Assembly: GCA_050253415.1 (NCBI GenBank)
Contig: JBFWJC010000002.1
Coordinates: forward strand, 96,001-160,000
Direction of reading: 5' to 3'
Length of the DNA stretch: 64,000 bases
Source: Pedobacter sp.
GTDB lineage: Bacteria > Desulfobacterota > Desulfuromonadia > Desulfuromonadales > Syntrophotaleaceae
In this document: piece after piece, positions 1-64,000 of the stretch
Numbering within the stretch: position 1 is the first letter of the stretch
How the letters are laid out: every line of letters starts with the position of its first letter
The notes under the pieces: model-generated
Seen by the model: the letters and a program-made list of their open reading frames with translations, nothing else
Told to the model about the DNA's origin: nothing
The model's database searches: none
Made by a program: the position numbers and the translations under genes

Positions 1-163
1 TACCGCGGGCGTTACGCGGTGCGGGTGGGTAAGATGTAGAGATCGTTTCATATCCAAGCTTTTAAGTGTTAAGCTGATGGCCATCCTATGAAGTTTTGCG
101 AATACATCATCCTTTGGCAAATGCTTGATGCTGTAAGCCGGCAACCTAAAGCAAAGGCGCATC

Positions 164-748
164 ATGTTTCTGAATGTCTATCTAAAACTGTTTGTCATCC
201 TGACACCGTTTTTCGTCATGTCGGCGTTTCTGTCCCTGACCCGGGGCTTTACCCCCACTGAGCGCAAGAAGGCGGCGGGCAAGGTGACGCTGGCTATCGT
301 TCTGTCGGTATTCACCATCTACCTGTTCGGCAGGCACATCTTCGCCCTGTTCGGGATTACCCTCGATGCTTTTCGCATCGGCGCCGGTGCGGTACTGTTC
401 CTGTCGGCCGTCAGCATGGTGCGCGGGCCGACCGCTGTAACACCGCCGTCGCCCGGCGAGGATGTGGCGGTGGTGCCGCTGGCCATCCCCATCGCTGTGG
501 GGCCGGGGACCATCGGTGCCCTGCTGGTCATGGCGGCGGAGCCCAAGAGCCTGGCGGCGCGGTTGGTGACGGCCGGGGCCATGCTGGCCGCCATCGCCAC
601 CGTCGGCCTGTTGCTGAGCGTGGCCGGCCGTCTGGAAAAGGTGGTGGGGCACCAGGGTCTGACCATCCTGACCAAATTGACCGGGCTGTTCGTATCGGCC
701 ATTGCGGCGCAGATCTTCTTTACCGGTTTGAAAAACTTCCTGGCCTGA
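164..748 (+). CDS. MarC family membrane protein
   Basis: Hydrophobic 194 aa ORF with MarC motifs (FGITLDAFRIGAG, VAVVPLAIPIAVGPGTI). Confidence 0.9.
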   Translation: MFLNVYLKLFVILTPFFVMSAFLSLTRGFTPTERKKAAGKVTLAIVLSVFTIYLFGRHIFALFGITLDAFRIGAGAVLFLSAVSMVRGPTAVTPPSPGEDVAVVPLAIPIAVGPGTIGALLVMAAEPKSLAARLVTAGAMLAAIATVGLLLSVAGRLEKVVGHQGLTILTKLTGLFVSAIAAQIFFTGLKNFLA

Positions 749-777
749 CGGGCCTTTCCTGAACAAGGATATCTTCC

Positions 778-1440
778 ATGACCATGCAGAAACAGCGCGA
801 AGCCATCGTCCGCTACGGGCGTAAAATGATCACCTCCCAGCTGACCACCGGTGCGGGCGGCAACCTGAGTATTCTGGACCGCGCCAGCGGCCAGGTCGCC
901 ATCAGCCCCAGCGGCATCGAGTATTTCGATCTGCAGCCGCAGGATGTGGTCATCACCGATCTTGACGGACAGGTTCTGGATGGCCAATACAAGCCCTCCA
1001 GCGAGCTCGGTTTTCATCTGGCCCTGTACCGTCAGCGTCCGGATGTGAACGCCGTGCTGCATACCCACTCGGTGTACGCCACCACCATGGCCTGCCTCGG
1101 GTGGGAGATCCCGGCGGTGCATTATCTGGTGGGTTTCTCCGGCCACAAGGTGCCGCTGGCCCCTTATGCCACCTTCGGCACCGAGGAACTGGCCCGCAAC
1201 GTGGCAGACGGCATCGGCGCTTACAACGCCGTGCTGCTGGCCAACCACGGCCTGGTGGCTGTCGGCAGTGACCTGAGCCGGGCGTTTAATACCGCCGAGG
1301 AGATCGAGCTGGTGGCGCGTATCTACTATCAGACCAAGTCGGTGGGCAACCCGGTGATCCTGCCGGAGACTGAAATGGAGCGGGTGCTGGAAAAATTCGC
1401 CACCTACGGACAATCTCCCAAGGAAGACGGCGATGTTTGA
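778..1440 (+). CDS. Class II aldolase (FucA/Ald2/MtnB family)
   Basis: GNLS, SPSG, PSSE, HTHS and LLANHG metal-binding motifs. Confidence 0.9.
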   Translation: MTMQKQREAIVRYGRKMITSQLTTGAGGNLSILDRASGQVAISPSGIEYFDLQPQDVVITDLDGQVLDGQYKPSSELGFHLALYRQRPDVNAVLHTHSVYATTMACLGWEIPAVHYLVGFSGHKVPLAPYATFGTEELARNVADGIGAYNAVLLANHGLVAVGSDLSRAFNTAEEIELVARIYYQTKSVGNPVILPETEMERVLEKFATYGQSPKEDGDV

Positions 1441-2578
1441 TTTCGACCGCATCATCGACCGCAGCGGTACCGGCTCCCTCAAGTGGGATCGTTACGCCGG
1501 TCGCGACGTGCTGCCCCTGTGGGTGGCGGATATGGATTTTCCCGCGCCGCCGGCGGTGGTCGCCGCCCTGCAGCAGCGTGTTGGCCACGGCGTGTTCGGC
1601 TACACCCATGTCTCCGACGAGCTGGTCGAAGTGATCCTGGCACGGCTTTGGGATCGTTATAAGTGGCGGGTGAAAGCCGAGGCGCTGGTCTGGTTGCCAG
1701 GCCTGGTGGTGGGCCTCAACGTGGCCTGCCGGGCGGTGGGCGGCAGGGGCAGCGAAGTGCTGACCATGACCCCCATCTATCCGCCGTTTCTGTCCGCGCC
1801 GGGCTTGTCGGAACGCACCCTGGTGACCATCCCCATGGTTCAGGAGGGGGCGCAGTGGCTCATCGATTTCGACGCCATGGAAAAGGCCGTGACCCCGGCA
1901 GCCCGTTTGCTGTTGCTGTGCAGCCCGCAGAACCCCACCGGCCGGGTGTTTACCCGCAAGGAACTGGAACAGCTGGCCGATTTCTGCCAGCGCCACAATC
2001 TGGTGCTCTGTTCCGATGAAATCCATTGCGACCTGGTGCTGGAACCGGGCATCGAGCATATCCCCACGGCGTCCCTCGATGCCGAGGTGGCAGCCCGCAC
2101 CATTACCCTCATGGCGCCGAGCAAAACCTTCAATCTGCCGGGATTGAACTGCGCCTTCGCCATTATCCCCGACGCCGGGCTGCGTGGACGCTTTCAGCGT
2201 GCCATGGCCGGCATCGTGCCCTATGTCAACCTGCTTGGTTACGTCGGTGCCCTGGCCGCATATCGCGACAGCGGCGACTGGCACGCCGCGCTGCTCGACT
2301 ACCTGCGCGGCAATCGCGATCTGGTACTCGAGGCCGTGGCGGATATGCCGGGGCTCAGCGCCACCCATGGCGAGGCGACCTATCTCACCTGGATCGACGC
2401 CCGTGGCACCGGCCTTGATGATCCGGCAGGCTTTTTCGAAAAGGCCGGGGTGGGGCTGTCCGACGGGCGGGAATTCGGTTTGCCCGGGTTTGTGCGGCTG
2501 AATTACGGTTGTCCGAGGGTGGTGTTGCAGCAGGCGTTGGAGCGGATGCGCAAGGCGTTGGTGACAAGTGACTGGTGA
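1433..2578 (+). CDS. MalY/PatB family PLP-dependent C-S lyase/aminotransferase
   Basis: SLKW, WVADMDF, SDEIH and SKTFN (PLP lysine) motifs; overlaps the upstream stop. Confidence 0.92.
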   Translation: MFDFDRIIDRSGTGSLKWDRYAGRDVLPLWVADMDFPAPPAVVAALQQRVGHGVFGYTHVSDELVEVILARLWDRYKWRVKAEALVWLPGLVVGLNVACRAVGGRGSEVLTMTPIYPPFLSAPGLSERTLVTIPMVQEGAQWLIDFDAMEKAVTPAARLLLLCSPQNPTGRVFTRKELEQLADFCQRHNLVLCSDEIHCDLVLEPGIEHIPTASLDAEVAARTITLMAPSKTFNLPGLNCAFAIIPDAGLRGRFQRAMAGIVPYVNLLGYVGALAAYRDSGDWHAALLDYLRGNRDLVLEAVADMPGLSATHGEATYLTWIDARGTGLDDPAGFFEKAGVGLSDGREFGLPGFVRLNYGCPRVVLQQALERMRKALVTSDW

Positions 2579-2693
2579 CTGGTGACTGGTGACTGGTGAC
2601 TGGTGACTGGTGACTGGTGACTGGTGACTGGTGACTGGTGACTGGTGACTGGTGACTGGTGACTGGTGACTGGTGACTGGTGACTGGTGACTG
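2568..2693. repeat. Heptamer tandem repeat (GTGACTG)x18
   Basis: Counted directly; it supplies the stop codon of the PatB gene. Confidence 0.97.
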
Positions 2694-2739
2694 GCCTGAG
2701 CTTTGAGCTGTTCGGCCCTGATAACCTAAACCGGCGGGA

Positions 2740-3280
2740 CGCGCCCCGCCAGGCGCCTTACTTTTTGTCCAAGCCAACAAAAAGTAAGCAAAAAAATGGC
2801 TCCCCTGCGGGGGGCTTGGTGTCGCTGAGGGGTGAGTTGGCTAACTGCGGTTGTGTTTTGCGGCCTCGTCGTGGATTCTTTCGGCTCCCTCCTCTTTTGA
2901 GGGATGGGTGGTGGTTACGATGGGCTGGTTCTTTTGCGAGGCGGGCGTCAAAGGGCAGTTGGTGTGAAAAACTGAACTAAACCATAAGCCTGGCCTGGTT
3001 GCCGGTGTTTTAACAGTGTAGCGCCGGTGTTGTCTTTGTCGTTGCCTTTTGCCCCCCCTGTGACGCAGCCGGAGCGGAGCAATTGACGGGCGAAACAGGC
3101 GGAAGACTGAGCGCAGCGAATCTCTTCCTGCCCGCCCGGCGGGGGCGTGACCCCGCGGTCTTGAGGTTGATTTTTTGGGTTAAAAGCTTAAACCGTAACT
3201 TCAAGTTCGCCGGTCCCGGCCGGCAGCCGGGTTACTTTCTTTACCCGTCCAAAGAAAGTAACCAAAGAAAGACGTAGGGT
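2740..3280. repeat. Intergenic palindromic repeat cluster (TTACTTT..AAAGTAA hairpin family)
   Basis: Two related hairpins: ttactttttg..caaaaagtaa (~2758-2788) and gttactttcttt..aaagaaagtaac (~3231-3262). Confidence 0.7.
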
Positions 3281-3591
3281 CTGGCTTCGCCGTTATGTCT
3301 GGCGCGAAGTTTTTTGCGTCAAACCACTGTGGTAGCGATTGAAAGACGGTGCGTCTCCGTTCGGCTTCTTTGCCCAGCGGTTGCGGTTCGCGCAGATCGT
3401 AGCGCAGCTGTTGCAGGCACCGGCAGTGCTGGATTTTATAATCGTCTTTGCCTGCTTTTTTTATCTGTCATGACAATAAGTTAGCATGCCTCCGGGAGTG
3501 CTGGACTATTCATGGCCTTTTATAATAATCGATTGTCCTGCTTGGGGGATGATTTAGCCCCCGGATACCCATACGAAACGGATTAAATTTC

Positions 3592-4710
3592 ATGCCCCTT
3601 TACCGCGAAGCCATCAGCGACCTGATCGTTAACCTTCCACGTCGCGATCTGCGCACCATGATCCGCACCGTGCGGGCTCTGTACCGCCTCAGCGGTTTAT
3701 CTGCCTATCGTGAAATGGTGCTGCCCCAACTGCCCGAAGCGGCTCGTTTCGATCCGGGGCACGATGCGGTGATGATGGGGTACGATTTTCATCTGACCGA
3801 GGACGGGCCGCGCCTTATCGAAGTCAATACCAACGCCGGGGGAGCTTTGCTTTCCTATCTGGCGCGCTACCCGGATGAAGCTACGGCGCGTGCTGCCATG
3901 AGCGAAAAACTCAAAAAGGCTTTTCTGGAACCTTTTGCCGAGGAGATGAAGGCGTTTTCCCATGGCCGGCAAGACCGGCCCCGGCATATCGCGATTGTCG
4001 ATGAAAAGCCCGAGGAACAGTTCCTGTACCATGAAATGGAGGCGTTCGCCGGATTGTTCCGCGAATGGGGTGCCACGGCGCAAGTGATTGATCCGGGCGA
4101 ATTGCAGGCTGGTGCCGATGGGGTGGCGCTGAATGGCGAAGCTGTCGATCTGGTTTATAACCGGCATTGCGATTTTTATCTCGAAGAGCCCGTTATGGCC
4201 GGTATCCGCGCGGCATACCTGTCGGGCAACGTCTGTCTGACGCCCAACCCCTTTGCCTACGGTTTGCTGGGAGATAAAAGGCGCATGGTGCTGTGGTCCG
4301 ATGCCGATGCCCTTGCCGATCTGGGCGTGGAGCAGGAGGATAGTGACTTGCTGCAGCAGGTGGTGCCGGTCAGCCGTGTGTTGCGCACGCAAGATCCCGA
4401 TGAACTATGGAAAGATCGGCGCAACTGGGTATTCAAGCCCGTCGACCGGTTCGGCAGCCGCGGGGTGCTGGTCGGGGAAAAGATTTCGCGTAAGCGTTTC
4501 GATGAACTCGATCCCGCCACCACGCTGGTACAGCAATTGGTCGCTCCCTCACTGACCCCGGCAGCGGCGGATGAAAAACCGATGAAAACCGACCTGCGGC
4601 TGTTCGTGTACCGGGATCGCATCCTTGGGATCGGTGCCCGTTTGTATCGCGGGCAGGTGACCAATCTGCGCACGGAAGGCGGAGGGTTTGCGCGGGTAAA
4701 GGTGGGTTGA
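3592..4710 (+). CDS. Circularly permuted ATP-grasp (glutathionylspermidine synthase-like) protein
   Basis: GYDFHL, LIEVNTNAGG, VFKPVDRFGSRGV, QQLV, DLRLF and TNLRTEGGG motifs. Confidence 0.8.
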   Translation: MPLYREAISDLIVNLPRRDLRTMIRTVRALYRLSGLSAYREMVLPQLPEAARFDPGHDAVMMGYDFHLTEDGPRLIEVNTNAGGALLSYLARYPDEATARAAMSEKLKKAFLEPFAEEMKAFSHGRQDRPRHIAIVDEKPEEQFLYHEMEAFAGLFREWGATAQVIDPGELQAGADGVALNGEAVDLVYNRHCDFYLEEPVMAGIRAAYLSGNVCLTPNPFAYGLLGDKRRMVLWSDADALADLGVEQEDSDLLQQVVPVSRVLRTQDPDELWKDRRNWVFKPVDRFGSRGVLVGEKISRKRFDELDPATTLVQQLVAPSLTPAAADEKPMKTDLRLFVYRDRILGIGARLYRGQVTNLRTEGGGFARVKVG

Positions 4711-5091
4711 GGGGGGATACACCCCTATAGTATGTCGAGATCCTGAAAACCGTGGTGAATCATCATCACCAGCTTTTGAAAATAGGCAACATTCGTCCCT
4801 TTTTCTATATATTTTATGTTTCTGGTTTTTTTTAGTCCCTATCCCTGAATGTTCGATTGACAAGTGCTTTCCTTTGATGGATATTTAAAATTCCTAATCA
4901 TGCTTATTCATGAAACCATGTCTATTAGTTTGATACTCATAAGTATAGGCCAAATATGAAGAATCGCTGCAGGGGGGCTTACAGTCCGTCAAAGCCAGTA
5001 TAAATTCTCAATCGCCCATTGTGGTATCGTTCCATTATGCTCCGAGAGGGATAAATAGATTTGGTAAAGATGATCATCGACATCGCGTTAA

Positions 5092-5131
5092 AGCCGTTCT
5101 ATTCAGCAGATGCTGATAGCGCGGTTTTTTT
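5092..5131 (+). terminator. Terminator-like hairpin in the leader of the sensor kinase gene
   Basis: gccg..ctattcagc-agat-gctgatag..cgg followed by a T run, ~35 nt before the ATG. Confidence 0.45.
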
Positions 5132-5164
5132 GTTTGTGTCTCATGCCGACTCACGAGGTGCACG

Positions 5165-8077
5165 ATGATCAGGATTCTTTTCATCCTTGGCATTTGTTTG
5201 GCGTTATCAGGCCCGGCGCCGGGCGGAGCTTATTCCATAACAACAAAACCGAAGCTCATCGTCGGTGGCGACCGTAATTGTCCTCCCTACGAGTTTTATG
5301 AAAACGGGAAACCGACCGGTTTTGACATTGAGTTGATGCAGGCGGTGGCCGATGTCATGGGTTTCGAAGTGGAATTCAGGCTCGGTCCCTGGGTGGATGT
5401 CCGTCAAGGTCTGGATCAGGGCGCTGTCGATGCGATTGCCGGCATGTTTTATTCCGTGGATCGGAGCAGTCTGGTCGATTTTTCTGTGCCGCACACCATG
5501 GTTACTTCCGGCATATTCGTGCGCAAGGGGTCTCCGATACGTTCCTATGCGGATATTCAGGGCAAGGAAGTCATTGTCCAGCAAGGGGACATTATCCACG
5601 ATTCCCTGGGACGCAACGGCCTCGCTTCGCGCATCGTGACAGTGACGGATGTCGGGCAGGCGGTTAAGCTTCTTGCCTCCGGAAAACATGATTGTGCCAT
5701 CTTAACGTCCAGGCTGCAGGGCGAGCATTTTATTAAAACTTTCAGGTTGTCCAATCTCAGGGTTATCAACACCGACCAGCCTCAATTGCAGTACTGTTTC
5801 GCGGTGCGCAAAGACAACCAGCAACTGCTGTATAAACTCGATGAAGGGCTGAAAATCCTCAAAGTCAACGGCAAGTACCGGGAGATCTATGAAAAATGGT
5901 TCGGCGTATATGAAAGAGAGAATCTGTGGAAAATCGCAAAAGGCTATGTCTTTGCAGCGTTAGCGGTCTTTGCGTCCCTTTTTGCGGCTGGCTTCGCGTG
6001 GTCCCGGTCTTTACGCAAACAGGTCGGCATACGAACCGCGGAATTACGTGAGAGTGAGGAAAAATTCCGGATTTTAGCTGAGACGATTCCTTCCGCGATT
6101 ATTGTTTATCAGGAAGACAGGTTTGTTTATGTCAATCCTGCCGTTATTCAGGCTACCGGGTATTCGGAGCAGGAATGCATGCAGATGAAGTTCTGGGACC
6201 TGGCGAGCGACAATTTCAAGGAGTTGGTAAAAAGTCGCGGGCTGGCCCGGCAGCGGGGTGAAAAGATTCCTTCGCAGTACGAGTACCAGTGGGTTACGAA
6301 ATCCGGAGAGAAGAAGTGGGCTTTTATCTCGAGCGCCCGCATCGAATATAAGGGAAATCCTGCCGGTATTGCGATGTTGATCGACATTACCGATCGCAAA
6401 TATATCGAAGAAGAGCTGCATCGGGCGCATGCCGAATTGGAAATACGGGTAAAGGAGCGAACCGATGAGCTGGCCAGGGCGACGGAAGCCTTGATGGCTT
6501 CTGAAAAGGAAAAATCGCTCATTTTGAACATAACGGATGATGTCCTCCTATTTTTCGATCCCGACATGAAAATTCTGTGGGCCAATAAGGCCGCCGCCGG
6601 TTCTGTGGATATGACCTATGAAGAGCTGCGGGAGCGGCGCTGCTGGGAAGCATGGCATCAGCGCCAGGAGCCTTGTGTCGGGTGTCCGGTGCTGTTGGTC
6701 AGGGATACCGGGCAGCCGCAGGAAGCGGAAATGCATGCCCCTGACGAAAGAGTTTGGCATATTCGCGCCTATCCCGTTAAAGACGAAGCGGGGCGGCTTA
6801 TTGGCATGGTCGACTTTGCGCAAGACATCACTGATCGAAAGCAGATGGAAGAGGCGTTGCGGCAGGCCAACCTTGTTGTGGAAAACAGTCCGGTGGTGCT
6901 GTTCCGTTGGAAGGGTGACGATAAGTGGCCCGTTGAGATGGTTTCCGGCAATATTATACAGTTCGGTTATTCTCCCGATGAATTTCTCTCCGGCTCCATC
7001 ACCTATTCATCTATCATACTCCCTGACGATTTGGAACGTGTGACCAGGGAGCTTCACGCTTGGTGCCATAAAGGGGTGGACCAGTTCTGCCTGGAATACC
7101 GAATCTTGACCAAGGATGGTGATATCCGCTGGGTGAACAAGCACGCCAACATCGAAAGGGATGTCGCGGGAGGCGTAAAAAACTTCGAGGGGATCGTCAT
7201 CGATATTACCGAGCGCAAATTGGCCGAAGAAGAACTCGAGAGAAAGAAGAGTCGATTACAGGAACTAAACAGCACTCTGGAGAATCGCGTTCAGGAAGAG
7301 GTTGGAAAAAACCGGGAAAAGGACATCCTGCTGATTCAGCAGAACCGTCAGGCTGCAATGGGCGACCTGCTGGAGCATATCGCGCATCAATGGAAACAAC
7401 CGCTGACCGTTGTTTCCCTCATCATTCAGAGTCTGTGGTTTTCATTTTCCAAAAACGAGCTGACGGCCGCCACCATCCAGGAAACCATCAACACAACGAC
7501 CGATTTGCTGGAACATATGGCACAGACCATAGAAGTTTTCAGAGATTTTTACAGGCCGGACAAGGAAAAAACCGTATTCAGTATTAACGATTCCGTCGAC
7601 AACGCTTTGGCTTTTATTTCACCGGCGTTGAAGCATGACTCCATTGCCGTTGATGTGGATATCGATCCAGACCTCCTGGCGATAGGCTATCCGCGCGAAT
7701 ATATACAGGTGCTTCTCAATGTATTGTCCAATGCCAGGGAAGAATTAATAGAAAAAAAACCTGAAGACCCGAAGATAACGATAAGGGGTGTTGCTGAGGG
7801 AACCCAAGCCGTTGTTACGATAACCGACAATGCGGGGGGGATATCAGATTCGGTTATTCATAGCATTTTTGATCTGTATGTCACAACCAGGGAGGCGAAA
7901 GGTGGTACAGGTATCGGCCTCCACATGTCGAAAAATATCATCGAAAAAAATATGGACGGGTCATTGACCGCCCACAACACGGACTCCGGCGCTCAATTCA
8001 GGATAGCCATCAACATGCCAGAATGGAGTGCATCAGCGGGGACGGATAGACAGCATGGGGCAGCTCTCCTCAAATAA
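5165..8077 (+). CDS. Sensor histidine kinase (periplasmic SBP family 3 domain, TM, multiple PAS, HisKA/HATPase)
   Basis: CPPYEF/GFDIEL SBP motifs; three PAS/PAC ends (DITDRK, DITERK); IAHQWKQPL H-box; DNAGGI and GTGIGL boxes. Confidence 0.92.
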   Translation: MIRILFILGICLALSGPAPGGAYSITTKPKLIVGGDRNCPPYEFYENGKPTGFDIELMQAVADVMGFEVEFRLGPWVDVRQGLDQGAVDAIAGMFYSVDRSSLVDFSVPHTMVTSGIFVRKGSPIRSYADIQGKEVIVQQGDIIHDSLGRNGLASRIVTVTDVGQAVKLLASGKHDCAILTSRLQGEHFIKTFRLSNLRVINTDQPQLQYCFAVRKDNQQLLYKLDEGLKILKVNGKYREIYEKWFGVYERENLWKIAKGYVFAALAVFASLFAAGFAWSRSLRKQVGIRTAELRESEEKFRILAETIPSAIIVYQEDRFVYVNPAVIQATGYSEQECMQMKFWDLASDNFKELVKSRGLARQRGEKIPSQYEYQWVTKSGEKKWAFISSARIEYKGNPAGIAMLIDITDRKYIEEELHRAHAELEIRVKERTDELARATEALMASEKEKSLILNITDDVLLFFDPDMKILWANKAAAGSVDMTYEELRERRCWEAWHQRQEPCVGCPVLLVRDTGQPQEAEMHAPDERVWHIRAYPVKDEAGRLIGMVDFAQDITDRKQMEEALRQANLVVENSPVVLFRWKGDDKWPVEMVSGNIIQFGYSPDEFLSGSITYSSIILPDDLERVTRELHAWCHKGVDQFCLEYRILTKDGDIRWVNKHANIERDVAGGVKNFEGIVIDITERKLAEEELERKKSRLQELNSTLENRVQEEVGKNREKDILLIQQNRQAAMGDLLEHIAHQWKQPLTVVSLIIQSLWFSFSKNELTAATIQETINTTTDLLEHMAQTIEVFRDFYRPDKEKTVFSINDSVDNALAFISPALKHDSIAVDVDIDPDLLAIGYPREYIQVLLNVLSNAREELIEKKPEDPKITIRGVAEGTQAVVTITDNAGGISDSVIHSIFDLYVTTREAKGGTGIGLHMSKNIIEKNMDGSLTAHNTDSGAQFRIAINMPEWSASAGTDRQHGAALLK

Positions 8078-8533
8078 CTGAAGAAGCTCGGTTTTGATGG
8101 CGTCTCGGGTCTCCCGGAACGCCGCCATGACCTGACCTTCATCGCCGTTTGCATGTTCCGGATCCGGAAAACCAAGCAGATACAGCCGCTTTCCCCCATG
8201 ACTTGTGTGTTCCAGGTGAGGACATTCCTTGCCGCAGCGGCCACAGTAGCTGATGGCACCATGGACGTCGCACTTGTCCTCTTCCTTTTCCAACAGAGTG
8301 ATGACGTAGTCGAAGCTCTCCTCCTCAAAATCATCCACGTCCTTGGAATTTTGGCTGGAGATATCGATACCGATCTCTGCCATGACCGCCAGGGCCTTCC
8401 GGTTGACGGAAGTGGGTTCGGTTCCGGCTGAAAAGGCCATAACCTGGTCACCCAGGTAGTGGTTGATCAGTCCCTCGGCCATTTGGGAGCGGCAGGCGTT
8501 GTGGGTACTCTGGAATAGGACTCGGGTTTTCAT
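8033..8533 (-). CDS. ArsC/low-molecular-weight PTP family protein (first P-loop Cys replaced)
   Basis: VLFQSTHNACRSQMAEG, FSAGTEP, FDYVITL and FPDP motifs; the usual CxxNxxRS reads SxxNxCRS. Confidence 0.8.
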   Translation of the reverse strand: MKTRVLFQSTHNACRSQMAEGLINHYLGDQVMAFSAGTEPTSVNRKALAVMAEIGIDISSQNSKDVDDFEEESFDYVITLLEKEEDKCDVHGAISYCGRCGKECPHLEHTSHGGKRLYLLGFPDPEHANGDEGQVMAAFRETRDAIKTELLQLFEESCPMLSIRPR

Positions 8534-8624
8534 AACGTAATAATCCCGTTAAACAGCAGCGACGTTGCTTTTTTAGCATGCCCCCACCGTGTGCTTGATA
8601 GACAAGAGTATAAACTCTTGGACT

Positions 8625-10370
8625 TTAACTCTCCAGGCCTTTGCGCATAATCTGATGTCTCTGCCAATAGCGCCCCAGGGCGTCTTTGAGCTGCGACCGT
8701 TGTTTTCTGATTCCCGGCAGTTTTATCTTGGTGGTCTTGGCACCGAGCAACCCTTTTTCCGGGTGAATTATCTGGAGGATATCGCTACCGAAAGCATCTT
8801 CGTATTTCATGTTGGTCACGCTATCCCACGATAGAAGTTCATTTTCTTTTGGCAGGATCAGGCCCTTGTAACTTATGGTAATTCGCTTCCCGCCACGAAG
8901 CCCGAACTCCAGCGGCGGAAAATATTTGAGCACAATTTCTTCCTCGGATTCGTTCGCCGGCAGGAAACAATAGGCCAGTTTTTCCTCATGCGCCGAGGCA
9001 AAGCGGTTTTCGTAAAGCGCCCACAAAGCTTGTTCGATGTTGTCAGCGTTGGGAACATCGGGTATCCATGTGGTGTTTGCCGGCTGGGTAACGATCTGGC
9101 TGTAGTCTTGTTCGTTCACTTCAAAGCCAACGTTACGCATGCGTTCTCGCAGCGCAGGGTGAGAGTCGAAGGGGTGGGGGATGCTGGACTCACGCATCTC
9201 GTCGAGGAACTGCGCGGAAGCGGCATAGGGCGCTAAACCGGTAGCTATGCGATCGGCAATCTTGAGTTGGGACTCATGCCGATCTTCTTTGGCAAATAGT
9301 TTTTCCTCAATGACGTCACGGTAACGGGCGTAGCCGCTGATTTTGATCAAGGAGCGAACGAGCCCCTGTGCCGAAACCAAGGTGGCGGCAACATGGTCGG
9401 CAAGAAACTCGCGAGCGCGGCTATCGCGCTTGAGTGCAAACTCGAAGATCACCCGATACAGGCGAAGTACGTAGAAAGCAAGGATGGTGGCGCTTGCCGA
9501 GTACATCAAGGCACAATAAAAATCGTATTGGGCGAGTTTGGGGCCAAGCAGCGCGCTACTGGCTGTATCCCCGCCACGGAAGTGTGCCAATTCGTGCATG
9601 AGCACTGCATCGGCCTCACCGCGGTCGAGCAGGCGCAGCAAGGGTAAACTGACAAACAACGAGCGTCCGCTCAAAGTCCTGTCTTTGATACACAGCGGTG
9701 CTTCTGTGACGAAAAAATTCGTGTCGATACCCGCGACGATATTATCCGGAGGCGCTGTCCCGGCTTTTGCGGCCAGCTCGCGAACATGCGTCCAGATTGG
9801 CGAGGCATTACTTTCGTCGATCAATTCACCATCCAGGTTTGTAGCCTGGGGCACCTGTTTAAAAATGCAGACAACGGCGTGAAACACGCCCATGGCTGAG
9901 ATGATGGCGGCAATCCCGATCAGTTTCAGAAAATAGACCTTGAAAAAGAAAGCGGTAAGCCAAAAGGCCAACCAGACCAGCAACGCACCCTGTACAACGA
10001 TTTCGATAGCGCAGAACACCGTCAATAATCGCCACCCGGTCACGAAACTCAGATACTGCGTTCGGCGATTGGCAAACGCGGCGGCACCAAGAGAGCAGAT
10101 CGCTAGCAGCATGACAACCCCGGCAATCAAGATCGTCGTAGAGAGCTTGCCGGTGACCTGAAACTGCCACAAAGGCGAGAACGGCCTGGCGGCTATGTCG
10201 GTTGCCCCCGGAGGCAGGGCATAGCATACGAAGGACCATGCTATGAGAGGTACAAGGAACAGAGCCATCAAGGCTGATATGACGATCTTGATTAAATCTT
10301 TGCGCAGAGGGGCGGTGATGGACATGGCAAGGCTTCTCCCGTTTTTCGAGTTCTCTGGCTTCGTATTCAA
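8625..10370 (-). CDS. M48 family zinc metallopeptidase (membrane)
   Basis: HELAH zinc motif, REFLAD and DSHP motifs, N-terminal TM helices; start may be the ATG at 10325. Confidence 0.85.
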   Translation of the reverse strand: MNTKPENSKNGRSLAMSITAPLRKDLIKIVISALMALFLVPLIAWSFVCYALPPGATDIAARPFSPLWQFQVTGKLSTTILIAGVVMLLAICSLGAAAFANRRTQYLSFVTGWRLLTVFCAIEIVVQGALLVWLAFWLTAFFFKVYFLKLIGIAAIISAMGVFHAVVCIFKQVPQATNLDGELIDESNASPIWTHVRELAAKAGTAPPDNIVAGIDTNFFVTEAPLCIKDRTLSGRSLFVSLPLLRLLDRGEADAVLMHELAHFRGGDTASSALLGPKLAQYDFYCALMYSASATILAFYVLRLYRVIFEFALKRDSRAREFLADHVAATLVSAQGLVRSLIKISGYARYRDVIEEKLFAKEDRHESQLKIADRIATGLAPYAASAQFLDEMRESSIPHPFDSHPALRERMRNVGFEVNEQDYSQIVTQPANTTWIPDVPNADNIEQALWALYENRFASAHEEKLAYCFLPANESEEEIVLKYFPPLEFGLRGGKRITISYKGLILPKENELLSWDSVTNMKYEDAFGSDILQIIHPEKGLLGAKTTKIKLPGIRKQRSQLKDALGRYWQRHQIMRKGLES

Positions 10371-10398
10371 TGCTTGTTTTCTGGGGAAATTTAAAACT

Positions 10399-10543
10399 CA
10401 GGGACACTCCCCTGTTTTCTTTGGGTCACGTGATGTGGGTGTCCGGGGGCGACTATGCGAGCGATTATCGGCATGGGGGCAGGATAAAAGAAATCTAAAT
10501 TAGGGGCAATTAAATTTTATGTAAAATAGGGGGAGTGTCCCTG
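10399..10543. mobile_element. Internally deleted (non-autonomous) copy of the RAYT-type element at 13108-13869
   Basis: Ends cagggacactcccctgtttt / aaaatagggggagtgtccctg are inverted repeats; 10421-10542 aligns closely with 13740-13861 and encodes MPIIARIVAPGHPHHVTQ on the minus strand. Confidence 0.85.
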
Positions 10544-10552
10544 GTTTGTCCT

Positions 10553-10612
10553 GGGAAATTGAGGGATACTCCCGAATGGCGCTGGTTTTCCTCTGCGGAA
10601 CGTCCCCTCTTG
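10553..10612. repeat. Mini RAYT-end/REP-like element
   Basis: gggaaattgagggatactcccgaatggcgctggtttt recurs at 12354-12390; ends in gaacgtccc, like 18479-18488. Confidence 0.6.
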
Positions 10613-10667
10613 GCAAGTGAACTCCGAAGGCATATCTGGCGGCACAATGAGTCTCTGGGATGACCGG

Positions 10668-11246
10668 TTAGCTCAAAAGAAGCATGTCGGGCAAATTTTC
10701 AAAGACAAGTCGAACGTCATCGTATTGTTCGAGGACTCTTACGACTTCCGGATGCGGATTTGCCCATATTTCGGGTAAGTCCCGTTCTTCTCTGTCATGT
10801 ATCGAAAACGCAAGAGCCTCAACAGGAGGGGTGAATTTCGCATCAATCCCTGGCTTGTTGCCTCGGGCATCGATGCGGTACCATCCATATTCCTTTATGA
10901 ACACGGCGTTCAGTCCATGCAGGCAATATGGGGGCTCTTTATCATTCACAGATAAACGTTGATAACAGAGCCCAGTCGGGATTCCGTTTTTACGTAGCAG
11001 TGCTGCTAAAAGATGACTTTTGGCATAACAATAGCCTGTGCCGTAAAGCAGAACGTCCGAGGCGCGGCAAGTCACAGGGTTTAGTTTGTAATCCCAACTG
11101 TGCTTAATTTCGTCTCGAACGAATTCAAAGCAGCGTCGTATCAGGTCCTGTTCGCTCGAAGCCCCCTTCGCCAGTTGTGCTGCTTTTCGAATAATTTCAG
11201 GATTGTCAAAATCAATATATGTACTCTTTTGAAGATATTTATTCAT
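10668..11246 (-). CDS. Transglutaminase-like (Cys-His-Asp) family protein
   Basis: GYCYAKSHLLAALLR, HGLNAV and WYRIDARG; start set at MNKYL; stop overlaps a GTTAGCT R-box-like motif. Confidence 0.88.
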   Translation of the reverse strand: MNKYLQKSTYIDFDNPEIIRKAAQLAKGASSEQDLIRRCFEFVRDEIKHSWDYKLNPVTCRASDVLLYGTGYCYAKSHLLAALLRKNGIPTGLCYQRLSVNDKEPPYCLHGLNAVFIKEYGWYRIDARGNKPGIDAKFTPPVEALAFSIHDREERDLPEIWANPHPEVVRVLEQYDDVRLVFENLPDMLLLS

Positions 11247-11354
11247 AAGTGGCCTGGCTGACATGTGGGGTGAGGGGCGCGGGGGAGCCCAGTTCGGAAA
11301 AGGTACCATACCATTTTGTGGTCTTGCATCGACTGCATTGGCCTTGTCGGGTTT

Positions 11355-12230
11355 CTATCGATTTTTTAATAGAACATCGCAAGTGATTCGAGCTACATCA
11401 GCAATAACCGCACTTTTTGTGTCGTTGGAAGCGGCAGACCCCGTATAAAACACCGTGACAATGAAAGGATCAAGTCCTCTGGGAAAAACAATTGCAACGT
11501 CGTTGCTTGCTCCATTTCCCCCGCTTCCAGTCTTGTCACCGACTACCCAAAAATTGTCGAAACCCGCTCGGAGTTTTTTCGCCCCAGTCGTATTCCCAAA
11601 CATCCATGCCTTGAGTTGTTCTTTGGATGCGGGCGAAAGGTAATCACCCATCAAAATCTTATGGAGCGTTTCAGCCATCGCCTTTGGGGTGCTGGTATCA
11701 CGTAAGTCACCTGGTATGTTCGTATTCAAAGACGGCTCATTTCGATCTAAACGCGTTGTGTTGTCGCCGATGGAGCGAAGGTACTCTGTAAGTGCTTTGG
11801 GGCCACCTATCGCATCAAGGAGTAAGTTGGCAGCCGTATTGTCGCTGTATTGAATGGATGCGGCGTTCAATTCGGACACCGTCATATGTCCTGTACTTAG
11901 GTTGTCTTTTGTAATTGGCGCATACTCAAGAATATCACTTGATTTATAAGATATTGGTCTATCCAGAGCCTCCATATTTGTATCGACTCTGGACAGAATG
12001 GCAGCCCCTAACAAAGCTTTGAACGTACTGCACATCGCAAATCGCTCGTTTTCTCGATAAGAAAGAAGCGGTGTTCCATTAGCCGAAATGACCGAAACAC
12101 CAATCCGTCCACTACTTTCATTCTCAAGCGTTGAAATTCTAGATGTAAATTCTTTCGACGGAACCGGTTCTTCCGAAGCTAATGCCAGTGATGTGAGCAG
12201 AATCATAAACAAAGTTAAGACATATCGCAT
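11355..12230 (-). CDS. bla: Class A beta-lactamase
   Basis: STFK (SxxK), SDN, EPSLN (omega-loop Glu) and KTG motifs; signal peptide MRYVLTLFMILLTSLALA. Confidence 0.95.
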   Translation of the reverse strand: MRYVLTLFMILLTSLALASEEPVPSKEFTSRISTLENESSGRIGVSVISANGTPLLSYRENERFAMCSTFKALLGAAILSRVDTNMEALDRPISYKSSDILEYAPITKDNLSTGHMTVSELNAASIQYSDNTAANLLLDAIGGPKALTEYLRSIGDNTTRLDRNEPSLNTNIPGDLRDTSTPKAMAETLHKILMGDYLSPASKEQLKAWMFGNTTGAKKLRAGFDNFWVVGDKTGSGGNGASNDVAIVFPRGLDPFIVTVFYTGSAASNDTKSAVIADVARITCDVLLKNR

Positions 12231-12353
12231 AAATTTGACTTCCTTGAGGGTAGAACGGTTTGGCCTAAACCTAACGAGCCTGTAGGAAAACCCCACAACT
12301 CTCTCGATTGATAAAAATCAGTCCCGGAATTTTATATCAAATCCATTTTTCTT

Positions 12354-12390
12354 GGGGGAAATTTAGGGATATCCGAATGGCGCTCGTTTT
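12354..12390. repeat. Solo RAYT-end/REP-like motif
   Basis: gggggaaatttagggatatccgaatggcgctcgtttt, a direct-repeat match to 10553-10588. Confidence 0.6.
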
Positions 12391-12557
12391 AAAAACAACA
12401 GGAACCCTTCGCATATTTTTCATTGCCACGAACCCTTGCTTGCGATAGCATCTCCGCCATTTCCAGCACTGCCGAATCATAGCAGCCGGTCACCCGCTCA
12501 TTTCACACGGCACGACAACGATCGCGCCGTAGCCTGTTTGCAGTTGAATTTCCTGAC

Positions 12558-13082
12558 ATGACCAACGACTCCTATATCACCTATCGCCCCATCGGCATCC
12601 TGCGATCCCCCTATACCCGGCGCATTGATGCACCTCATCAAAGCACAGTGGTGGAAGGCACTGAAACCGGAGCGTTGGCCACAGCTACCCTGGAACTTCA
12701 GGATTGGCTGGACGAGAAAGTCATCCAAGATCTGGCCGGCTTCGAGCGACTTTGGCTCATCTTCGACTTTAATCGGAGTGAAGGCTGGAAAAGCAGCGTC
12801 AAACCGCCCCGGGGTGGACCGAAGCGGGGTGTTCTGGCCACCCGCTCCCCTCATCGTCCCAATTCCATCGGCCTTTCGGCGGTGGAATTGGTCAAGATCG
12901 AAGGCAGGACGCTGCACCTTCGCGGCGTGGATCTCCTGGATGGCACCCCTGTTCTGGATATCAAACCCTACGTGCCCTACGCGGACGCCTTTCCCGACGC
13001 CAAGGCCGGCTGGATCGACGATCTGGATGAAAAGCTGGGACGTCATTCCGCGCCAGGACCTCGCAGGCCCAGGGGTGGGTAA
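12558..13082 (+). CDS. tsaA: tRNA (N6-threonylcarbamoyladenosine(37)-N6)-methyltransferase TrmO
   Basis: PIGIL, GVLATRSPHRPNSIGLS and DLLDGTPVLDIKPY motifs. Confidence 0.9.
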   Translation: MTNDSYITYRPIGILRSPYTRRIDAPHQSTVVEGTETGALATATLELQDWLDEKVIQDLAGFERLWLIFDFNRSEGWKSSVKPPRGGPKRGVLATRSPHRPNSIGLSAVELVKIEGRTLHLRGVDLLDGTPVLDIKPYVPYADAFPDAKAGWIDDLDEKLGRHSAPGPRRPRGG

Positions 13083-13107
13083 GAACGCTGTCGTGGCCTT
13101 GCCTATC

Positions 13108-13869
13108 GGGAAATTCAGGGACACTTCCCTGTTTTCTTTCTGGCCTTCCTAGTTTACTCAACCTCAATACTTGATTCAGTTGCAGTTCCATTTTTTCAAT
13201 AAATACATCTGATCCGAAGGGGCGTCCTGATCTGGTAGCTTTGCGTAGCAAATTTTCTGTTTGTTCGTCTTCTTGCGACACAAATCTGGCGTAGGCTTCC
13301 CTGTTATCCAGAGAGAGCCAAGAAGGCTCAGTCAGCAGGTCATCCTTTGTACCGTTAATATGAGTTTTTGCACTGGACCAGCGATAAATTTCTGCCCTGT
13401 CGGCAAGTCCTGCTTTCACCGGATTATTTTCGATGTAGCGTGCAACAGACCAGAGGTATGCGTCATCTTCAACGATGCAGGAAAAAAAGCGATTCTGCCA
13501 AATTCGACCACCCTGTTTCAACTTTCGATTCAAGTATTGGGTATAGACCTGAGTAGTCAGGCCGACGCCACGTGAAAGGGAGTCTTCCTTATCGGGAACC
13601 GCAAGAGGTGCACATGGTTGTCCGTCAGACAGTAGGCCCAAAGTTGTAAAGAGTGCCGCCTAGAGTATTTATGAAGGAGTTTCAGATAAGTATGGCGATC
13701 CTCATCATCGAAAAAGGTCACAGGGCGATTGTTGCCACGTTGGGTCACGTAATGTGGGTGTCCAGGGGCGACTAAGCGAGCGATTCTTTTCATAGAGGAA
13801 GGATAAAAGAAATATAAATTAGAGGCAATTAAATTTTATATAAAATAGGGGGAGTGTCCCTAATTTTCC
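13108..13869. mobile_element. RAYT-type (Y1 HUH) transposase unit with inverted ends
   Basis: Left end ggaaattcagggacacttccctgtttt matches the reverse complement of right end aaaatagggggagtgtccctaattttcc. Confidence 0.85.
13110..13793 (-). pseudogene. Frameshifted RAYT/Y1 transposase
   Basis: HYVTQRGNNR..YCLTDNHVHL in one frame; LAVPD..WQNRFFS..RYIENNPVKAGL..YRWSS in another; frameshift at ~13605. Confidence 0.88.
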
Positions 13870-13973
13870 TACAACGACACTGATGAAGGGCGACGGCACA
13901 CCGTGACAGACAGCACCGCATTTTTCGGGCAGCAGCCAGGCCCCTTTCGTCCCGCTCGATCAATTGGTTAGAC
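13869..13973 (-). other. Integron attC site 1
   Basis: Minus strand: GTCTAAC-5nt-gat[c]gagcggg[a]cga...tcgcccttcatc-GTTGTAG. Confidence 0.75.
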
Positions 13974-13975
13974 GA

Positions 13976-14547
13976 TTACTTTAAATGCAAGAAACAGTTC
14001 TTCTTCCGGCACAAACTTATGCAAGGTTTTGCTCAAAATGGTTATTGAGTTAAAGCATTTATTTACTGTTTCCTGCCCGTTGGTTAAGTAGTCTGACTAC
14101 ATTTTTAGCAAGGCTTCGGCGTCAATTTCGCCGTTTCTGAACGGTATCGCCTTAGATTTTGGATGTATAAGCTTGTTTTGTATTTTGAATAGAAAGTCTA
14201 GGGTTTCGTATGCTTGCTGGTCTTTCGGAAAGTCTTTCCTGCAATCATTTTGATTAAAACTATGCATTTAGAGAATGTATCGAGTTTGTCGATATGTTTA
14301 CTAAAAAAGGAATCGCCCCAATTTATGGAAGCGTAATCGTTGACAAAAGATTCTAGGTCCATTGCAGTGAAGACAATCGTTTTTATGCCAGAGTTCTCTC
14401 TGGATTTTCCTATTTCGAAATAAAGGTAAGAATCTTCTTCTAGGGTTGGCTCACGGTCTAGTGAAAATGACTCATCAAAAAAATTTTTTCACTTGAGGGA
14501 AATTTTATATAGGTCCACCAGAAAGAATTTTATCTTGCGTAGCTCAT
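13976..14547 (-). pseudogene. Degraded HEPN-family cassette gene, homologous to 22214-22834
   Basis: Manual translation TIVFTAMDLESFVNDYASINWGDSFFSKHIDKLDTFSK / LDFLFKIQNKLIHPKSK, with stops and frameshifts. Confidence 0.7.
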
Positions 14548-14559
14548 AATTATTCTTTC

Positions 14560-14642
14560 GTCTAAAGCCGCCAACACGTGCGGCCTTAGAGTGGAGGCGA
14601 ATCCGAAACGGAAAGACCGTCACGTACTTGGCATTGTTATGC
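14560..14642 (-). other. Integron attC site 2
   Basis: Minus strand: GCATAAC..gccaa[g]tacgtg[a]cggtctt...aaggccgcacgtgttggc..tTTAGAC (R' G mutated to T). Confidence 0.8.
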
Positions 14643-14712
14643 TGCTTGCAGACAATATTATTCTATGAAAATAGGAAAATAACGGCCAAGCATCTTAGCC
14701 AGTTTAAAGAAG

Positions 14713-15453
14713 TCATGATTTCCTAAACACTAAAACATTTGATCTAAACAATTTAAAAAGAAAAGAAATTACTTTGCTATTGCACGCTAAGGAGTATTTC
14801 CCAGAGCGGTAGTACTTTAATATCAAACTTCCGTGATTTCCTAAGTACTCAAAACCGCTTTTTTCAAATGCCTCAACAATAGCGCTATTACTTCGATATT
14901 CAGTGTATTTTCTCACATACTGTAAGGCTTCTTCAGGATTAGTTTTGAATTTCTCTCTAAAAAATCCAAATCTAGCACACATATTATAATAAATCTTATT
15001 TTTTAATATTCCACCGAACGGAACTCCTACATGAGGCTCAAGAATAGAGTATTTGGAAGGAAAGTAGTGTATTACTAATCCACCTGTTCTAAGTATGCGT
15101 GAATTTTCAGATATAAAATCATCAATGTTTTTAACATGCTCTAGCACAGCTCTGCTAGCCACAACGTTAAATATACAATCTTCGAAAGGCCAAATATATT
15201 GATCTTCCGAACTTCGAATGCTTGATCTAGAGGTAGCCGACATTCTAATCTTTTTGATGTAGCCCTCATCCAGCAGTTTTTTTGTATGCGGTCCTAGTTT
15301 AAATTCAACGTCCGTACCGAAAGTCGTATAACCCTTTTTTTTCAACTCTATGACGTTTCCGCCGTTCCCACAACCTACATCTAGGATTGAAATATCGTGT
15401 TTGCTAGTATTTGCATAGGATCGAATTAGCTCCTCTAAAATTTCAAGGTACAT
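14713..15453 (-). CDS. Class I SAM-dependent methyltransferase (cassette)
   Basis: ILDVGCGNG, VLEHV and RILRTGG motifs; AT-rich; bounded by attC sites. Confidence 0.88.
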   Translation of the reverse strand: MYLEILEELIRSYANTSKHDISILDVGCGNGGNVIELKKKGYTTFGTDVEFKLGPHTKKLLDEGYIKKIRMSATSRSSIRSSEDQYIWPFEDCIFNVVASRAVLEHVKNIDDFISENSRILRTGGLVIHYFPSKYSILEPHVGVPFGGILKNKIYYNMCARFGFFREKFKTNPEEALQYVRKYTEYRSNSAIVEAFEKSGFEYLGNHGSLILKYYRSGKYSLACNSKVISFLFKLFRSNVLVFRKS

Positions 15454-15510
15454 GCTTTCTTATTCCATAAAATATATTTTAATTACGCACTTGGCGCATT
15501 GAAAAACTTA

Positions 15511-15625
15511 GCACAACGGTTCATGATAACTGGCGGCGACGAATTGTTCGAACAACACCGCAATTTAGTTTTGCTTTTCAATTTAGCGCAGACGTATTTT
15601 CCGTCGGTTGATTAGTTTGTTAGCC
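15511..15625 (-). other. Integron attC site 3
   Basis: Plus strand gcacaac..tgataactggcgg...ccgtcggttgatta..gttagcc; strongly similar to attC 7. Confidence 0.85.
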
Positions 15626-16243
15626 CAATGGAATGTTTTGCAAAAGAGAATTTAGTGACTTTGAACCTGTAGGGCTGAGTAGCCATATGAAACCAAATAA
15701 GTTCAAAACCACGGTTACCCAAAATATGAATCTGAAGGATTCTTTTTTTGTCTTATGTCGTAAATTTTGCTGAGCGACTAATGCACCAGGCCAACCGCCA
15801 GCTAATGAAAACTTGTGCAAAGTGCTTTCCTGGATTCTCCATTTGCCTTTTTTGGAAGCGGACTTGTCCAATGCGTAGGCAATATATGTGAGGATGCTTA
15901 ACGATATGTAAATAATAAGGATGTGTATTGGAAGCTTCCCGCTTAGCACCGTAGCTGCCACAGTTCCCATAAATAGTATCGCTAATGCAAATGGAAATTT
16001 AGCCGAACTTTTGTTTTCGTACCTAACAGATCTTTCCTCTGCGCGAGTTGCGTTTATGGCACATTGACGACCTTTTTTGTCTATGGATTCACTGTAATTG
16101 ACTTTTTGACCGATCTCGGGTTGGCGGTAACGGTTGCTGAAGTCTTTGATATGGACAAAGATTTGTTTTCCACCAGAAGCGGGTAAAATAAAGCCGAATC
16201 CTTTGTCTTTGTTCCACGACGCGATGGTCCCTCTTTTTCTCAT
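15620..16243 (-). CDS. Cold-shock domain + DUF1294 protein (cassette)
   Basis: WNKDKGFGFI..IFVHI (CSD); YALDK..WRIQESTL..GGWPGA..RHKTKK (DUF1294); stop lies inside the attC R'' box. Confidence 0.92.
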   Translation of the reverse strand: MRKRGTIASWNKDKGFGFILPASGGKQIFVHIKDFSNRYRQPEIGQKVNYSESIDKKGRQCAINATRAEERSVRYENKSSAKFPFALAILFMGTVAATVLSGKLPIHILIIYISLSILTYIAYALDKSASKKGKWRIQESTLHKFSLAGGWPGALVAQQNLRHKTKKESFRFIFWVTVVLNLFGFIWLLSPTGSKSLNSLLQNIPLG

Positions 16244-16259
16244 ATCATTTTCTTTTAAG

Positions 16260-16338
16260 GGCTAACGTTAAGTTCACCGACGGCGTTCACGCCGTCCGAG
16301 CGTAGCGCAGCAAAGCGGTGTGCAACGATTGGTTAGCA
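16260..16338 (-). other. Integron attC site 4
   Basis: Minus strand: TGCTAAC-5nt-GTTGCACACCG...CGGTGAAC-5nt-GTTAGCC. Confidence 0.85.
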
Positions 16339-16369
16339 AATTTTATTAATGGTTGCACTTGTTGATGTT

Positions 16370-16670
16370 TAATCACTATTTATCATTTTTAGAAAATTTA
16401 TAATAAATTACAAAGCTAAATAGTGAAACTATCAATAAAGACAAAAATGAAAGTAAGCGACTTTTTGAGTAGTAAACTCTGGCAAGCTCCATTTGACTTT
16501 GCGTTGAATAATATGTTACCCAAGCATCACTTTCGATAAACCCAATGGAGTATTTGCTTCTATTTATTTGCCGAACTTCAAAGCCTCTACCTTCTTATCT
16601 CATCCCCTTTGAGTCCTGTCTTTTCAGCCATTGAGACAATTCATCTCTACCTGGAAATCGCTGTTGGTTT
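16370..16670 (-). pseudogene. 3' remnant of a membrane-protein cassette gene
   Basis: Open frame RGFEVRQINRSKYSIGF...LLSFLSLLIVSLFSFVIYYKFLKMINSD* ends before attC 4; 5' part missing next to the RAYT end. Confidence 0.5.
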
Positions 16671-16688
16671 GCTGGGTTTGTGGGGTTT

Positions 16689-17616
16689 GGGGTCGGACCA
16701 AGCTAACCTGTTGAATCCATAAACAAAATATCAAGAAAATAGCTGTTATTCGAGCTTAAAACCACCTTTTGGGGACCAAAATCAACCCTGTAAGGTTCAG
16801 ATGCCTCCCTCAACACACATCGGTCGGCCTCTAGTTGCTCGATTTTTCTTCCCAGCCCCTGCCTACCAAGCCTAGTCTTTATATCTTCAATAAATCCCAT
16901 ACCACCAACAGCGATACTCTCAGTCCAGAAACTTTCCCTTTGATGATTTCTGTCGCTAATGGCCGCATCGACCCATTGCCGGTGCTGCCTGGAAAACTCC
17001 TTGGAGTCCGAAAATCCGCAAAGGTTCCTTAAGCCCGCCTGGTCAATCACACCATACCGTTCAGGCGGATTCTGGATCTCGTTGTAGCCACACATATCCC
17101 ATTCCGATGGATGATTCACCACACCAGCGCGGACCATGTTGAGGTCCATATAAACAAGGCATCTGACAAGGTGTTCATTCCGCTCAACAGCTGTAGCGTG
17201 ATAACGGTCTTCCCAGAACGCTCCCTTGCGCTTTTTGCGTTGATTGAATTCTTGGGCGGTTCGGCTGGCAATCAGTTGCAGGCTTTTTGGAATGACATCC
17301 GGGCTATCATCAATGACCAATAGATGGATATGATTGGACGTGACGACATAATTTAATATTCTCAAGCCAAAGCGTTTCTTGGCTTCAAACAGCCAGGACT
17401 TCCAACGTCTTCTGTCCTTGGCGAATTTGAGGAGGAACTCTTTTTTATGGCAACGATGGGTGATATGCCATACCTGCCCGGGAATATGATGTCGGTTTGC
17501 TCTTGCCATTCTTAGACATCTCTTTTTGCCAGTGAAAACGCGTCGCTAAGATCAAATAAAGGGAAAAATAAGCCTATTTTCCGAATCATTACAGTTGTTT
17601 AGCTTGGTCCGGCCCC
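16689..17616. mobile_element. Second RAYT-type unit bounded by 18-bp inverted repeats
   Basis: ggggtcggaccaagctaa (16689-16706) vs reverse complement of ttagcttggtccggcccc (17599-17616): 17/18 match. Confidence 0.85.
16703..17509 (-). CDS. RAYT/Y1 HUH transposase (intact)
   Basis: WHITHRC, YVVTSNHIHLL (HUH), FWEDRYH and YMDLNMVRAG (catalytic Tyr). Confidence 0.92.
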   Translation of the reverse strand: MARANRHHIPGQVWHITHRCHKKEFLLKFAKDRRRWKSWLFEAKKRFGLRILNYVVTSNHIHLLVIDDSPDVIPKSLQLIASRTAQEFNQRKKRKGAFWEDRYHATAVERNEHLVRCLVYMDLNMVRAGVVNHPSEWDMCGYNEIQNPPERYGVIDQAGLRNLCGFSDSKEFSRQHRQWVDAAISDRNHQRESFWTESIAVGGMGFIEDIKTRLGRQGLGRKIEQLEADRCVLREASEPYRVDFGPQKVVLSSNNSYFLDILFMDSTG

Positions 17617-18387
17617 GACAAAACCGCTTTCTACACTTAACATTCGATCTAGCAATATTTTGTGAATGGCAGAAATTGCCATTTCGACCATTATTGCCAT
17701 CTTACCGATTTCGAGATTTAGATCGTCACTATAATCTAATATTTGCAATGCTAATATTGCACGATTGCAACTGTTTTTTAAGTCATGTAACCGACATCTT
17801 TCATCCGTTTTAAGGGTAGCGGATCGAACTGCATAAAACTCCTGTGCAGCCAGGAACAATTCTTCAATTATTTTAAAGGTATGCTTTAATTCGCGTCGAT
17901 TCAAAAGTATAGTGTGATCATGTCGAAATTGGAGATTATATGCCTTGAAATAGGCATTCCTTAGATCTGTCCATGCTGTCAAAATTGATTCTTCAGAGAT
18001 TGCAGTTCTGATATCTTCAATAGTACAATTAGTGTCTTGCTTAGAAACTATTATATGTAATCTTGTGTTAAGAGGAATTGGTAAGGACAAATAGTTAAGT
18101 GATATTAGTAAAGGATGCGCTTTGTATTGTGATTTAATTAACTCATCAATATCATCTTGAGTTATATTAAGAATTTTAAGTGACTGTTTAGCCACAAGGG
18201 AATATTTAAAGTATGTATCCATTGAGTTTGTTGGTTTACTTATTTGTTGTTCGACTTTATTTTTTGTAGCCTTTAAGGCGCGACGTCTTAAAAATTTCAA
18301 GAAATAAGAGGATGCAGAGACGACTAATACTGTCCCTGCACCGCTAAATATCCAGTCCTTTGCGTCAATAACCCAATCAAGTGACAT
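17599..18387 (-). CDS. Hypothetical cassette protein with N-terminal TM, C-terminus supplied by the RAYT inverted repeat
   Basis: AT-rich 262 aa ORF with GAGGTG RBS; last codons GAGPS* lie in the inverted repeat. Confidence 0.7.
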   Translation of the reverse strand: MSLDWVIDAKDWIFSGAGTVLVVSASSYFLKFLRRRALKATKNKVEQQISKPTNSMDTYFKYSLVAKQSLKILNITQDDIDELIKSQYKAHPLLISLNYLSLPIPLNTRLHIIVSKQDTNCTIEDIRTAISEESILTAWTDLRNAYFKAYNLQFRHDHTILLNRRELKHTFKIIEELFLAAQEFYAVRSATLKTDERCRLHDLKNSCNRAILALQILDYSDDLNLEIGKMAIMVEMAISAIHKILLDRMLSVESGFVGAGPS

Positions 18388-18449
18388 TTAATCACCTCTC
18401 GCCAATATTGACAAATTCATTCCATACTCATAGTCTTATTGTTTTAGTA

Positions 18450-18556
18450 CCAAACTTACCGGCGGCAATGGAGCGCAGGAAACGTCCCTGAATTCCTCAC
18501 TGCGGCAAATTTGGAGCGCAGCGGAAAGTTTGTCCGACACCAGCGCATTGTTATGT
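18450..18556 (-). other. Hybrid/disrupted attC site 5
   Basis: Minus strand ACATAACAATGCGCTGGTGTCGGACAAACTTTCCGCTGCGCTCCAAATTTGCCGCA, then gaggaattcagggacgttt, then a second attC-like half cctgcgctccattgccgccggtaagtttgg. Confidence 0.7.
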
Positions 18557-18567
18557 GAGGTTATCAC

Positions 18568-19431
18568 TCAGGCCACCTCTACCATCAGTGCTAAACACAT
18601 AATTCTTTCCCAATGGTTCACAAAGGGCGCAGCATCAATTGCGGGCTGCAAAATGGTGCTTTTTGCAACCTCAAGCTCCAATGGTATTTGCAACAAAGCT
18701 TGAATTTGCGCTAAATAAGTAACCAGCCTTGGGCCAGCCTCTTTTGAGAACCTTAAGTCTAAATTAAAATCATTAAAGTGTTTTTTTACTCGAAGTTTTT
18801 GGGTATCCTCCCAATGTTCTGGAGGTCTAACGAAGTACTCAATAACCCCAGGTTCACCGCCTGTATCTGCTGTATATCGAGCAAATATCCACTGCTCGTT
18901 GAAATACCGATCGTTATCCAAATATGGTTGAAGTACTTGTTCTGCTTCACTAGTGGCAAAGTTCTCTCCTTTGCCATCCATGTTGCAGTCTCTGCACGAG
19001 GGCACCAAGTTGACCGGCAATACCGAAAATTGTGGGTAGTGCGCTTTGGGCAGGAAATGATCCAAGTTTCGAGGGCGGCCGATACCACCGCAAAAAGGAC
19101 ATTTCTCGTTGGCCGCAGCCATCAAGGCATTATAAATTACGCGGGCAGGTTTATCCTCTTTTACAAAGTAAGTGCTATACAGCTTTAACAGATCCGATTT
19201 CTTTAGCTGCCCAACAACAACTGGGTCATGATCCCGGCCATTAGGAGTCGAAGGTATAGTGTACAGTTCTCCTCTAGAGGCTGACGCGGTATAGCCAACT
19301 GCACTAGCTTGCAAAAGGTGCATGTCGTTATCCACTTTTTGCAGTAATTCGTCATTGCCTGTGATTCCTTGGCGACACATTTCAATTACTTGCTCACTTG
19401 AATAAGCAGGTTGTTTAAGCTTTAACATCAA
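18568..19431 (-). CDS. HNH endonuclease (PtuB-like)
   Basis: CPFCG, LDHFLPK and NLVPSCRDCN motifs; 4-bp overlap with the ATPase gene. Confidence 0.88.
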   Translation of the reverse strand: MMLKLKQPAYSSEQVIEMCRQGITGNDELLQKVDNDMHLLQASAVGYTASASRGELYTIPSTPNGRDHDPVVVGQLKKSDLLKLYSTYFVKEDKPARVIYNALMAAANEKCPFCGGIGRPRNLDHFLPKAHYPQFSVLPVNLVPSCRDCNMDGKGENFATSEAEQVLQPYLDNDRYFNEQWIFARYTADTGGEPGVIEYFVRPPEHWEDTQKLRVKKHFNDFNLDLRFSKEAGPRLVTYLAQIQALLQIPLELEVAKSTILQPAIDAAPFVNHWERIMCLALMVEVA

Positions 19432-20945
19432 CCTGCGCTCCTATCGCGATGCGTTACAAGTGCTTTCAATAACGCACGCGCTTCTAAACCAAGTTGGTTG
19501 TTATATTCGTTCACTATCTGTTGGTATGAGCTTCCTCTCTCGACAGACTTTACCAATAAATCGTGAAAACCTGACTTCACCACTTCAAGCCCAAACACCT
19601 CTCTGGTTAAGACGCCAACATTTTCACCAAATGTCTCGATATCAGGTCTGCGCGGATCAGTGACCATACCAACCAGATTAATTTTCCAGGCACTAGACCT
19701 AGGAACTTCTTGCAGCACAACGGGTGAGTGTGTGGCTATAATTGACACACCATTTCGGTCATGAAGTAGTTCAGATAAAGCGCGAATAAAAGCTGATAGC
19801 AATGGTGGGTGAAGATGACTTTCTGGCTCATCAATAAGAACCAAAGTTTTTTCTTCAACGGTGGCAACTAGTCGAGTGATGGTTAGCAACACCACAGCAT
19901 GACCAGAGCTCATTCTTCTGATCGTTTTGTGCGCTTTTTTCGTTAGCTCCTCGCTGGAGAATTGAGTAAGGCCCTTCAATCCCATGCTTGCAAAATTTTC
20001 ATCTGATTCCAGTGTATCTATCGCTTTTAACCACCTATCGCGCTTAGAAATTTGACTAAAGCAAGATTTTAAAGCCTGGAGAAAGTCCTGGTGTATATCA
20101 TAAAGCCCCTTGAGAGTGTCACCTCCCTTTTTCAGTCCTATATAAAAATAACATGTCCCCAGAGAAGGATCTGGTTGTTCCATGGGAGGTTCAAAAGGGT
20201 CAAAAGCACTAAATGACACAGATACCAAACTACTGAAATAATCGGTATCAATAGGGCTGGCATGACAGCCCTCAACATCATAAAACTTGGCCTCTGACTG
20301 ACCTTTACTAGTGATGGCTTCGATCATCCCATTGAGGAGAGTTGTCTTGCCTACACCATTCCGGCCTATAATTGCATGAATATTAGTGCTCGGCCTTGAT
20401 TCAACCTCCACCTTAAACTTCAATTCGATACCAGAAATTTTATCTTTCCTGGGTCTAACAAACTTGAACTCAAAATTTGTCAGTGGGGGAAGGCAAGCCA
20501 ATACCCTAGAATACTGCCCTTTAATGACAGATAAGCTGACACCTCTCAGCAAGGAGGTTCGAAAAACTTCCTCCTCTTGAGCAAGCTCAATCAACTCAGG
20601 AGTTAAAACGATGTCTTTTAATGCTGTGAGTAATTTATTTCTGAACTGTACTGGCAAAGAAGATATTTTTTTGTAATAGTCAACATCTTGACCCACAGAA
20701 AAATACCCATCAGGCAACTGCTGGAAGGAATTGCTTAGTAATGAGTAAGTTGTTTTTTCTTTTGTTTGACCTTTAAAGCCAATTTTTACATTACCAAGGT
20801 CATGGAGAGACCCCTTATCGTCATGTAATTCTAGGTAAAACATGGTTACAAACGAGAAGTCATTCCAGTGGTCAATGGTTAGATAAGCAGTATTCAACCC
20901 AGACGGAGGAGTTTTTGCATCTCTTGGCAAAATAATAAAGTTCAT
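19428..20945 (-). CDS. ABC/AAA-type ATPase (PtuA-like)
   Basis: Walker A GRNGVGKT, MSSGH signature, Walker B LIDEPESHLHP, ATHSP. Confidence 0.9.
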   Translation of the reverse strand: MNFIILPRDAKTPPSGLNTAYLTIDHWNDFSFVTMFYLELHDDKGSLHDLGNVKIGFKGQTKEKTTYSLLSNSFQQLPDGYFSVGQDVDYYKKISSLPVQFRNKLLTALKDIVLTPELIELAQEEEVFRTSLLRGVSLSVIKGQYSRVLACLPPLTNFEFKFVRPRKDKISGIELKFKVEVESRPSTNIHAIIGRNGVGKTTLLNGMIEAITSKGQSEAKFYDVEGCHASPIDTDYFSSLVSVSFSAFDPFEPPMEQPDPSLGTCYFYIGLKKGGDTLKGLYDIHQDFLQALKSCFSQISKRDRWLKAIDTLESDENFASMGLKGLTQFSSEELTKKAHKTIRRMSSGHAVVLLTITRLVATVEEKTLVLIDEPESHLHPPLLSAFIRALSELLHDRNGVSIIATHSPVVLQEVPRSSAWKINLVGMVTDPRRPDIETFGENVGVLTREVFGLEVVKSGFHDLLVKSVERGSSYQQIVNEYNNQLGLEARALLKALVTHRDRSAG

Positions 20946-20976
20946 TTTTTAACACTACTTATTATCGGTGAATATC

Positions 20977-21079
20977 ACATAAATAATTGGTTTAAGCGGC
21001 AGCCCACCGCAGAACAAACTGGTTGATACTATTAGGGAAGTCCCCCGCTTCTTCTGTCCGCCTGAAATTCTTGTTAGCT
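20977..21079 (-). other. Integron attC site 6
   Basis: Minus strand: AGCTAAC-5nt-ttt[c]aggcgg[a]cag...ctgccgcttaaa..tTTATGT. Confidence 0.82.
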
Positions 21080-21083
21080 TTAC

Positions 21084-22085
21084 TTATTCCCAAGACTCGC
21101 CATTTAATTTGTTTGCTAGGTCCCTCGAATTAGTACATTCACCCACTAAACCATAAAAATACTTTTTTGATTGAAACATGCCCCCACTTGAGACTTTTCT
21201 GAAGTTTGTTTCTGAGCCATTAGACAGAATAAAAACTTGGAGGGGGGTCTTTTCGTTTTCTGCGGTCCTGTGCGCAGATGCGCTGATATGACCAATTGCA
21301 ATCTCTTCCAGTTTTTTATTTGATATATCTTTGTTTTTCCACTTCAACTTGACGTTTGACATATTTACGTCAACTGAAACAACCGCATCTATTTCGTATA
21401 TTTTTGATACGTTTTTATTGGCGTATGGGCCAAAGAACTTGGCTCGCCGATGTCTATAGGCCCCACCTTTGTCTGGGCACATATATGCTCCATTTTTAAC
21501 CTCATGTAGAGTTCCTCTGCAATTTACTACTTCCAAAAGTTTTTTCCATCTAGGCAAGCGTCCACTTCTATCTAAGTAGTTTTCGAACTCTTCAAGGTGG
21601 CTTTTAAAAACATCAGAAGACCGCGCTCCTTTTAAGCATTTCATAAATTCTTCAAAAGAAATAGCCTGTAGAATTATGCCTGACTCCTGCGCCACTGCTC
21701 TATCTTTAGAGAATCTTTCTTCATATTCTTCTGTTTGAAAATTTGATATTAGGAAAAGGATTTTTGTGCCGTTCTCAGAGCTAAGGCCATCAATATGCCT
21801 CTTAATCTGGCTTGAATAAAACCAGTCGGTGAGTTTTGTTTCGAAAAATATGGAAAAAGCCTTTTGGCTAATTGAAAGGTCCGGAATACTTTTTACCTCT
21901 TTATGTTGCTGGGCAAATGTTGGCCCTACCATTAGGTCAACATCACCAGATACCATTGATGTGATGGTTTCTTCGAAACTTGCTGGATTCTCAGAATAGA
22001 GCAACTTAAGAATGAGACCACAGTAATTAGTAAGTGAATTCTCTTTTTGGCGATAATCAGAAAAGAGTGAAATTTCTCGCCCCAT
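21084..22085 (-). CDS. PD-(D/E)XK-like nuclease fold protein (cassette)
   Basis: ENSLTN..IPDLSI..FFETK..QIKRH motif pattern; start set at MGREISLF, inside the cassette boundary. Confidence 0.7.
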   Translation of the reverse strand: MGREISLFSDYRQKENSLTNYCGLILKLLYSENPASFEETITSMVSGDVDLMVGPTFAQQHKEVKSIPDLSISQKAFSIFFETKLTDWFYSSQIKRHIDGLSSENGTKILFLISNFQTEEYEERFSKDRAVAQESGIILQAISFEEFMKCLKGARSSDVFKSHLEEFENYLDRSGRLPRWKKLLEVVNCRGTLHEVKNGAYMCPDKGGAYRHRRAKFFGPYANKNVSKIYEIDAVVSVDVNMSNVKLKWKNKDISNKKLEEIAIGHISASAHRTAENEKTPLQVFILSNGSETNFRKVSSGGMFQSKKYFYGLVGECTNSRDLANKLNGESWE

Positions 22086-22109
22086 TTTTTTCCTTTTAAT
22101 TGTTTTGAA

Positions 22110-22227
22110 CGCTAACTGTTTATGATAACCGGCGGCGACGAACTGCTCGAACACCACCGCAATTTTAGATTTTGTTTCTCAATTTTGCACAGAAGCGTTT
22201 TCCGGCTGGTTGATTATGTTGTTAGGT
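22110..22227 (-). other. Integron attC site 7
   Basis: Minus strand: ACCTAAC..taat[c]aaccagc...gccggttatca..GTTAGCG. Confidence 0.85.
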
Positions 22228-22834
22228 TTTTCATTTTCAAACCAATGTCAGCATCTAAAGTTTTTAGATTTTCAATTATAAATTCAATGTCTTCTATTGT
22301 TTCTTCTACAGAAATTTCAGACGGGTGCAAAGTGACAAAGTCTTTCATTCTTTTGGAGTAAAACTCTTTTGTTTTTGGGTGGACAAGGCTATTTCTTTTG
22401 TCAAATAACTTTCTTGTCCAGTTTAATAATTCGTCATTTTTTTTAAGTTTTACCTCGAGACACATTAATAAGATTAACGACAGTTTTTCTGTAATGCCTA
22501 CACGCTCTAGATTCCTTTTGTAAAATTCACTACCAAGTCTCACTGCGCCGTAGTAATTTATTAAGCCTTCTACAGTCATGCATGCAAACAAAATTGAAGA
22601 TGTTGCGTATCTGTAGGCTTCTTCTCGTAGCCTATCGGTTTTGTAGCAAACAAATGATTCAATATTTTCCTGTCCAATGTCATAATTTTCTTTTCTTATT
22701 TTTTCCTCTTCTTCCGACAGAGTGGCTAATAATTTATTGTATTCATCTTTAAACTTGTACGCGGACTCATAATAAAAACGATGGGAACTTACCCACGCAC
22801 CGTCGGTGGCATAGGGGCGAATGTTTTTTGTCAT
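22214..22834 (-). CDS. HEPN-domain protein (cassette)
   Basis: Helical protein with an upstream Glu helix (TVEGLIN) and an RxxxxH motif (RNSLVH). Confidence 0.7.
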   Translation of the reverse strand: MTKNIRPYATDGAWVSSHRFYYESAYKFKDEYNKLLATLSEEEEKIRKENYDIGQENIESFVCYKTDRLREEAYRYATSSILFACMTVEGLINYYGAVRLGSEFYKRNLERVGITEKLSLILLMCLEVKLKKNDELLNWTRKLFDKRNSLVHPKTKEFYSKRMKDFVTLHPSEISVEETIEDIEFIIENLKTLDADIGLKMKNLTT

Positions 22835-22842
22835 ATTTTAAA

Positions 22843-22946
22843 AGCTAACGTTGTGGTAACCGGCTGCGTCGTGCCGGAACAAATTAGTAGAGACCTTTAC
22901 GGGAGTCGCCCCTGTATCACCAGTCCGGTTGACCTATTGGTTGGGA
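22843..22946 (-). other. Integron attC site 8
   Basis: Minus strand: TCCCAAC-5nt-GGT[C]AACCGG[A]CTG...CAGCCGGTTACC-5nt-GTTAGCT; perfect stem with two canonical extrahelical bases. Confidence 0.92.
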
Positions 22947-23075
22947 ATGGTGTAGGGCTTTGGTCTCATCATCATTCCAGACTCTGGGAATGATTTGAAG
23001 GTGCATGAGAAAACTCAACCCCTGATCATCAAAATATAAGCTTTCTCGCATCTTTCAATGTCGGATATCTTCAAG

Positions 23076-23408
23076 TCACTGAGCTCCTAAACGGACTATG
23101 CCATAATCAACTCCACCACGGGGCGAAGGGGCAAGTTTGACTTCATAAGTAACTTTCTTTCCATTACTATCAATATTCCAGTGCTCAACATATGATGACC
23201 CCTCTTTTCCAACCGTGTTAGCTGAAAGCAATTTGGGGTGAGCGTCTCCTCCTGCTGCTGACTCATATATGCCAATCATCCGCATTACATCAGACTGCAA
23301 TTTTGCATCAGCCACCGTTCCGTGAGATTGTGGGGCTACTGCACAGCCAGCAGCAATGAGTGCAATAAATACAAATGCAATGGGAAGTACTTTAAGAATC
23401 AACCTCAT
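23076..23408 (-). CDS. Small lipoprotein
   Basis: MRLILKVLPIAFVFIALIAAGC signal with lipobox; GGAGG RBS. Confidence 0.75.
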   Translation of the reverse strand: MRLILKVLPIAFVFIALIAAGCAVAPQSHGTVADAKLQSDVMRMIGIYESAAGGDAHPKLLSANTVGKEGSSYVEHWNIDSNGKKVTYEVKLAPSPRGGVDYGIVRLGAQ

Positions 23409-23614
23409 GCCATCCTCCAAGTTAAAGTGTTCATGCCCAACATTGTTGATAAGCGGAAAACTGTCCATCATATTACCCTTATAGAATGGACTATTTTCCA
23501 TTTATTGAATTATTAAAGGGGTAAAAGTGGAAAATATCGCCTTGATTTTTCCACCTGCTGATAAAGCCATGCCTGCATAGTTGCGCCGAGCAAGTTGCCT
23601 TGGTAGTCGGCCAT

Positions 23615-23652
23615 AAAAAAGCCGCCCTCCGGTTCTTCTCCGGTTGGACGGC
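23615..23652 (-). terminator. Intrinsic terminator
   Basis: Minus strand gccgtccaaccgg-agaaga-accggagggcggc followed by T6. Confidence 0.7.
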
Positions 23653-23725
23653 TCTAGTTGACCCCTGCGGTATATCTATTTGTCGGCATGTTCCCTCCTA
23701 AAAGATTCCACATTGACGATTCGCA

Positions 23726-23755
23726 AATGTAACTAATTTAACTATTGCAGGTCAA
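23726..23755 (-). promoter_or_regulatory. Putative sigma70 promoter facing the cassette array
   Basis: TTGACC-18nt-TACATT on the minus strand. Confidence 0.45.
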
Positions 23756-23929
23756 GGATTGAGTATGTCTTTGGAGAAAAAGTGGATTGTACCAGGGCGA
23801 AGCATAATCCGACGCCCAGGCTAATGCTCCAGGCTATGAGAAAAGCCTCCGGTTCAGCGATCGTGGGCTTTTTCTTATGGAAATATAGATACTTATATAA
23901 TTTCAGCACCCTTGGTTTATGCTCAAAGG

Positions 23930-24892
23930 TTACAGCGAAGACTGACGGTGTCTGATGAATGTTACGGCTCTTTCTTCAGACCAGTAACGGCCACCCCGAT
24001 TCATCGCCACAAAACCTACATGCCCGCCGTCTCGGGTGATCTCCAACGTGGTGTTCGGATTGCCTGCACACTCTTTCACCGGGTAACAGCCGCCTTCCAG
24101 GAAGGGGTCATCCAGAGAATTGACGATCAGCGATGGAACCTTGATCTGTTCTAGCCAGGGGAGGCAACTGCATTTCTCCCAATAGTCTTCGGCGCTGTTA
24201 AATCCATGAATGGGGGCCGTATATCTGCCGTCAAAATCCCGGAATGTTTTGAGCTTGTCATAATGATTATCGTCGATGTGTTGCGGGAACTGGACTTGCT
24301 TGGCTTTGACTTTTTCATGCAGCATTTTCAGGAAACGTTTCATGTACAGGGTGTTCGCTCTTCTTTCCAATGCGATGGAAGACGCCGTCAGGTCGCAGGG
24401 GACGGAGAAGGTAATGCTTCCTTTCACCGCCTCGGGTATCGTTTGGGCTTGCTTACCGAGATAAAGAAGGGTCATGTTGCCGCCCATGCTGAAACCGATG
24501 AGAAAGATATTTTTATACGACGACGCGGCATAATCGATGACGGTATGCAGGTCGTCAATAGCGCCGTTGTGGTATAAGCGAAACCGCCGATTCGGTTCTC
24601 CGCTGCACCCGCGATAGTTCCAGGCGAGGGCATCGATGCCTTCCTGGTTCATGGCACGAACCATCCCTTTGACATAGGCTCTGTGGGAATTTCCTTCGAG
24701 GCCGTGGGAAATGATGGCAAGGCTGTTGCTGCCGATGATCGACCAATCGAGGTCGAGAAAGTCCTGGTCGGGGGTTTCCAGGCGCTGACGCTGATAGACC
24801 ACATTGTCCACTTTTCGGAACAGGGTCGGGCAGATGGTGTGAACGTGTCCGTTGCGAAACCATAACGGCGCCCTGTAGTCGGAATTAATCAT
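23930..24892 (-). CDS. YheT family alpha/beta hydrolase
   Basis: HGLEG, GFSMGG nucleophile, DDPF and GGHVGF motifs. Confidence 0.92.
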   Translation of the reverse strand: MINSDYRAPLWFRNGHVHTICPTLFRKVDNVVYQRQRLETPDQDFLDLDWSIIGSNSLAIISHGLEGNSHRAYVKGMVRAMNQEGIDALAWNYRGCSGEPNRRFRLYHNGAIDDLHTVIDYAASSYKNIFLIGFSMGGNMTLLYLGKQAQTIPEAVKGSITFSVPCDLTASSIALERRANTLYMKRFLKMLHEKVKAKQVQFPQHIDDNHYDKLKTFRDFDGRYTAPIHGFNSAEDYWEKCSCLPWLEQIKVPSLIVNSLDDPFLEGGCYPVKECAGNPNTTLEITRDGGHVGFVAMNRGGRYWSEERAVTFIRHRQSSL

Positions 24893-25070
24893 GGCAGAAC
24901 CTGCATTAAGAAAACGGCACCAAGGATGCCGTTTGCATGTTTAAAAGATGGCGATCTTTAAAAAGTCCGACTGGACAATGCATCGAACCCTTTACTTTGA
25001 CGGGCAAAGCGAAGCATGGCTTCCCTGGATAAATGGAAGGATTAATCGGCAACAGCTTAGAGCGGTGTCG

Positions 25071-25292
25071 CTATTGGATGCTGCAGACCTCCGGCCTATA
25101 GGCCAGCAACACGACGTGCAGGTCTTTTTCCAGCTTCTGCACCTTTTCAAGATCTTTTTCGCGAAGCTGTTTCACGGCGTTGCGAGGTTCGAGGGCGAGG
25201 ATGCAGGCCCCCAGTTCTTTTTCCAGGTTACGGATTTTGGCGATGGAAGATTCATCAAGATTGTTTGCGACTTTGTAATTTTCAGTGGCCAT
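25071..25292 (-). CDS. Small hypothetical protein with an internal duplication
   Basis: AGGAG RBS; two similar halves (KIRNLEKELGACILAL / KVQKLEKDLHVVLLAY). Confidence 0.75.
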   Translation of the reverse strand: MATENYKVANNLDESSIAKIRNLEKELGACILALEPRNAVKQLREKDLEKVQKLEKDLHVVLLAYRPEVCSIQ

Positions 25293-25522
25293 GATGCTCT
25301 CCTTTGCTGCGGGAGGTTAAGCATTTTTCAATGCCATGGTTTCAGCTTAATGGCGGGTTCTGCTTTTTGTCAACCGATGCCTATGGCGTCTATTTATTAT
25401 ATCGCTTCGCCGACGTTAATGCGTTTCGCCGGGCGTTTCCTCTCTGAGGTGTCGCCGTTGTCTTGGTAATGTTTGTCGGCAGGATCCTGGCGATTCACCG
25501 ATTCCCTATGCGGCCTTGATAC

Positions 25523-25561
25523 AAAAAAATGGCCTTCCGAATGACGGAAGACCATTTTTTC
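25523..25561. terminator. Bidirectional terminator-like hairpin
   Basis: aaaaaaatggccttccg-aatga-cggaagaccatttttt. Confidence 0.65.
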
Positions 25562-25799
25562 ATTATATCGAAGTCAGAAATTCGGGCGTTGTTTACTGTG
25601 TGTCACCATAGAAAGGTTGAGCCGGTTTACCTATGGCGTCGTAGTGTCAATGCCCTTGTGAGGCTTGACCGTTTGGTAGAAATTGACGAAGCTCAGTAGG
25701 CTGATCTGAGATTTTCCCGAAGCACAAATGCCTCCTGTGGGACCTTTTTCAATCCTACCGTTCCTCAGCCTGGGACAGATAATGTATTGAGGCTAGGGA

Positions 25800-25949
25800 T
25801 TAATACGCTGGTTTGAATTCATGGCCGCAGTAAGGGCATTTTACCGTTGAGCCGGTATCCCCGTTAGCCATGTGGCTTCCGGTTGAGGCGCAACCGGCCA
25901 ATAAAAGAGCCGCAACCAAAATTCCGAACAGGACTTTAAATCGTTTCAT
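25800..25949 (-). CDS. 49 aa lipoprotein with a C-terminal CPYCG motif
   Basis: MKRFKVLFGILVAALLLAGC lipobox; GGAG RBS. Confidence 0.7.
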   Translation of the reverse strand: MKRFKVLFGILVAALLLAGCASTGSHMANGDTGSTVKCPYCGHEFKPAY

Positions 25950-26183
25950 AACCACATCTCCTTCCTCGTTTTCCTGCCGCAGGTAAGAAGTTTCCCGTTT
26001 GCCAGATTGGCAAACCGTCCAGTTACTAATGTTTAGTATAGCCCTTTTTGAATTTTTTTCCAAAAAAAGCCCAACTTACGATGGCTTAGAGCGGTGTTGG
26101 AATGATTGCGATGGCTGTAAGCTTCCGAAATGATTATGATACGTTGCCACAGTTGGTGACCGTTTTGCTGGTCGATAATAAAA

Positions 26184-26218
26184 AATCCCCCTTCCTCAAA
26201 AGTTGAGGAAGGGGGATT
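26184..26218 (-). terminator. Intrinsic terminator downstream of the M23 gene
   Basis: Perfect 16-bp stem aatcccccttcctcaa/ttgaggaagggggatt with an adjacent A run. Confidence 0.8.
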
Positions 26219-26278
26219 GATTTGAACAACACACCTGTTTATGTGGCGTGCGTGGGTATTCTTTTGTGGACACATGGT

Positions 26279-27580
26279 CTACGGCTGGGCCATGACCTGA
26301 TCCCATTTGTCGGAGAAGTTATCTTTGATCCAGTGGCCGTCGAGCCATTCGCGAGGGTTGATCTCGATGCCGGCCAGGATAATGCCGAAGTGCAGGTGAT
26401 CGCCGCCGGCCATGCCGGTAGCGCCGGTGCGGCCGATGATCTGGCCTTTGCTGATCGTATCACCGACGTTGACATCGATGCTGCTCAGGTGGGAGTAAAG
26501 GCTCTGCAGTCCGAGGCCGTGGTCGATAATGACGCATTGGCCGTAGATGCCGAAGTCTTCGGCTAGCACCACGGTGCCGTTGTTGCTGGCCGGTACCGGG
26601 GATGCGGCCAGGGAGGCAAGGTCGAGACCGAGGTGGGTCTGATGATCGACCTTACGACTGTTAAACATGTAATCGCGTTGATCGTTGAATCCCGCCCGGG
26701 GCGCGGCGTTGGGCAGACGCAGGAAGGCTCCTTCCCACAGCGGCCGGTCGGCGGTTTTGGTCGCCAGTTCGTTGAGCCTGGCTACGTTTTTGGCGCGCAG
26801 TTCGCCATTGACCCTCAGGAACAGCTGCAGCGGATCGGTCGTTTCCGGAAAATACTGCTGGAAATCGGGCATTTTATTGTCGAGGAATTGCTGGCTGACA
26901 TTGATCTGGTCGACCCGCGGCGGACGCGGAATGGGATGGTAGTAGAAGCCTCCCGTACGCTGGTTGCCGGCCAGGTCTTCCACCACCACGCGGGGAGTGA
27001 AAGCGCTGCGCTCGGTGGTGTGAGGCCAGGCAAACAGGCAGGCGTAGACGCCGTTATCCTGCAGGTAGGCCGGGAAGAAACGGTCGGCAACCTGGACGCC
27101 GGCATATTGTACCGCCTCGGAAACACGGAACATGGTCAGGCCCGCGCCCCCTTCATAGACGTTGTGGGCGGTGGTCAGAACGGAAATGACGGGCGGTTTG
27201 GTGTCGTATTCCAGCGCAAAGCTCTGCTCCGCGCGATTGGCCAACGTGGCGTAATCGCTGGCGGTCACATTGATTTGCAAGGGGCCGTTTTTAAGGGACA
27301 GTTTTTCCAGGGTAAGGGGGATTTCCTGCTGCTTGATCCCACGCTGCAAGGTCGTGTTGACCAACTCCGTGACCTTGCCATTCTGCGAGACGCTGACGAT
27401 AAGAGTTTTCAGGCCGGCGTTATCGTCCTGCACAGTCAGTACGGGCGGCTTTTTGGCCGAAACGGCGCCACTGGCAGGACTTAGCGTCAACGCGGGGGCA
27501 TGGTTGTCACGCAGGAAAAGATAGCCGACGGCAGCGCCGACAACGAGCAACAACAGGATCATGATGGCATGGTTTTTCAA
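26279..27580 (-). CDS. M23 family metallopeptidase
   Basis: HLGLD, YSHLS and DHLHF motifs; N-terminal TM. Confidence 0.92.
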   Translation of the reverse strand: MKNHAIMILLLLVVGAAVGYLFLRDNHAPALTLSPASGAVSAKKPPVLTVQDDNAGLKTLIVSVSQNGKVTELVNTTLQRGIKQQEIPLTLEKLSLKNGPLQINVTASDYATLANRAEQSFALEYDTKPPVISVLTTAHNVYEGGAGLTMFRVSEAVQYAGVQVADRFFPAYLQDNGVYACLFAWPHTTERSAFTPRVVVEDLAGNQRTGGFYYHPIPRPPRVDQINVSQQFLDNKMPDFQQYFPETTDPLQLFLRVNGELRAKNVARLNELATKTADRPLWEGAFLRLPNAAPRAGFNDQRDYMFNSRKVDHQTHLGLDLASLAASPVPASNNGTVVLAEDFGIYGQCVIIDHGLGLQSLYSHLSSIDVNVGDTISKGQIIGRTGATGMAGGDHLHFGIILAGIEINPREWLDGHWIKDNFSDKWDQVMAQP

Positions 27581-27678
27581 AGTCTTGTACCTCGCAAAAA
27601 ATTTCCTGAATCAGAATAAGTAAAAGAGGCCGTGCCTGCCTCTTTATGAAACGAAATATTTGCTGCTTTAAGCAAAGC

Positions 27679-28074
27679 TTAGCGTGCAGCGCCGCGATAC
27701 CAGAGGGCGGCTGTCAATCCCCACAGGGCATTGACCAGCAGGATCAGCGCCGGGGTCAAGGCGCCATAACCGAGTCCGAAAAGCCCTCGCCCTGCAGCGG
27801 GCATCAGATGCAGCAACATGAAGGACGAAGGGGCCAGGCTCCACAGCAGGCCGCGCATGGCAGGTCGTCCCGGGAGCAGGGGCAGGGTGAACAGCAATCC
27901 CCACAGGCCGCCAACAACGAGGCGTGGGTAAAGCCAGGACAGGGTCAGCACGGGGTGCAGGGAGATACCCATCCAAGCGATGACGCCGTCACGGCTCAGT
28001 TCCCAGAACAACAGGCTGGAGAGCAGGGCGCCGATTGCCCCGCCGGTGAAGGCAGCACTCAGGTTGCGCAGCAT
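27679..28074 (-). CDS. Conserved hypothetical membrane protein
   Basis: Four hydrophobic segments; AGGAG RBS before MLRNLS. Confidence 0.75.
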   Translation of the reverse strand: MLRNLSAAFTGGAIGALLSSLLFWELSRDGVIAWMGISLHPVLTLSWLYPRLVVGGLWGLLFTLPLLPGRPAMRGLLWSLAPSSFMLLHLMPAAGRGLFGLGYGALTPALILLVNALWGLTAALWYRGAAR

Positions 28075-28084
28075 AGGTTCTCCT

Positions 28085-28477
28085 TTACTCCCAGCGTCCG
28101 CGACGCTTCTGAAGTGAAATGATTTCCACGTGACCGTGCTCGTTGATGAACGAGGTTGACAGCCAGCTGACGGCGGTGATGATAAGCGACCCCAGTACCG
28201 CCCACCAGAAGCCTTGCACATGGAATCCACCGATGACCCCCGATGCCATCATCAGCATCAACGCGTTGATGACAAAAGTGAACAGCCCCAGGGTGAGGAT
28301 GTTCAGTGGCAAGGTTACCAGCAGCAGAATGGGGCGAAAAAGAGCGTTAAGAATACCCAGTGCCGCTGCGGCAAAAAACGCGGAAAATGGCCCCCCCACC
28401 GTGATGCCGGGCAGCAGGTAGGCGGCAAGCAGAATAGCAAGGGTCAGCACAATCCAGCGAATCAGCATGCCTCGCAT
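28085..28477 (-). CDS. Phage holin family (YvlD/DUF360) membrane protein
   Basis: LGILNALFRPILLLVTLPLNILTLGLFTFVINALML motif. Confidence 0.88.
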   Translation of the reverse strand: MRGMLIRWIVLTLAILLAAYLLPGITVGGPFSAFFAAAALGILNALFRPILLLVTLPLNILTLGLFTFVINALMLMMASGVIGGFHVQGFWWAVLGSLIITAVSWLSTSFINEHGHVEIISLQKRRGRWE

Positions 28478-28606
28478 CGGTACCTCCGGGGAAATGGATA
28501 ATGTTGGCCCGTGGCGTTATCCGTCCGCGGGCGATTGCATGAGGCCAAGAATAGCGTAAATCGAAGTTGGATAAAAGGGGGTACCGTATGCTCTTGAGGA
28601 TTGCAC

Positions 28607-29065
28607 TCAGCAGCAGGCGCAATACCACCCTGAAAACTGCGGCAGTAAGACATTGTCGATCACATGAATGATGCCGTTGCTGCAGCGGATATCGGTTTTG
28701 GTCAAGCCGGCGTTGTCGATGCGCAGGGCACCGACCTCCAGATGGGCGGTCAGGTTTTTGCCGTTGCGGGTTCCGATGCTTTCTTCGTCCTCAAGGGCGT
28801 CAAACGGGTGCTCGCCGTCGGCGATATGATAAGTGAGGATGTCGGTCAGCTTGGAACGGTTGAGCAGGATTTCCTCAAGATTGACGCGTGTGAAGGCCTG
28901 GTTGTCGGGAGCGAAAAGGGTGATACTTTTCACTTCGGCCAACGTGTCGAGCAGGCTGACTTTGTTGAGTGCATGCAACAAGGTTTCGAAGGCCGGGTCT
29001 TCCCTGAGGGTCGTGAGAATGTCTTTCATGGCGGTCTCCAGGATTGTTGTTGGTGAAACAATCAT
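28607..29065 (-). CDS. Fasciclin domain protein
   Basis: TLFAPDNQAF, ILTYHI and NGIIHVIDNVLLP motifs; start may be the ATG at 29029. Confidence 0.9.
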   Translation of the reverse strand: MIVSPTTILETAMKDILTTLREDPAFETLLHALNKVSLLDTLAEVKSITLFAPDNQAFTRVNLEEILLNRSKLTDILTYHIADGEHPFDALEDEESIGTRNGKNLTAHLEVGALRIDNAGLTKTDIRCSNGIIHVIDNVLLPQFSGWYCACC

Positions 29066-29164
29066 AACTTGATTCGTCTTGATTATATCATGCTATGCGG
29101 GATGTGGCAGCCGGCGTTTCTCGGGATTGGTGACCTCGATGCAGAGGGGAAGTGGTTCCGCGAC

Positions 29165-31201
29165 TCAGTCCCCGAGCATTGCCTTCATCCGGTCAAAGGC
29201 GCTGTTAGCCAATTGGTCTTTTTCCTCTTCGGTGCTGGCGGTCGGGGCATCGCTTGAGATTGCCTGCAGAACCTCCCCGGGGATTTCCTCGAGAAACCGG
29301 CTCGGGAAACGGGGTTGCATGACACCGAATTTTTTTCGGCGGGAGGTGCCGAGCAGGGTCAGTTTTTTTTGAGCCCGGGTGATGCCGACATAGCACAGGC
29401 GCCGCTCCTCTTCGATATCGCAGGATCCTTCCACCGATTTTTTATGGGGCAGCAGGTCCTCTTCCATCCCGACCAGGAACACGCACGGAAATTCCAGTCC
29501 CTTGCTGGCATGCAGGCTCATGAGGACGACGGCATCCCGTTGCAGCTTGGCATCCTTGTCCTGGCGCGGCGGTTCATCCCGATCCAGCAACGATACTTTT
29601 TCCAAAAACCCTTCCAGGGTCGGCTGGGTTTCGCGTTGCTCGTAGGAGGCCATGGCGTTAATGACCTCGGCCACGTTGGCCATGCGCCGCCGTGCCCGAT
29701 CCGGGTCCTGGGCGGTGCGCAGCAGGTCGTCTTCAAAACGCAATTCTTCGAGTAATTCGCGCCCCGTATCGCTGAGTTGCCCGACACGGAACCGGCGGCG
29801 GTAGTTTTCCATCAGGCGTATGAACCCATGGGCCGCCTCGACCACCTTGTCGCCGAGCCCTTCGACATTTTCGGCATTCTGCAAGACCTGCCACAACGGA
29901 ATATCGTGTTCCGCCGAAAAGCGGATCAGACGGTCGGCGCTGGTGTCGCCGATGCCGCGCTTGGGCGTGTTGAGGATGCGCAGCAGGTTGACCTCATCGC
30001 GCGGATTAAGCAGTACGCGGAAGTAGGCCATCACATCCTTGACTTCCTTGCGATCGAAAAACTGCTGGCCGCCGATCAGCACATAGGGAACGTTCTGATA
30101 CCGCAGCTGTTCTTCAAAAGCGCGTGACTGAACATTGGTGCGAAACAGGATGGAGAAATCGCGGTAACTGAGCTTTTCCTTGAACCTGTCGGTCATGATC
30201 CGTTCGACCACCGACCGGGCCTCGTCTTCGTCGTCGTCGCACAACAGGTAGTCGATCTTCTTGCCGGGGCCGTCTGCGGTCCATAAGGCTTTGATTTTAC
30301 GTTTGGTGTTGTTGCGGATGACGGCGTTGGCGGCGGTCAGGATATTGCCGGTGGAGCGGTAATTCTGCTCCAGGCGGATAACCATGGTGCCGGGGAAATC
30401 CTTTTCAAAATCGAGGATATTGCCCAGGTCGGCGCCGCGCCAGCCGTAGATGGACTGATCGTCATCGCCGACCACGCAAAGGTTGCGGTGCCCCTGGGCC
30501 AGCAGCCGCAGCAGCCGGTATTGGGCGGCGTTGGTGTCCTGGTATTCGTCGACCATCAGGTAGCGAAAGCGCAGCTGGTACTTTTCCAGCACGGCGGGTT
30601 TGTCCTGCAGCAGGCGCACGGCAAGCATGATCAAGTCGTCGAAGTCAACGGCGTTAAAGGCTTTAAGGGCGCGTTGGTAGCGGGGGTAGATGGTGCTTAC
30701 CACTTGGCCGTACTCGTCGCCATAACCCGGTTGGAAGGCTTCGGGGGGGATAAGACGGTTTTTGGCGTCGGAAATCAGGTACAGCACCCGGTCGGCATCG
30801 TATTTTCGCAGGCTGGTGTTGACCTCCTGCAACAGATCGCGGATCAGGCGCAGCTGGTCGGCTCCTCCATAGATGGAAAAATTCTTTTTGTAGCCGAGTT
30901 GCTCGATGTCTTCCTTGAGAATGCGTACGCAAAGGGCATGAAAGGTGCTGATGATCATGCCCTTGGCCTGCTTGCGGCCGACAATCCCTTCCACCCGTTC
31001 GCGCATCTCGCGGGCGGCCTTATTGGTAAAGGTGACGGATAAAATAGCTTGCGCGGGGATACCGATATCCTGCAGCAGGTAACCGATACGGCTGGTGATA
31101 ACCCGGGTTTTGCCGGAACCGGCACCGGCCAGAAGCAGCAGGGGGCCTTCCGTATGGCGCACGGCGGCAAGCTGTTGGTCGTTAAGGGCGGAAAGATCCA
31201 T
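29165..31201 (-). CDS. UvrD/Rep/PcrA family DNA helicase
   Basis: AGAGSGKT, VDEYQDTN, VGDDDQSIY, LEQNYRS, HASKGLEF and EERRLCYVGITRA; start set at MDLSALN. Confidence 0.95.
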   Translation of the reverse strand: MDLSALNDQQLAAVRHTEGPLLLLAGAGSGKTRVITSRIGYLLQDIGIPAQAILSVTFTNKAAREMRERVEGIVGRKQAKGMIISTFHALCVRILKEDIEQLGYKKNFSIYGGADQLRLIRDLLQEVNTSLRKYDADRVLYLISDAKNRLIPPEAFQPGYGDEYGQVVSTIYPRYQRALKAFNAVDFDDLIMLAVRLLQDKPAVLEKYQLRFRYLMVDEYQDTNAAQYRLLRLLAQGHRNLCVVGDDDQSIYGWRGADLGNILDFEKDFPGTMVIRLEQNYRSTGNILTAANAVIRNNTKRKIKALWTADGPGKKIDYLLCDDDEDEARSVVERIMTDRFKEKLSYRDFSILFRTNVQSRAFEEQLRYQNVPYVLIGGQQFFDRKEVKDVMAYFRVLLNPRDEVNLLRILNTPKRGIGDTSADRLIRFSAEHDIPLWQVLQNAENVEGLGDKVVEAAHGFIRLMENYRRRFRVGQLSDTGRELLEELRFEDDLLRTAQDPDRARRRMANVAEVINAMASYEQRETQPTLEGFLEKVSLLDRDEPPRQDKDAKLQRDAVVLMSLHASKGLEFPCVFLVGMEEDLLPHKKSVEGSCDIEEERRLCYVGITRAQKKLTLLGTSRRKKFGVMQPRFPSRFLEEIPGEVLQAISSDAPTASTEEEKDQLANSAFDRMKAMLGD

Positions 31202-31701
31202 AATACGTGGCCGGGAGTGGGAAGTTAAACAAGGGATGGTCTGCAGCGAAAACTGCCGAAACAGGGCGGAACATAGCACAGCTGGCGATGCGCAGCAAGG
31301 GTGCCTGTAAGGGCTTTGGGGCGAATGTCTGCATCAGGCAACAAAGTGTGCTATCGCACAGTTGGAAACTGTGCTGAAGTGTTATCGAAACAACACGAAA
31401 GCATCTTGCTTTTCATGAGTGTTTCGGGTAGTGTGCCGCAAGTTTTGAGACAGCTGTTTTACTCTTCAGTCTTTACGGTGCGTCGTATGTTTAAAACTGT
31501 CGTTGTGCTTTTCAGCCTTATTTGGGCTTCGTTGTTGCTGGTTTCCTGGAGCGGCGGCGAGCAGGTACATCCCTCCCCCGAAACTAAAGTCGCGATGCAG
31601 CCTGATTTTTAGGCGCCGTCGCATCACCTCTGTTTTGTTCGATTCTTTCGGCCGCAGGCTTTGCCGGCGCGCCGCACGGTCATCATTTCCCTTTTTTTCG
31701 C

Positions 31702-32622
31702 TTAATCCTCTGCAACCCGACTCCCCTGACGCGTTCCACGTCGGCGTAATTCGTCTTCGATGGCGTTGAGCACTTCCCATTTGTTCAGCGACCACAGTGG
31801 CGCCAGCAAGGTATCGCGCGGTCCGTCCCCCGTCAGTCGGTGGATCAGGGTCCGTGCCGGTAACCGTTCAAGCACATCCGCCACCAGCGATACATATTCC
31901 TGTTGTTCCAGTATCTTGACGCCGCCTTGCTGATACAGGTCACCCAGCGGCGTGCCGCGCAGAACGTGCAGCAGATGCAGCTTGATACCATCGACCCTCA
32001 GACGCGCCATCTCGTCGGCCGTGGCCAGCATATCGGCGCGGGTTTCTCCCGGTAATCCCAGGATCACATGCACGCATACCCGCAACCCGCGGGCTTTGGC
32101 TGCCGTATAAGCTTCGAGAAAACAGGCGTAATCGTGTCCTCGGCGTAACAGGTCGAGGGTGTGGTCATGGCTGCTTTGCAGACCGAGCTCCAGCCAGAAA
32201 TAGGTGCGCTTGTGATATTCTTCCAGCAGGTCCAGAACCTCTGGCGGCACGCAATCCGGGCGGGTGCCGACAGCCAGCCCCACCACGCCCTCAACGCCCA
32301 GGGCCTCGTCGTACAGGGCGCGCAGCTGCGCGGGTGGCGCGAACGTATTGGAGAACGGCTGGAAATAGGCCAGAAAGTGCTTGGCCTTGTATTTGCGGAT
32401 CATGATTTTCTTGCCGAGCTCAAGCTGTTCGGCCACCGGGAATCCGCGGTCGATGCCAACCGAACCGGATCCGTCCGGATCGCAGAACAGGCAGCCGGGC
32501 CGATCGCGGGTGGCTCCGCGATTGGGGCAGGAAAAACCCGCATCGATGGATATCTTATGTACGCGTCCGCCGAAGCGTTGTTTCAGGTGCTGGGAAAATG
32601 TAAGGTAAGGTTTCTCTTGCAT
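31702..32622 (-). CDS. TIGR01212 (YhcC) family radical SAM protein
   Basis: AGFSCPNR..GCLFC, GTRPDC and ELGLQS motifs. Confidence 0.92.
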   Translation of the reverse strand: MQEKPYLTFSQHLKQRFGGRVHKISIDAGFSCPNRGATRDRPGCLFCDPDGSGSVGIDRGFPVAEQLELGKKIMIRKYKAKHFLAYFQPFSNTFAPPAQLRALYDEALGVEGVVGLAVGTRPDCVPPEVLDLLEEYHKRTYFWLELGLQSSHDHTLDLLRRGHDYACFLEAYTAAKARGLRVCVHVILGLPGETRADMLATADEMARLRVDGIKLHLLHVLRGTPLGDLYQQGGVKILEQQEYVSLVADVLERLPARTLIHRLTGDGPRDTLLAPLWSLNKWEVLNAIEDELRRRGTRQGSRVAED

Positions 32623-32814
32623 GGGGGGACTATGCCACCAGTTTGCGCCGAGGGCAAGATGTTTGGTCCTCCCGCGGGGAATCTTCTGCTGCGATTGAAA
32701 TCACCTCCTCGCCTGATATAATCCTGACGACTTTAGCGATGCTCTCTTCTTGCCTGTTGATTCCGGCGGGAAGGGCCGTTTTGGATAAGGATAGACGCCA
32801 AGGGAGGTAGTATA

Positions 32815-33201
32815 GTGGCACGTTTGCTGGTGGTTGATGACGAACAGGATATTCGTTACCTGTTTCAATGTGAACTGGAGGAGGAGGGGTACCAGGTCGA
32901 TGCGGCCGATTCGGCAGCCGAGGCCGAGCGCTTGTTGCAACAGGGAAGTTATGACCTGGTGGTACTCGATATTCAGATCGGCAGCGACAACGGTCTGGCG
33001 GTATTGCAGGATATCATCAGCCGGCAGAAGGACCTGCCGGTGATTCTGTGTACGGCCTTCAGTTGTTACAAGGAAGATTTTTCATCCTGGCTGGCCGATG
33101 GCTACGTGGTGAAAAGTTCGGATCTGACCGAGTTGAAAAAAGAGATCCAGCGTGTGTTGACCAAACGGGGTAAACTACCCAGCAGCGGGAGGCCGAACTG
33201 A
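32815..33201 (+). CDS. Single-domain response regulator
   Basis: LLVVDDE, LVVLDI, ILCTA and YVVK receiver motifs. Confidence 0.92.
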   Translation: MARLLVVDDEQDIRYLFQCELEEEGYQVDAADSAAEAERLLQQGSYDLVVLDIQIGSDNGLAVLQDIISRQKDLPVILCTAFSCYKEDFSSWLADGYVVKSSDLTELKKEIQRVLTKRGKLPSSGRPN

Positions 33202-35720
33202 TGAAAGCCGTTATTATGGCGGGTGGATTCGGAACCCGCATGCAACCCTTGACGATTAACCTGCCCAAACCGATGATTCCGCTGGTCAATCAGCCTATCA
33301 TGAGCCACATCATCGATCTGTTGAAGCAACACGGTATCTCGGACGTGGTCATGCTGTTGTTTCACCAACCCGAGATCATCAAAAACTACTTCGGCGACGG
33401 TAGCGAGTTGGGGGTTCGCATCACCTACGTGACGCCCCTGGAGGATTTTGGCACCGCCGGCGCGGTCAAGGCGGCGGCTCCCTACCTCGACGAGCGGTTC
33501 CTTGTTATCAGCGGCGACCTGCTCACCGATTTCGATCTGACAGCGGTGTTGAAATTCCATGAGCAAAAAAAGGCTCTGGCCACCATTACTTTGACCTCCG
33601 TTGAGGACCCCTTGCAGTTTGGCGTGGTGATTACCGACCAGGAAGGTACGATTACCAAATTCCTGGAAAAACCGGGTTGGGGCGAAGTTTTTTCCGACAC
33701 CATCAATACCGGCATCTATGTTCTGGAGCCCGAAGTTCTGGACATGATTCCCGAGGAGACCAATCGCGACTGGTCCAAGGATATATTCCCGAAGATGATG
33801 GCCGAAGGCCGTCCGTTATACGGCTGCCAGCAGCAAGGTTATTGGGCGGATATAGGCAATACCGATGCGTATCTGGAGACCTGCCGGGATATTTTCCATG
33901 AACGGGCGGTGATCACGCTGCCTGAGCCGACTTTGGCCGATGCCACGCGTCGGATCTACCTCGGCACCGATACCCAGGTGGCGGAAACCGACCTGTCTTT
34001 GCTCGAAGGTATGGTGATGATCGGCGACAACAGTCAGGTGCTGGGTCGCGCGCAGCTCAAGAACTGCATCGTTGGCCGCAACTGCGTGATCGAAGACGAA
34101 GTCGAGTTGGAAAATACGATTCTGTGGGACAACGTCTATGTCAAACGGGGCTGCCGCCTGTCCGGCACCGTGGTCGGTCATCGCGTGCGTTTGGGGCGCG
34201 GGGTGGTGTCGGAAGAGGGCACCGTCATCGGTGACGAAACCGATGTCGGGGACGAGGTTTATTTGCGCAAGGACGTCAAAATCTGGCCGCGCAAGTCCAT
34301 CGAAAGCGGTTCCATCGTCAGCACCAATCTTATATGGGGCGACAAGTGGCGCAAGACCTTGTTCGACGGGGCGTCGGTCAGGGGGCTGAGCAACGTGGAA
34401 TTGTCGCCCGAATTCTGCGCCAAGCTCGGTGCGGCTTATGGCTCGGTATTGCCGCGCGACAGCTATGTGATTACCAGCCGCGATGGTCAGCGCTCGTCCC
34501 GCATGCTCAAGCGCGCCTTTCTGGGCGGGTTGCTGTCCACCGGCGTCAATGTGCGTGATATCAAACAGATTCCCCTGCCGGTCATGAGCTATAAACTTGG
34601 CACTTTCGGCGAGGTGGGCGGCGTGCATTTTCGCCAGTTTCGCGACGATCCGGCGGCTACCGAAATTCTTTTTTACGATGCCGAAGGTTTTGAAATCTCT
34701 TCGGGTACCGCCAAGTCGATCGAAAGGATCTTTTTCAAGGAAAATTTCCGGCGCGTGCACTATGCCGAACCCGGTGAAATTCGCGAACTTCCCCAGCTGA
34801 ACGATTTTTACCGAGAGGGATTCATGCGGGCCCTGGATGCCACAATGATCCGATCCTTTGCGCCCAAAGTGGTGATCGATCTGAATCATTCGCCGGCCGG
34901 CGAACTGCTCCCCGGGTTATTGACCGATCTTGGTTGCGAGGTGATCGAACTGAATTCCCACGTTGAAGCGGGGCGCAGTGCCCTTCAGCCGGAGCAGACT
35001 GCCCGCGCCATGGAGCAGTTGGCCCGCATCGTGGGTTCTCTGGAGGCCACGGCCGGATTCTGGCTCGATCCTTCCGGGGAACAGTTGCGCATGATCGACG
35101 AAGGTGGGGTGCTGCTGTCGGAGATCGAAGCTCTTGGTGTGGTGGTATCTCTGGTCAGCCGCTGTGAGCGCAACGGTACCATAGTGTTGCCGGTTTCGGC
35201 ACCGATGGCCATGGAGAGAGTTGCCCAGGAGGGGGGGCTGGTCTTTCGCTCGGTCAAGAATGATGCCCGAGCATTGCTCGAGGCGGTCTCCGAGCGTGGC
35301 GGGTTGATGACCGCGAGCATGGACGGACGATTTGCCCTGCCGTCTTTCCAGAATCATTTCGATGGCATGTTCGCGGCCGCTAAGATTGTCGAGATGCTTG
35401 GCCGCACCGGTATGACCCTCGGTAATTTGCGACGGACTTTGCCTTCCCGGGCCTATCGGCAGGTTCAGATTCCATGCAGCCGCCAGTTCAAAGGGGGCCT
35501 GATGCGTAAGATGAGTGAGCATTCGGTCAATCTGGATGCTTCGTTCATCGATGGCGTCAAGGTTCGGTTCGATGACGACTGGGTGTTGGTGTTACCCGAC
35601 CAGCACCGCCCGGTTCTGCATGTCATTGCCGATTCCCCTGATGCCCAGCGGGCCGAAAGTCTGCTCAACTGTTACAAGGACAAAGTTGAAACCTGGAAGA
35701 AGGAACTTTTACAATCCTGA
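33201..35720 (+). CDS. Mannose-1-phosphate guanylyltransferase-like nucleotidyltransferase / hexapeptide / phosphomutase-like fusion
   Basis: MAGGFGTR..PKPM, left-handed beta-helix repeats, C-terminal PGM/PMM-like domains. Confidence 0.9.
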   Translation: MKAVIMAGGFGTRMQPLTINLPKPMIPLVNQPIMSHIIDLLKQHGISDVVMLLFHQPEIIKNYFGDGSELGVRITYVTPLEDFGTAGAVKAAAPYLDERFLVISGDLLTDFDLTAVLKFHEQKKALATITLTSVEDPLQFGVVITDQEGTITKFLEKPGWGEVFSDTINTGIYVLEPEVLDMIPEETNRDWSKDIFPKMMAEGRPLYGCQQQGYWADIGNTDAYLETCRDIFHERAVITLPEPTLADATRRIYLGTDTQVAETDLSLLEGMVMIGDNSQVLGRAQLKNCIVGRNCVIEDEVELENTILWDNVYVKRGCRLSGTVVGHRVRLGRGVVSEEGTVIGDETDVGDEVYLRKDVKIWPRKSIESGSIVSTNLIWGDKWRKTLFDGASVRGLSNVELSPEFCAKLGAAYGSVLPRDSYVITSRDGQRSSRMLKRAFLGGLLSTGVNVRDIKQIPLPVMSYKLGTFGEVGGVHFRQFRDDPAATEILFYDAEGFEISSGTAKSIERIFFKENFRRVHYAEPGEIRELPQLNDFYREGFMRALDATMIRSFAPKVVIDLNHSPAGELLPGLLTDLGCEVIELNSHVEAGRSALQPEQTARAMEQLARIVGSLEATAGFWLDPSGEQLRMIDEGGVLLSEIEALGVVVSLVSRCERNGTIVLPVSAPMAMERVAQEGGLVFRSVKNDARALLEAVSERGGLMTASMDGRFALPSFQNHFDGMFAAAKIVEMLGRTGMTLGNLRRTLPSRAYRQVQIPCSRQFKGGLMRKMSEHSVNLDASFIDGVKVRFDDDWVLVLPDQHRPVLHVIADSPDAQRAESLLNCYKDKVETWKKELLQS

Positions 35721-35743
35721 CAGGAATGCAAAAAGCTGCTCTT

Positions 35744-35813
35744 TCACCGCGGAGAACGCTAAACGTTTTAAGTCATTGGTTTTCTTTGCGATCTCAGCGG
35801 TCTCTGCGGTAAA
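35744..35813. repeat. Nonamer-period intergenic hairpin
   Basis: tcaccgcggagaacgctaaacg...ctttgcgatctcagcggtctctgcggtaa. Confidence 0.6.
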
Positions 35814-35946
35814 TCGGTATTTTGTATTATTCATGGCCCGGATAAGGACGCGGGACTGGTCTTTCAGGGACGCAATGCTCACCATAACCCAGCTGTGATA
35901 CCTGCAAAGGCAAAAAGGAGGTTGAAAGCATCTGCTGAAAACGCCT

Positions 35947-38040
35947 GTGAAACCCTTGAACATTGCCGTGATATGGCATATGCATCAGCCCGACTACCGG
36001 GATCCCTTGCAGGATGAAGTGCTGCTTCCGTGGGCTTTTCTGCACGCGGTAAAGGATTACGGGGATATGCTGCAGGTCGCCCTTGATCATGGTGCCCGCG
36101 TGACCTTTAACCTGGTTCCTACTCTCGTGGAGCAGTTGCAGGGGTATGCCTCCGGTACCTTGCGTGATCGTTGGATCGACCTCGCAAGCCGGGATCCCGA
36201 GGCCTTCGGTGATGGGGAGCGGGCCTTTCTGGTGGAGGCGTTTTTTTCCGTTCACGCCGAGCGGCACATACAGCCTTATGCCCGCTATCGTGAGTTGGCG
36301 ACGCTGCGTGAGCTGGGGGACGGCTTTGCCTGGCAGCGGTTTTCAGTCCAGGACCTGCGCGATTTGCAGGTCTGGTTTTTACTGGCCTGGGCAGGGCATT
36401 ATCTGCGCCAGGAATCAGCGGTGGTGAAGGATCTCCTGGTTAAAGGCAGGCATTTCGACGAGCAGGATAAACAGCGCTTACTGCAAACCTATCAGCAGGT
36501 TGTGCAGGGGATTCTCACTCGTTACCGGCAGGCTGAAACCGCTGCGTCGGTCGAGTTATCCGTGACGCCGTACGCGCATCCCATTTTGCCTTTGCTATGC
36601 GATACCAGCGAAGCTTCCCAGGCCCGGCCCGGCGTTCATCTGCCCGATACGCCTTTCCGCTTTCCGGAAGATGCCCGGCGTCATACCCGCTTGGGTTTGC
36701 AATGCGCGCGTGATGTTTTTGGCCCTGGCCAGCGTGGCGTCTGGCCGGCTGAAGGCGGATTAAGCGACGCGGCAGTGCGCATTCTGATTGAAGAGGGGGC
36801 GCGCTGGGCGGCCAGTGACGAAGCGCTGTTGGATAAATCATTGCCTGGCGGCCTGGGCGATCGCAGTCGCCTCTACCGATCCTACAGTCTGGCCGGGTTG
36901 CCGCTGTTGTTCAGGGATCGGGAACTGTCGGATCGCATCGGATTTGTGTATGCTTCCTGGCCTGCACGGGATGCGGCGGCTGACCTGCTTGAGCGTCTGC
37001 GGGCGTTGGCAAAGCAGGCGCCGGGCGGTCTGGTGGCTTTGATTCTGGATGGGGAAAACTGCTGGGAACGTTACGAGGACAACGGCTATCCCTTTTTGAA
37101 GGCCTTTTATCAGGGGATTGCAGACGATCCGGTGTTGCAGACCGTTACTGTCAGCGAGGCGCTGGCAGAGCATAAACCCGAGCCCCTGCCACGTTTGGCG
37201 CCCGGCTCCTGGATTAATGGCGATTTTGATGTCTGGATCGGGCATCCGGAGGAAAACCGGGCCTGGGAATGGTTGGGAGAGGCGCGGCGTGCGCTACAGG
37301 AAGTGGATGACGATCTGCGGGCGACAGCCTTGCCGCACCTGTTGAGGGCCGAAGGCAGTGACTGGTTCTGGTGGTTTGGCGAACATCACCAGACCCAGCA
37401 GGCCGGTACCTTCGATCAGCTGTTCCGCCATCACTTGCAGGCTTTGTACCGCGCGGTGAAACGGCCGGTGCCGGGTTATCTCAGTTACCCTTTGCGGGCT
37501 CCGCAACGTCGCAGTCGCGTATGGGAGCCGACCAGCCTGGTGTGCCCGGTTATCGATGGTCAGGTTACCGATTATTTTGAGTGGCTGGGGGCAGGCAGTG
37601 TCGAGTTGGCTGCGGGCGGCGCCATGCACGATACCAGTTTCGATCTGGTGGGATTTTATTACGGGTATGATGAAAAATATTTTTATCTGCGGTTTGATTT
37701 TCGACAACCCATGGAGCGCTTGACCGGAGCGGGGGGGGAACTGTTTCTGCAGGTACAGACCGATTTCCCCTGGGTTGCCCGCCTGGTTGCAGGCTCTCAT
37801 CGCACGGTGGTTCGACGGGCCTCCGGGGAGGGTGGGGCCGTTTACGCTCCGGGAGCTTGTGCATCCGTTGCCGAACTGGCCCTGCCGTTGGACTTGCTGA
37901 AGCTTGCGCCAGGGGATCGCCTGATTCTGAGCTGGCAGTTGCTGTCCTCCGGCCGTGAATTGGCCCACTGGCCTTCTGACGGGCCGTTGACCTTGACCTA
38001 CTTTGGTACCGACCTGGATGTCCGGCAGTGGCCGCTCTGA
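35947..38040 (+). CDS. Glycoside hydrolase family 57 (amylopullulanase-like)
   Basis: WHMHQP, HPILPL, WPAEG, LDGENCWE and AEGSDWFWW motifs. Confidence 0.92.
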   Translation: MKPLNIAVIWHMHQPDYRDPLQDEVLLPWAFLHAVKDYGDMLQVALDHGARVTFNLVPTLVEQLQGYASGTLRDRWIDLASRDPEAFGDGERAFLVEAFFSVHAERHIQPYARYRELATLRELGDGFAWQRFSVQDLRDLQVWFLLAWAGHYLRQESAVVKDLLVKGRHFDEQDKQRLLQTYQQVVQGILTRYRQAETAASVELSVTPYAHPILPLLCDTSEASQARPGVHLPDTPFRFPEDARRHTRLGLQCARDVFGPGQRGVWPAEGGLSDAAVRILIEEGARWAASDEALLDKSLPGGLGDRSRLYRSYSLAGLPLLFRDRELSDRIGFVYASWPARDAAADLLERLRALAKQAPGGLVALILDGENCWERYEDNGYPFLKAFYQGIADDPVLQTVTVSEALAEHKPEPLPRLAPGSWINGDFDVWIGHPEENRAWEWLGEARRALQEVDDDLRATALPHLLRAEGSDWFWWFGEHHQTQQAGTFDQLFRHHLQALYRAVKRPVPGYLSYPLRAPQRRSRVWEPTSLVCPVIDGQVTDYFEWLGAGSVELAAGGAMHDTSFDLVGFYYGYDEKYFYLRFDFRQPMERLTGAGGELFLQVQTDFPWVARLVAGSHRTVVRRASGEGGAVYAPGACASVAELALPLDLLKLAPGDRLILSWQLLSSGRELAHWPSDGPLTLTYFGTDLDVRQWPL

Positions 38041-38076
38041 GTCCGTGCATGGTTTTGCAGGAAAGGAGTTGTACCC

Positions 38077-39105
38077 TTGTCCGAATTACGTTGGGATCCA
38101 ATTATCGATAATTGGGTTGTGATTGCCAAAGCGCGCGGACGGCGTCCCGTCGATTTCATTACCGAGCGCAGGCACATCGAAAGCATTGCGTGTCCCTTTT
38201 GCTACGGAAACGAGGGAAAGACGCCGGCGGAGGTTTATGCCTTGCGTCCTGACGCAAGCCCGCCGAATCAGCCCGGCTGGCGGGTGCGGGTCATCCCGAA
38301 CAAGTACCCCATGTTGCGTATCGAAGGGCAGCTCGAGTTGCGCGGCGAAGGGTTGTACGATGTCATGAACGGCATCGGCGCGCATGAGGTGATTATCGAG
38401 ACCCCGGATCATGCACGGCATCCTGCCGACCTGCGTGCGGGGGAATTGGCCGACGTGTTTCGCGCTTTTCGCTCCCGCCTCATCGACCTGCGGCGGGACA
38501 AGCGTTTTCGGCACATTGTCATCTACAAGAACCATGGGGTGGAAGCCGGTGCGACCATTCCTCACAACCATAGCCAGTTGCTGGCCTTGCCTATCATTCC
38601 ATCGCAGATGCGCACCGCCCTGCGCTCCAGTCGTGACTACTTTCACCGCAAGGAACGTTGTCTGATGTGCGATCTCCTGGCGCAAGAACTGGCCGACGGC
38701 TCACGTTTGGTCCGGGTTGATAGCGAATTTGCGGTATTTGCCCCGTTTGCCTCGCGGCACCCGTTCAGCTTGCGCATCGTGCCCCGACGCCACAGTCACG
38801 ATTTTGCCTTGTTGACCGATCAGATGTTGCATGCATTGGGAGAGACCATGCACGATGTGATGGTCCGATTACGAACGGTACTTCGCGATCCGCCGTTTAA
38901 TCTGGTGCTGCATAATGCGCCGTCCGCTTTGCCGCGAGCGGGGCGGCCCGATTGCTGGAGCTCGCTCAGTTGCGACTATCACTGGTATTTTGAACTTGTT
39001 CCCAAAATCATGGAGCCGGCCGGATTCGAGTGGGGAACCGGGTTTTTCATCAACCCCACGCCACCTGAAGATGCGGCGCGTTATCTGCGGGAAGCGGTCG
39101 TTTGA
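38077..39105 (+). CDS. GalT-like hexose-1-phosphate nucleotidyltransferase
   Basis: ELRWDP, CPFC..NE, PNKYP, HEVIIETP and HNHSQ motifs. Confidence 0.88.
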   Translation: MSELRWDPIIDNWVVIAKARGRRPVDFITERRHIESIACPFCYGNEGKTPAEVYALRPDASPPNQPGWRVRVIPNKYPMLRIEGQLELRGEGLYDVMNGIGAHEVIIETPDHARHPADLRAGELADVFRAFRSRLIDLRRDKRFRHIVIYKNHGVEAGATIPHNHSQLLALPIIPSQMRTALRSSRDYFHRKERCLMCDLLAQELADGSRLVRVDSEFAVFAPFASRHPFSLRIVPRRHSHDFALLTDQMLHALGETMHDVMVRLRTVLRDPPFNLVLHNAPSALPRAGRPDCWSSLSCDYHWYFELVPKIMEPAGFEWGTGFFINPTPPEDAARYLREAVV

Positions 39106-39194
39106 TAATCAAGCTATAAGCTTCAAGCTGTAAGCCGTAAGTTACCAGGCAAGAGCCATTAGTTATCCAGAAAGGTAATTTTATTAATATCGCC

Positions 39195-42100
39195 ATGGCC
39201 GAATCCTACCATTACCTGTTATCGCCGGTCCCCGGTGCCGAGCCGTATTTTCCCCTTTCTTTTCAGATGAGCGCGCTTGCACGACAGCAACTGGAGCTGC
39301 CTCTTTTTCCGGTCGGTGCCTCGCGGCTCTATCGGTTGCGCACGGTGGCCGATCGTTTGCGGCAGCGCCGACCCGACCCATTGTGCAGCGCGGGGCGTCT
39401 TGAGCTGCTTGCGGTACTCAGCGGCGTACTGCGCTATCTGGCACACCGGCATTTGTTGGCGCGGAACTGTAACGCAGCAGTGGATGGGGTTGAAATTGCC
39501 GATCAAACCGTACAGCTTCCGGGGCTGCGGCGCAGTCAGGAGGAATTCGTCCGGCTGTTTCCGGCACAATCAGTTCTGGACGGTATGGAACCCCGGACTT
39601 TTCTATACGGACCTGCAGGCGCCAATGGCCGCCAGCAGACGCTGCTCGAATTGCTGGTGCTGTCGGTGCAGACGGCCAATCCTGCGGCGCAGGTATTCTG
39701 CGATCTGTTTGACGATGGCGAATTGTCGCAACGTGCCCCGTACCGAGCCACCCTTCATGCCCTGGATCGGTGCCTGCGTCAGGCGCCGGCTACCGGACCC
39801 CTGGACCAACCGCTGCTGGAGTTGCTGCTGGCGCCCATCAAGGCCGCACCCGACAGTCTCGAGGGACAAGTACGGTATGTGCGGGCGCATTGGCAGGGGC
39901 TGCTGCCTGCCGATCTGCTGGAAGCCATCGATCGGGGACTGGCAGTGCGCGCGGAAGAGGTGCAGATGCGTGGGGGCGGCCCCGGGGCATTCCGGCTGCC
40001 GGAGTATCCGGCGTCTGTGGCGATGGAGGAGGAACGGTTTTCTTCGGACAGCGACTGGATGTCCGACCTGGTGCTGCTGGCCAAGTCGGTGCACGTCTGG
40101 TTCGACCAGCTGTCCCGTCAGTACGGCCGCCCCGTGACCCGTCTATGCGAGATCCCCGATGAGGAGTTGAACCTTTTGGCGCGTCGCGGTTTTACCGGTC
40201 TGTGGTTGATCGGTATCTGGGAGCGCTCCCCGGCTTCCCGCCAGATCAAGCGTTTGCGTGGCAACCCGGAAGCAGAAGCCTCGGCCTATGCCTTGTTTGA
40301 CTACCGGGTGGCCGATGAGCTCGGCGGTCAGGCGGATCTGGACAATCTGGATTGGCGTTGCAAGCAACGCGGCATCCGCCTGGCTTGCGATGTGGTGCCG
40401 AATCACACCGGTATCGATTCGCGCTGGATGCATGAGCATCCCGACTGGTTTGTGCAGGTGCCGCATCCGCCCTATCCGAGCTACCGGTTCAGCGGTCCCG
40501 ATCTGTCCACCGGCGGATCTGTAAGTCTTTTTCTGGAAGACGGATACTGGGACCACAGCGATGCAGCGGTGGTGTTCAAACGGGTCGATCACCACACCGG
40601 CGAGGTACGCTACATCTACCATGGCAACGACGGTACCCATCTTCCGTGGAACGATACGGCTCAGCTGAATTTTCTGCTGCCTCAGGTGCGCGAAGCCATG
40701 ATCCGCACCATCATCGAGGTGGCGCGCACGTTTCGCGTGATCCGTTTCGATGCCGCCATGACCTTGGCCAAAAAGCATTTCCAGCGTCTCTGGTTCCCCT
40801 TGCCCGGCGGCGGCGCGGGGGTGCCCTCACGGGCGGAACACAGCATGAGCAGCGAGGACTTCGAGCGGCTGTTTCCGCTGGAGTTCTGGCGCGAGGTGGT
40901 CGATCGGGTTGCCGCCGAGGTGCCCGATACCCTGCTGCTGGCCGAGGCTTTCTGGTTGATGGAGAGCTATTTCGTACGCACCCTTGGTATGCACCGGGTG
41001 TATAACAGCGCCTTCATGCACATGATGAAACAGGAAGATAACGGCAAGTACCGCCAGTTGCTCAAAAAGACCCTGGCCTTCAACCCGGAGATCCTCAAAC
41101 GGTTCGTTAATTTCATGAACAACCCTGACGAAGCCACCGCCGTCGAGCAGTTCGGCAAGGGTGACAAATATTTCGGCGTGGCCGTGCTGTTGGCGACGCT
41201 GCCGGGCCTGCCCATGTTCGGGCACGGACAGGTGGAAGGCTTCCGGGAAAAATACGGCATGGAGTTTCGCCGTGCTTACCTGCAGGAAGAGGTGGACCAG
41301 GGATTTGTGGACCATCACGAGAGGTTGATTTGCCCGTTATTGCACAGGCGCGCGCTGTTCAGCGGCGCGGAACATTTTGCCCTGTACGATTTTATGACCG
41401 ACGGTGCGGTGAACGAAGATGTGCTGGCTTACAGCAATCGACGCGGCGACCAGCGGGCGCTGGTGGTGTATCACAACCGCTCCGGGCAAACCGGTGGTTG
41501 GCTGAGAGGTGCCTGCCCCAGTGCCGTCGCAGAGCATGATATTCCTGGCACGCTGGCCGGGGCCCTGGCCTTGCAGACCGGGGGCGGGGGCTTCTACCGT
41601 TTCCGCGATCATTGCAGCGGGCTGCACTATCTGCGTTCCGCCCGGGAATTGGCTGAACAGGGGTTGTTCGTAACCCTGGGTCCCTATGAGGCGCATGTTT
41701 TCCTCGATTTTGTCGAGCTGGTCGATGCTGATGGCAGCTGGCGACGTTTGTGGCAACGGCTCGACGGACGTCCGGTGGCCGATCTCGACGGGGAGTTCCT
41801 CCGGTTGCGTCATGCCGAGCTGTTGCAGTCCCTGGAACAACTGCTTGCTGCCGGTGCGGACTTCCCCCGAATGGATGCCGTGGGGCAGGCTATCGCTTTG
41901 CAGCGGTATGCCGCTTTTCTGCAGTGCTTGCAGCACGATCTCGGTCTGACCGGTGACAGCGAAACGTTGGAAAAGGTTCTACAGCGGCAACTGTTGCTGG
42001 CTGCCGATCTGCCGGATGCAGTAACCCCCTGTATCCGCGACGTATTGTGGTCCTGCCTGGTGCTGTATCCCCTGGCCGGGCCTCACCGTCCCGCCAGCAT

Positions 42101-42485
42101 GAATGACTGGTTGGAACATTCAATATTCGACGAGGTCGTGACCGCTCAGTGGCCTGATGCCAGCGCTGCCGAAAACCGGGCCCTTTTGCAGTTGTTGATT
42201 CAACACCGGGGTTGCGGCGCGGCGGACACCGAAGGCTGGCTGCGAGCATTGCTCGATGAGCGGGATGTCCGGGAGTTTCTGCTGGTGCATCGCTACCAGG
42301 ATTGCGACTGGTTCAATCGCGAGCGGCTGGTGCAGCTGGTAACCGGACTGGTTGTTACCGCGTTCCTGACCGGTGAGGAGCCTGCCGTAGATACGTTTGC
42401 AGGCGATGCACAGACCATCGCTGCTATTCTTGCCAAGGCCGAGCAGGCCGGCTACGATCTGGAAAAATTCCGCAACCTCGTTTAA
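39195..42485 (+). CDS. Large GH13 alpha-amylase family protein
   Basis: DVVPNH, IRFDAAM, LLAEAFW and FMNNPDE catalytic regions. Confidence 0.88.
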   Translation: MAESYHYLLSPVPGAEPYFPLSFQMSALARQQLELPLFPVGASRLYRLRTVADRLRQRRPDPLCSAGRLELLAVLSGVLRYLAHRHLLARNCNAAVDGVEIADQTVQLPGLRRSQEEFVRLFPAQSVLDGMEPRTFLYGPAGANGRQQTLLELLVLSVQTANPAAQVFCDLFDDGELSQRAPYRATLHALDRCLRQAPATGPLDQPLLELLLAPIKAAPDSLEGQVRYVRAHWQGLLPADLLEAIDRGLAVRAEEVQMRGGGPGAFRLPEYPASVAMEEERFSSDSDWMSDLVLLAKSVHVWFDQLSRQYGRPVTRLCEIPDEELNLLARRGFTGLWLIGIWERSPASRQIKRLRGNPEAEASAYALFDYRVADELGGQADLDNLDWRCKQRGIRLACDVVPNHTGIDSRWMHEHPDWFVQVPHPPYPSYRFSGPDLSTGGSVSLFLEDGYWDHSDAAVVFKRVDHHTGEVRYIYHGNDGTHLPWNDTAQLNFLLPQVREAMIRTIIEVARTFRVIRFDAAMTLAKKHFQRLWFPLPGGGAGVPSRAEHSMSSEDFERLFPLEFWREVVDRVAAEVPDTLLLAEAFWLMESYFVRTLGMHRVYNSAFMHMMKQEDNGKYRQLLKKTLAFNPEILKRFVNFMNNPDEATAVEQFGKGDKYFGVAVLLATLPGLPMFGHGQVEGFREKYGMEFRRAYLQEEVDQGFVDHHERLICPLLHRRALFSGAEHFALYDFMTDGAVNEDVLAYSNRRGDQRALVVYHNRSGQTGGWLRGACPSAVAEHDIPGTLAGALALQTGGGGFYRFRDHCSGLHYLRSARELAEQGLFVTLGPYEAHVFLDFVELVDADGSWRRLWQRLDGRPVADLDGEFLRLRHAELLQSLEQLLAAGADFPRMDAVGQAIALQRYAAFLQCLQHDLGLTGDSETLEKVLQRQLLLAADLPDAVTPCIRDVLWSCLVLYPLAGPHRPASMNDWLEHSIFDEVVTAQWPDASAAENRALLQLLIQHRGCGAADTEGWLRALLDERDVREFLLVHRYQDCDWFNRERLVQLVTGLVVTAFLTGEEPAVDTFAGDAQTIAAILAKAEQAGYDLEKFRNLV

Positions 42486-42538
42486 AGTAGTTTTTTTGCC
42501 GGGTTTCCGGAACCCTTCCGAAACAAAGGAATTGCGTT

Positions 42539-43987
42539 ATGAATATTCTGCTGGCCGCTTCCGAAGTGGCCCCCTTTGCCAAGACCGGCGGGCTGGCCGA
42601 TGTGGCCGGAGCCCTGCCCCGTGAATTGCATCGGATGGGGCATGACGTGCGTATTTTCATGCCCCTGTACCGCAGCGTACGGGAAAAGGATTTTGGCCTC
42701 TGCCCTTTGGCCGAGCTGCCGACGGTGGAGGTCGGTGACGTTCATTATAAGGGCCGCCTGTGGCAGGGGGATTTGCAGGGCGTGCCGGTCTATTTTCTGG
42801 AACAGGATGATTTTTTTGATCGGGATGGCCTGTACGGCACTACGCAGCATGATTATGACGACAATGCGGAGCGGTTCGGGTTTTTTGCCAAGGCTCTGCT
42901 GACGGCACTGCCGCAGATCGGCTTCCAACCCGAGGTGCTGCATCTCAATGACTGGCAGACCGGGCTGGTGCCGGCGTTGCTGCGTTCGGAAGCGAATGCT
43001 TTCTATGCCGATACGGCGACGGTGATGACGATTCACAATCTCGGCTACCAGGGGTTGTTCCCCGAGCAGGCCGTCGCTTCCGTGGGGCTCGATCCTGCAC
43101 TGTTCAACATCGAAGGCCTGGAATACTACGGGCAGATGTCGTTTTTGAAAAGCGGCGTGGTGTATGCCGACCTGATTACCACCGTTTCCGAGACGTATTG
43201 CGCCGAGATTCAGACGCCTGAGATGGGGCATGGTTTTGACGGCATACTGCGCGCTCGCGCCGACCGGTTGTTCGGGGTGCTCAATGGCATCGATGACCAG
43301 CTGTGGGATCCGCAACAGGATCCGGCCTTGCCCTCCTGTTACAGTGCCGAAGACCTGGACGGCAAGGCGGAGAACAAGCGCCAGCTGCAAAAGGCTCTGG
43401 GATTGACGGTTGATGCTGATGTGCCGCTGCTGGCCATGGTTACCCGCCTCGCCAGCCAGAAAGGCCTCGACCTGGTGGAGCAGGCCTGGGATGATCTTCT
43501 GGAACGGGGTGTGCAACTGGTGATTCTCGGATCGGGGGATCAGGACACCATGGACCGATTTGAGAAACTCGGTGCGTTGAGTCCCAATCAGGTGGTGGTG
43601 CGCCTGGGGTTCGACGATCGACTGGCACGGCTGATTTACGCCGGCAGTGATATGTTCCTGATGCCCAGCCATTACGAGCCCTGCGGGCTGGGGCAGCTTA
43701 TTGCCCTGCGTTACGGCAGCGTGCCGGTGGTACGCAAGACCGGTGGTCTGGCCGATACGGTTTTCGACCCGCAGGACCAGGCACCGCAGGCTAACGGGTT
43801 TACCTTCAGCCCGGTTGCGGCTGCCGCCATGCTTGCGGCCATCGATCGGTCCCTGGCCCTGTATCGCATCCCGGAGAAATGGCAGCAGTTGGTGCGTTCG
43901 GGGATGCGGGGGGATTTTTCCTGGCGGCAATCGGCGTTGCGCTATGTCGACCTTTATCAAAAAGCTGTGGAGTTGCACCATGAGTGA
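42539..43987 (+). CDS. glgA: Glycogen synthase
   Basis: SEVAPFAKTGGLADV, HLNDWQT, EPCGLGQL and TGGLADTV. Confidence 0.95.
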   Translation: MNILLAASEVAPFAKTGGLADVAGALPRELHRMGHDVRIFMPLYRSVREKDFGLCPLAELPTVEVGDVHYKGRLWQGDLQGVPVYFLEQDDFFDRDGLYGTTQHDYDDNAERFGFFAKALLTALPQIGFQPEVLHLNDWQTGLVPALLRSEANAFYADTATVMTIHNLGYQGLFPEQAVASVGLDPALFNIEGLEYYGQMSFLKSGVVYADLITTVSETYCAEIQTPEMGHGFDGILRARADRLFGVLNGIDDQLWDPQQDPALPSCYSAEDLDGKAENKRQLQKALGLTVDADVPLLAMVTRLASQKGLDLVEQAWDDLLERGVQLVILGSGDQDTMDRFEKLGALSPNQVVVRLGFDDRLARLIYAGSDMFLMPSHYEPCGLGQLIALRYGSVPVVRKTGGLADTVFDPQDQAPQANGFTFSPVAAAAMLAAIDRSLALYRIPEKWQQLVRSGMRGDFSWRQSALRYVDLYQKAVELHHE

Positions 43988-44201
43988 CGTGCAGGATCAG
44001 GGCATCCGGGATGCCATGGATGAGCAGGAACCGACTGCCGACGGGCAGGCTGACATGTTCCCCGAGTTTGAAGAGTTGCGCCGGCAGGTTGCCCAGCGCA
44101 TTCGGGACAATCAACGGTTTCTGGATGGGATCTTTGACGAGGACTTCGTCGAGGATGAAGACTTTGACGAGGTAGAGGAAGAGTCTTTTGAGGAGTTGTA
44201 A
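43980..44201 (+). CDS. Small acidic hypothetical protein
   Basis: ATG overlaps the glgA end; GGAG RBS; acidic tail. Confidence 0.65.
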   Translation: MSDVQDQGIRDAMDEQEPTADGQADMFPEFEELRRQVAQRIRDNQRFLDGIFDEDFVEDEDFDEVEEESFEEL

Positions 44202-44227
44202 ATAGGCTCTATTTAAGTCAGAACCAT

Positions 44228-44340
44228 TCTCTCGCTCGTTCGCTGCGCTCACTCAAGCCACAAAGTCCACAGAGGAAGGCAAAATCATTTTTCTTTGTGG
44301 CTTCGTGTCTTGAGCGACTGAAAGGAGCGAGCGCGAGATG
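44228..44340. repeat. ~110-bp palindromic intergenic repeat, copy 1
   Basis: ctcgctcgttcgctgcgctcactcaagccacaaag...cttgagcgactgaaaggagcgagcgcgagatg; related to 57612-57722; lies between convergent genes. Confidence 0.85.
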
Positions 44341-44396
44341 ATGTTAATGATCTTTGTGATGAAAAAGTACCCTTTCAGGTCCTGTCGAGTTCAGTA

Positions 44397-44687
44397 TTAA
44401 TCCTGCTTGAGCTTTTCCAGGTAAGCTTCCCATTCGATCGGCAACAGATGCTGTTTCTGGCTGTTGCACTCCTTGCAGGCCGCTACGCAGTTGCCCTTGG
44501 TGGAGCGTCCCCCTCGTACCAGCGGCACGATGTGGTCCAGGGTCAATTCCCGCGGTTCGACCCGGGCGCCGCAATAGTGGCAAATACCGCTGGCAATGCG
44601 GTTTTTCCACCACTGACTGCGACGCAGATCGCGGGCCTTCTGCCGTTCCTGCCGCATCTGTTCTTCCGATACATCCAACCAATCCAT
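44397..44687 (-). CDS. Small HNH endonuclease
   Basis: CHYCG, TLDHIVP and NCVAACKECN motifs. Confidence 0.9.
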   Translation of the reverse strand: MDWLDVSEEQMRQERQKARDLRRSQWWKNRIASGICHYCGARVEPRELTLDHIVPLVRGGRSTKGNCVAACKECNSQKQHLLPIEWEAYLEKLKQD

Positions 44688-44705
44688 TTTTTTCTCTTTT
44701 AAATC

Positions 44706-44764
44706 AGTGATTAGTGAATAGTGATTAGTATTTGGGATTTTCCAGTCACCAGTTACTAATCACC
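44706..44764. repeat. Heptamer-period hairpin
   Basis: agtgattagtgaatagtgattagt...agtcaccagttactaatcacc. Confidence 0.7.
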
Positions 44765-44785
44765 GATTCCAAGCCTCTGTCCGTC

Positions 44786-45577
44786 TTACAGAATCATAAA
44801 CCCGAGCTGTCGGCCGGTCACACCCTGGTCGCGGCGGTAGGAAAAGAACATCTCACGATGACAGCAGGTGCACTCTTCCACTACGCCGATATTTGAAGAC
44901 TTAATGCCGACGTCTTCCAGTTGCAGCAGGCAACTGCGCTTGAGGTCGAGCTGCCATTTGCCCAGAGAGGTTTCCTCGGCAATCTGCGGCCAGCGGCCGC
45001 TTCCCTGGCGGAAGGCATCTCGCACGGTACGATCGACTTCGTAATGGTGGGCGCCGATGCCGGCGCCGATCGCGGCTTGCAGATTTTCGGCCTGACAGCC
45101 GAAGGTTGCATGCATGGCCTCGATGGTTTTGCCCAGCAGGCAATTGGCTGCGCCGCGCCAACCTACGTGGACCGCTGCACCGACTTTAAGTATCGGATCG
45201 TGCAGCAGCACCGGAAAACAATCTGCTACCAGTACGCCAAACATGAAGCCGGGCTGGTTGGTAATGATGGCATCGCTTGCCACTGTCAGAAAATGGGACA
45301 ATTCGTGGTTCGGTTGGTCGACGATCAGTATGTCGGTGCCGTGTACCTGCTTGACGGTCAACAGCTGGTGCGGATGCAGATCAAAAGCCCGAGTCAGGTT
45401 CGAGCGGTTGCCTTCCACATTGTGGCGTGGATCCTCGGTATTGTAGCCCAGGTTCAGTGAGTTGTATGGGGGCCGGCTAATGCCGCCGTTGCGGGTGGTA
45501 AACCCGGCCATAACCGATTCTCCGGTTACCCAGTCGGGTTGCATATAGCTGATCTTGCCTTTGCGTATCAGTTTCAT
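44786..45577 (-). CDS. pgeF: PgeF/YfiH family protein
   Basis: FTTRNGG, SLNLG, QVHG, ADCFPVL, HVGWRG and FFSYRR; adjacent to rluD. Confidence 0.92.
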   Translation of the reverse strand: MKLIRKGKISYMQPDWVTGESVMAGFTTRNGGISRPPYNSLNLGYNTEDPRHNVEGNRSNLTRAFDLHPHQLLTVKQVHGTDILIVDQPNHELSHFLTVASDAIITNQPGFMFGVLVADCFPVLLHDPILKVGAAVHVGWRGAANCLLGKTIEAMHATFGCQAENLQAAIGAGIGAHHYEVDRTVRDAFRQGSGRWPQIAEETSLGKWQLDLKRSCLLQLEDVGIKSSNIGVVEECTCCHREMFFSYRRDQGVTGRQLGFMIL

Positions 45578-45644
45578 AAACCGTGGAATCTCCTGTTTAA
45601 CGCTCCGCCAACGGCAGATGCGGATAATTTCGAATATGCTTCAT

Positions 45645-45758
45645 ACCACGAAGGACACGAAGAGCACGAAGAAAGACTTTAAAAACAAACCGTCATTTGT
45701 TTGGTTGTAACCTGAAACTCGGGTTCTTACTTCGTGTCCTTCGTGATCTTCGTGGTGA
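45645..45758. repeat. Nonamer-period intergenic hairpin
   Basis: accacgaaggacacgaagagcacgaag...cttcgtgtccttcgtgatcttcgtggt. Confidence 0.75.
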
Positions 45759-45798
45759 GAAGCCTTAATCTGCTCTGGATAACTATTCGGCAGTGCCT

Positions 45799-46779
45799 TC
45801 ACGCGAAAGGCGGCTGCCCGTATTTTTCCGTAAGATAATCGATAACAGCCCGCATGTCAGGTGGCAGCGGGCTGCCGAATTCAATGTATTCCTGGGTTTC
45901 CGGATGGATAAAACCCAACAGACGGGCATGCAGAGCCTGTCTATTAAGCTCTTTTACCCTTTTGATCAGTTGCGGATCGCTCAGGCTCTTCATGCGTCCG
46001 CTGCCTCCGTAGGCAGGGTCGCCCACCAGGGGATGCTGCTGTTCGGAAAGATGCACCCGGATTTGGTGCGTGCGACCGGTTTCGAGGGTCAGTTCAACCA
46101 GTGTCAGCCGGTCAGCATCAAAGCGGCGCAGGACCCGCCAGTGGGTAACGGCATGTCGTCCGGTACGGCAGGTCGTACTCATCTTCTTGCGATGGGTAGG
46201 ATGCCGCCCGATGGGCTGGTCGATCATGCCCTTGTCTCCAACCATCAGGCCGTGAATCAGGGCAACGTAGCGTCGCGTGATGGAGTGAGCCTTAAACTGT
46301 GCGGCCAGGTTCTGGTGGGCGTTGTCATTTTTGGTGGCCACCATGACACCCGAGGTGTCTTTGTCAAGACGGTGCACAATCCCGGGGCGCAATTCGCCGC
46401 CGATGCCGGAAAGGTCATGGCAGTGATGCAAAAGAGCGTTGACCAGGGTTCCCTGATAATGACCGGGAGCCGGATGAACCACCATGCCGGGCGGTTTGTC
46501 GATGACGATCAGGTGCCGATCTTCGTACAGAACGGTCAACGGAATGTCTTCGGAAATGGCTTCGGCGGGGCTCGGATCCGGTATATTCACGATCAGGGTT
46601 TCGCCACCCTTGAGTTTGCCCCCGGCTTTGGCAGGGGAGCCATCGAGTAATACTTGTCCGTCGTCGATGAGCTTTTTCAGTTGGGAGCGGCTCAATTCCG
46701 GTAATTGCTCAGCCAGAAACCGGTCCAGTCGGTCCGGTTTACGCCCCCGGTCGAAACATAGGGTAAGTTGCTGCACCAT
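45799..46779 (-). CDS. rluD: RluA/RluD family pseudouridine synthase
   Basis: S4 domain, KPPGMVVHP, HRLDKDTSG, TGRTHQIRVH and QALHA. Confidence 0.92.
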   Translation of the reverse strand: MVQQLTLCFDRGRKPDRLDRFLAEQLPELSRSQLKKLIDDGQVLLDGSPAKAGGKLKGGETLIVNIPDPSPAEAISEDIPLTVLYEDRHLIVIDKPPGMVVHPAPGHYQGTLVNALLHHCHDLSGIGGELRPGIVHRLDKDTSGVMVATKNDNAHQNLAAQFKAHSITRRYVALIHGLMVGDKGMIDQPIGRHPTHRKKMSTTCRTGRHAVTHWRVLRRFDADRLTLVELTLETGRTHQIRVHLSEQQHPLVGDPAYGGSGRMKSLSDPQLIKRVKELNRQALHARLLGFIHPETQEYIEFGSPLPPDMRAVIDYLTEKYGQPPFA

Positions 46780-47049
46780 CTACCAGATCGTACTTTTGAT
46801 CCGCCCGGCCTGCTTGACCATGACGTCGACTACCGCCCTGTCGAACAGGTGATCGCGATTGGGGATGTCTTCGGAAATCCGCGCCAGAAAATGTTCACGT
46901 CCCTCCTGCAGCTCATCGCTGAGCAGGTCAAAAAGGGAATCCTTCTCTATGCCTTCCTGTACCTTATGCTGGTTATACAGGGCGATATCCGAAACGATGG
47001 CGCGTGCCAGCCGGAAGGCGAGTTTTGGATTGTCGACGATCCTTGCCAT
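46780..47049 (-). CDS. Conserved hypothetical protein
   Basis: RLARAIVSDIALYN motif; GGAGG RBS; abuts rluD. Confidence 0.8.
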   Translation of the reverse strand: MARIVDNPKLAFRLARAIVSDIALYNQHKVQEGIEKDSLFDLLSDELQEGREHFLARISEDIPNRDHLFDRAVVDVMVKQAGRIKSTIW

Positions 47050-47139
47050 GGGTTCCTCCCACTAACTTGAGGGTGGCATGGGCGGCTTGTCCCGCCAGCG
47101 GCGGTAAAAAATGATGCGCCCGTGCAATGCATTGGATGG

Positions 47140-48579
47140 TTATTGTGGGGTTGACTCCGTATCCCACGCGGTGACGGGAAGAGCCAGATACAGAGTGGCG
47201 TCTCCTCGCTTGATCAGTAGTCGTACGATCCTGCCCTTGCGTGCCTCGTCCAGAGCCCGGTCAAAGGAGCGCAGATCGGTCAATTTGGTCTTGTTAAGCG
47301 CCAGCATGATGTCGCCGGTGCGAATACCCGCAGCGGCCCCCACGCCTTGGGGATCGACCTCTTTTACCTCAAGGCCGTTGTTCTGTTCCGTGTTGACCAG
47401 GGTCAGTCCCAGCGTTTGGCGTTCCCCGGTGGTGGCGCCGACCATGGCCTGGTTGCGTTGGCGGATGGTGACCTCAACAGTCAACCGCTGGCCATCACGC
47501 AGTAATTTAAGCGGCACGGTCTTGCCTGCGTGCATGCTGACGATCTGCAGTTGCAGATCACTGGCATTGCGGATATTGCGACCGTTAATTTCGAGCAGGA
47601 TGTCGCCACGGCGGATACCGGCCTGCTGTGCCGGGGAGTCCGGCTGCACCTGGTTGACCAATGCGCCCATGGCCCGGTCGAGGCCGAACGAATCCGCCAG
47701 ATCGGGCGACAGGTCCTGTATGCCTACCCCCAGCCAGCCGCGGACCACCTGGCCGGTCGCCATCAACTGATCGGCGATAGCGCGGGCCATGTTGATGGGG
47801 ATGGCGAAGCCGATACCCTGGCCGCTGGCCACGATGGCGGTGTTGATGCCGATCACTTCGCCATAGATATTGAGTAGCGGGCCGCCGGAATTGCCGGGGT
47901 TGATCGAAGCATCGGTCTGGATGAAGTCTTCATAGTCTTCGATGCCGATATCGGTGCGGCTGGTGGCCGACACGACACCCACCGTCAGGGTGCGATCGAG
48001 ACCGAAAGGGTTGCCGATAGCCAGTGCCCACTGTCCGACCTGCAGCGCATCGGAATCACCCAATACCGCGGTGGGAAGAGGCACGCTCGACACGATTTTG
48101 AGTACCGCGACATCGGTGCGCGGGTCGGAGCCGATCAGCTTGCCGTCGTAGACGCGATCATCCGACAATTTAACCTTGATTTCTTCGGCACCCTTGACAA
48201 CATGCTCGTTGGTCAGGATGTAGCCGTCTGAGCTGATGATCACGCCGGAACCGAGGCTGCGGGATTTTTGCTGAGGGAGGCTGCGGCCCTTGAACAGCTC
48301 GTTGAAAAAATCCTCGAACAACGGCCCCAGTTCGGGACCACGGCTTACCTGGGCGGCCTGGATATTGACCACCGAGGGGGTGACTTTTTCAGATACTTCG
48401 ATAAAAGCCGTCTGGGTAGCGAGCAGTTCCGGTGCCGGATTTGGCACCGGCGGTACCTGGGCGCCATGCTTCGTAGCCGGTGTTGGCGGCTCCAGCGTGT
48501 CTTTTTTGCAAGCAGGCAAAATTGCCACAACCAGGCTGCCGAGAAGCAGCGCTATAAAAATACGCCGAAAACGGATCAT
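47140..48579 (-). CDS. Do/DegQ family serine protease with two PDZ domains
   Basis: TNEHV, TDVAVL and IQTDASINPGNSGG catalytic triad; start set at MIRFRR. Confidence 0.93.
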   Translation of the reverse strand: MIRFRRIFIALLLGSLVVAILPACKKDTLEPPTPATKHGAQVPPVPNPAPELLATQTAFIEVSEKVTPSVVNIQAAQVSRGPELGPLFEDFFNELFKGRSLPQQKSRSLGSGVIISSDGYILTNEHVVKGAEEIKVKLSDDRVYDGKLIGSDPRTDVAVLKIVSSVPLPTAVLGDSDALQVGQWALAIGNPFGLDRTLTVGVVSATSRTDIGIEDYEDFIQTDASINPGNSGGPLLNIYGEVIGINTAIVASGQGIGFAIPINMARAIADQLMATGQVVRGWLGVGIQDLSPDLADSFGLDRAMGALVNQVQPDSPAQQAGIRRGDILLEINGRNIRNASDLQLQIVSMHAGKTVPLKLLRDGQRLTVEVTIRQRNQAMVGATTGERQTLGLTLVNTEQNNGLEVKEVDPQGVGAAAGIRTGDIMLALNKTKLTDLRSFDRALDEARKGRIVRLLIKRGDATLYLALPVTAWDTESTPQ

Positions 48580-48638
48580 TTTTCGTTCCTTTTCAGGTGG
48601 ATAAATCACCGGCAGCGTAGCGGAAAAACCTGAAACTG

Positions 48639-49382
48639 TCAATCGTTGCGGCATTCGGGGAGCTGTCTTATGAATTGCAGCAGATCGTCGTGGTTGCCAC
48701 GATAGGTAGCCTGGTCGGCAAGTTGGTCATGATCGATCAGGCGCGTATCGACAAGATAGGTGGCGATACCCGCATGATGGGCCGGCAGATCGTACTGGGT
48801 ATCGTTGCCGATCATGATCACCTGCTCCGGTTCGAGATCCAGTCTGGCGAGGATATCGAGAAAAAAATACCGATTCGGTTTACAATAATGGCTGTTTTCG
48901 TAGCTGCTGATATGATGATAGGGGAAATCTGACAATCCGGCGCTGCGCAGACGGGCGTCGATAGCCGGTCGGGGAAAAACCGGATTGGTTGCCAGCGCGA
49001 CCTTCAGATTTTTGTCGAAGCAGGTTTGCAGGATTGCGCGCGATTGAGGGAAGGGTTTCACCAGGTGTGCCAGGGCGGCCAACCCCTCTTTGTAGAAATG
49101 TTGCAGACGTTGATGGAGCTGATGCTTACCGATACCGAGTTGCCGGGCTACCATGGAGAGAAAAAATTGTTCGTTGGTCTGTTCGCCGTCGCGGTTGGAA
49201 AACAGGGCATAGGCTGAACTGATCAGTACCTCGGCAAATACCATGCGGTCGGTAAGATCCTCGAAACAACGCGCCAGGCCATCAACATAACCACTGATAT
49301 AGGGCTCCATTTCGATGTCCAGCAGGGTGCCGTCCAGATCGAACAGGATGCCGTGTATAGGTTCGCAAACCGCAGGTTTCAT
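48639..49382 (-). CDS. HAD family hydrolase
   Basis: FDLDGTL, ATNP, KP and MIGND motifs. Confidence 0.9.
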   Translation of the reverse strand: MKPAVCEPIHGILFDLDGTLLDIEMEPYISGYVDGLARCFEDLTDRMVFAEVLISSAYALFSNRDGEQTNEQFFLSMVARQLGIGKHQLHQRLQHFYKEGLAALAHLVKPFPQSRAILQTCFDKNLKVALATNPVFPRPAIDARLRSAGLSDFPYHHISSYENSHYCKPNRYFFLDILARLDLEPEQVIMIGNDTQYDLPAHHAGIATYLVDTRLIDHDQLADQATYRGNHDDLLQFIRQLPECRND

Positions 49383-49581
49383 GGATCACCATCATTGCCA
49401 GGGGGGGAGGTTGACTTATGTATGTTTGACCTTTCAGCCTTTAAATCACTAACATGTTTTTCAAGCATACCATACATGAGACGGTGTCTCGGCGAATCAG
49501 TCCATATCGTGACAAAGGCCTTGACTTGATACTGTACCCAAGGTAAAAAATCTAAGAAAAACAGTGAGGTAAACAAAATCG

Positions 49582-50175
49582 ATGTCCGATATACGTGAAG
49601 AAGTCAAAGACCTGCTCATCGGTCTTAAAATACGCCGTCTGCGCCAGGAACGGCGTATGACCCTGCAGAATCTGTCCGAAGCCACCGGTCTGTCCAAACC
49701 GCTGCTGTCACAAGTCGAAAACGAGCAGGTAATCCCCCCGCTGGCGACCCTGCTGCGCATCGCCAAGGCTCTCAAGGTCGGGTTGCATACCTTTTTCCAG
49801 GAGGAAGGCAGTGTCGAGAAGTGCCTGCTGGTGAGGGCCGGGGAGGGTGGCAGCCAGGATAGCCACAGCAGCCGCAGCCGGCGGCGGACCCCTTATGCCT
49901 ACCAGTCCCTCGGCTACGGCAAAAAACAGCGCAGCCTGGAGCCGTTTTTGATCGAATTCGATGTGCAGCCCTGGCGGGACGATCTGCTGGTCAGTCATGA
50001 AGGCGAGGAGTTTTTGTATATCCTCGAAGGCCAGGTGGAGTTTCACTACGGCGACGAGATTATGGCAGTGGGTCCGGGTGACTCGCTGTATTACGATTCC
50101 AACGAACCCCATGGGTATGTGGCGGTCGGGGACGTTCCGGCGCGGGCGGTGGCGGTCATCTATTCCCAGGAGTAA
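49582..50175 (+). CDS. XRE family HTH + cupin transcriptional regulator
   Basis: IRRLRQERRMTL..LSQVEN HTH; HEGEEF..PHGY cupin. Confidence 0.92.
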   Translation: MSDIREEVKDLLIGLKIRRLRQERRMTLQNLSEATGLSKPLLSQVENEQVIPPLATLLRIAKALKVGLHTFFQEEGSVEKCLLVRAGEGGSQDSHSSRSRRRTPYAYQSLGYGKKQRSLEPFLIEFDVQPWRDDLLVSHEGEEFLYILEGQVEFHYGDEIMAVGPGDSLYYDSNEPHGYVAVGDVPARAVAVIYSQE

Positions 50176-50338
50176 AGACCGCAGCTTGACAATCGCGATG
50201 CATTTTCTATGTTTGGATAAATATTCCAAATCCTAAATCGGGGTTGCTATCGGGTCCGAAAGTTTCCTTGGGCGATTTTGATAGCGATAGTGATGAAAGT
50301 AACCTGCAATACATCAGGTTCTGACAGGAGGTAACGGC

Positions 50339-50995
50339 ATGAAACGAATCGGCGTGATTCTATCCGGCTGCGGTGTCTATGACGGCAGCGAGATTCACGA
50401 GGCGGTCCTGGCGTTGCTGGCCATCGAGCGCGCCGGTGCCGAGGCCATATGCATGGCTCCCGATATACAGCAGATGCATGTCATCAACCATTTTAACGGT
50501 CAGACCGAAAGCGGCCAGCAGCGCAGCGTGCTGTCTGAATCGGCGCGTATCGCCCGTGGCAAGGTGGTCGATGTGGCCACCGTCAGTGTTCAGGATATCG
50601 ACGGTCTGGTGATCCCCGGCGGCTACGGCGCGGCCAAAAATCTTTGTGATTTTGCCGTCAAGGGTGCCGCATGCACGGTGCAGCCTGACGTTGAACAATT
50701 GATTAGGGATATGGTCGACAAGGGGAAGCCGGTGGCGGCCATCTGTATCGCCCCGGCCGTGCTGGCCAAGGCTCTGCAGGGCTATGCGCCGCGTTTGACC
50801 ATTGGCAATGATCCGGATACGGTGGCGGCGCTTACGGCCATGGGGGCGCAACACGTCGATTGTCCGGTCGACGATATCGTGGTGGATGAAAAGAACCGGT
50901 TGGTCAGTACGCCGGCCTATATGCTGGCCCAGGATATCGCCGAGGCGGCAACGGGCATCGAAAAAGCGGTGCAGCGGCTTCTGGCCATGATATGA
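50339..50995 (+). CDS. elbB: ElbB (ES1/DJ-1 family) glyoxalase
   Basis: LSGCGVYDGSEIHE, ARIARG, PGGYGAAKNL and STPAYM. Confidence 0.93.
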   Translation: MKRIGVILSGCGVYDGSEIHEAVLALLAIERAGAEAICMAPDIQQMHVINHFNGQTESGQQRSVLSESARIARGKVVDVATVSVQDIDGLVIPGGYGAAKNLCDFAVKGAACTVQPDVEQLIRDMVDKGKPVAAICIAPAVLAKALQGYAPRLTIGNDPDTVAALTAMGAQHVDCPVDDIVVDEKNRLVSTPAYMLAQDIAEAATGIEKAVQRLLAMI

Positions 50996-51020
50996 GCCGG
51001 CAGTGACGGATGAATGGAAT

Positions 51021-51059
51021 ACAACGGGGGCGGACATGATACATGTCCGCCCCCGTTGT
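51021..51059 (+). terminator. Terminator hairpin after elbB
   Basis: Perfect 18-bp stem acaacgggggcggacatg/catgtccgcccccgttgt. Confidence 0.8.
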
Positions 51060-51271
51060 TGTTGTGTCGTCTTTTTCATCGGGTATGCTTGATGAAACGG
51101 CAAGATGTTGCTCAACTACTGTGAGGGTTGCGTCGGTGACCCTATGCCGATCATGTTTGCCTCGGCAAACATGATATTTTTGGCAAGACCCGAAGAGCTT
51201 GGTGTTTTGCGCGACTATCCTGCCTGAAACCCGGAAACGGTTTTTATCTCATGTTGTGAGGAGTGTGCCCA

Positions 51272-54200
51272 ATGAACGCAGCCGGTTCTGAAAGTTTTCC
51301 GACCACCTTCGAGGAGCGCGATGCGTGCGCAATCATCGGATTTTTTAAAAAGCACGGCCAACCGACCCATGGAAATCTGCAACGGACCATCGAGGCCCTC
51401 ATAAAAATGGGTCATCGCGCCGGTGGTGTCGGCGGCGAGGGCGACGGTTGCGGGGTGTTGACCGATATCCCCAGGCTGTTGTGGCGAGAGGTGTTGGCGC
51501 AGGCCGATTATGCACAGGACCTGGCCGAGGCGCCCGAATTTGCCGTCGGCCACCTGATGCTGCCGCGCAACCTGCCGGCGGCGGAGCTGACGGCTCTGCA
51601 AACCAGGATCCTCGACCTGTTTACGGCACGCGGTTGCCGGGTGCTGATGCACCGTCCCGCCCCGGTGCGCAGCGAGATCCTGTCGGCCAGTGCCCGCGCC
51701 ACCGAGCCGCTGGTCTGGCAGTTGGCGCTGACGGTTCCCGATGCCGAAACCGGGCCGGCGCTGTTGTATGGCCTGCATGTCGCCCTCGAAGGCGAACTGC
51801 AGGTGCAGGTCGCGTCGCTGTCCCAGCGAACCGCCGCTTATAAGGTACATGGCGCTCCGGAGATGCTGGCGCGTTACTATCCCGATCTGAAGCGGCGTGA
51901 CTTTCTGTCTGCGGTGACCATCGGCCACAGCCGTTTTTCCACCAATACTCTGCCCACGGTGTTGCGGGCCCAACCGTTCAGCCTGCTGGGGCATAACGGT
52001 GAAATCAATACCATCGAACGCCTGCGGGAGGAAGCACGCCTGCTCGGCATCGCCCTGCCGGCCGGCGGCAGTGATTCCCAGGATCTCAACCGGCTCCTCG
52101 AAGGGCTCATGCATGGATATGGTTTGACCCTGTTCGAAGCGATGGAAATGGTTTTTCCGCCCATTTTCAGCGAGATGCCCCAGCTGTCGGAGGCGCAGCG
52201 TCAGTTGTTCGGGTTTTTCCGGCGGTTTTTCCCCGCCAGTGCCCAGGGGCCGGCCGCCGTCATCGCCCGAAGTGGCGAACAGGTGGTCTGCAGTGTGGAT
52301 GCCATGGGGCTGCGGCCGCTGTGGTTCGGTGAAACGGAACGGGAATATTTTGTGTCCTCTGAAGTCGGGGTGGTGCCCATGGAGGAAATCCTTTCCGACC
52401 CCAAACCGTTGGCGCCGGGAGAAAAAGTCGGCATGCGCATCCCCCTGCTCCAGGCGGTGGATGTATTAAACAATCAGCAGGTGCGCGATGAGGTGCTGCG
52501 CAGCTTCCAGCGACGCACCGCGTTGTCCTCCCAGGCGCGCATGGTGACGCCTGCCCGCAGTCTGAATGATCGTCGCCCCGCAGCAGCTTCGGTGTTTACC
52601 CGCAGTCGTCATCTGATGCGCGACAACCTGCTGTCGGCCTGCGCCTGGAAAAACAGCGATCTGCGCAGCCTCAAGGAGATGGCTTCCGCCGGCCGCGATC
52701 CGATTGCCTCGCTCGGCTATGATGGTCCGCTGGCTGCGCTGGCGGTCACCCGTCAGAATCTGGCCGATTATCTCAAGGAACAGGTGGCGGTGGTCACCAA
52801 CCCGGCCATCGATCGTGAACGCGAGGCGGAACATTTTAGCACCAGGGTGTTTATGGGGGGCTGTCCGACGCTGAAAGGCCGCCGGCGCAAGGCGGTGGAG
52901 CTTGCGGTTCCGTTGCTGCTCGGGGGCCGCCGCCTGGGACCGGAGAATCAGGACGATGAGGTTGCGGCGGATCACGGCACCACCAGCCTGGAACGTCTGC
53001 TCGGGCATTTCGGTGGCGGGCGGCATCGATTCCGTCGGCTGTCTTGTACCCTGCGGAGCCAGGAAACTGTGTCGGAAGCTCTGGAACGGCTCGGTAATGA
53101 GGCGGCCTCGGCTGTCGCGCAAGGTGCGGTATTGCTGTTGCTCGATGACAGTCAAGGCTTCAGCCCAGGGCATGGTTTTCTCGATCCGTTGCTGGTGGTA
53201 GCCTGGTTGCAGAGCCATCTTATCGACCAGTTGGATGAGCATGGCGAGTGCCTGCGCCGCAGTTGTTCACTGGTGCTGCGTTCAGGAGCCTTGCGCAACC
53301 TGCACGATCTGATCTGTGCCCTGGGTATGGGCGCCGACGCCGTTTGTCCCTATCTCATGTGGGAATTGGCCGACGAACATCTGGGCGGCCTGGCGCGGCT
53401 GGTCGATGTGCTGGGCAAAGGGCTGGAAAAAGTCATGTCGACCATGGGTATCCACGAGATCGGTGGCTACGGGCGGCATTTTGCGGCCATCGGGCTGGCA
53501 CCGGAAGTTGCCGATCTGCTGGGCATCCCCAATTACTGCGGCTCCGCTCAAGGCGGTCTGACCCTGGAGCGGATTGGCGTCGATGGTTGGGAGCGCGGTA
53601 ACGTCGCCCGCAGCCGGCGGCAACAGCCGGTGGCGGAACAGTTCCGGCTTTATCCGCGGATCTGGAAGACCGTCGCGGCGGTGGCCAAGATGGAGGAAAA
53701 TTACGACGAACTGTCGCGCTTGATCCGACGTTTCAAGGATGAACATCCCCTGGCGATCCGCCATCTGCTCGATTTTTCCATCCCCAGTGAGCTGACCGTC
53801 GATCCCCGTGAAGTCGACGCTTCGGTCGGCAGTCACGACCTGCCCATCATCATTTCAGCCATGAGTTTCGGCTCTCAGGGGGAGACGGCCTTTCGCATCT
53901 ACGCCGAAGCTGCCCAGCGGCTTAATATCGTCTGTATGAATGGCGAAGGGGGCGAGATCCCCGACATGCTGGGCAAGTACCGACGCAATCGCGGTCAACA
54001 GCTGGCTTCCGGTCGTTTCGGCGTGCACATGGACCTGCTCAATTCCGCCGATATTCTCGAGATCAAGGTCGGGCAGGGTGCCAAGCCGGGAGAAGGGGGG
54101 CATCTGCCCGGCTTCAAGGTGACCGATAAAATTGCGGAGGCCCGCAACGCAGCGCCGGGGGTGACGCTTATCTCGCCATCCAACAATCATGATATTTATT

Positions 54201-55813
54201 CCATCGAGGATCTGGCCCAGATTATCGAGGAACTGCGTACCGCCAATCCGCGCGCCCGCATCTCCATCAAGGTGCCGGCCGTGGCCGGAATCGGCACCAT
54301 CGCCATGGGCATCGCCAAGGCAGGGGCCGATATTATTACCATCAGCGGCTACGACGGCGGAACCGGCGCGGCTCGCCGGCATGCCATCAAGTTTGTCGGC
54401 ATGCCCGCCGAAATCGGGGTACGGGAGGCCCACCGCGCCCTGGCCGAGTCGGGATTGCGGCACAAGGTTGAAATCTGGGCCGACGGCGGCATGCACAGTG
54501 GTCGCGACGTGGTAAAGATGATTCTGCTGGGGGCCAACCGGGTCGGTTTCGGAACCTTGCCGATGGTGGTCATCGGCTGCACCGCCTGTCGCAGTTGTCA
54601 TCTCGGGACGTGCCATGTCGGCATCGCCACCCAGATCGAAACCGTTGAAGAGGCCCACGCCAAAGGGCTCAAGCGGTTTGTGCCGCGGGTGCTGGAAAAC
54701 GGCATCATATACGAAACAACCTTCTTCCGGGCGTTGGGCGAGGAAATCCGCAATCTGACCGCCCGCCTCGGCTTCCGGCGCACCCAGGACATGGTGGGCA
54801 AGGCCGATTTGCTGGTGCAGAAGCGCAGTCACGATCAACTCGATCTGAGCGGCCTGCTGGCGCCTGTGCCACTCGCGAAAATGCCGCGTTCGGCCGCCGA
54901 TGTACGCATCATCCGCAAACCTCTCAATTACCTCACCTCGCTGATTTCCAGCCTGGTGACCGAATCCTTCGACGGTCCGGAAAGTCGTATCCGCTACGAG
55001 GACCACAGCGCTTCCAGCAGTGACCGGGCCATAGGCACCTACCTGGCCGGGACCATGACCCGCGACCGGGCCGAGGGGCGGCCGGGGGAGGATAAACAGG
55101 TGCTGTTGCATTTCCGGCGCAATGCCATCCCCGGTAACGGACTGGCGGCGTTCAATATCCCGCGTATCAACCTGCGCATCGAAGGCAGCGCACAGGACGG
55201 CGTCGGCAAGGGGGCCCGAGGCGGCAAGATCGTGGTCCTCAAGGGGGAAAATCGCCATGGCCAAAGGGTCGGCGGCGCGGTTGGCAAAGGATTGGCATAC
55301 GGTGCCCAGGGTGGGCTGTTCCTGATCCAGGGGGATGCCGACAGCCGTGCGTGCGTGCGCCTGTCGGGCGCCGAGGTGGTCATCGGCGGCCGCCTGCGCG
55401 GGCCTCTCGACGATGCCTCCGGCAACCTGGCAGGGCAGGCCAATATCAAGGGCTTTGCCTTTGAATACATGACAGCCGGTCACGCCGTGGTGCTGGGCGA
55501 TCCGGGTCCCTGGCTGTGTTCCGGCATGACCGGCGGCAGTATCTATTGTCACCTGGATGAAAGCTTGGGGATGAACCGCGAAGCGCTCAAGCGGCGGTTG
55601 GCCAAAGGCGCACAGGTCGATCTGTACGATCTGGATGCGGACGATATCGAGGTCCTGCGCCGGTTGCTGAGCGCTTATCATCGCGAGTTGCTCTATTCCC
55701 ACCAGGACGAAGAGGCCGCCTGGGTGGCCCTTGCCAAGGAGGAGTGTCGTTCACGGTTTGTGCGCATATCGCCGGTCGGTATGGTGGTCGCAGTGCCGGT
55801 GTCGACGGAATAA
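51272..55813 (+). CDS. gltB: Glutamate synthase large subunit-like protein
   Basis: ERDAC N-terminal Cys, HSRFSTNT, HNGEINT, QVAVVTNPAID, GQGAKPGEGGHLPG, CxxCxxC Fe-S loop, FEYMTAG; start at 51263 (GTG) or 51272 (ATG). Confidence 0.9.
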   Translation: MNAAGSESFPTTFEERDACAIIGFFKKHGQPTHGNLQRTIEALIKMGHRAGGVGGEGDGCGVLTDIPRLLWREVLAQADYAQDLAEAPEFAVGHLMLPRNLPAAELTALQTRILDLFTARGCRVLMHRPAPVRSEILSASARATEPLVWQLALTVPDAETGPALLYGLHVALEGELQVQVASLSQRTAAYKVHGAPEMLARYYPDLKRRDFLSAVTIGHSRFSTNTLPTVLRAQPFSLLGHNGEINTIERLREEARLLGIALPAGGSDSQDLNRLLEGLMHGYGLTLFEAMEMVFPPIFSEMPQLSEAQRQLFGFFRRFFPASAQGPAAVIARSGEQVVCSVDAMGLRPLWFGETEREYFVSSEVGVVPMEEILSDPKPLAPGEKVGMRIPLLQAVDVLNNQQVRDEVLRSFQRRTALSSQARMVTPARSLNDRRPAAASVFTRSRHLMRDNLLSACAWKNSDLRSLKEMASAGRDPIASLGYDGPLAALAVTRQNLADYLKEQVAVVTNPAIDREREAEHFSTRVFMGGCPTLKGRRRKAVELAVPLLLGGRRLGPENQDDEVAADHGTTSLERLLGHFGGGRHRFRRLSCTLRSQETVSEALERLGNEAASAVAQGAVLLLLDDSQGFSPGHGFLDPLLVVAWLQSHLIDQLDEHGECLRRSCSLVLRSGALRNLHDLICALGMGADAVCPYLMWELADEHLGGLARLVDVLGKGLEKVMSTMGIHEIGGYGRHFAAIGLAPEVADLLGIPNYCGSAQGGLTLERIGVDGWERGNVARSRRQQPVAEQFRLYPRIWKTVAAVAKMEENYDELSRLIRRFKDEHPLAIRHLLDFSIPSELTVDPREVDASVGSHDLPIIISAMSFGSQGETAFRIYAEAAQRLNIVCMNGEGGEIPDMLGKYRRNRGQQLASGRFGVHMDLLNSADILEIKVGQGAKPGEGGHLPGFKVTDKIAEARNAAPGVTLISPSNNHDIYSIEDLAQIIEELRTANPRARISIKVPAVAGIGTIAMGIAKAGADIITISGYDGGTGAARRHAIKFVGMPAEIGVREAHRALAESGLRHKVEIWADGGMHSGRDVVKMILLGANRVGFGTLPMVVIGCTACRSCHLGTCHVGIATQIETVEEAHAKGLKRFVPRVLENGIIYETTFFRALGEEIRNLTARLGFRRTQDMVGKADLLVQKRSHDQLDLSGLLAPVPLAKMPRSAADVRIIRKPLNYLTSLISSLVTESFDGPESRIRYEDHSASSSDRAIGTYLAGTMTRDRAEGRPGEDKQVLLHFRRNAIPGNGLAAFNIPRINLRIEGSAQDGVGKGARGGKIVVLKGENRHGQRVGGAVGKGLAYGAQGGLFLIQGDADSRACVRLSGAEVVIGGRLRGPLDDASGNLAGQANIKGFAFEYMTAGHAVVLGDPGPWLCSGMTGGSIYCHLDESLGMNREALKRRLAKGAQVDLYDLDADDIEVLRRLLSAYHRELLYSHQDEEAAWVALAKEECRSRFVRISPVGMVVAVPVSTE

Positions 55814-55823
55814 GGTTAAAACA

Positions 55824-55985
55824 GTGACTGGTAATTAGTGACTGGTGACTGGTGAATGGTGAATGGTGAATGGTGAATGGTGAATGGTGAATGGTGAATG
55901 GTGAATGGTGAATGGTGAATGGTGAATGGTGAATGGTTCGGTTTTTGCTAATTACTAATCACTAATCACCTGTCACCCATCACCG
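55824..55985. repeat. Heptamer repeat hairpin with an expanded (GTGAATG)x12 tract
   Basis: GTGACTG/GTAATTA units, then 12 GTGAATG copies (55852-55935), then the inverted arm ctaattactaatcactaatcac. Confidence 0.93.
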
Positions 55986-56024
55986 CCTTTATGCTTTTGC
56001 AGTAACGGATGGAGGAATGGTCCT

Positions 56025-57026
56025 ATGCCCGTACGCGAAGATATCCACGATCAGATTATCCTTGGTTCCGGACCGGCCGGTTATACGGCCGCCATCTATA
56101 CCGCGCGCAGCAATTGCTGTCCGCTGCTGATTTCCGGCCTGGAGCCGGGCGGCCAGCTGACCGGAACCACCCTGGTGGAGAACTTCCCCGGTTTTCCCGA
56201 TGGGGTTGATGGGCCGGAATTGATGGAAGCGATGCGCAAGCAGGCTGAAAGGTTCGGTACGGTCTTCGCTTCCGGTGAAGTGAGCCGTGTCGATCTGTCC
56301 GAGCACCCCTATAAAATCTGGGTGGGGGATGAACTGTACCGTTGCCGTTCCCTGATCGTCTGTACCGGTGCTTCGCCGCGCATGCTCGGGCTGCCCAACG
56401 AAAAGGCACTGTACGGGCGTGGCGTATCGGTTTGCGCCACCTGCGACGGGTTTTTCTACCGGGGCAAGGAGGTGGTGGTGGTCGGCGGTGGCGATACCGC
56501 TTTGGAGGATGCGCTGTTTCTGGCCCGCTTTGCCACCAAGGTCACGGTGGTGCATCGGCGCAATGCCCTGCGGGCGAGCCCGCCGTTGCAGCAGCGGGCC
56601 AAGGAACATGCCAAGATCTCCTTCGTCTGGGACACGGTGGTTACGGCCATCCTTGGGGACCAGGATAAAGGGGTACATGGTGTGACCCTGCAGCACCTGC
56701 CGACCGGTAAAGAAGAGGATTACGCTTGCGACGGGATTTTCATCGCCATCGGACATGTGCCCAATACCGCCTTGTTCAAAGGGCAGCTTGATCTGGACGA
56801 CTGGGGCTATATCCTGACCCGCAACGGTACCGAAACCAACCTCCCCGGCGTATTTGCCGCCGGTGACGTGCAGGATCCCTTTTTCCGCCAGGCTATCAGC
56901 GCCGCCGGCACCGGTTGCATGGCCGCCATGCAGTCGCAGCGTTTTCTGGAATGCCTTGAAGACGCCGATTGCAAGAAGTGTCAGGCGCTGCAAAAGCGCC
57001 ACCTGGCTGACGAGGAGCCGAGCTGA
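56025..57026 (+). CDS. trxB: Thioredoxin reductase
   Basis: GSGPAGYTAA, VENFPG, CATCDG, VGGGDTA and FAAGDV. Confidence 0.95.
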   Translation: MPVREDIHDQIILGSGPAGYTAAIYTARSNCCPLLISGLEPGGQLTGTTLVENFPGFPDGVDGPELMEAMRKQAERFGTVFASGEVSRVDLSEHPYKIWVGDELYRCRSLIVCTGASPRMLGLPNEKALYGRGVSVCATCDGFFYRGKEVVVVGGGDTALEDALFLARFATKVTVVHRRNALRASPPLQQRAKEHAKISFVWDTVVTAILGDQDKGVHGVTLQHLPTGKEEDYACDGIFIAIGHVPNTALFKGQLDLDDWGYILTRNGTETNLPGVFAAGDVQDPFFRQAISAAGTGCMAAMQSQRFLECLEDADCKKCQALQKRHLADEEPS

Positions 57027-57156
57027 ATCCATGCTGGACTTTCGTGGCGGGGAGATTTAAGCTCGGCTAGTCACTAGTCACTAGTGACTAGTCACGGGGT
57101 AAAAAATTGTGGGTGCAATGCGTAACTAAATATCATTTTATTCGGGAGGGAAGCAC

Positions 57157-57522
57157 ATGGATATCACCAAAACCATCGCCCAGTTGAAGCAGGAACCGGG
57201 TTTCGCTGAAAATGTCGGCATGTTGCTGGTGCACAACGGAGTGGTACGCGGCTGGTCGCGGGGCGATGGCAAGACGGTGTCGGCCGTAACGGTCAAAGTG
57301 GATCACGCCAGGGTAGAGGCATTGCGGCAGGAATATGAAAAGAAACCGGGCATCTTCCGGGTGCTCATCGAGGCATGTGAAGGTACCCTGAAGCCCGGTG
57401 ATGATCTGTTATTCATCGTTGTGGCCGGGGCCTTGCGCGAGGATGTCAAACCGGTGCTGGCTGAAGTTCTCGATCGGGTCAAAGACGAAGCCGTGAGCAA
57501 GTCGGAAGCCAAAGTCGACTAG
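57157..57522 (+). CDS. MoaE-like molybdopterin synthase subunit
   Basis: GMLLVHNGVVR, GTLKPGDDL and DRVK motifs; GGGAGG RBS. Confidence 0.8.
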   Translation: MDITKTIAQLKQEPGFAENVGMLLVHNGVVRGWSRGDGKTVSAVTVKVDHARVEALRQEYEKKPGIFRVLIEACEGTLKPGDDLLFIVVAGALREDVKPVLAEVLDRVKDEAVSKSEAKVD

Positions 57523-57611
57523 ACCTTTAAGTGCTGTGATGCAGCCACAGCGGCTCAACTGGCGCTGTTTGAATAGCTCACGCAAAGTATTTAAAATCAA
57601 TTATAACCATT

Positions 57612-57722
57612 ATCACGCTCGTTCGCTTTGCTCACTTAAGCCGCAAAGACCGCAAAGGAGGCCAAGCCGGTTTTCTTAGTGTCTTTGCGGCTTGAACGAC
57701 TGAAAGGAGTGAGCGTGAGATG
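57612..57722. repeat. ~110-bp palindromic intergenic repeat, copy 2
   Basis: cacgctcgttcgctttgctcacttaagccgcaaag...cttgaacgactgaaaggagtgagcgtgagatg; lies between convergent genes. Confidence 0.85.
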
Positions 57723-57842
57723 GTTTTTATTGGGTGCGGCTATCCCGTGGTTTCAAGGTATTTGAAGTTGCAGCGGAGAAAAAGTATCTATCCCAGCAGC
57801 CGTTGTCAGGTATAAATTTTCTTCGGTTACTGCCTGCCGCCC

Positions 57843-59009
57843 CTACTCCAGCAATAATTCCTCCGGTTCTTCCACCAATTCCACCACCCGTTTTAAGAAG
57901 CTGACCGCTTCGTGTCCATCGATCAACCGGTGGTCGTAGCTCAACGCCAGGTACATCATCGGCCGGGCGACGATCTGATCCTCGCGTACCACCGCGCGTT
58001 GTTGGATGGCGTGCATGCCGAGGATAGCGCTTTGCGGCGGGTTTAACAGCGGGGTGCTGAGCAGGGAGCCGTATACCCCGCCGTTGCTGATGGAGAAGGT
58101 GCCACCCTGCAGGTCAGACAACGCCAGGCGATGCTTGCGGGCTTTGTCGGCCAGTTCGGCGATCCGTTTTTCTATATCGGCAAAGTGCAGCCGGTCGGCG
58201 TCCCGCAGCGGCGGAACCACCAGGCCCTGCTCGGTGGCCACGGCGATGCCGATATCGTAGAAATCCTGGTAGACGATAGCGTCTTCTTCCATCCGGGCGT
58301 TGATGATGGGGAATTCGCGTAAGGCCTCTACGCACGCTTTAACGAAGAACGACATCAGTCCCAGCTTGATCCCATGCCTCTCTAAAAACCGCTCCCCATG
58401 ATGAGTGCGTAATTCCATAACCCGAGACAGGTCCGCTTCGTTGAAGCTGGTGGCCATGGCGGTTTGCTGGCGAGCCTCAAGCAGTCGTCTGGCTATGGTC
58501 TGACGCAGGGGGGAAAGCGGTTCGCGCCTGCTCAGACGCTCTTCTGAGGCCTGTTGGGCATGGGTGTTCTCCGCGGGGGGGAACGGTGCGCCGGGCTGGG
58601 GCGGCGCACTATCGGCCGGCTGCGTCTCTTTGCGAGGGGGTGCTGTCGGCTTGGTATCCGATCCTTCGTCTTCAGGAGCCGGGGGCGCGGTCTGCATTTC
58701 GACCGGCTTGGTTTTGCCGGGTTCAGAAGTCTTTTGTGCAGGGACCTCCTCTGCGGGCGCGACTTCCTGCACATTGTCGGCGGTTTCCTCCAGGTTGGCG
58801 ATGATCGTTCCGACCGGTACGGTTTCGCCTTCCTCGATGAGGATGCTGATAGTTCCGTCTTTTTCAGCGAATAACTCCAGAGTGATCTTGTCCGTTTCCA
58901 GTTCGCATAAAAGATCGTCCTTGCTAACCGGTGCGCCGTTCTGGCAGTGCCATTTGGCCAGTTTGGCTTCGATGATCGATTCGCCGATTTCGGGGATACG
59001 GATTTCCAT
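57843..59009 (-). CDS. sucB: 2-oxoglutarate dehydrogenase E2 (dihydrolipoamide succinyltransferase)
   Basis: Lipoyl domain [24 protein letters not shown]; start set at MEIRIPE. Confidence 0.93.
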
Positions 59010-59031
59010 ACAGTTTTCCTCGCGTAGGTGT

Positions 59032-61752
59032 TCAGGCCGTCGTTTCGGATGCCGGTGTGGTTGCCAGGGCTGATTCGATAATGTGCTGCTGTTCCAGCTT
59101 GAATTGACGGTGGGAGCCGCCGGCCGGGGCTGATGCCTCCGGACGTCCACAATAATCCGGCCGTCGGTCCAGAATTCTGGCCAGGTGGGGTGCGATAAAA
59201 GACCAGGCGCCCATGTTGCGCGGTTCTTCCTGGACCCACACCAAACGGCGTGCCCCGGCAAGGGGCTGCATAATCTCTGTCAGCAGGTCCTCGCGCAACG
59301 GATAAAGTTGCTCGATACGGATGATCGCTACGTCGTCACGCTGCTGCTTTTGTCTCTCAGCCTGCAGTTCATGGTAGATCTTGCCGCTGCACAGCAGCAC
59401 GGTGTCGACCTGTCCCGAGGTTTGCGGGTCGGCTATGATTTCGTAAAAATGGCCACTGCTCAAGGCCTCCAGGGGGCTGCGGCAACTGGGGTGGCGCAGC
59501 AGGCTTTTCGGGGTGAAAATGACCAGGGGCTTACGGAAAGGCAACTTCAGTTGGCGGCGCAACAGGTGGAAATACTGGCCCGGGGTGGTCGGTTGCGCCA
59601 CCAGCAGGTTGTTGTCGGCACAGCTTTGTAAAAACCGCTCGATGCGGGCGCTCGAGTGCTCCGGACCCTGGCCTTCGTAGCCATGCGGTAACAGCATGAC
59701 CAGACCACTGACCCGGTTCCATTTGCGCTGGCCGCTGGTAATGAACTGGTCGATAATGACCTGCGCACCATTGGCAAAATCCCCGAATTGCGCTTCCCAC
59801 AGAGTCAGACCTTCGGGCCGCTCCAGCGAGTAGCCGTATTCAAATCCAAGGATGGCGGCTTCCGACAGGCTGCTGTCGTAGGCGTAGAAGTCGGCAGGCT
59901 GGTTGGCCAGGGCCTCCATCGGCACATAGCTTTCGCCGGTATGAATATCAATCTGCGTCAGGTGCCGCTGACTAAAGGTGCCGCGACGGCAATCCTGTCC
60001 GGTCAAACGCACGCTGTGTCCCTGATCGATCAGGCTGCCAAACGCCAGGGCTTCGGCGGTGGCCCAGTCCAGTTCGCCGTCATCTTCCAGCACCGAAGCC
60101 TTGCGTTTGTCGAGCAGTTTGCGGATACGTGGATCGGGAACAAAATGATCCGGCAGCCATGCCAGTTTTTCAGCCAACGCCTGCAGCTTTTCCCGGGATA
60201 CAGCCGTGTCGGGGGCGGTGGGTGAATAGTCGCGCTCGATGTTTTCCCATTTGCCGTGAAACCCCCGGTCCACCGGGTGTTGCCGGCGTTGCAGGGCGGC
60301 TTCCAGTTCTTCCTGCAGTTGCTCGGCCTGTTGCTGCATACGACTTTTATCCAGCCCCTCTTCCAGCAATTGGTCGCGGTAGATTTCATGCACCGGCGGG
60401 CGCTGCTTGATGGCCTCGTACATGAGCGGCTGGGTGAAATAGGGTTCATCTCCTTCGTTGTGACCATGCCTGCGGTAGCAGATGATTTCCAGCAGTACGT
60501 CGCGGCCGAACCGATGCCGATACTCGAGCGCCAATTCCACAGCATGAATGGCCGCTTCCGGATTCTCGCCATGCACATGGAAAATCGGCACCATGAGCAT
60601 TTTGGCAACGTCCGTGGCGTATCGGGTTGAACGGGCGTCGGCCGGTACTGTGGTAAAGCCGATCTGGTTGTTGAGCACGATATGCAGGGTTCCACCGGTG
60701 CTGAACCCTTCCAGCTGCGACAGGTTGAGGGTCTCGGGCACCATCCCCTGGCCGGAAAAAGCCGCGTCGCCATGGATCAGTATCGGTAACACGCGTTTGG
60801 TCCCGTCGTTGCCGAAGGTATCCTGGCGTGCCCGGGATTTACCCTCCACCACCGGGTTGACCGCTTCCAGGTGACTGGGGTTGGAGGCCATGGTCAGATG
60901 CACGATGCGGTCGTCAGGCAGGGTCAGGTCCGCGGAAAAGCCCTTGTGGTACTTGACGTCCCCCTCGCCGACAAAGCTGAACTCGGCGTTGTCGGCGAAC
61001 TCTGCGAAGATATTTTCCAGCGGTTTGGCAAAAATATTCGCCAGTACATTGAGGCGTCCCCGGTGCGGCATGCCGAGCAGCACATCCCGCGCACCCAATG
61101 CGGCCGCCCGGCGCACGGATCTTTCCAGGACCGGAATCAGTACCTCGCCGCCTTCCAGGGAAAAACGCTTCTGCCCGGGGAATTGGCGATGCAGAAAACG
61201 CTCGAACAGGGCGGCCTGTTGCAATTTACGCAGGATACTGTAGCGCTCCTCGCTTGACAGGTCAGGCCGGTTGTTGCCGCGTTCCAGTCGCTCCTGCAGC
61301 CATAGCCGTTCCGTCGGTTCGACGATGTGCATGTATTCGACGCCCGTGGCGTGACAGTAGGTTTCTTTAAGAGTAGCGAGGATGTCCCTGAGGGTTGCGG
61401 TGCCCTTATCGAATCCCTTCGCGTGAAAAGAGCGGTCCAGGTCGTCGTTGTCGAGGTCGAAGGTGGAAAGGGATAGCAGCGGATGATCGGTTTTGCAGGG
61501 GGATAGCGGGTCGGTGCAGGCCAGCAGATGACCAAGTTCGCGGTAACGGTTGATGAGGGCATCGACCGCAGACTGTTTGAAGCTGACTTCAGGCGTCAGG
61601 CATGCCAGGGGGGGCATCGGGGCCGATTGCCGCCCGGTGTCGAAACCGTCGAAAAAAGCTTGCCAGTCGGCAGGCAGTTGTTCGGGGTTTTCCTGCCACT
61701 GGCGGTACAGGGCTTCGATCCAGGTCGGACTGAGGTTGGCGATAAACGGCAT
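59032..61752 (-). CDS. sucA: 2-oxoglutarate dehydrogenase E1
   Basis: [34 protein letters not shown] and WEAQFGDF; start set at MPFIAN. Confidence 0.95.
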
Positions 61753-61875
61753 ACTATCCCTCCTGTTATCACACCGAACCATCATGCCGCATCGTGGGCA
61801 GGGGCCGACATGTTGTCGATAACCCCGTCATTATAACAACCTGGGAATATTGAGCAATGTTTTCTCGACCAGGTC

Positions 61876-61910
61876 TTATCGGCGGCTCTCCCGAAGAGAG
61901 CCGCCGATAA
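61876..61910. terminator. Hairpin downstream of the carbonic anhydrase gene
   Basis: ttatcggcggctctc-ccgaa-gagagccgccgataa. Confidence 0.7.
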
Positions 61911-61916
61911 CTGGAA

Positions 61917-62726
61917 TCAGTGTTTTTCGCCGTGTTTTTCGCCGGCCATGGCGTCGACAGCTTTGTTCGGAGCCGCCTCGACCTTGGTAAGAATCTTGCC
62001 GGTCTGGGCTTCGTCGAGCCATGCAACTTTGCCGGTGGCGACGTCGTAGATGGCGCCGACCACTTTGACCTTGCCGCTCTTGACCAGTTCGCGGGTGGCC
62101 GGGCTGGTCATGAAAAGATCTTCGATCCCTTGCCAGACGTTCTCCTCGATGGCGTAGGGAATGACCTTGTCGCCATGAGCTTCAGGGTGCGCGGCGATAG
62201 CTTTTTCGACCGCCGGCTGAATATTGTCCACCAAGGGCGGAATGTTGCGTTCCAGAGCGTGACCGGTGCCGTGAACAGCGTGGGTCACTGCGGTGACGGC
62301 GCCGCACTGGGTATGACCGAGCACCACCAGTACCGGGGTGTTGACGTGAGCCAGACCGTATTCGATGGAACCGGCTTCGTCGGTGTCGACCACGTTGCCC
62401 GCGACCCGGATCACAAAAATATCCATGACGCCGGCATCGAAGATGGCTTCGACCGGCACCCGCGAATCGGAACAGGTGATGACCGTGGCGTAGGCATAAT
62501 CTCCCTGGTTCTGGCTGCCTGCCAGGATCAAACGCTTTGCATCGCTATGGGGATGGATCGATTTGCCTGCTACGAAACGGGCATTGCCTTCCTTGAGCAT
62601 GACCACGGTTTCGTCGGGGCTGGGCTTGGCAGCTTTGCTGGAAGCCAGGGCCGGAGTCAGCATCAGGGCGGTGGCGAAAAGGGCCAGCACGCACAGGCGA
62701 AGGGTGAAACGGTTGGTGCGGTACAT
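61917..62726 (-). CDS. Secreted beta-class carbonic anhydrase
   Basis: CSDSR, RVAGN and HTQCGA motifs; signal peptide; AGGAGG RBS. Confidence 0.92.
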   Translation of the reverse strand: MYRTNRFTLRLCVLALFATALMLTPALASSKAAKPSPDETVVMLKEGNARFVAGKSIHPHSDAKRLILAGSQNQGDYAYATVITCSDSRVPVEAIFDAGVMDIFVIRVAGNVVDTDEAGSIEYGLAHVNTPVLVVLGHTQCGAVTAVTHAVHGTGHALERNIPPLVDNIQPAVEKAIAAHPEAHGDKVIPYAIEENVWQGIEDLFMTSPATRELVKSGKVKVVGAIYDVATGKVAWLDEAQTGKILTKVEAAPNKAVDAMAGEKHGEKH

Positions 62727-62875
62727 ATACAATTCCTCCTATAAAAAGGTGTGAAAAATTGTTGCACAATTTAGCACCATTTGCGGCGGATGAAAATGGT
62801 CAAATGACCCGTAAACATCATGTTTGAGGTGGCGAAGGATATTATTTAATTCAGAATAGATCTGTTATACTAAGC

Positions 62876-63043
62876 CTAGGATCCTGTCGGACCAGCCATG
62901 AGCCGGCTGCAAATTCGACTGTTTGGCCCATATTTCAGCTCCTTTTCGGCCCATAGTTACAACTATGAACCTTCAAATGAGCTGAAATCTGTTCTCAAAC
63001 ATCCAAGTTTTGCTTCGGCCCGTATAGTCCGACAGGCACCTAG
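62876..63043. mobile_element. MITE-like element with 17-bp terminal inverted repeats
   Basis: ctaggatcctgtcggac ... gtccgacaggcacctag (15/17 match); CTAG at both ends; no ORF. Confidence 0.75.
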
Positions 63044-63118
63044 TGCTTATAGCAGGTCGTAGCTCACTCTGGTGATATGGCCTCCAACTCATCGGTAACC
63101 TCCATGCCAAGAGGGTAT

Positions 63119-64000
63119 ATGAACCCTTCAGATTGTCTGCCGGAAAACAAATCCCTGGGTGACAAACAAGATCCGGGAATCGTCAATCAACCGGACGAGG
63201 CACATGCTGCCATCAACGAATTCCTTTCGCTGCTCAGTCATGAGTTGCGTACGCCGCTGGCCGGCACCATGGGAATGTTGGATCTTGTGTTGGCCGGAGA
63301 CCTGGCGGCCGACCAGCGCAGCGCACTGACTCTGGCGAATGCCTCGGCCCGGGCTATGTTGCGCATGGTTGAAGACATGCATGATCTTGCCCGCATTGAA
63401 ACGGGGCGATTTGCTTTGGAAAGCAGCCCTTTCGAAGTTCGACCCTGGGCTGACGAAATGGTCCAGGAGATTGCCAGCGCCGGCAGGGTCAATTTTTCGG
63501 TCGAGGTCGATGAGCAGGTGCCGGAGATTTTGGTTGGCGACGGGGATCGCATCGCCCACCTGGTCATGGGCCAGGTTGATTTGTTTCTCAAGCACAACAG
63601 AAGCCAGAATCTTTGTCTTACCCTCACTCTGGAAACTCAAGCGAGCGGTGATTACCTGCTGGTGACAATAGGCGAGACGGGCGCCATGCTTGCAGAGAGT
63701 GAGCGCGTGGATCTTCTGCAATGTTGCGGTAAGTTAACCCATGTTCCCCTGCTCACCTTTCGGCAAATTGGGCTCAAACAGGCGGTGGTAAGCAATCTGG
63801 CCGCTTCCCTGGGTGGTGCTTTATGGCCGGCACAAGAATCCGTTGATCGAAATATTCAGGCATTGGCCGTCCCCATTCAGCTTCCGGCGGGGTACGACAG
63901 GGTCGGGGTTGAGCCGCAGGTTGCAGAAGAACTTTTGTACAACGAAGGTGACGCCTCCCAGGCACATATTCTGCTGGTGGAAGATGATGATGCCATACGC
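63119..64000 (+). CDS. Hybrid HisKA-receiver signalling protein (runs off the window)
   Basis: Manual translation: FLSLLSHELRTPL H-box and in-frame AHILLVEDDDAIR receiver start; absent from the ORF track because it has no stop in the window. Confidence 0.8.
   Translation, partial: MNPSDCLPENKSLGDKQDPGIVNQPDEAHAAINEFLSLLSHELRTPLAGTMGMLDLVLAGDLAADQRSALTLANASARAMLRMVEDMHDLARIETGRFALESSPFEVRPWADEMVQEIASAGRVNFSVEVDEQVPEILVGDGDRIAHLVMGQVDLFLKHNRSQNLCLTLTLETQASGDYLLVTIGETGAMLAESERVDLLQCCGKLTHVPLLTFRQIGLKQAVVSNLAASLGGALWPAQESVDRNIQALAVPIQLPAGYDRVGVEPQVAEELLYNEGDASQAHILLVEDDDAIR

What the first reader, a model, noticed from the sequence alone, without database searches (positions are those of the whole stretch)
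10380..18560. RAYT (Y1 HUH) transposase ends repeatedly sit at attC sites and cassette breaks: candidate integrase-independent cassette capture/remodelling system
Seen: (i) the right end of RAYT unit B (..gtgtccctaattttcct) runs straight into the R' box (acaac, 13871) of attC 1; (ii) attC 5 is two attC halves joined by the RAYT-end motif gtccctgaattcc; (iii) RAYT unit D sits between a 3'-truncated and a 5'-truncated cassette gene; (iv) a deleted RAYT copy and mini ends lie next to the transglutaminase and bla genes; (v) no intI in the window. Known: HUH Y1 transposases cut and join ssDNA at hairpins, and attC sites recombine as ssDNA hairpins. Inference: these RAYT units target or mobilise attC cassette DNA and assemble a gene-capture island. 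I know of no description of this link; the attC-targeting elements I know are IS1111-attC and group IIC introns.
Basis: partly seen in the sequence, partly recalled or inferred. Interest (0 to 1): 0.88.

Follow-up and report, generated by a model that had tools for sequence, protein, structure and literature searches.

The report
Hairpin transposons nesting in integron arrays
Two small selfish DNA elements, each a single-strand-cutting transposase gene framed by hairpin repeats, have settled in and beside an integrase-less integron gene-cassette array; they favour such arrays but show no sign of building them.

Summary
The sequence features are mostly real. Window 13,869-23,545 is an integrase-less attC cassette array (CALIN). 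A model built only from attC sites beside the genome's true integron integrase, on another contig, finds 6 sites here and 59 genome-wide.

Unit B (13,111-13,867) is a frameshifted RAYT gene with GGGACAC inverted ends, lying 1 nt from an attC R' box. Unit D (16,689-17,616) is an intact RAYT-like gene with GGGGTCGGACC ends, inside the array.

The link to arrays goes beyond this window:
- B-type hairpins lie near attC sites at 4 of 8 loci in this genome, against 2.8% expected.
- Close homologues lie within 10 kb of attC sites at 8 of 24 loci (B) and 9 of 20 loci (D).
- All 19 such genes are co-oriented with the cassettes.

Against a capture system:
- The genome has an integrase.
- Arrays exist without RAYT-B, and RAYT-B exists without arrays.
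- Junction positions vary from 8 to 1,343 nt.
- Ordinary DDE transposases are also array-enriched (5 of 40 loci).

One published case already places an IS200/IS605 element beside a CALIN. Earlier notes of this scan report REP/RAYT inside integron arrays on other DNA.

Verdict: these are selfish REPtron-like elements colonising permissive arrays. Integrase-independent capture is not supported.

The parts
10394..10547 (-). Unit A: internally deleted copy of the B-type RAYT unit. Both GGGACAC ends are kept and most of the gene is lost.
   Evidence: D1: 127 nt at 88% to 13,740-13,866; D4; I17: 14-nt perfect inverted repeat; blastn.
10553..10595 (.). Solo REP-like end of a sister variant (GGGATAC... 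followed by a GAATGGCGCT flank).
   Evidence: D14, D12; the same flank variant borders RAYT-B units in L052 and L059.
12346..12392 (.). Second solo REP-like end of the same variant, between bla and TrmO.
   Evidence: D12, D14.
13111..13867 (-). Unit B: RAYT (REP-associated tyrosine transposase) unit. The gene is split by a frameshift (13,557-13,793 and 12,961-13,641). Inverted ends are aaattcaGGGACAC... and ...GTGTCCCtaatttt.
   Evidence: Y1_Tnp on both pieces; D4, I4. The intact orthologue in the sister species scores 83.9 bits on NF047646 (cut-off 80) and is 95% identical at the same locus.
13869..13973 (-). attC 1, the last (distal) attC of the array. Its R' box abuts unit B, and homology with the sister species ends here.
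   Evidence: R1 24.4 bits, E 8e-4; (homology ends at 13,871).
13869..23545 (-). Integrase-less attC cassette array (CALIN), AT-rich, with cassette ORFs on the - strand.
   Evidence: GC 0.36-0.45; 6 R1 hits, all on the - strand; this 9.7 kb is replaced by about 1.08 kb in the sister species.
14556..14640 (-). Degenerate attC-like site. R'' and L boxes are visible, and R' has TTT in place of GTT.
   Evidence: By eye; not scored by R1.
15511..15625 (-). attC site.
   Evidence: 34.9 bits, E 1.3e-6.
16260..16338 (-). attC site.
   Evidence: 25.7 bits, E 3.5e-4; closely resembles an intI-linked attC on C1.
16689..17616 (-). Unit D: intact RAYT-like Y1 HUH gene (16,703-17,509, 268 aa) between 18-nt inverted repeats (GGGGTCGGACCAAGCTAA type).
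   Evidence: Y1_Tnp 3.2e-10; I5; NF047646 68.5 bits, below the cut-off of 80; same ends in 20 homologous units.
17599..18387 (-). Orphan cassette ORF whose last codons and stop lie inside unit D's inverted repeat. No attC of its own follows.
   Evidence: (no homologue in 232 other genomes of the order).
18440..18560 (-). Disrupted attC ('attC 5'). It has an attC-like 5' half, a duplicated 14-nt motif around a roughly 27-nt insert resembling a B-type end, and a degenerate R'.
   Evidence: by eye; I14, 15 of 17; not scored by R1.
20981..21079 (-). attC site.
   Evidence: 26.4 bits, E 2.4e-4.
22110..22227 (-). attC site.
   Evidence: 25.9 bits, E 3.1e-4; D2: repeat shared with 15,515-15,566.
22843..22946 (-). 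attC site, the best match to the intI-linked family.
   Evidence: 93.1 bits, E 3e-22.

Best explanation
The island is an ordinary integron cassette array without its own integrase (a CALIN). It is one of about eleven attC clusters in a genome that keeps a complete integron integrase on another contig, and that integrase is the likely builder and shuffler of the cassettes.

Two unrelated families of REPtron-like elements have settled in and beside the array. Each is a Y1 HUH (RAYT-type) gene bracketed by short hairpin-forming inverted ends.
- The B family is a conserved unit of about 735 bp with GGGACACTCCCC ends.
- The D family is a unit of about 920-975 bp with GGGGTCGGACCAAG ends.

The inferred mechanism is as follows. 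The Y1 enzyme nicks and rejoins single-stranded DNA at its own end hairpins and inserts copies or solo hairpins into exposed single strands. Copies persist in cassette arrays because arrays are dispensable and their only non-coding space is the attC sites and short spacers. This is why ends so often touch or split attC sites. Later deletions or recombination at the copies leave truncated cassettes.

Shown here: the anatomy, the enrichment near attC sites, the co-orientation and the variable junctions. Inferred: the enzymatic activity, persistence by tolerance, and the origin of the breakpoints.
For: Array and integrase:
- intI on C1 scores 447.6 bits, with a classical array running to the contig end.
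- R1, built only from those 15 sites, finds 6 attC sites in the window and 59 in the genome, in about 11 clusters.

Element anatomy:
- All RAYT-B units found with both ends across 59 loci share the same ends and a 722-748-bp spacing. Tandem solo ends lie beside them, and the flanks are diverse.
- D units share their ends across 20 examined units.
- Family scores: NF047646 gives 83.9 bits for the B orthologue and 68.5 bits for D; Pfam Y1_Tnp matches both.

Enrichment:
- There are 12 exact B-type 12-mers in the genome, and 8 lie within 3.5 kb of an attC. That is 4 of 8 separate loci, against 2.78% of the genome (binomial 4e-5).
- In the sister genome G070, 2 of 3 hairpin clusters lie near attC sites.
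- In the 22 attC-bearing genomes, 8 of 24 RAYT-B loci have an attC hit within about 10 kb.
- For RAYT-D, 10 of 40 loci have a hit, including 9 of the 20 same-order loci.

Tolerance and no fixed target:
- Gaps from the upstream attC run from 8 to 1,343 nt.
- D copies lie inside a toxin ORF, after a stop codon, or with an ORF reading into the end.
- DDE (rve) transposases, treated by the same procedure, have attC hits at 5 of 40 loci.

Independence of the two systems:
- G094 has 12 attC hits but no RAYT-B and no B-type hairpin.
- 26 of 54 genomes with close RAYT-B homologues have no R1 hit.

Age of the junction: the sister species G326 has the same RAYT-B at the same locus with different cassette content.
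Against: Tolerance alone may not explain everything.
- Y1 loci are 3.5 to 5.7 times more often near attC sites than rve loci (Fisher p 0.059 for B, 0.009 for D same-order, 0.012 pooled).
- In this genome 0 of 7 rve hits lie near attC sites.
- All 19 array-linked RAYT genes in other genomes are co-oriented with the attC top strand (binomial 4e-6). The rve control shows 4 of 5 co-oriented.
- Several ends lie strikingly close to attC boxes: window unit B at 1 nt; C1:343,817 just after the R' of a mini-attC; D units 18-19 nt after an R' (L109, L076); a third Y1 unit 27 nt after an R'.
- RAYT units tend to sit at the distal end of arrays, as at 4 arrays in this genome.

Limits of the tests:
- Related genomes are not independent samples.
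- The D and rve sets come from different genomes.
- R1 is tuned to this genome's attC families and misses degenerate or half sites.
- No enzymatic activity was tested.
Confidence: 0.58

Rival explanations
1. Active preference without capture. These Y1 elements preferentially insert, in one orientation, into the single-stranded, hairpin-rich DNA of cassette arrays, in or next to folded attC sites. That would make them a third kind of integron-associated parasite beside IS1111-attC elements and group IIC-attC introns.
For: - Enrichment exceeds the DDE control (8 of 24 and 9 of 20 against 5 of 40).
- 19 of 19 array-linked genes are co-oriented.
- B-type hairpins or ends lie inside the attC loop region at C1:344,498, at window 18,440-18,560 and in G070 just after L''.
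- Ends lie 1-27 nt after R' boxes in five cases and three Y1 families.
- The known attC-targeting family type (IS110 Transposase_20) is found only inside arrays here, 2 of 2 hits, so the arrays do attract structure-specific elements.
- AI notes of this scan report REP/RAYT inside integron arrays in other phyla (unchecked).
Against: - No fixed insertion point was found.
- D copies interrupt ORFs.
- Most homologous loci have no attC nearby: 49 of 59 for B and 30 of 40 for D.
- B against rve is not significant (p 0.059).
- The rve control is also mostly co-oriented (4 of 5).
- In compact cassettes nearly all non-coding DNA is attC, so neutral survival predicts the same junctions.
Confidence: 0.25
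2. Integrase-driven linkage. Either the RAYT units ride as cassette content moved by IntI, or their end hairpins serve as secondary IntI sites where cassettes are deposited, so that CALINs are seeded beside RAYT units.
For: - Homology with the sister species ends within about 3 nt of the G|TT crossover point of attC 1, directly beside the RAYT-B end. Both species carry different cassettes on that side of the same RAYT-B.
- RAYT units sit at the distal end of four arrays in this genome.
- Co-orientation is the rule for cassette genes.
Against: - No RAYT unit was found neatly bounded by attC sites on both sides at cassette spacing.
- D units interrupt cassette ORFs, so they arrived by transposition.
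- Flanks between R' and the ends are not conserved between cases.
- No GTT-type secondary site is evident in the sister species' empty flank.
Confidence: 0.1
3. The RAYT enzymes themselves cut and join attC hairpins, and capture or mobilise cassettes without an integrase, thereby assembling the island.
For: - There is no intI in the window.
- HUH enzymes and attC sites both work on folded single strands (PMC8266576, passages read).
- RAYT-D marks breakpoints in two genomes.
- PMC7923331 raises the same speculation for an IS200/IS605 element beside a CALIN.
Against: - A complete intI and a decayed one exist in the genome.
- The window's attC sites are of the same families as the intI-linked ones.
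- Arrays occur without RAYT-B (G094), and RAYT-B occurs without arrays.
- Unit B is a pseudogene here.
- No cassette was seen flanked by RAYT ends.
Confidence: 0.04

Closest known systems
REPtrons: RAYT / TnpA-REP genes flanked by inverted REP hairpins (PMC6006769, abstract read; PMC8266576, passages read)
   Same: A Y1 HUH gene sits between inverted hairpin repeats, with extra solo hairpins nearby. The B orthologue passes NCBIfam's RAYT model, and B sits at the same locus in two species.
   Different: There are only 12 exact hairpin copies in the genome, and most lie in or beside attC arrays. The D family is patchy: its closest relatives (67-81% identity) are in other orders. It is multi-copy and often decayed, which is IS-like rather than domesticated, and it scores below the RAYT cut-off.
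[quoted passage not shown]
   Same: A Y1 HUH transposase lies next to the distal attC of an integrase-less array. That paper's authors also noted the clustering of elements that need single-stranded DNA.
   Different: The elements here have terminal inverted repeats and no tnpB. The IS200 model scores 28.7 bits against a cut-off of 55. No conserved 4-5-nt target was seen. Here the pattern recurs over several loci and genera rather than in one case.
IS1111-attC elements (IS110 family) and group IIC-attC introns (recalled; group IIC is also named in PMC7923331)
   Same: These are mobile elements found in cassette arrays in a fixed orientation. IS110-type genes lie inside two other arrays of this genome.
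   Different: Those elements insert at one defined position of the attC. The RAYT units here lie at variable positions and use a different enzyme.
CALIN: cluster of attC sites lacking an integron integrase (definition recalled from Cury et al. 2016; the paper is named only in an AI note)
   Same: There are six or more attC sites on one strand with no intI within the window.
   Different: Nothing unusual about the array itself; a full intI lies elsewhere in the genome.

Membership tests
RAYT / TnpA-REP (REPtron) | Y1 HUH nuclease domain that scores as RAYT. | tested here: met
   Pfam Y1_Tnp: D 3.2e-10; both B pieces match; B orthologue 4.5e-15. NF047646: B orthologue 83.9 bits (cut-off 80); D 68.5 bits, below the cut-off. 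So the feature is met for B and is borderline for D.
RAYT / TnpA-REP (REPtron) | HUH motif and catalytic tyrosine present. | tested here: inconclusive
   H-V-H (B) and H-I-H (D) are visible in the translations. A tyrosine lies in the expected C-terminal helix region. Which tyrosine is catalytic rests on recall, not on an alignment to a solved structure. The window's B copy is frameshifted.
RAYT / TnpA-REP (REPtron) | Gene flanked by REP hairpins in inverted orientation. | tested here: met
   I4, I5; B units across 59 loci; D units.
RAYT / TnpA-REP (REPtron) | REP sequence dispersed at high copy number over the genome. | tested here: not met
   There are 12 exact B-type 12-mers in 4.1 Mb. D-type ends occur at about 4 loci.
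RAYT / TnpA-REP (REPtron) | Single-copy, vertically inherited (domesticated) gene. | tested here: inconclusive
   B lies at the same locus in G326, but several decayed copies exist. D is patchy, multi-copy and decayed, so this feature is not met for D.
IS200/IS605 | Scores as an IS200/IS605 TnpA. | tested here: not met
   NF033573 gives 28.7 bits for D against a cut-off of 55, and no hit for B.
IS200/IS605 | No terminal inverted repeats; insertion 3' of a fixed 4-5-nt target. | tested here: not met
   Both families have clear terminal inverted repeats. No shared flank motif was seen in the printed flanks.
Integron cassette array (CALIN) | Several attC sites (R''-L''...L'-R' fold with a longer L'') on one strand. 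| tested here: met
   R1 was built from intI-adjacent sites only. It gives 6 hits on the - strand. An extra base in L'' is seen in the seed alignment.
Integron cassette array (CALIN) | No integron integrase adjacent. | tested here: met
   TIGR02249 hits lie on C1 and at C2:470,321, outside the window.
attC-targeting mobile elements (IS1111-attC, group IIC-attC introns) | Insertion at one defined position of the attC. | tested here: not met
   Gaps run from 8 to 1,343 nt. Insertions occur in ORFs, spacers and attC loops.
attC-targeting mobile elements (IS1111-attC, group IIC-attC introns) | Fixed orientation relative to the attC. | tested here: met
   19 of 19 array-linked RAYT genes lie on the attC top strand. 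The control rve set shows 4 of 5.

The most novel reading that the evidence does not exclude
These hairpin-ended Y1 (RAYT-like) families have a real, strand-specific affinity for the folded single-stranded DNA of integron cassette arrays. They would then be a third class of integron-associated element, beside IS1111-attC and group IIC-attC introns. They would help decide where integrase-less arrays end and break. The reverse is also possible: their end hairpins act as landing sites where the integrase deposits cassettes.
Probability: 0.25. Interest if true: 0.7.

Novelty: new variant of a known kind. Interest (0 to 1): 0.42.

Why it matters
Integron arrays are major stores of adaptive and resistance genes. 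How integrase-less arrays (CALINs) arise, break and decay is poorly understood.

If hairpin-dependent Y1 elements preferentially live in arrays, they would be a regular source of attC loss, cassette truncation and array fragmentation. They would also show two single-strand-hairpin systems interacting.

If the arrays are only permissive sinks, the case is a useful caution. Ends touching attC sites are expected wherever non-coding space is almost entirely attC.

Tried and rejected
- A simple motif-plus-duplex scanner for attC sites was too strict or too noisy. I replaced it with the covariance model R1.
- Single-strand folding of the six candidate sites gave z-scores from -2.05 to +1.08, with no clean attC fold. 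It was not informative.
- nhmmer profiles of attC halves were too insensitive. They missed even attC 1 beside unit B, so I dropped them.
- Excising unit D in silico over a grid of boundaries restored no ORF longer than 330 aa. A simple insertion into one gene is therefore rejected.
- The idea that the upstream 385-435-nt gaps of several D units are one conserved 'RAYT cassette' is rejected. The upstream flanks share no similarity, and only two downstream flanks do.
- A GTAG tag, as in classical REPs (PMC3733652, one passage read), precedes the hairpin at two junctions only. It is absent from the other copies, so I did not take it as a feature of this family.
- I considered explaining co-orientation by shared replication bias (PMC5371416 and PMC5027513, passages read). 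GC skew suggests the + strand is the leading strand here. [quoted passage not shown] The simple version of this idea therefore does not fit, and I leave it open.
- Literature searches found no paper describing enrichment of RAYT/REP elements in attC arrays. The only find was the single ISHahl1 case. The library holds open-access papers only, and I opened no supplements.

Full report
WHAT IS THERE

The window is G000:C2:96,001-160,000. Between about 13.9 and 23.5 kb the G+C content falls from about 0.55 to 0.36-0.45. Nearly all ORFs in that stretch lie on the - strand.

The genome has a bona fide integron integrase on another contig, at C1:1,750,302-1,751,246. It scores 447.6 bits on TIGR02249, against a cut-off of 265. 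Small co-directional ORFs follow it, separated by gaps of about 100 nt, up to the contig end.

I aligned 15 attC sites from that integrase-linked array only and built a covariance model, R1. The seed alignment shows the usual layout: an R''-type box ending in AAC, an L'' one base longer than L', and an R' box starting with GTT.

R1 gives these results:
- In the window it finds six sites, all on the - strand: 13,869-13,973, 15,511-15,625, 16,260-16,338, 20,981-21,079, 22,110-22,227 and 22,843-22,946.
- In the genome it finds 59 sites in about eleven clusters.

The island is therefore an integrase-less cassette array (CALIN) of the same attC families as the integrase-linked array. R1 does not score them even with filters off.

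THE TWO TRANSPOSASE UNITS

Unit D (16,689-17,616):
- It carries an intact 268-aa gene (Pfam Y1_Tnp, 3.2e-10).
- The gene lies between 18-nt inverted repeats (I5).

Unit B (13,111-13,867):
- It carries a Y1 gene split by a frameshift.
- It has inverted ends with a GGGACAC core (D4 and I4).
- Unit A (10,394-10,547) is an internally deleted copy of it.

Family scores:
- The intact orthologue of B in a sister species passes NCBIfam's model for REP-associated tyrosine transposases (83.9 bits, cut-off 80).
- D scores 68.5 bits on that model, below the cut-off, and only 28.7 bits on the IS200 model.

Across 59 loci of close B homologues, the unit is a conserved block of about 735 bp. It always has the same ends and often has tandem solo ends beside it, and its flanks are otherwise unrelated. 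D homologues form 918-978-bp units with GGGGTCGGACCAAG-type ends. Both are therefore REPtron-like: a Y1 gene framed by inverted hairpin repeats.

(i) Holds. One base separates unit B's extended end (13,867) from the attC at 13,869.

(ii) Holds in part. The site starts like an attC. It then carries an insert between two copies of a 14-nt attC motif, and the insert resembles B's end at 15 of 17 bases (I14). An unambiguous B-type hairpin interrupts an attC at C1:344,498.

(iii) Holds in part. ORF 17,599-18,387 runs into unit D's repeat. Excising D restores nothing. No homologue exists in 232 other genomes of the order to prove truncation.

(iv) Holds. However, the transglutaminase, class A beta-lactamase and TrmO genes are 96% conserved at the same locus in sister species G326. 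They are backbone, not captured cargo.

(v) True only for the window.

IS THE LINK MORE THAN CHANCE?

In this genome:
- The 12-mer core of the B-type hairpin occurs 12 times, where about 0.5 is expected.
- Eight copies, at 4 of 8 separate loci, lie within 3.5 kb of an R1 hit.
- Only 2.78% of the genome lies that close to an R1 hit, giving a binomial probability of 4e-5.
- A third Y1 unit with its own 23-nt ends sits 27 nt after an attC at C2:473,578-473,668, and a B-type hairpin is inserted into it.

In the complete sister genome G070, 11 copies form 3 clusters, and 2 of those clusters lie near attC sites.

RAYT-B across the class:
- 297 of 401 genomes have a RAYT-B match at E<=1e-10.
- I fetched all 59 loci of matches at E<=1e-60. 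Ten have an R1 hit at E<=0.1, and seven of those are strong.
- 28 of the 54 genomes involved have any R1 hit, and 22 have three or more.
- Within those 22 genomes, 8 of 24 loci are positive.

RAYT-D across the class:
- 65 of 401 genomes match at E<=1e-30. The closest relatives are in other orders, and many copies are decayed.
- Of the 40 best loci, 10 have R1 hits. Nine of these fall among the 20 loci from the same order.

In all 19 clearly positive loci, the RAYT gene lies on the same strand as the attC top strand.

CONTROLS AND COUNTER-EVIDENCE

rve-type DDE transposases:
- In this genome, 0 of 7 lie near attC sites.
- In the 22 attC-bearing genomes, the top 40 rve loci handled in the same way gave R1 hits at 5 loci, 3 of them strong. 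Four of those five are co-oriented.
- Fisher tests give p 0.059 (B against rve), 0.009 (D same-order against rve, from different genome sets) and 0.012 (pooled).

Arrays therefore attract or retain insertion sequences in general, and the excess for Y1 units is modest.

IS110-type genes, the family type known to target attC sites, occur only inside arrays here, at 2 of 2 hits.

The junctions are not fixed:
- The gap from the upstream attC to the unit ranges from 8 to 1,343 nt.
- One D copy splits a RelE/ParE-like toxin ORF.
- One D copy lies 45 nt after a stop codon.
- Two have an ORF reading into the repeat.
- Two lie 18-19 nt after an R' box.
- One is followed by an attC 3' half.

The two systems are separable. 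G094 has 12 attC hits but no RAYT-B and no B-type hairpin. Conversely, 26 of 54 RAYT-B genomes have no R1 hit.

COMPARATIVE ANATOMY OF THE LOCUS

Sister species G326 has the same backbone and an intact RAYT-B at the same place, 95% identical. However, the 9.7-kb array (window 13,872-23,545) is replaced by about 1.08 kb holding a partial attC, one ORF and a solo hairpin.

Homology ends at 13,871, within about 3 nt of the crossover point of attC 1. So the RAYT-B unit at the array's distal edge predates the split of the two species, and cassette content has turned over beside it, as expected for integrase-driven exchange.

A lipoprotein cassette at 23,076-23,501 recurs in G326 at 91% identity, with a RAYT-D unit 36-45 nt after its stop codon. 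The DNA beyond that unit is unrelated. RAYT-D thus marks a breakpoint there, as it does in the window.

READING

The best-supported account is that these are selfish REPtron-like Y1 elements that have colonised integron arrays. Because cassettes are compact, attC sites and short spacers are almost the only places where an insertion is harmless. That predicts ends touching or splitting attC sites.

Nothing indicates that the RAYT enzymes capture cassettes. A genuine structural preference for array DNA remains possible, at about one chance in four. The following keep it alive:
- the excess over the DDE control;
- the strict co-orientation;
- the recurrence in three Y1 families;
- the distal-end bias.

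A replication-bias explanation of the co-orientation (PMC5371416 and PMC5027513, passages read) does not obviously fit the GC skew of this window.

PRIOR WORK

[quoted passage not shown] Its authors speculate about integrase-free CALIN transfer and about clustering of elements that depend on single-stranded DNA.

PMC8266576 (passages read) only draws an analogy between TnpA-REP and IntI. PMC6006769 (abstract read) classifies the Y1 family.

Searches found no paper showing systematic enrichment.

Earlier AI notes of this scan (unchecked) describe REP/RAYT elements inside integron arrays in a cyanobacterium, an Omnitrophota genome and a Bacteroidota genome. The scan has therefore met this pattern before on other DNA.

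Noticed in passing
G000:C16:1814-2047 and G000:C1:339845-340090 (outside the window): The only two IS110-family (Transposase_20) hits of the genome both lie inside attC arrays. They are probably IS1111-attC-type elements.
   Followed up: no
G000:C2:473680-474352 (outside the window): A third Y1-like unit with 23-nt inverted ends starts 27 nt after an attC R' box. Its HUH position reads H-F-N, and a GGGACAC hairpin is inserted between its core and a C-terminal helix-turn-helix-like tail.
   Followed up: partly
G000:C2:470321-470557 with attC hits at C2:471387-473668: A fragment of an integron integrase (95.7 bits, model positions 228-306) lies beside a short attC array. This looks like a decayed second integron.
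   Followed up: no
window 11355-12296 (-): A class A beta-lactamase gene (NF033103, 326.7 bits, cut-off 200) sits between a transglutaminase-like gene and TrmO. It is 96% conserved at the same locus in sister species G326, so it is chromosomal rather than a cassette.
   Followed up: partly
window 18568-20945 (-): A two-gene cassette holds a 505-aa AAA_21/AAA_15 ATPase and an overlapping 287-aa protein with no family hit. This is the layout of a possible defence pair.
   Followed up: no
L023, L044, L057, L017 and other RAYT-B loci: The outer 8-12 nt of the RAYT-B ends are often repeated in tandem two to five times just outside the unit, as if left by repeated cutting and rejoining.
   Followed up: no
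L099 (G028:C1:1431500-1451499), about 16,216-16,680: A RAYT-D unit interrupts the toxin gene of an antitoxin/RelE-ParE-like toxin cassette, directly after that cassette's upstream attC.
   Followed up: no
G070:C1:2853198-2860138: Five copies of the B-type hairpin core cluster within 7 kb, with no R1 attC hit nearby. This is an unexplained REP cluster outside any detected array.
   Followed up: no
window 23076-23501 (-) and L108 (G326:C27): The same lipoprotein cassette (91% identity over 392 nt) occurs in arrays at different loci in two species of the genus.
   Followed up: partly
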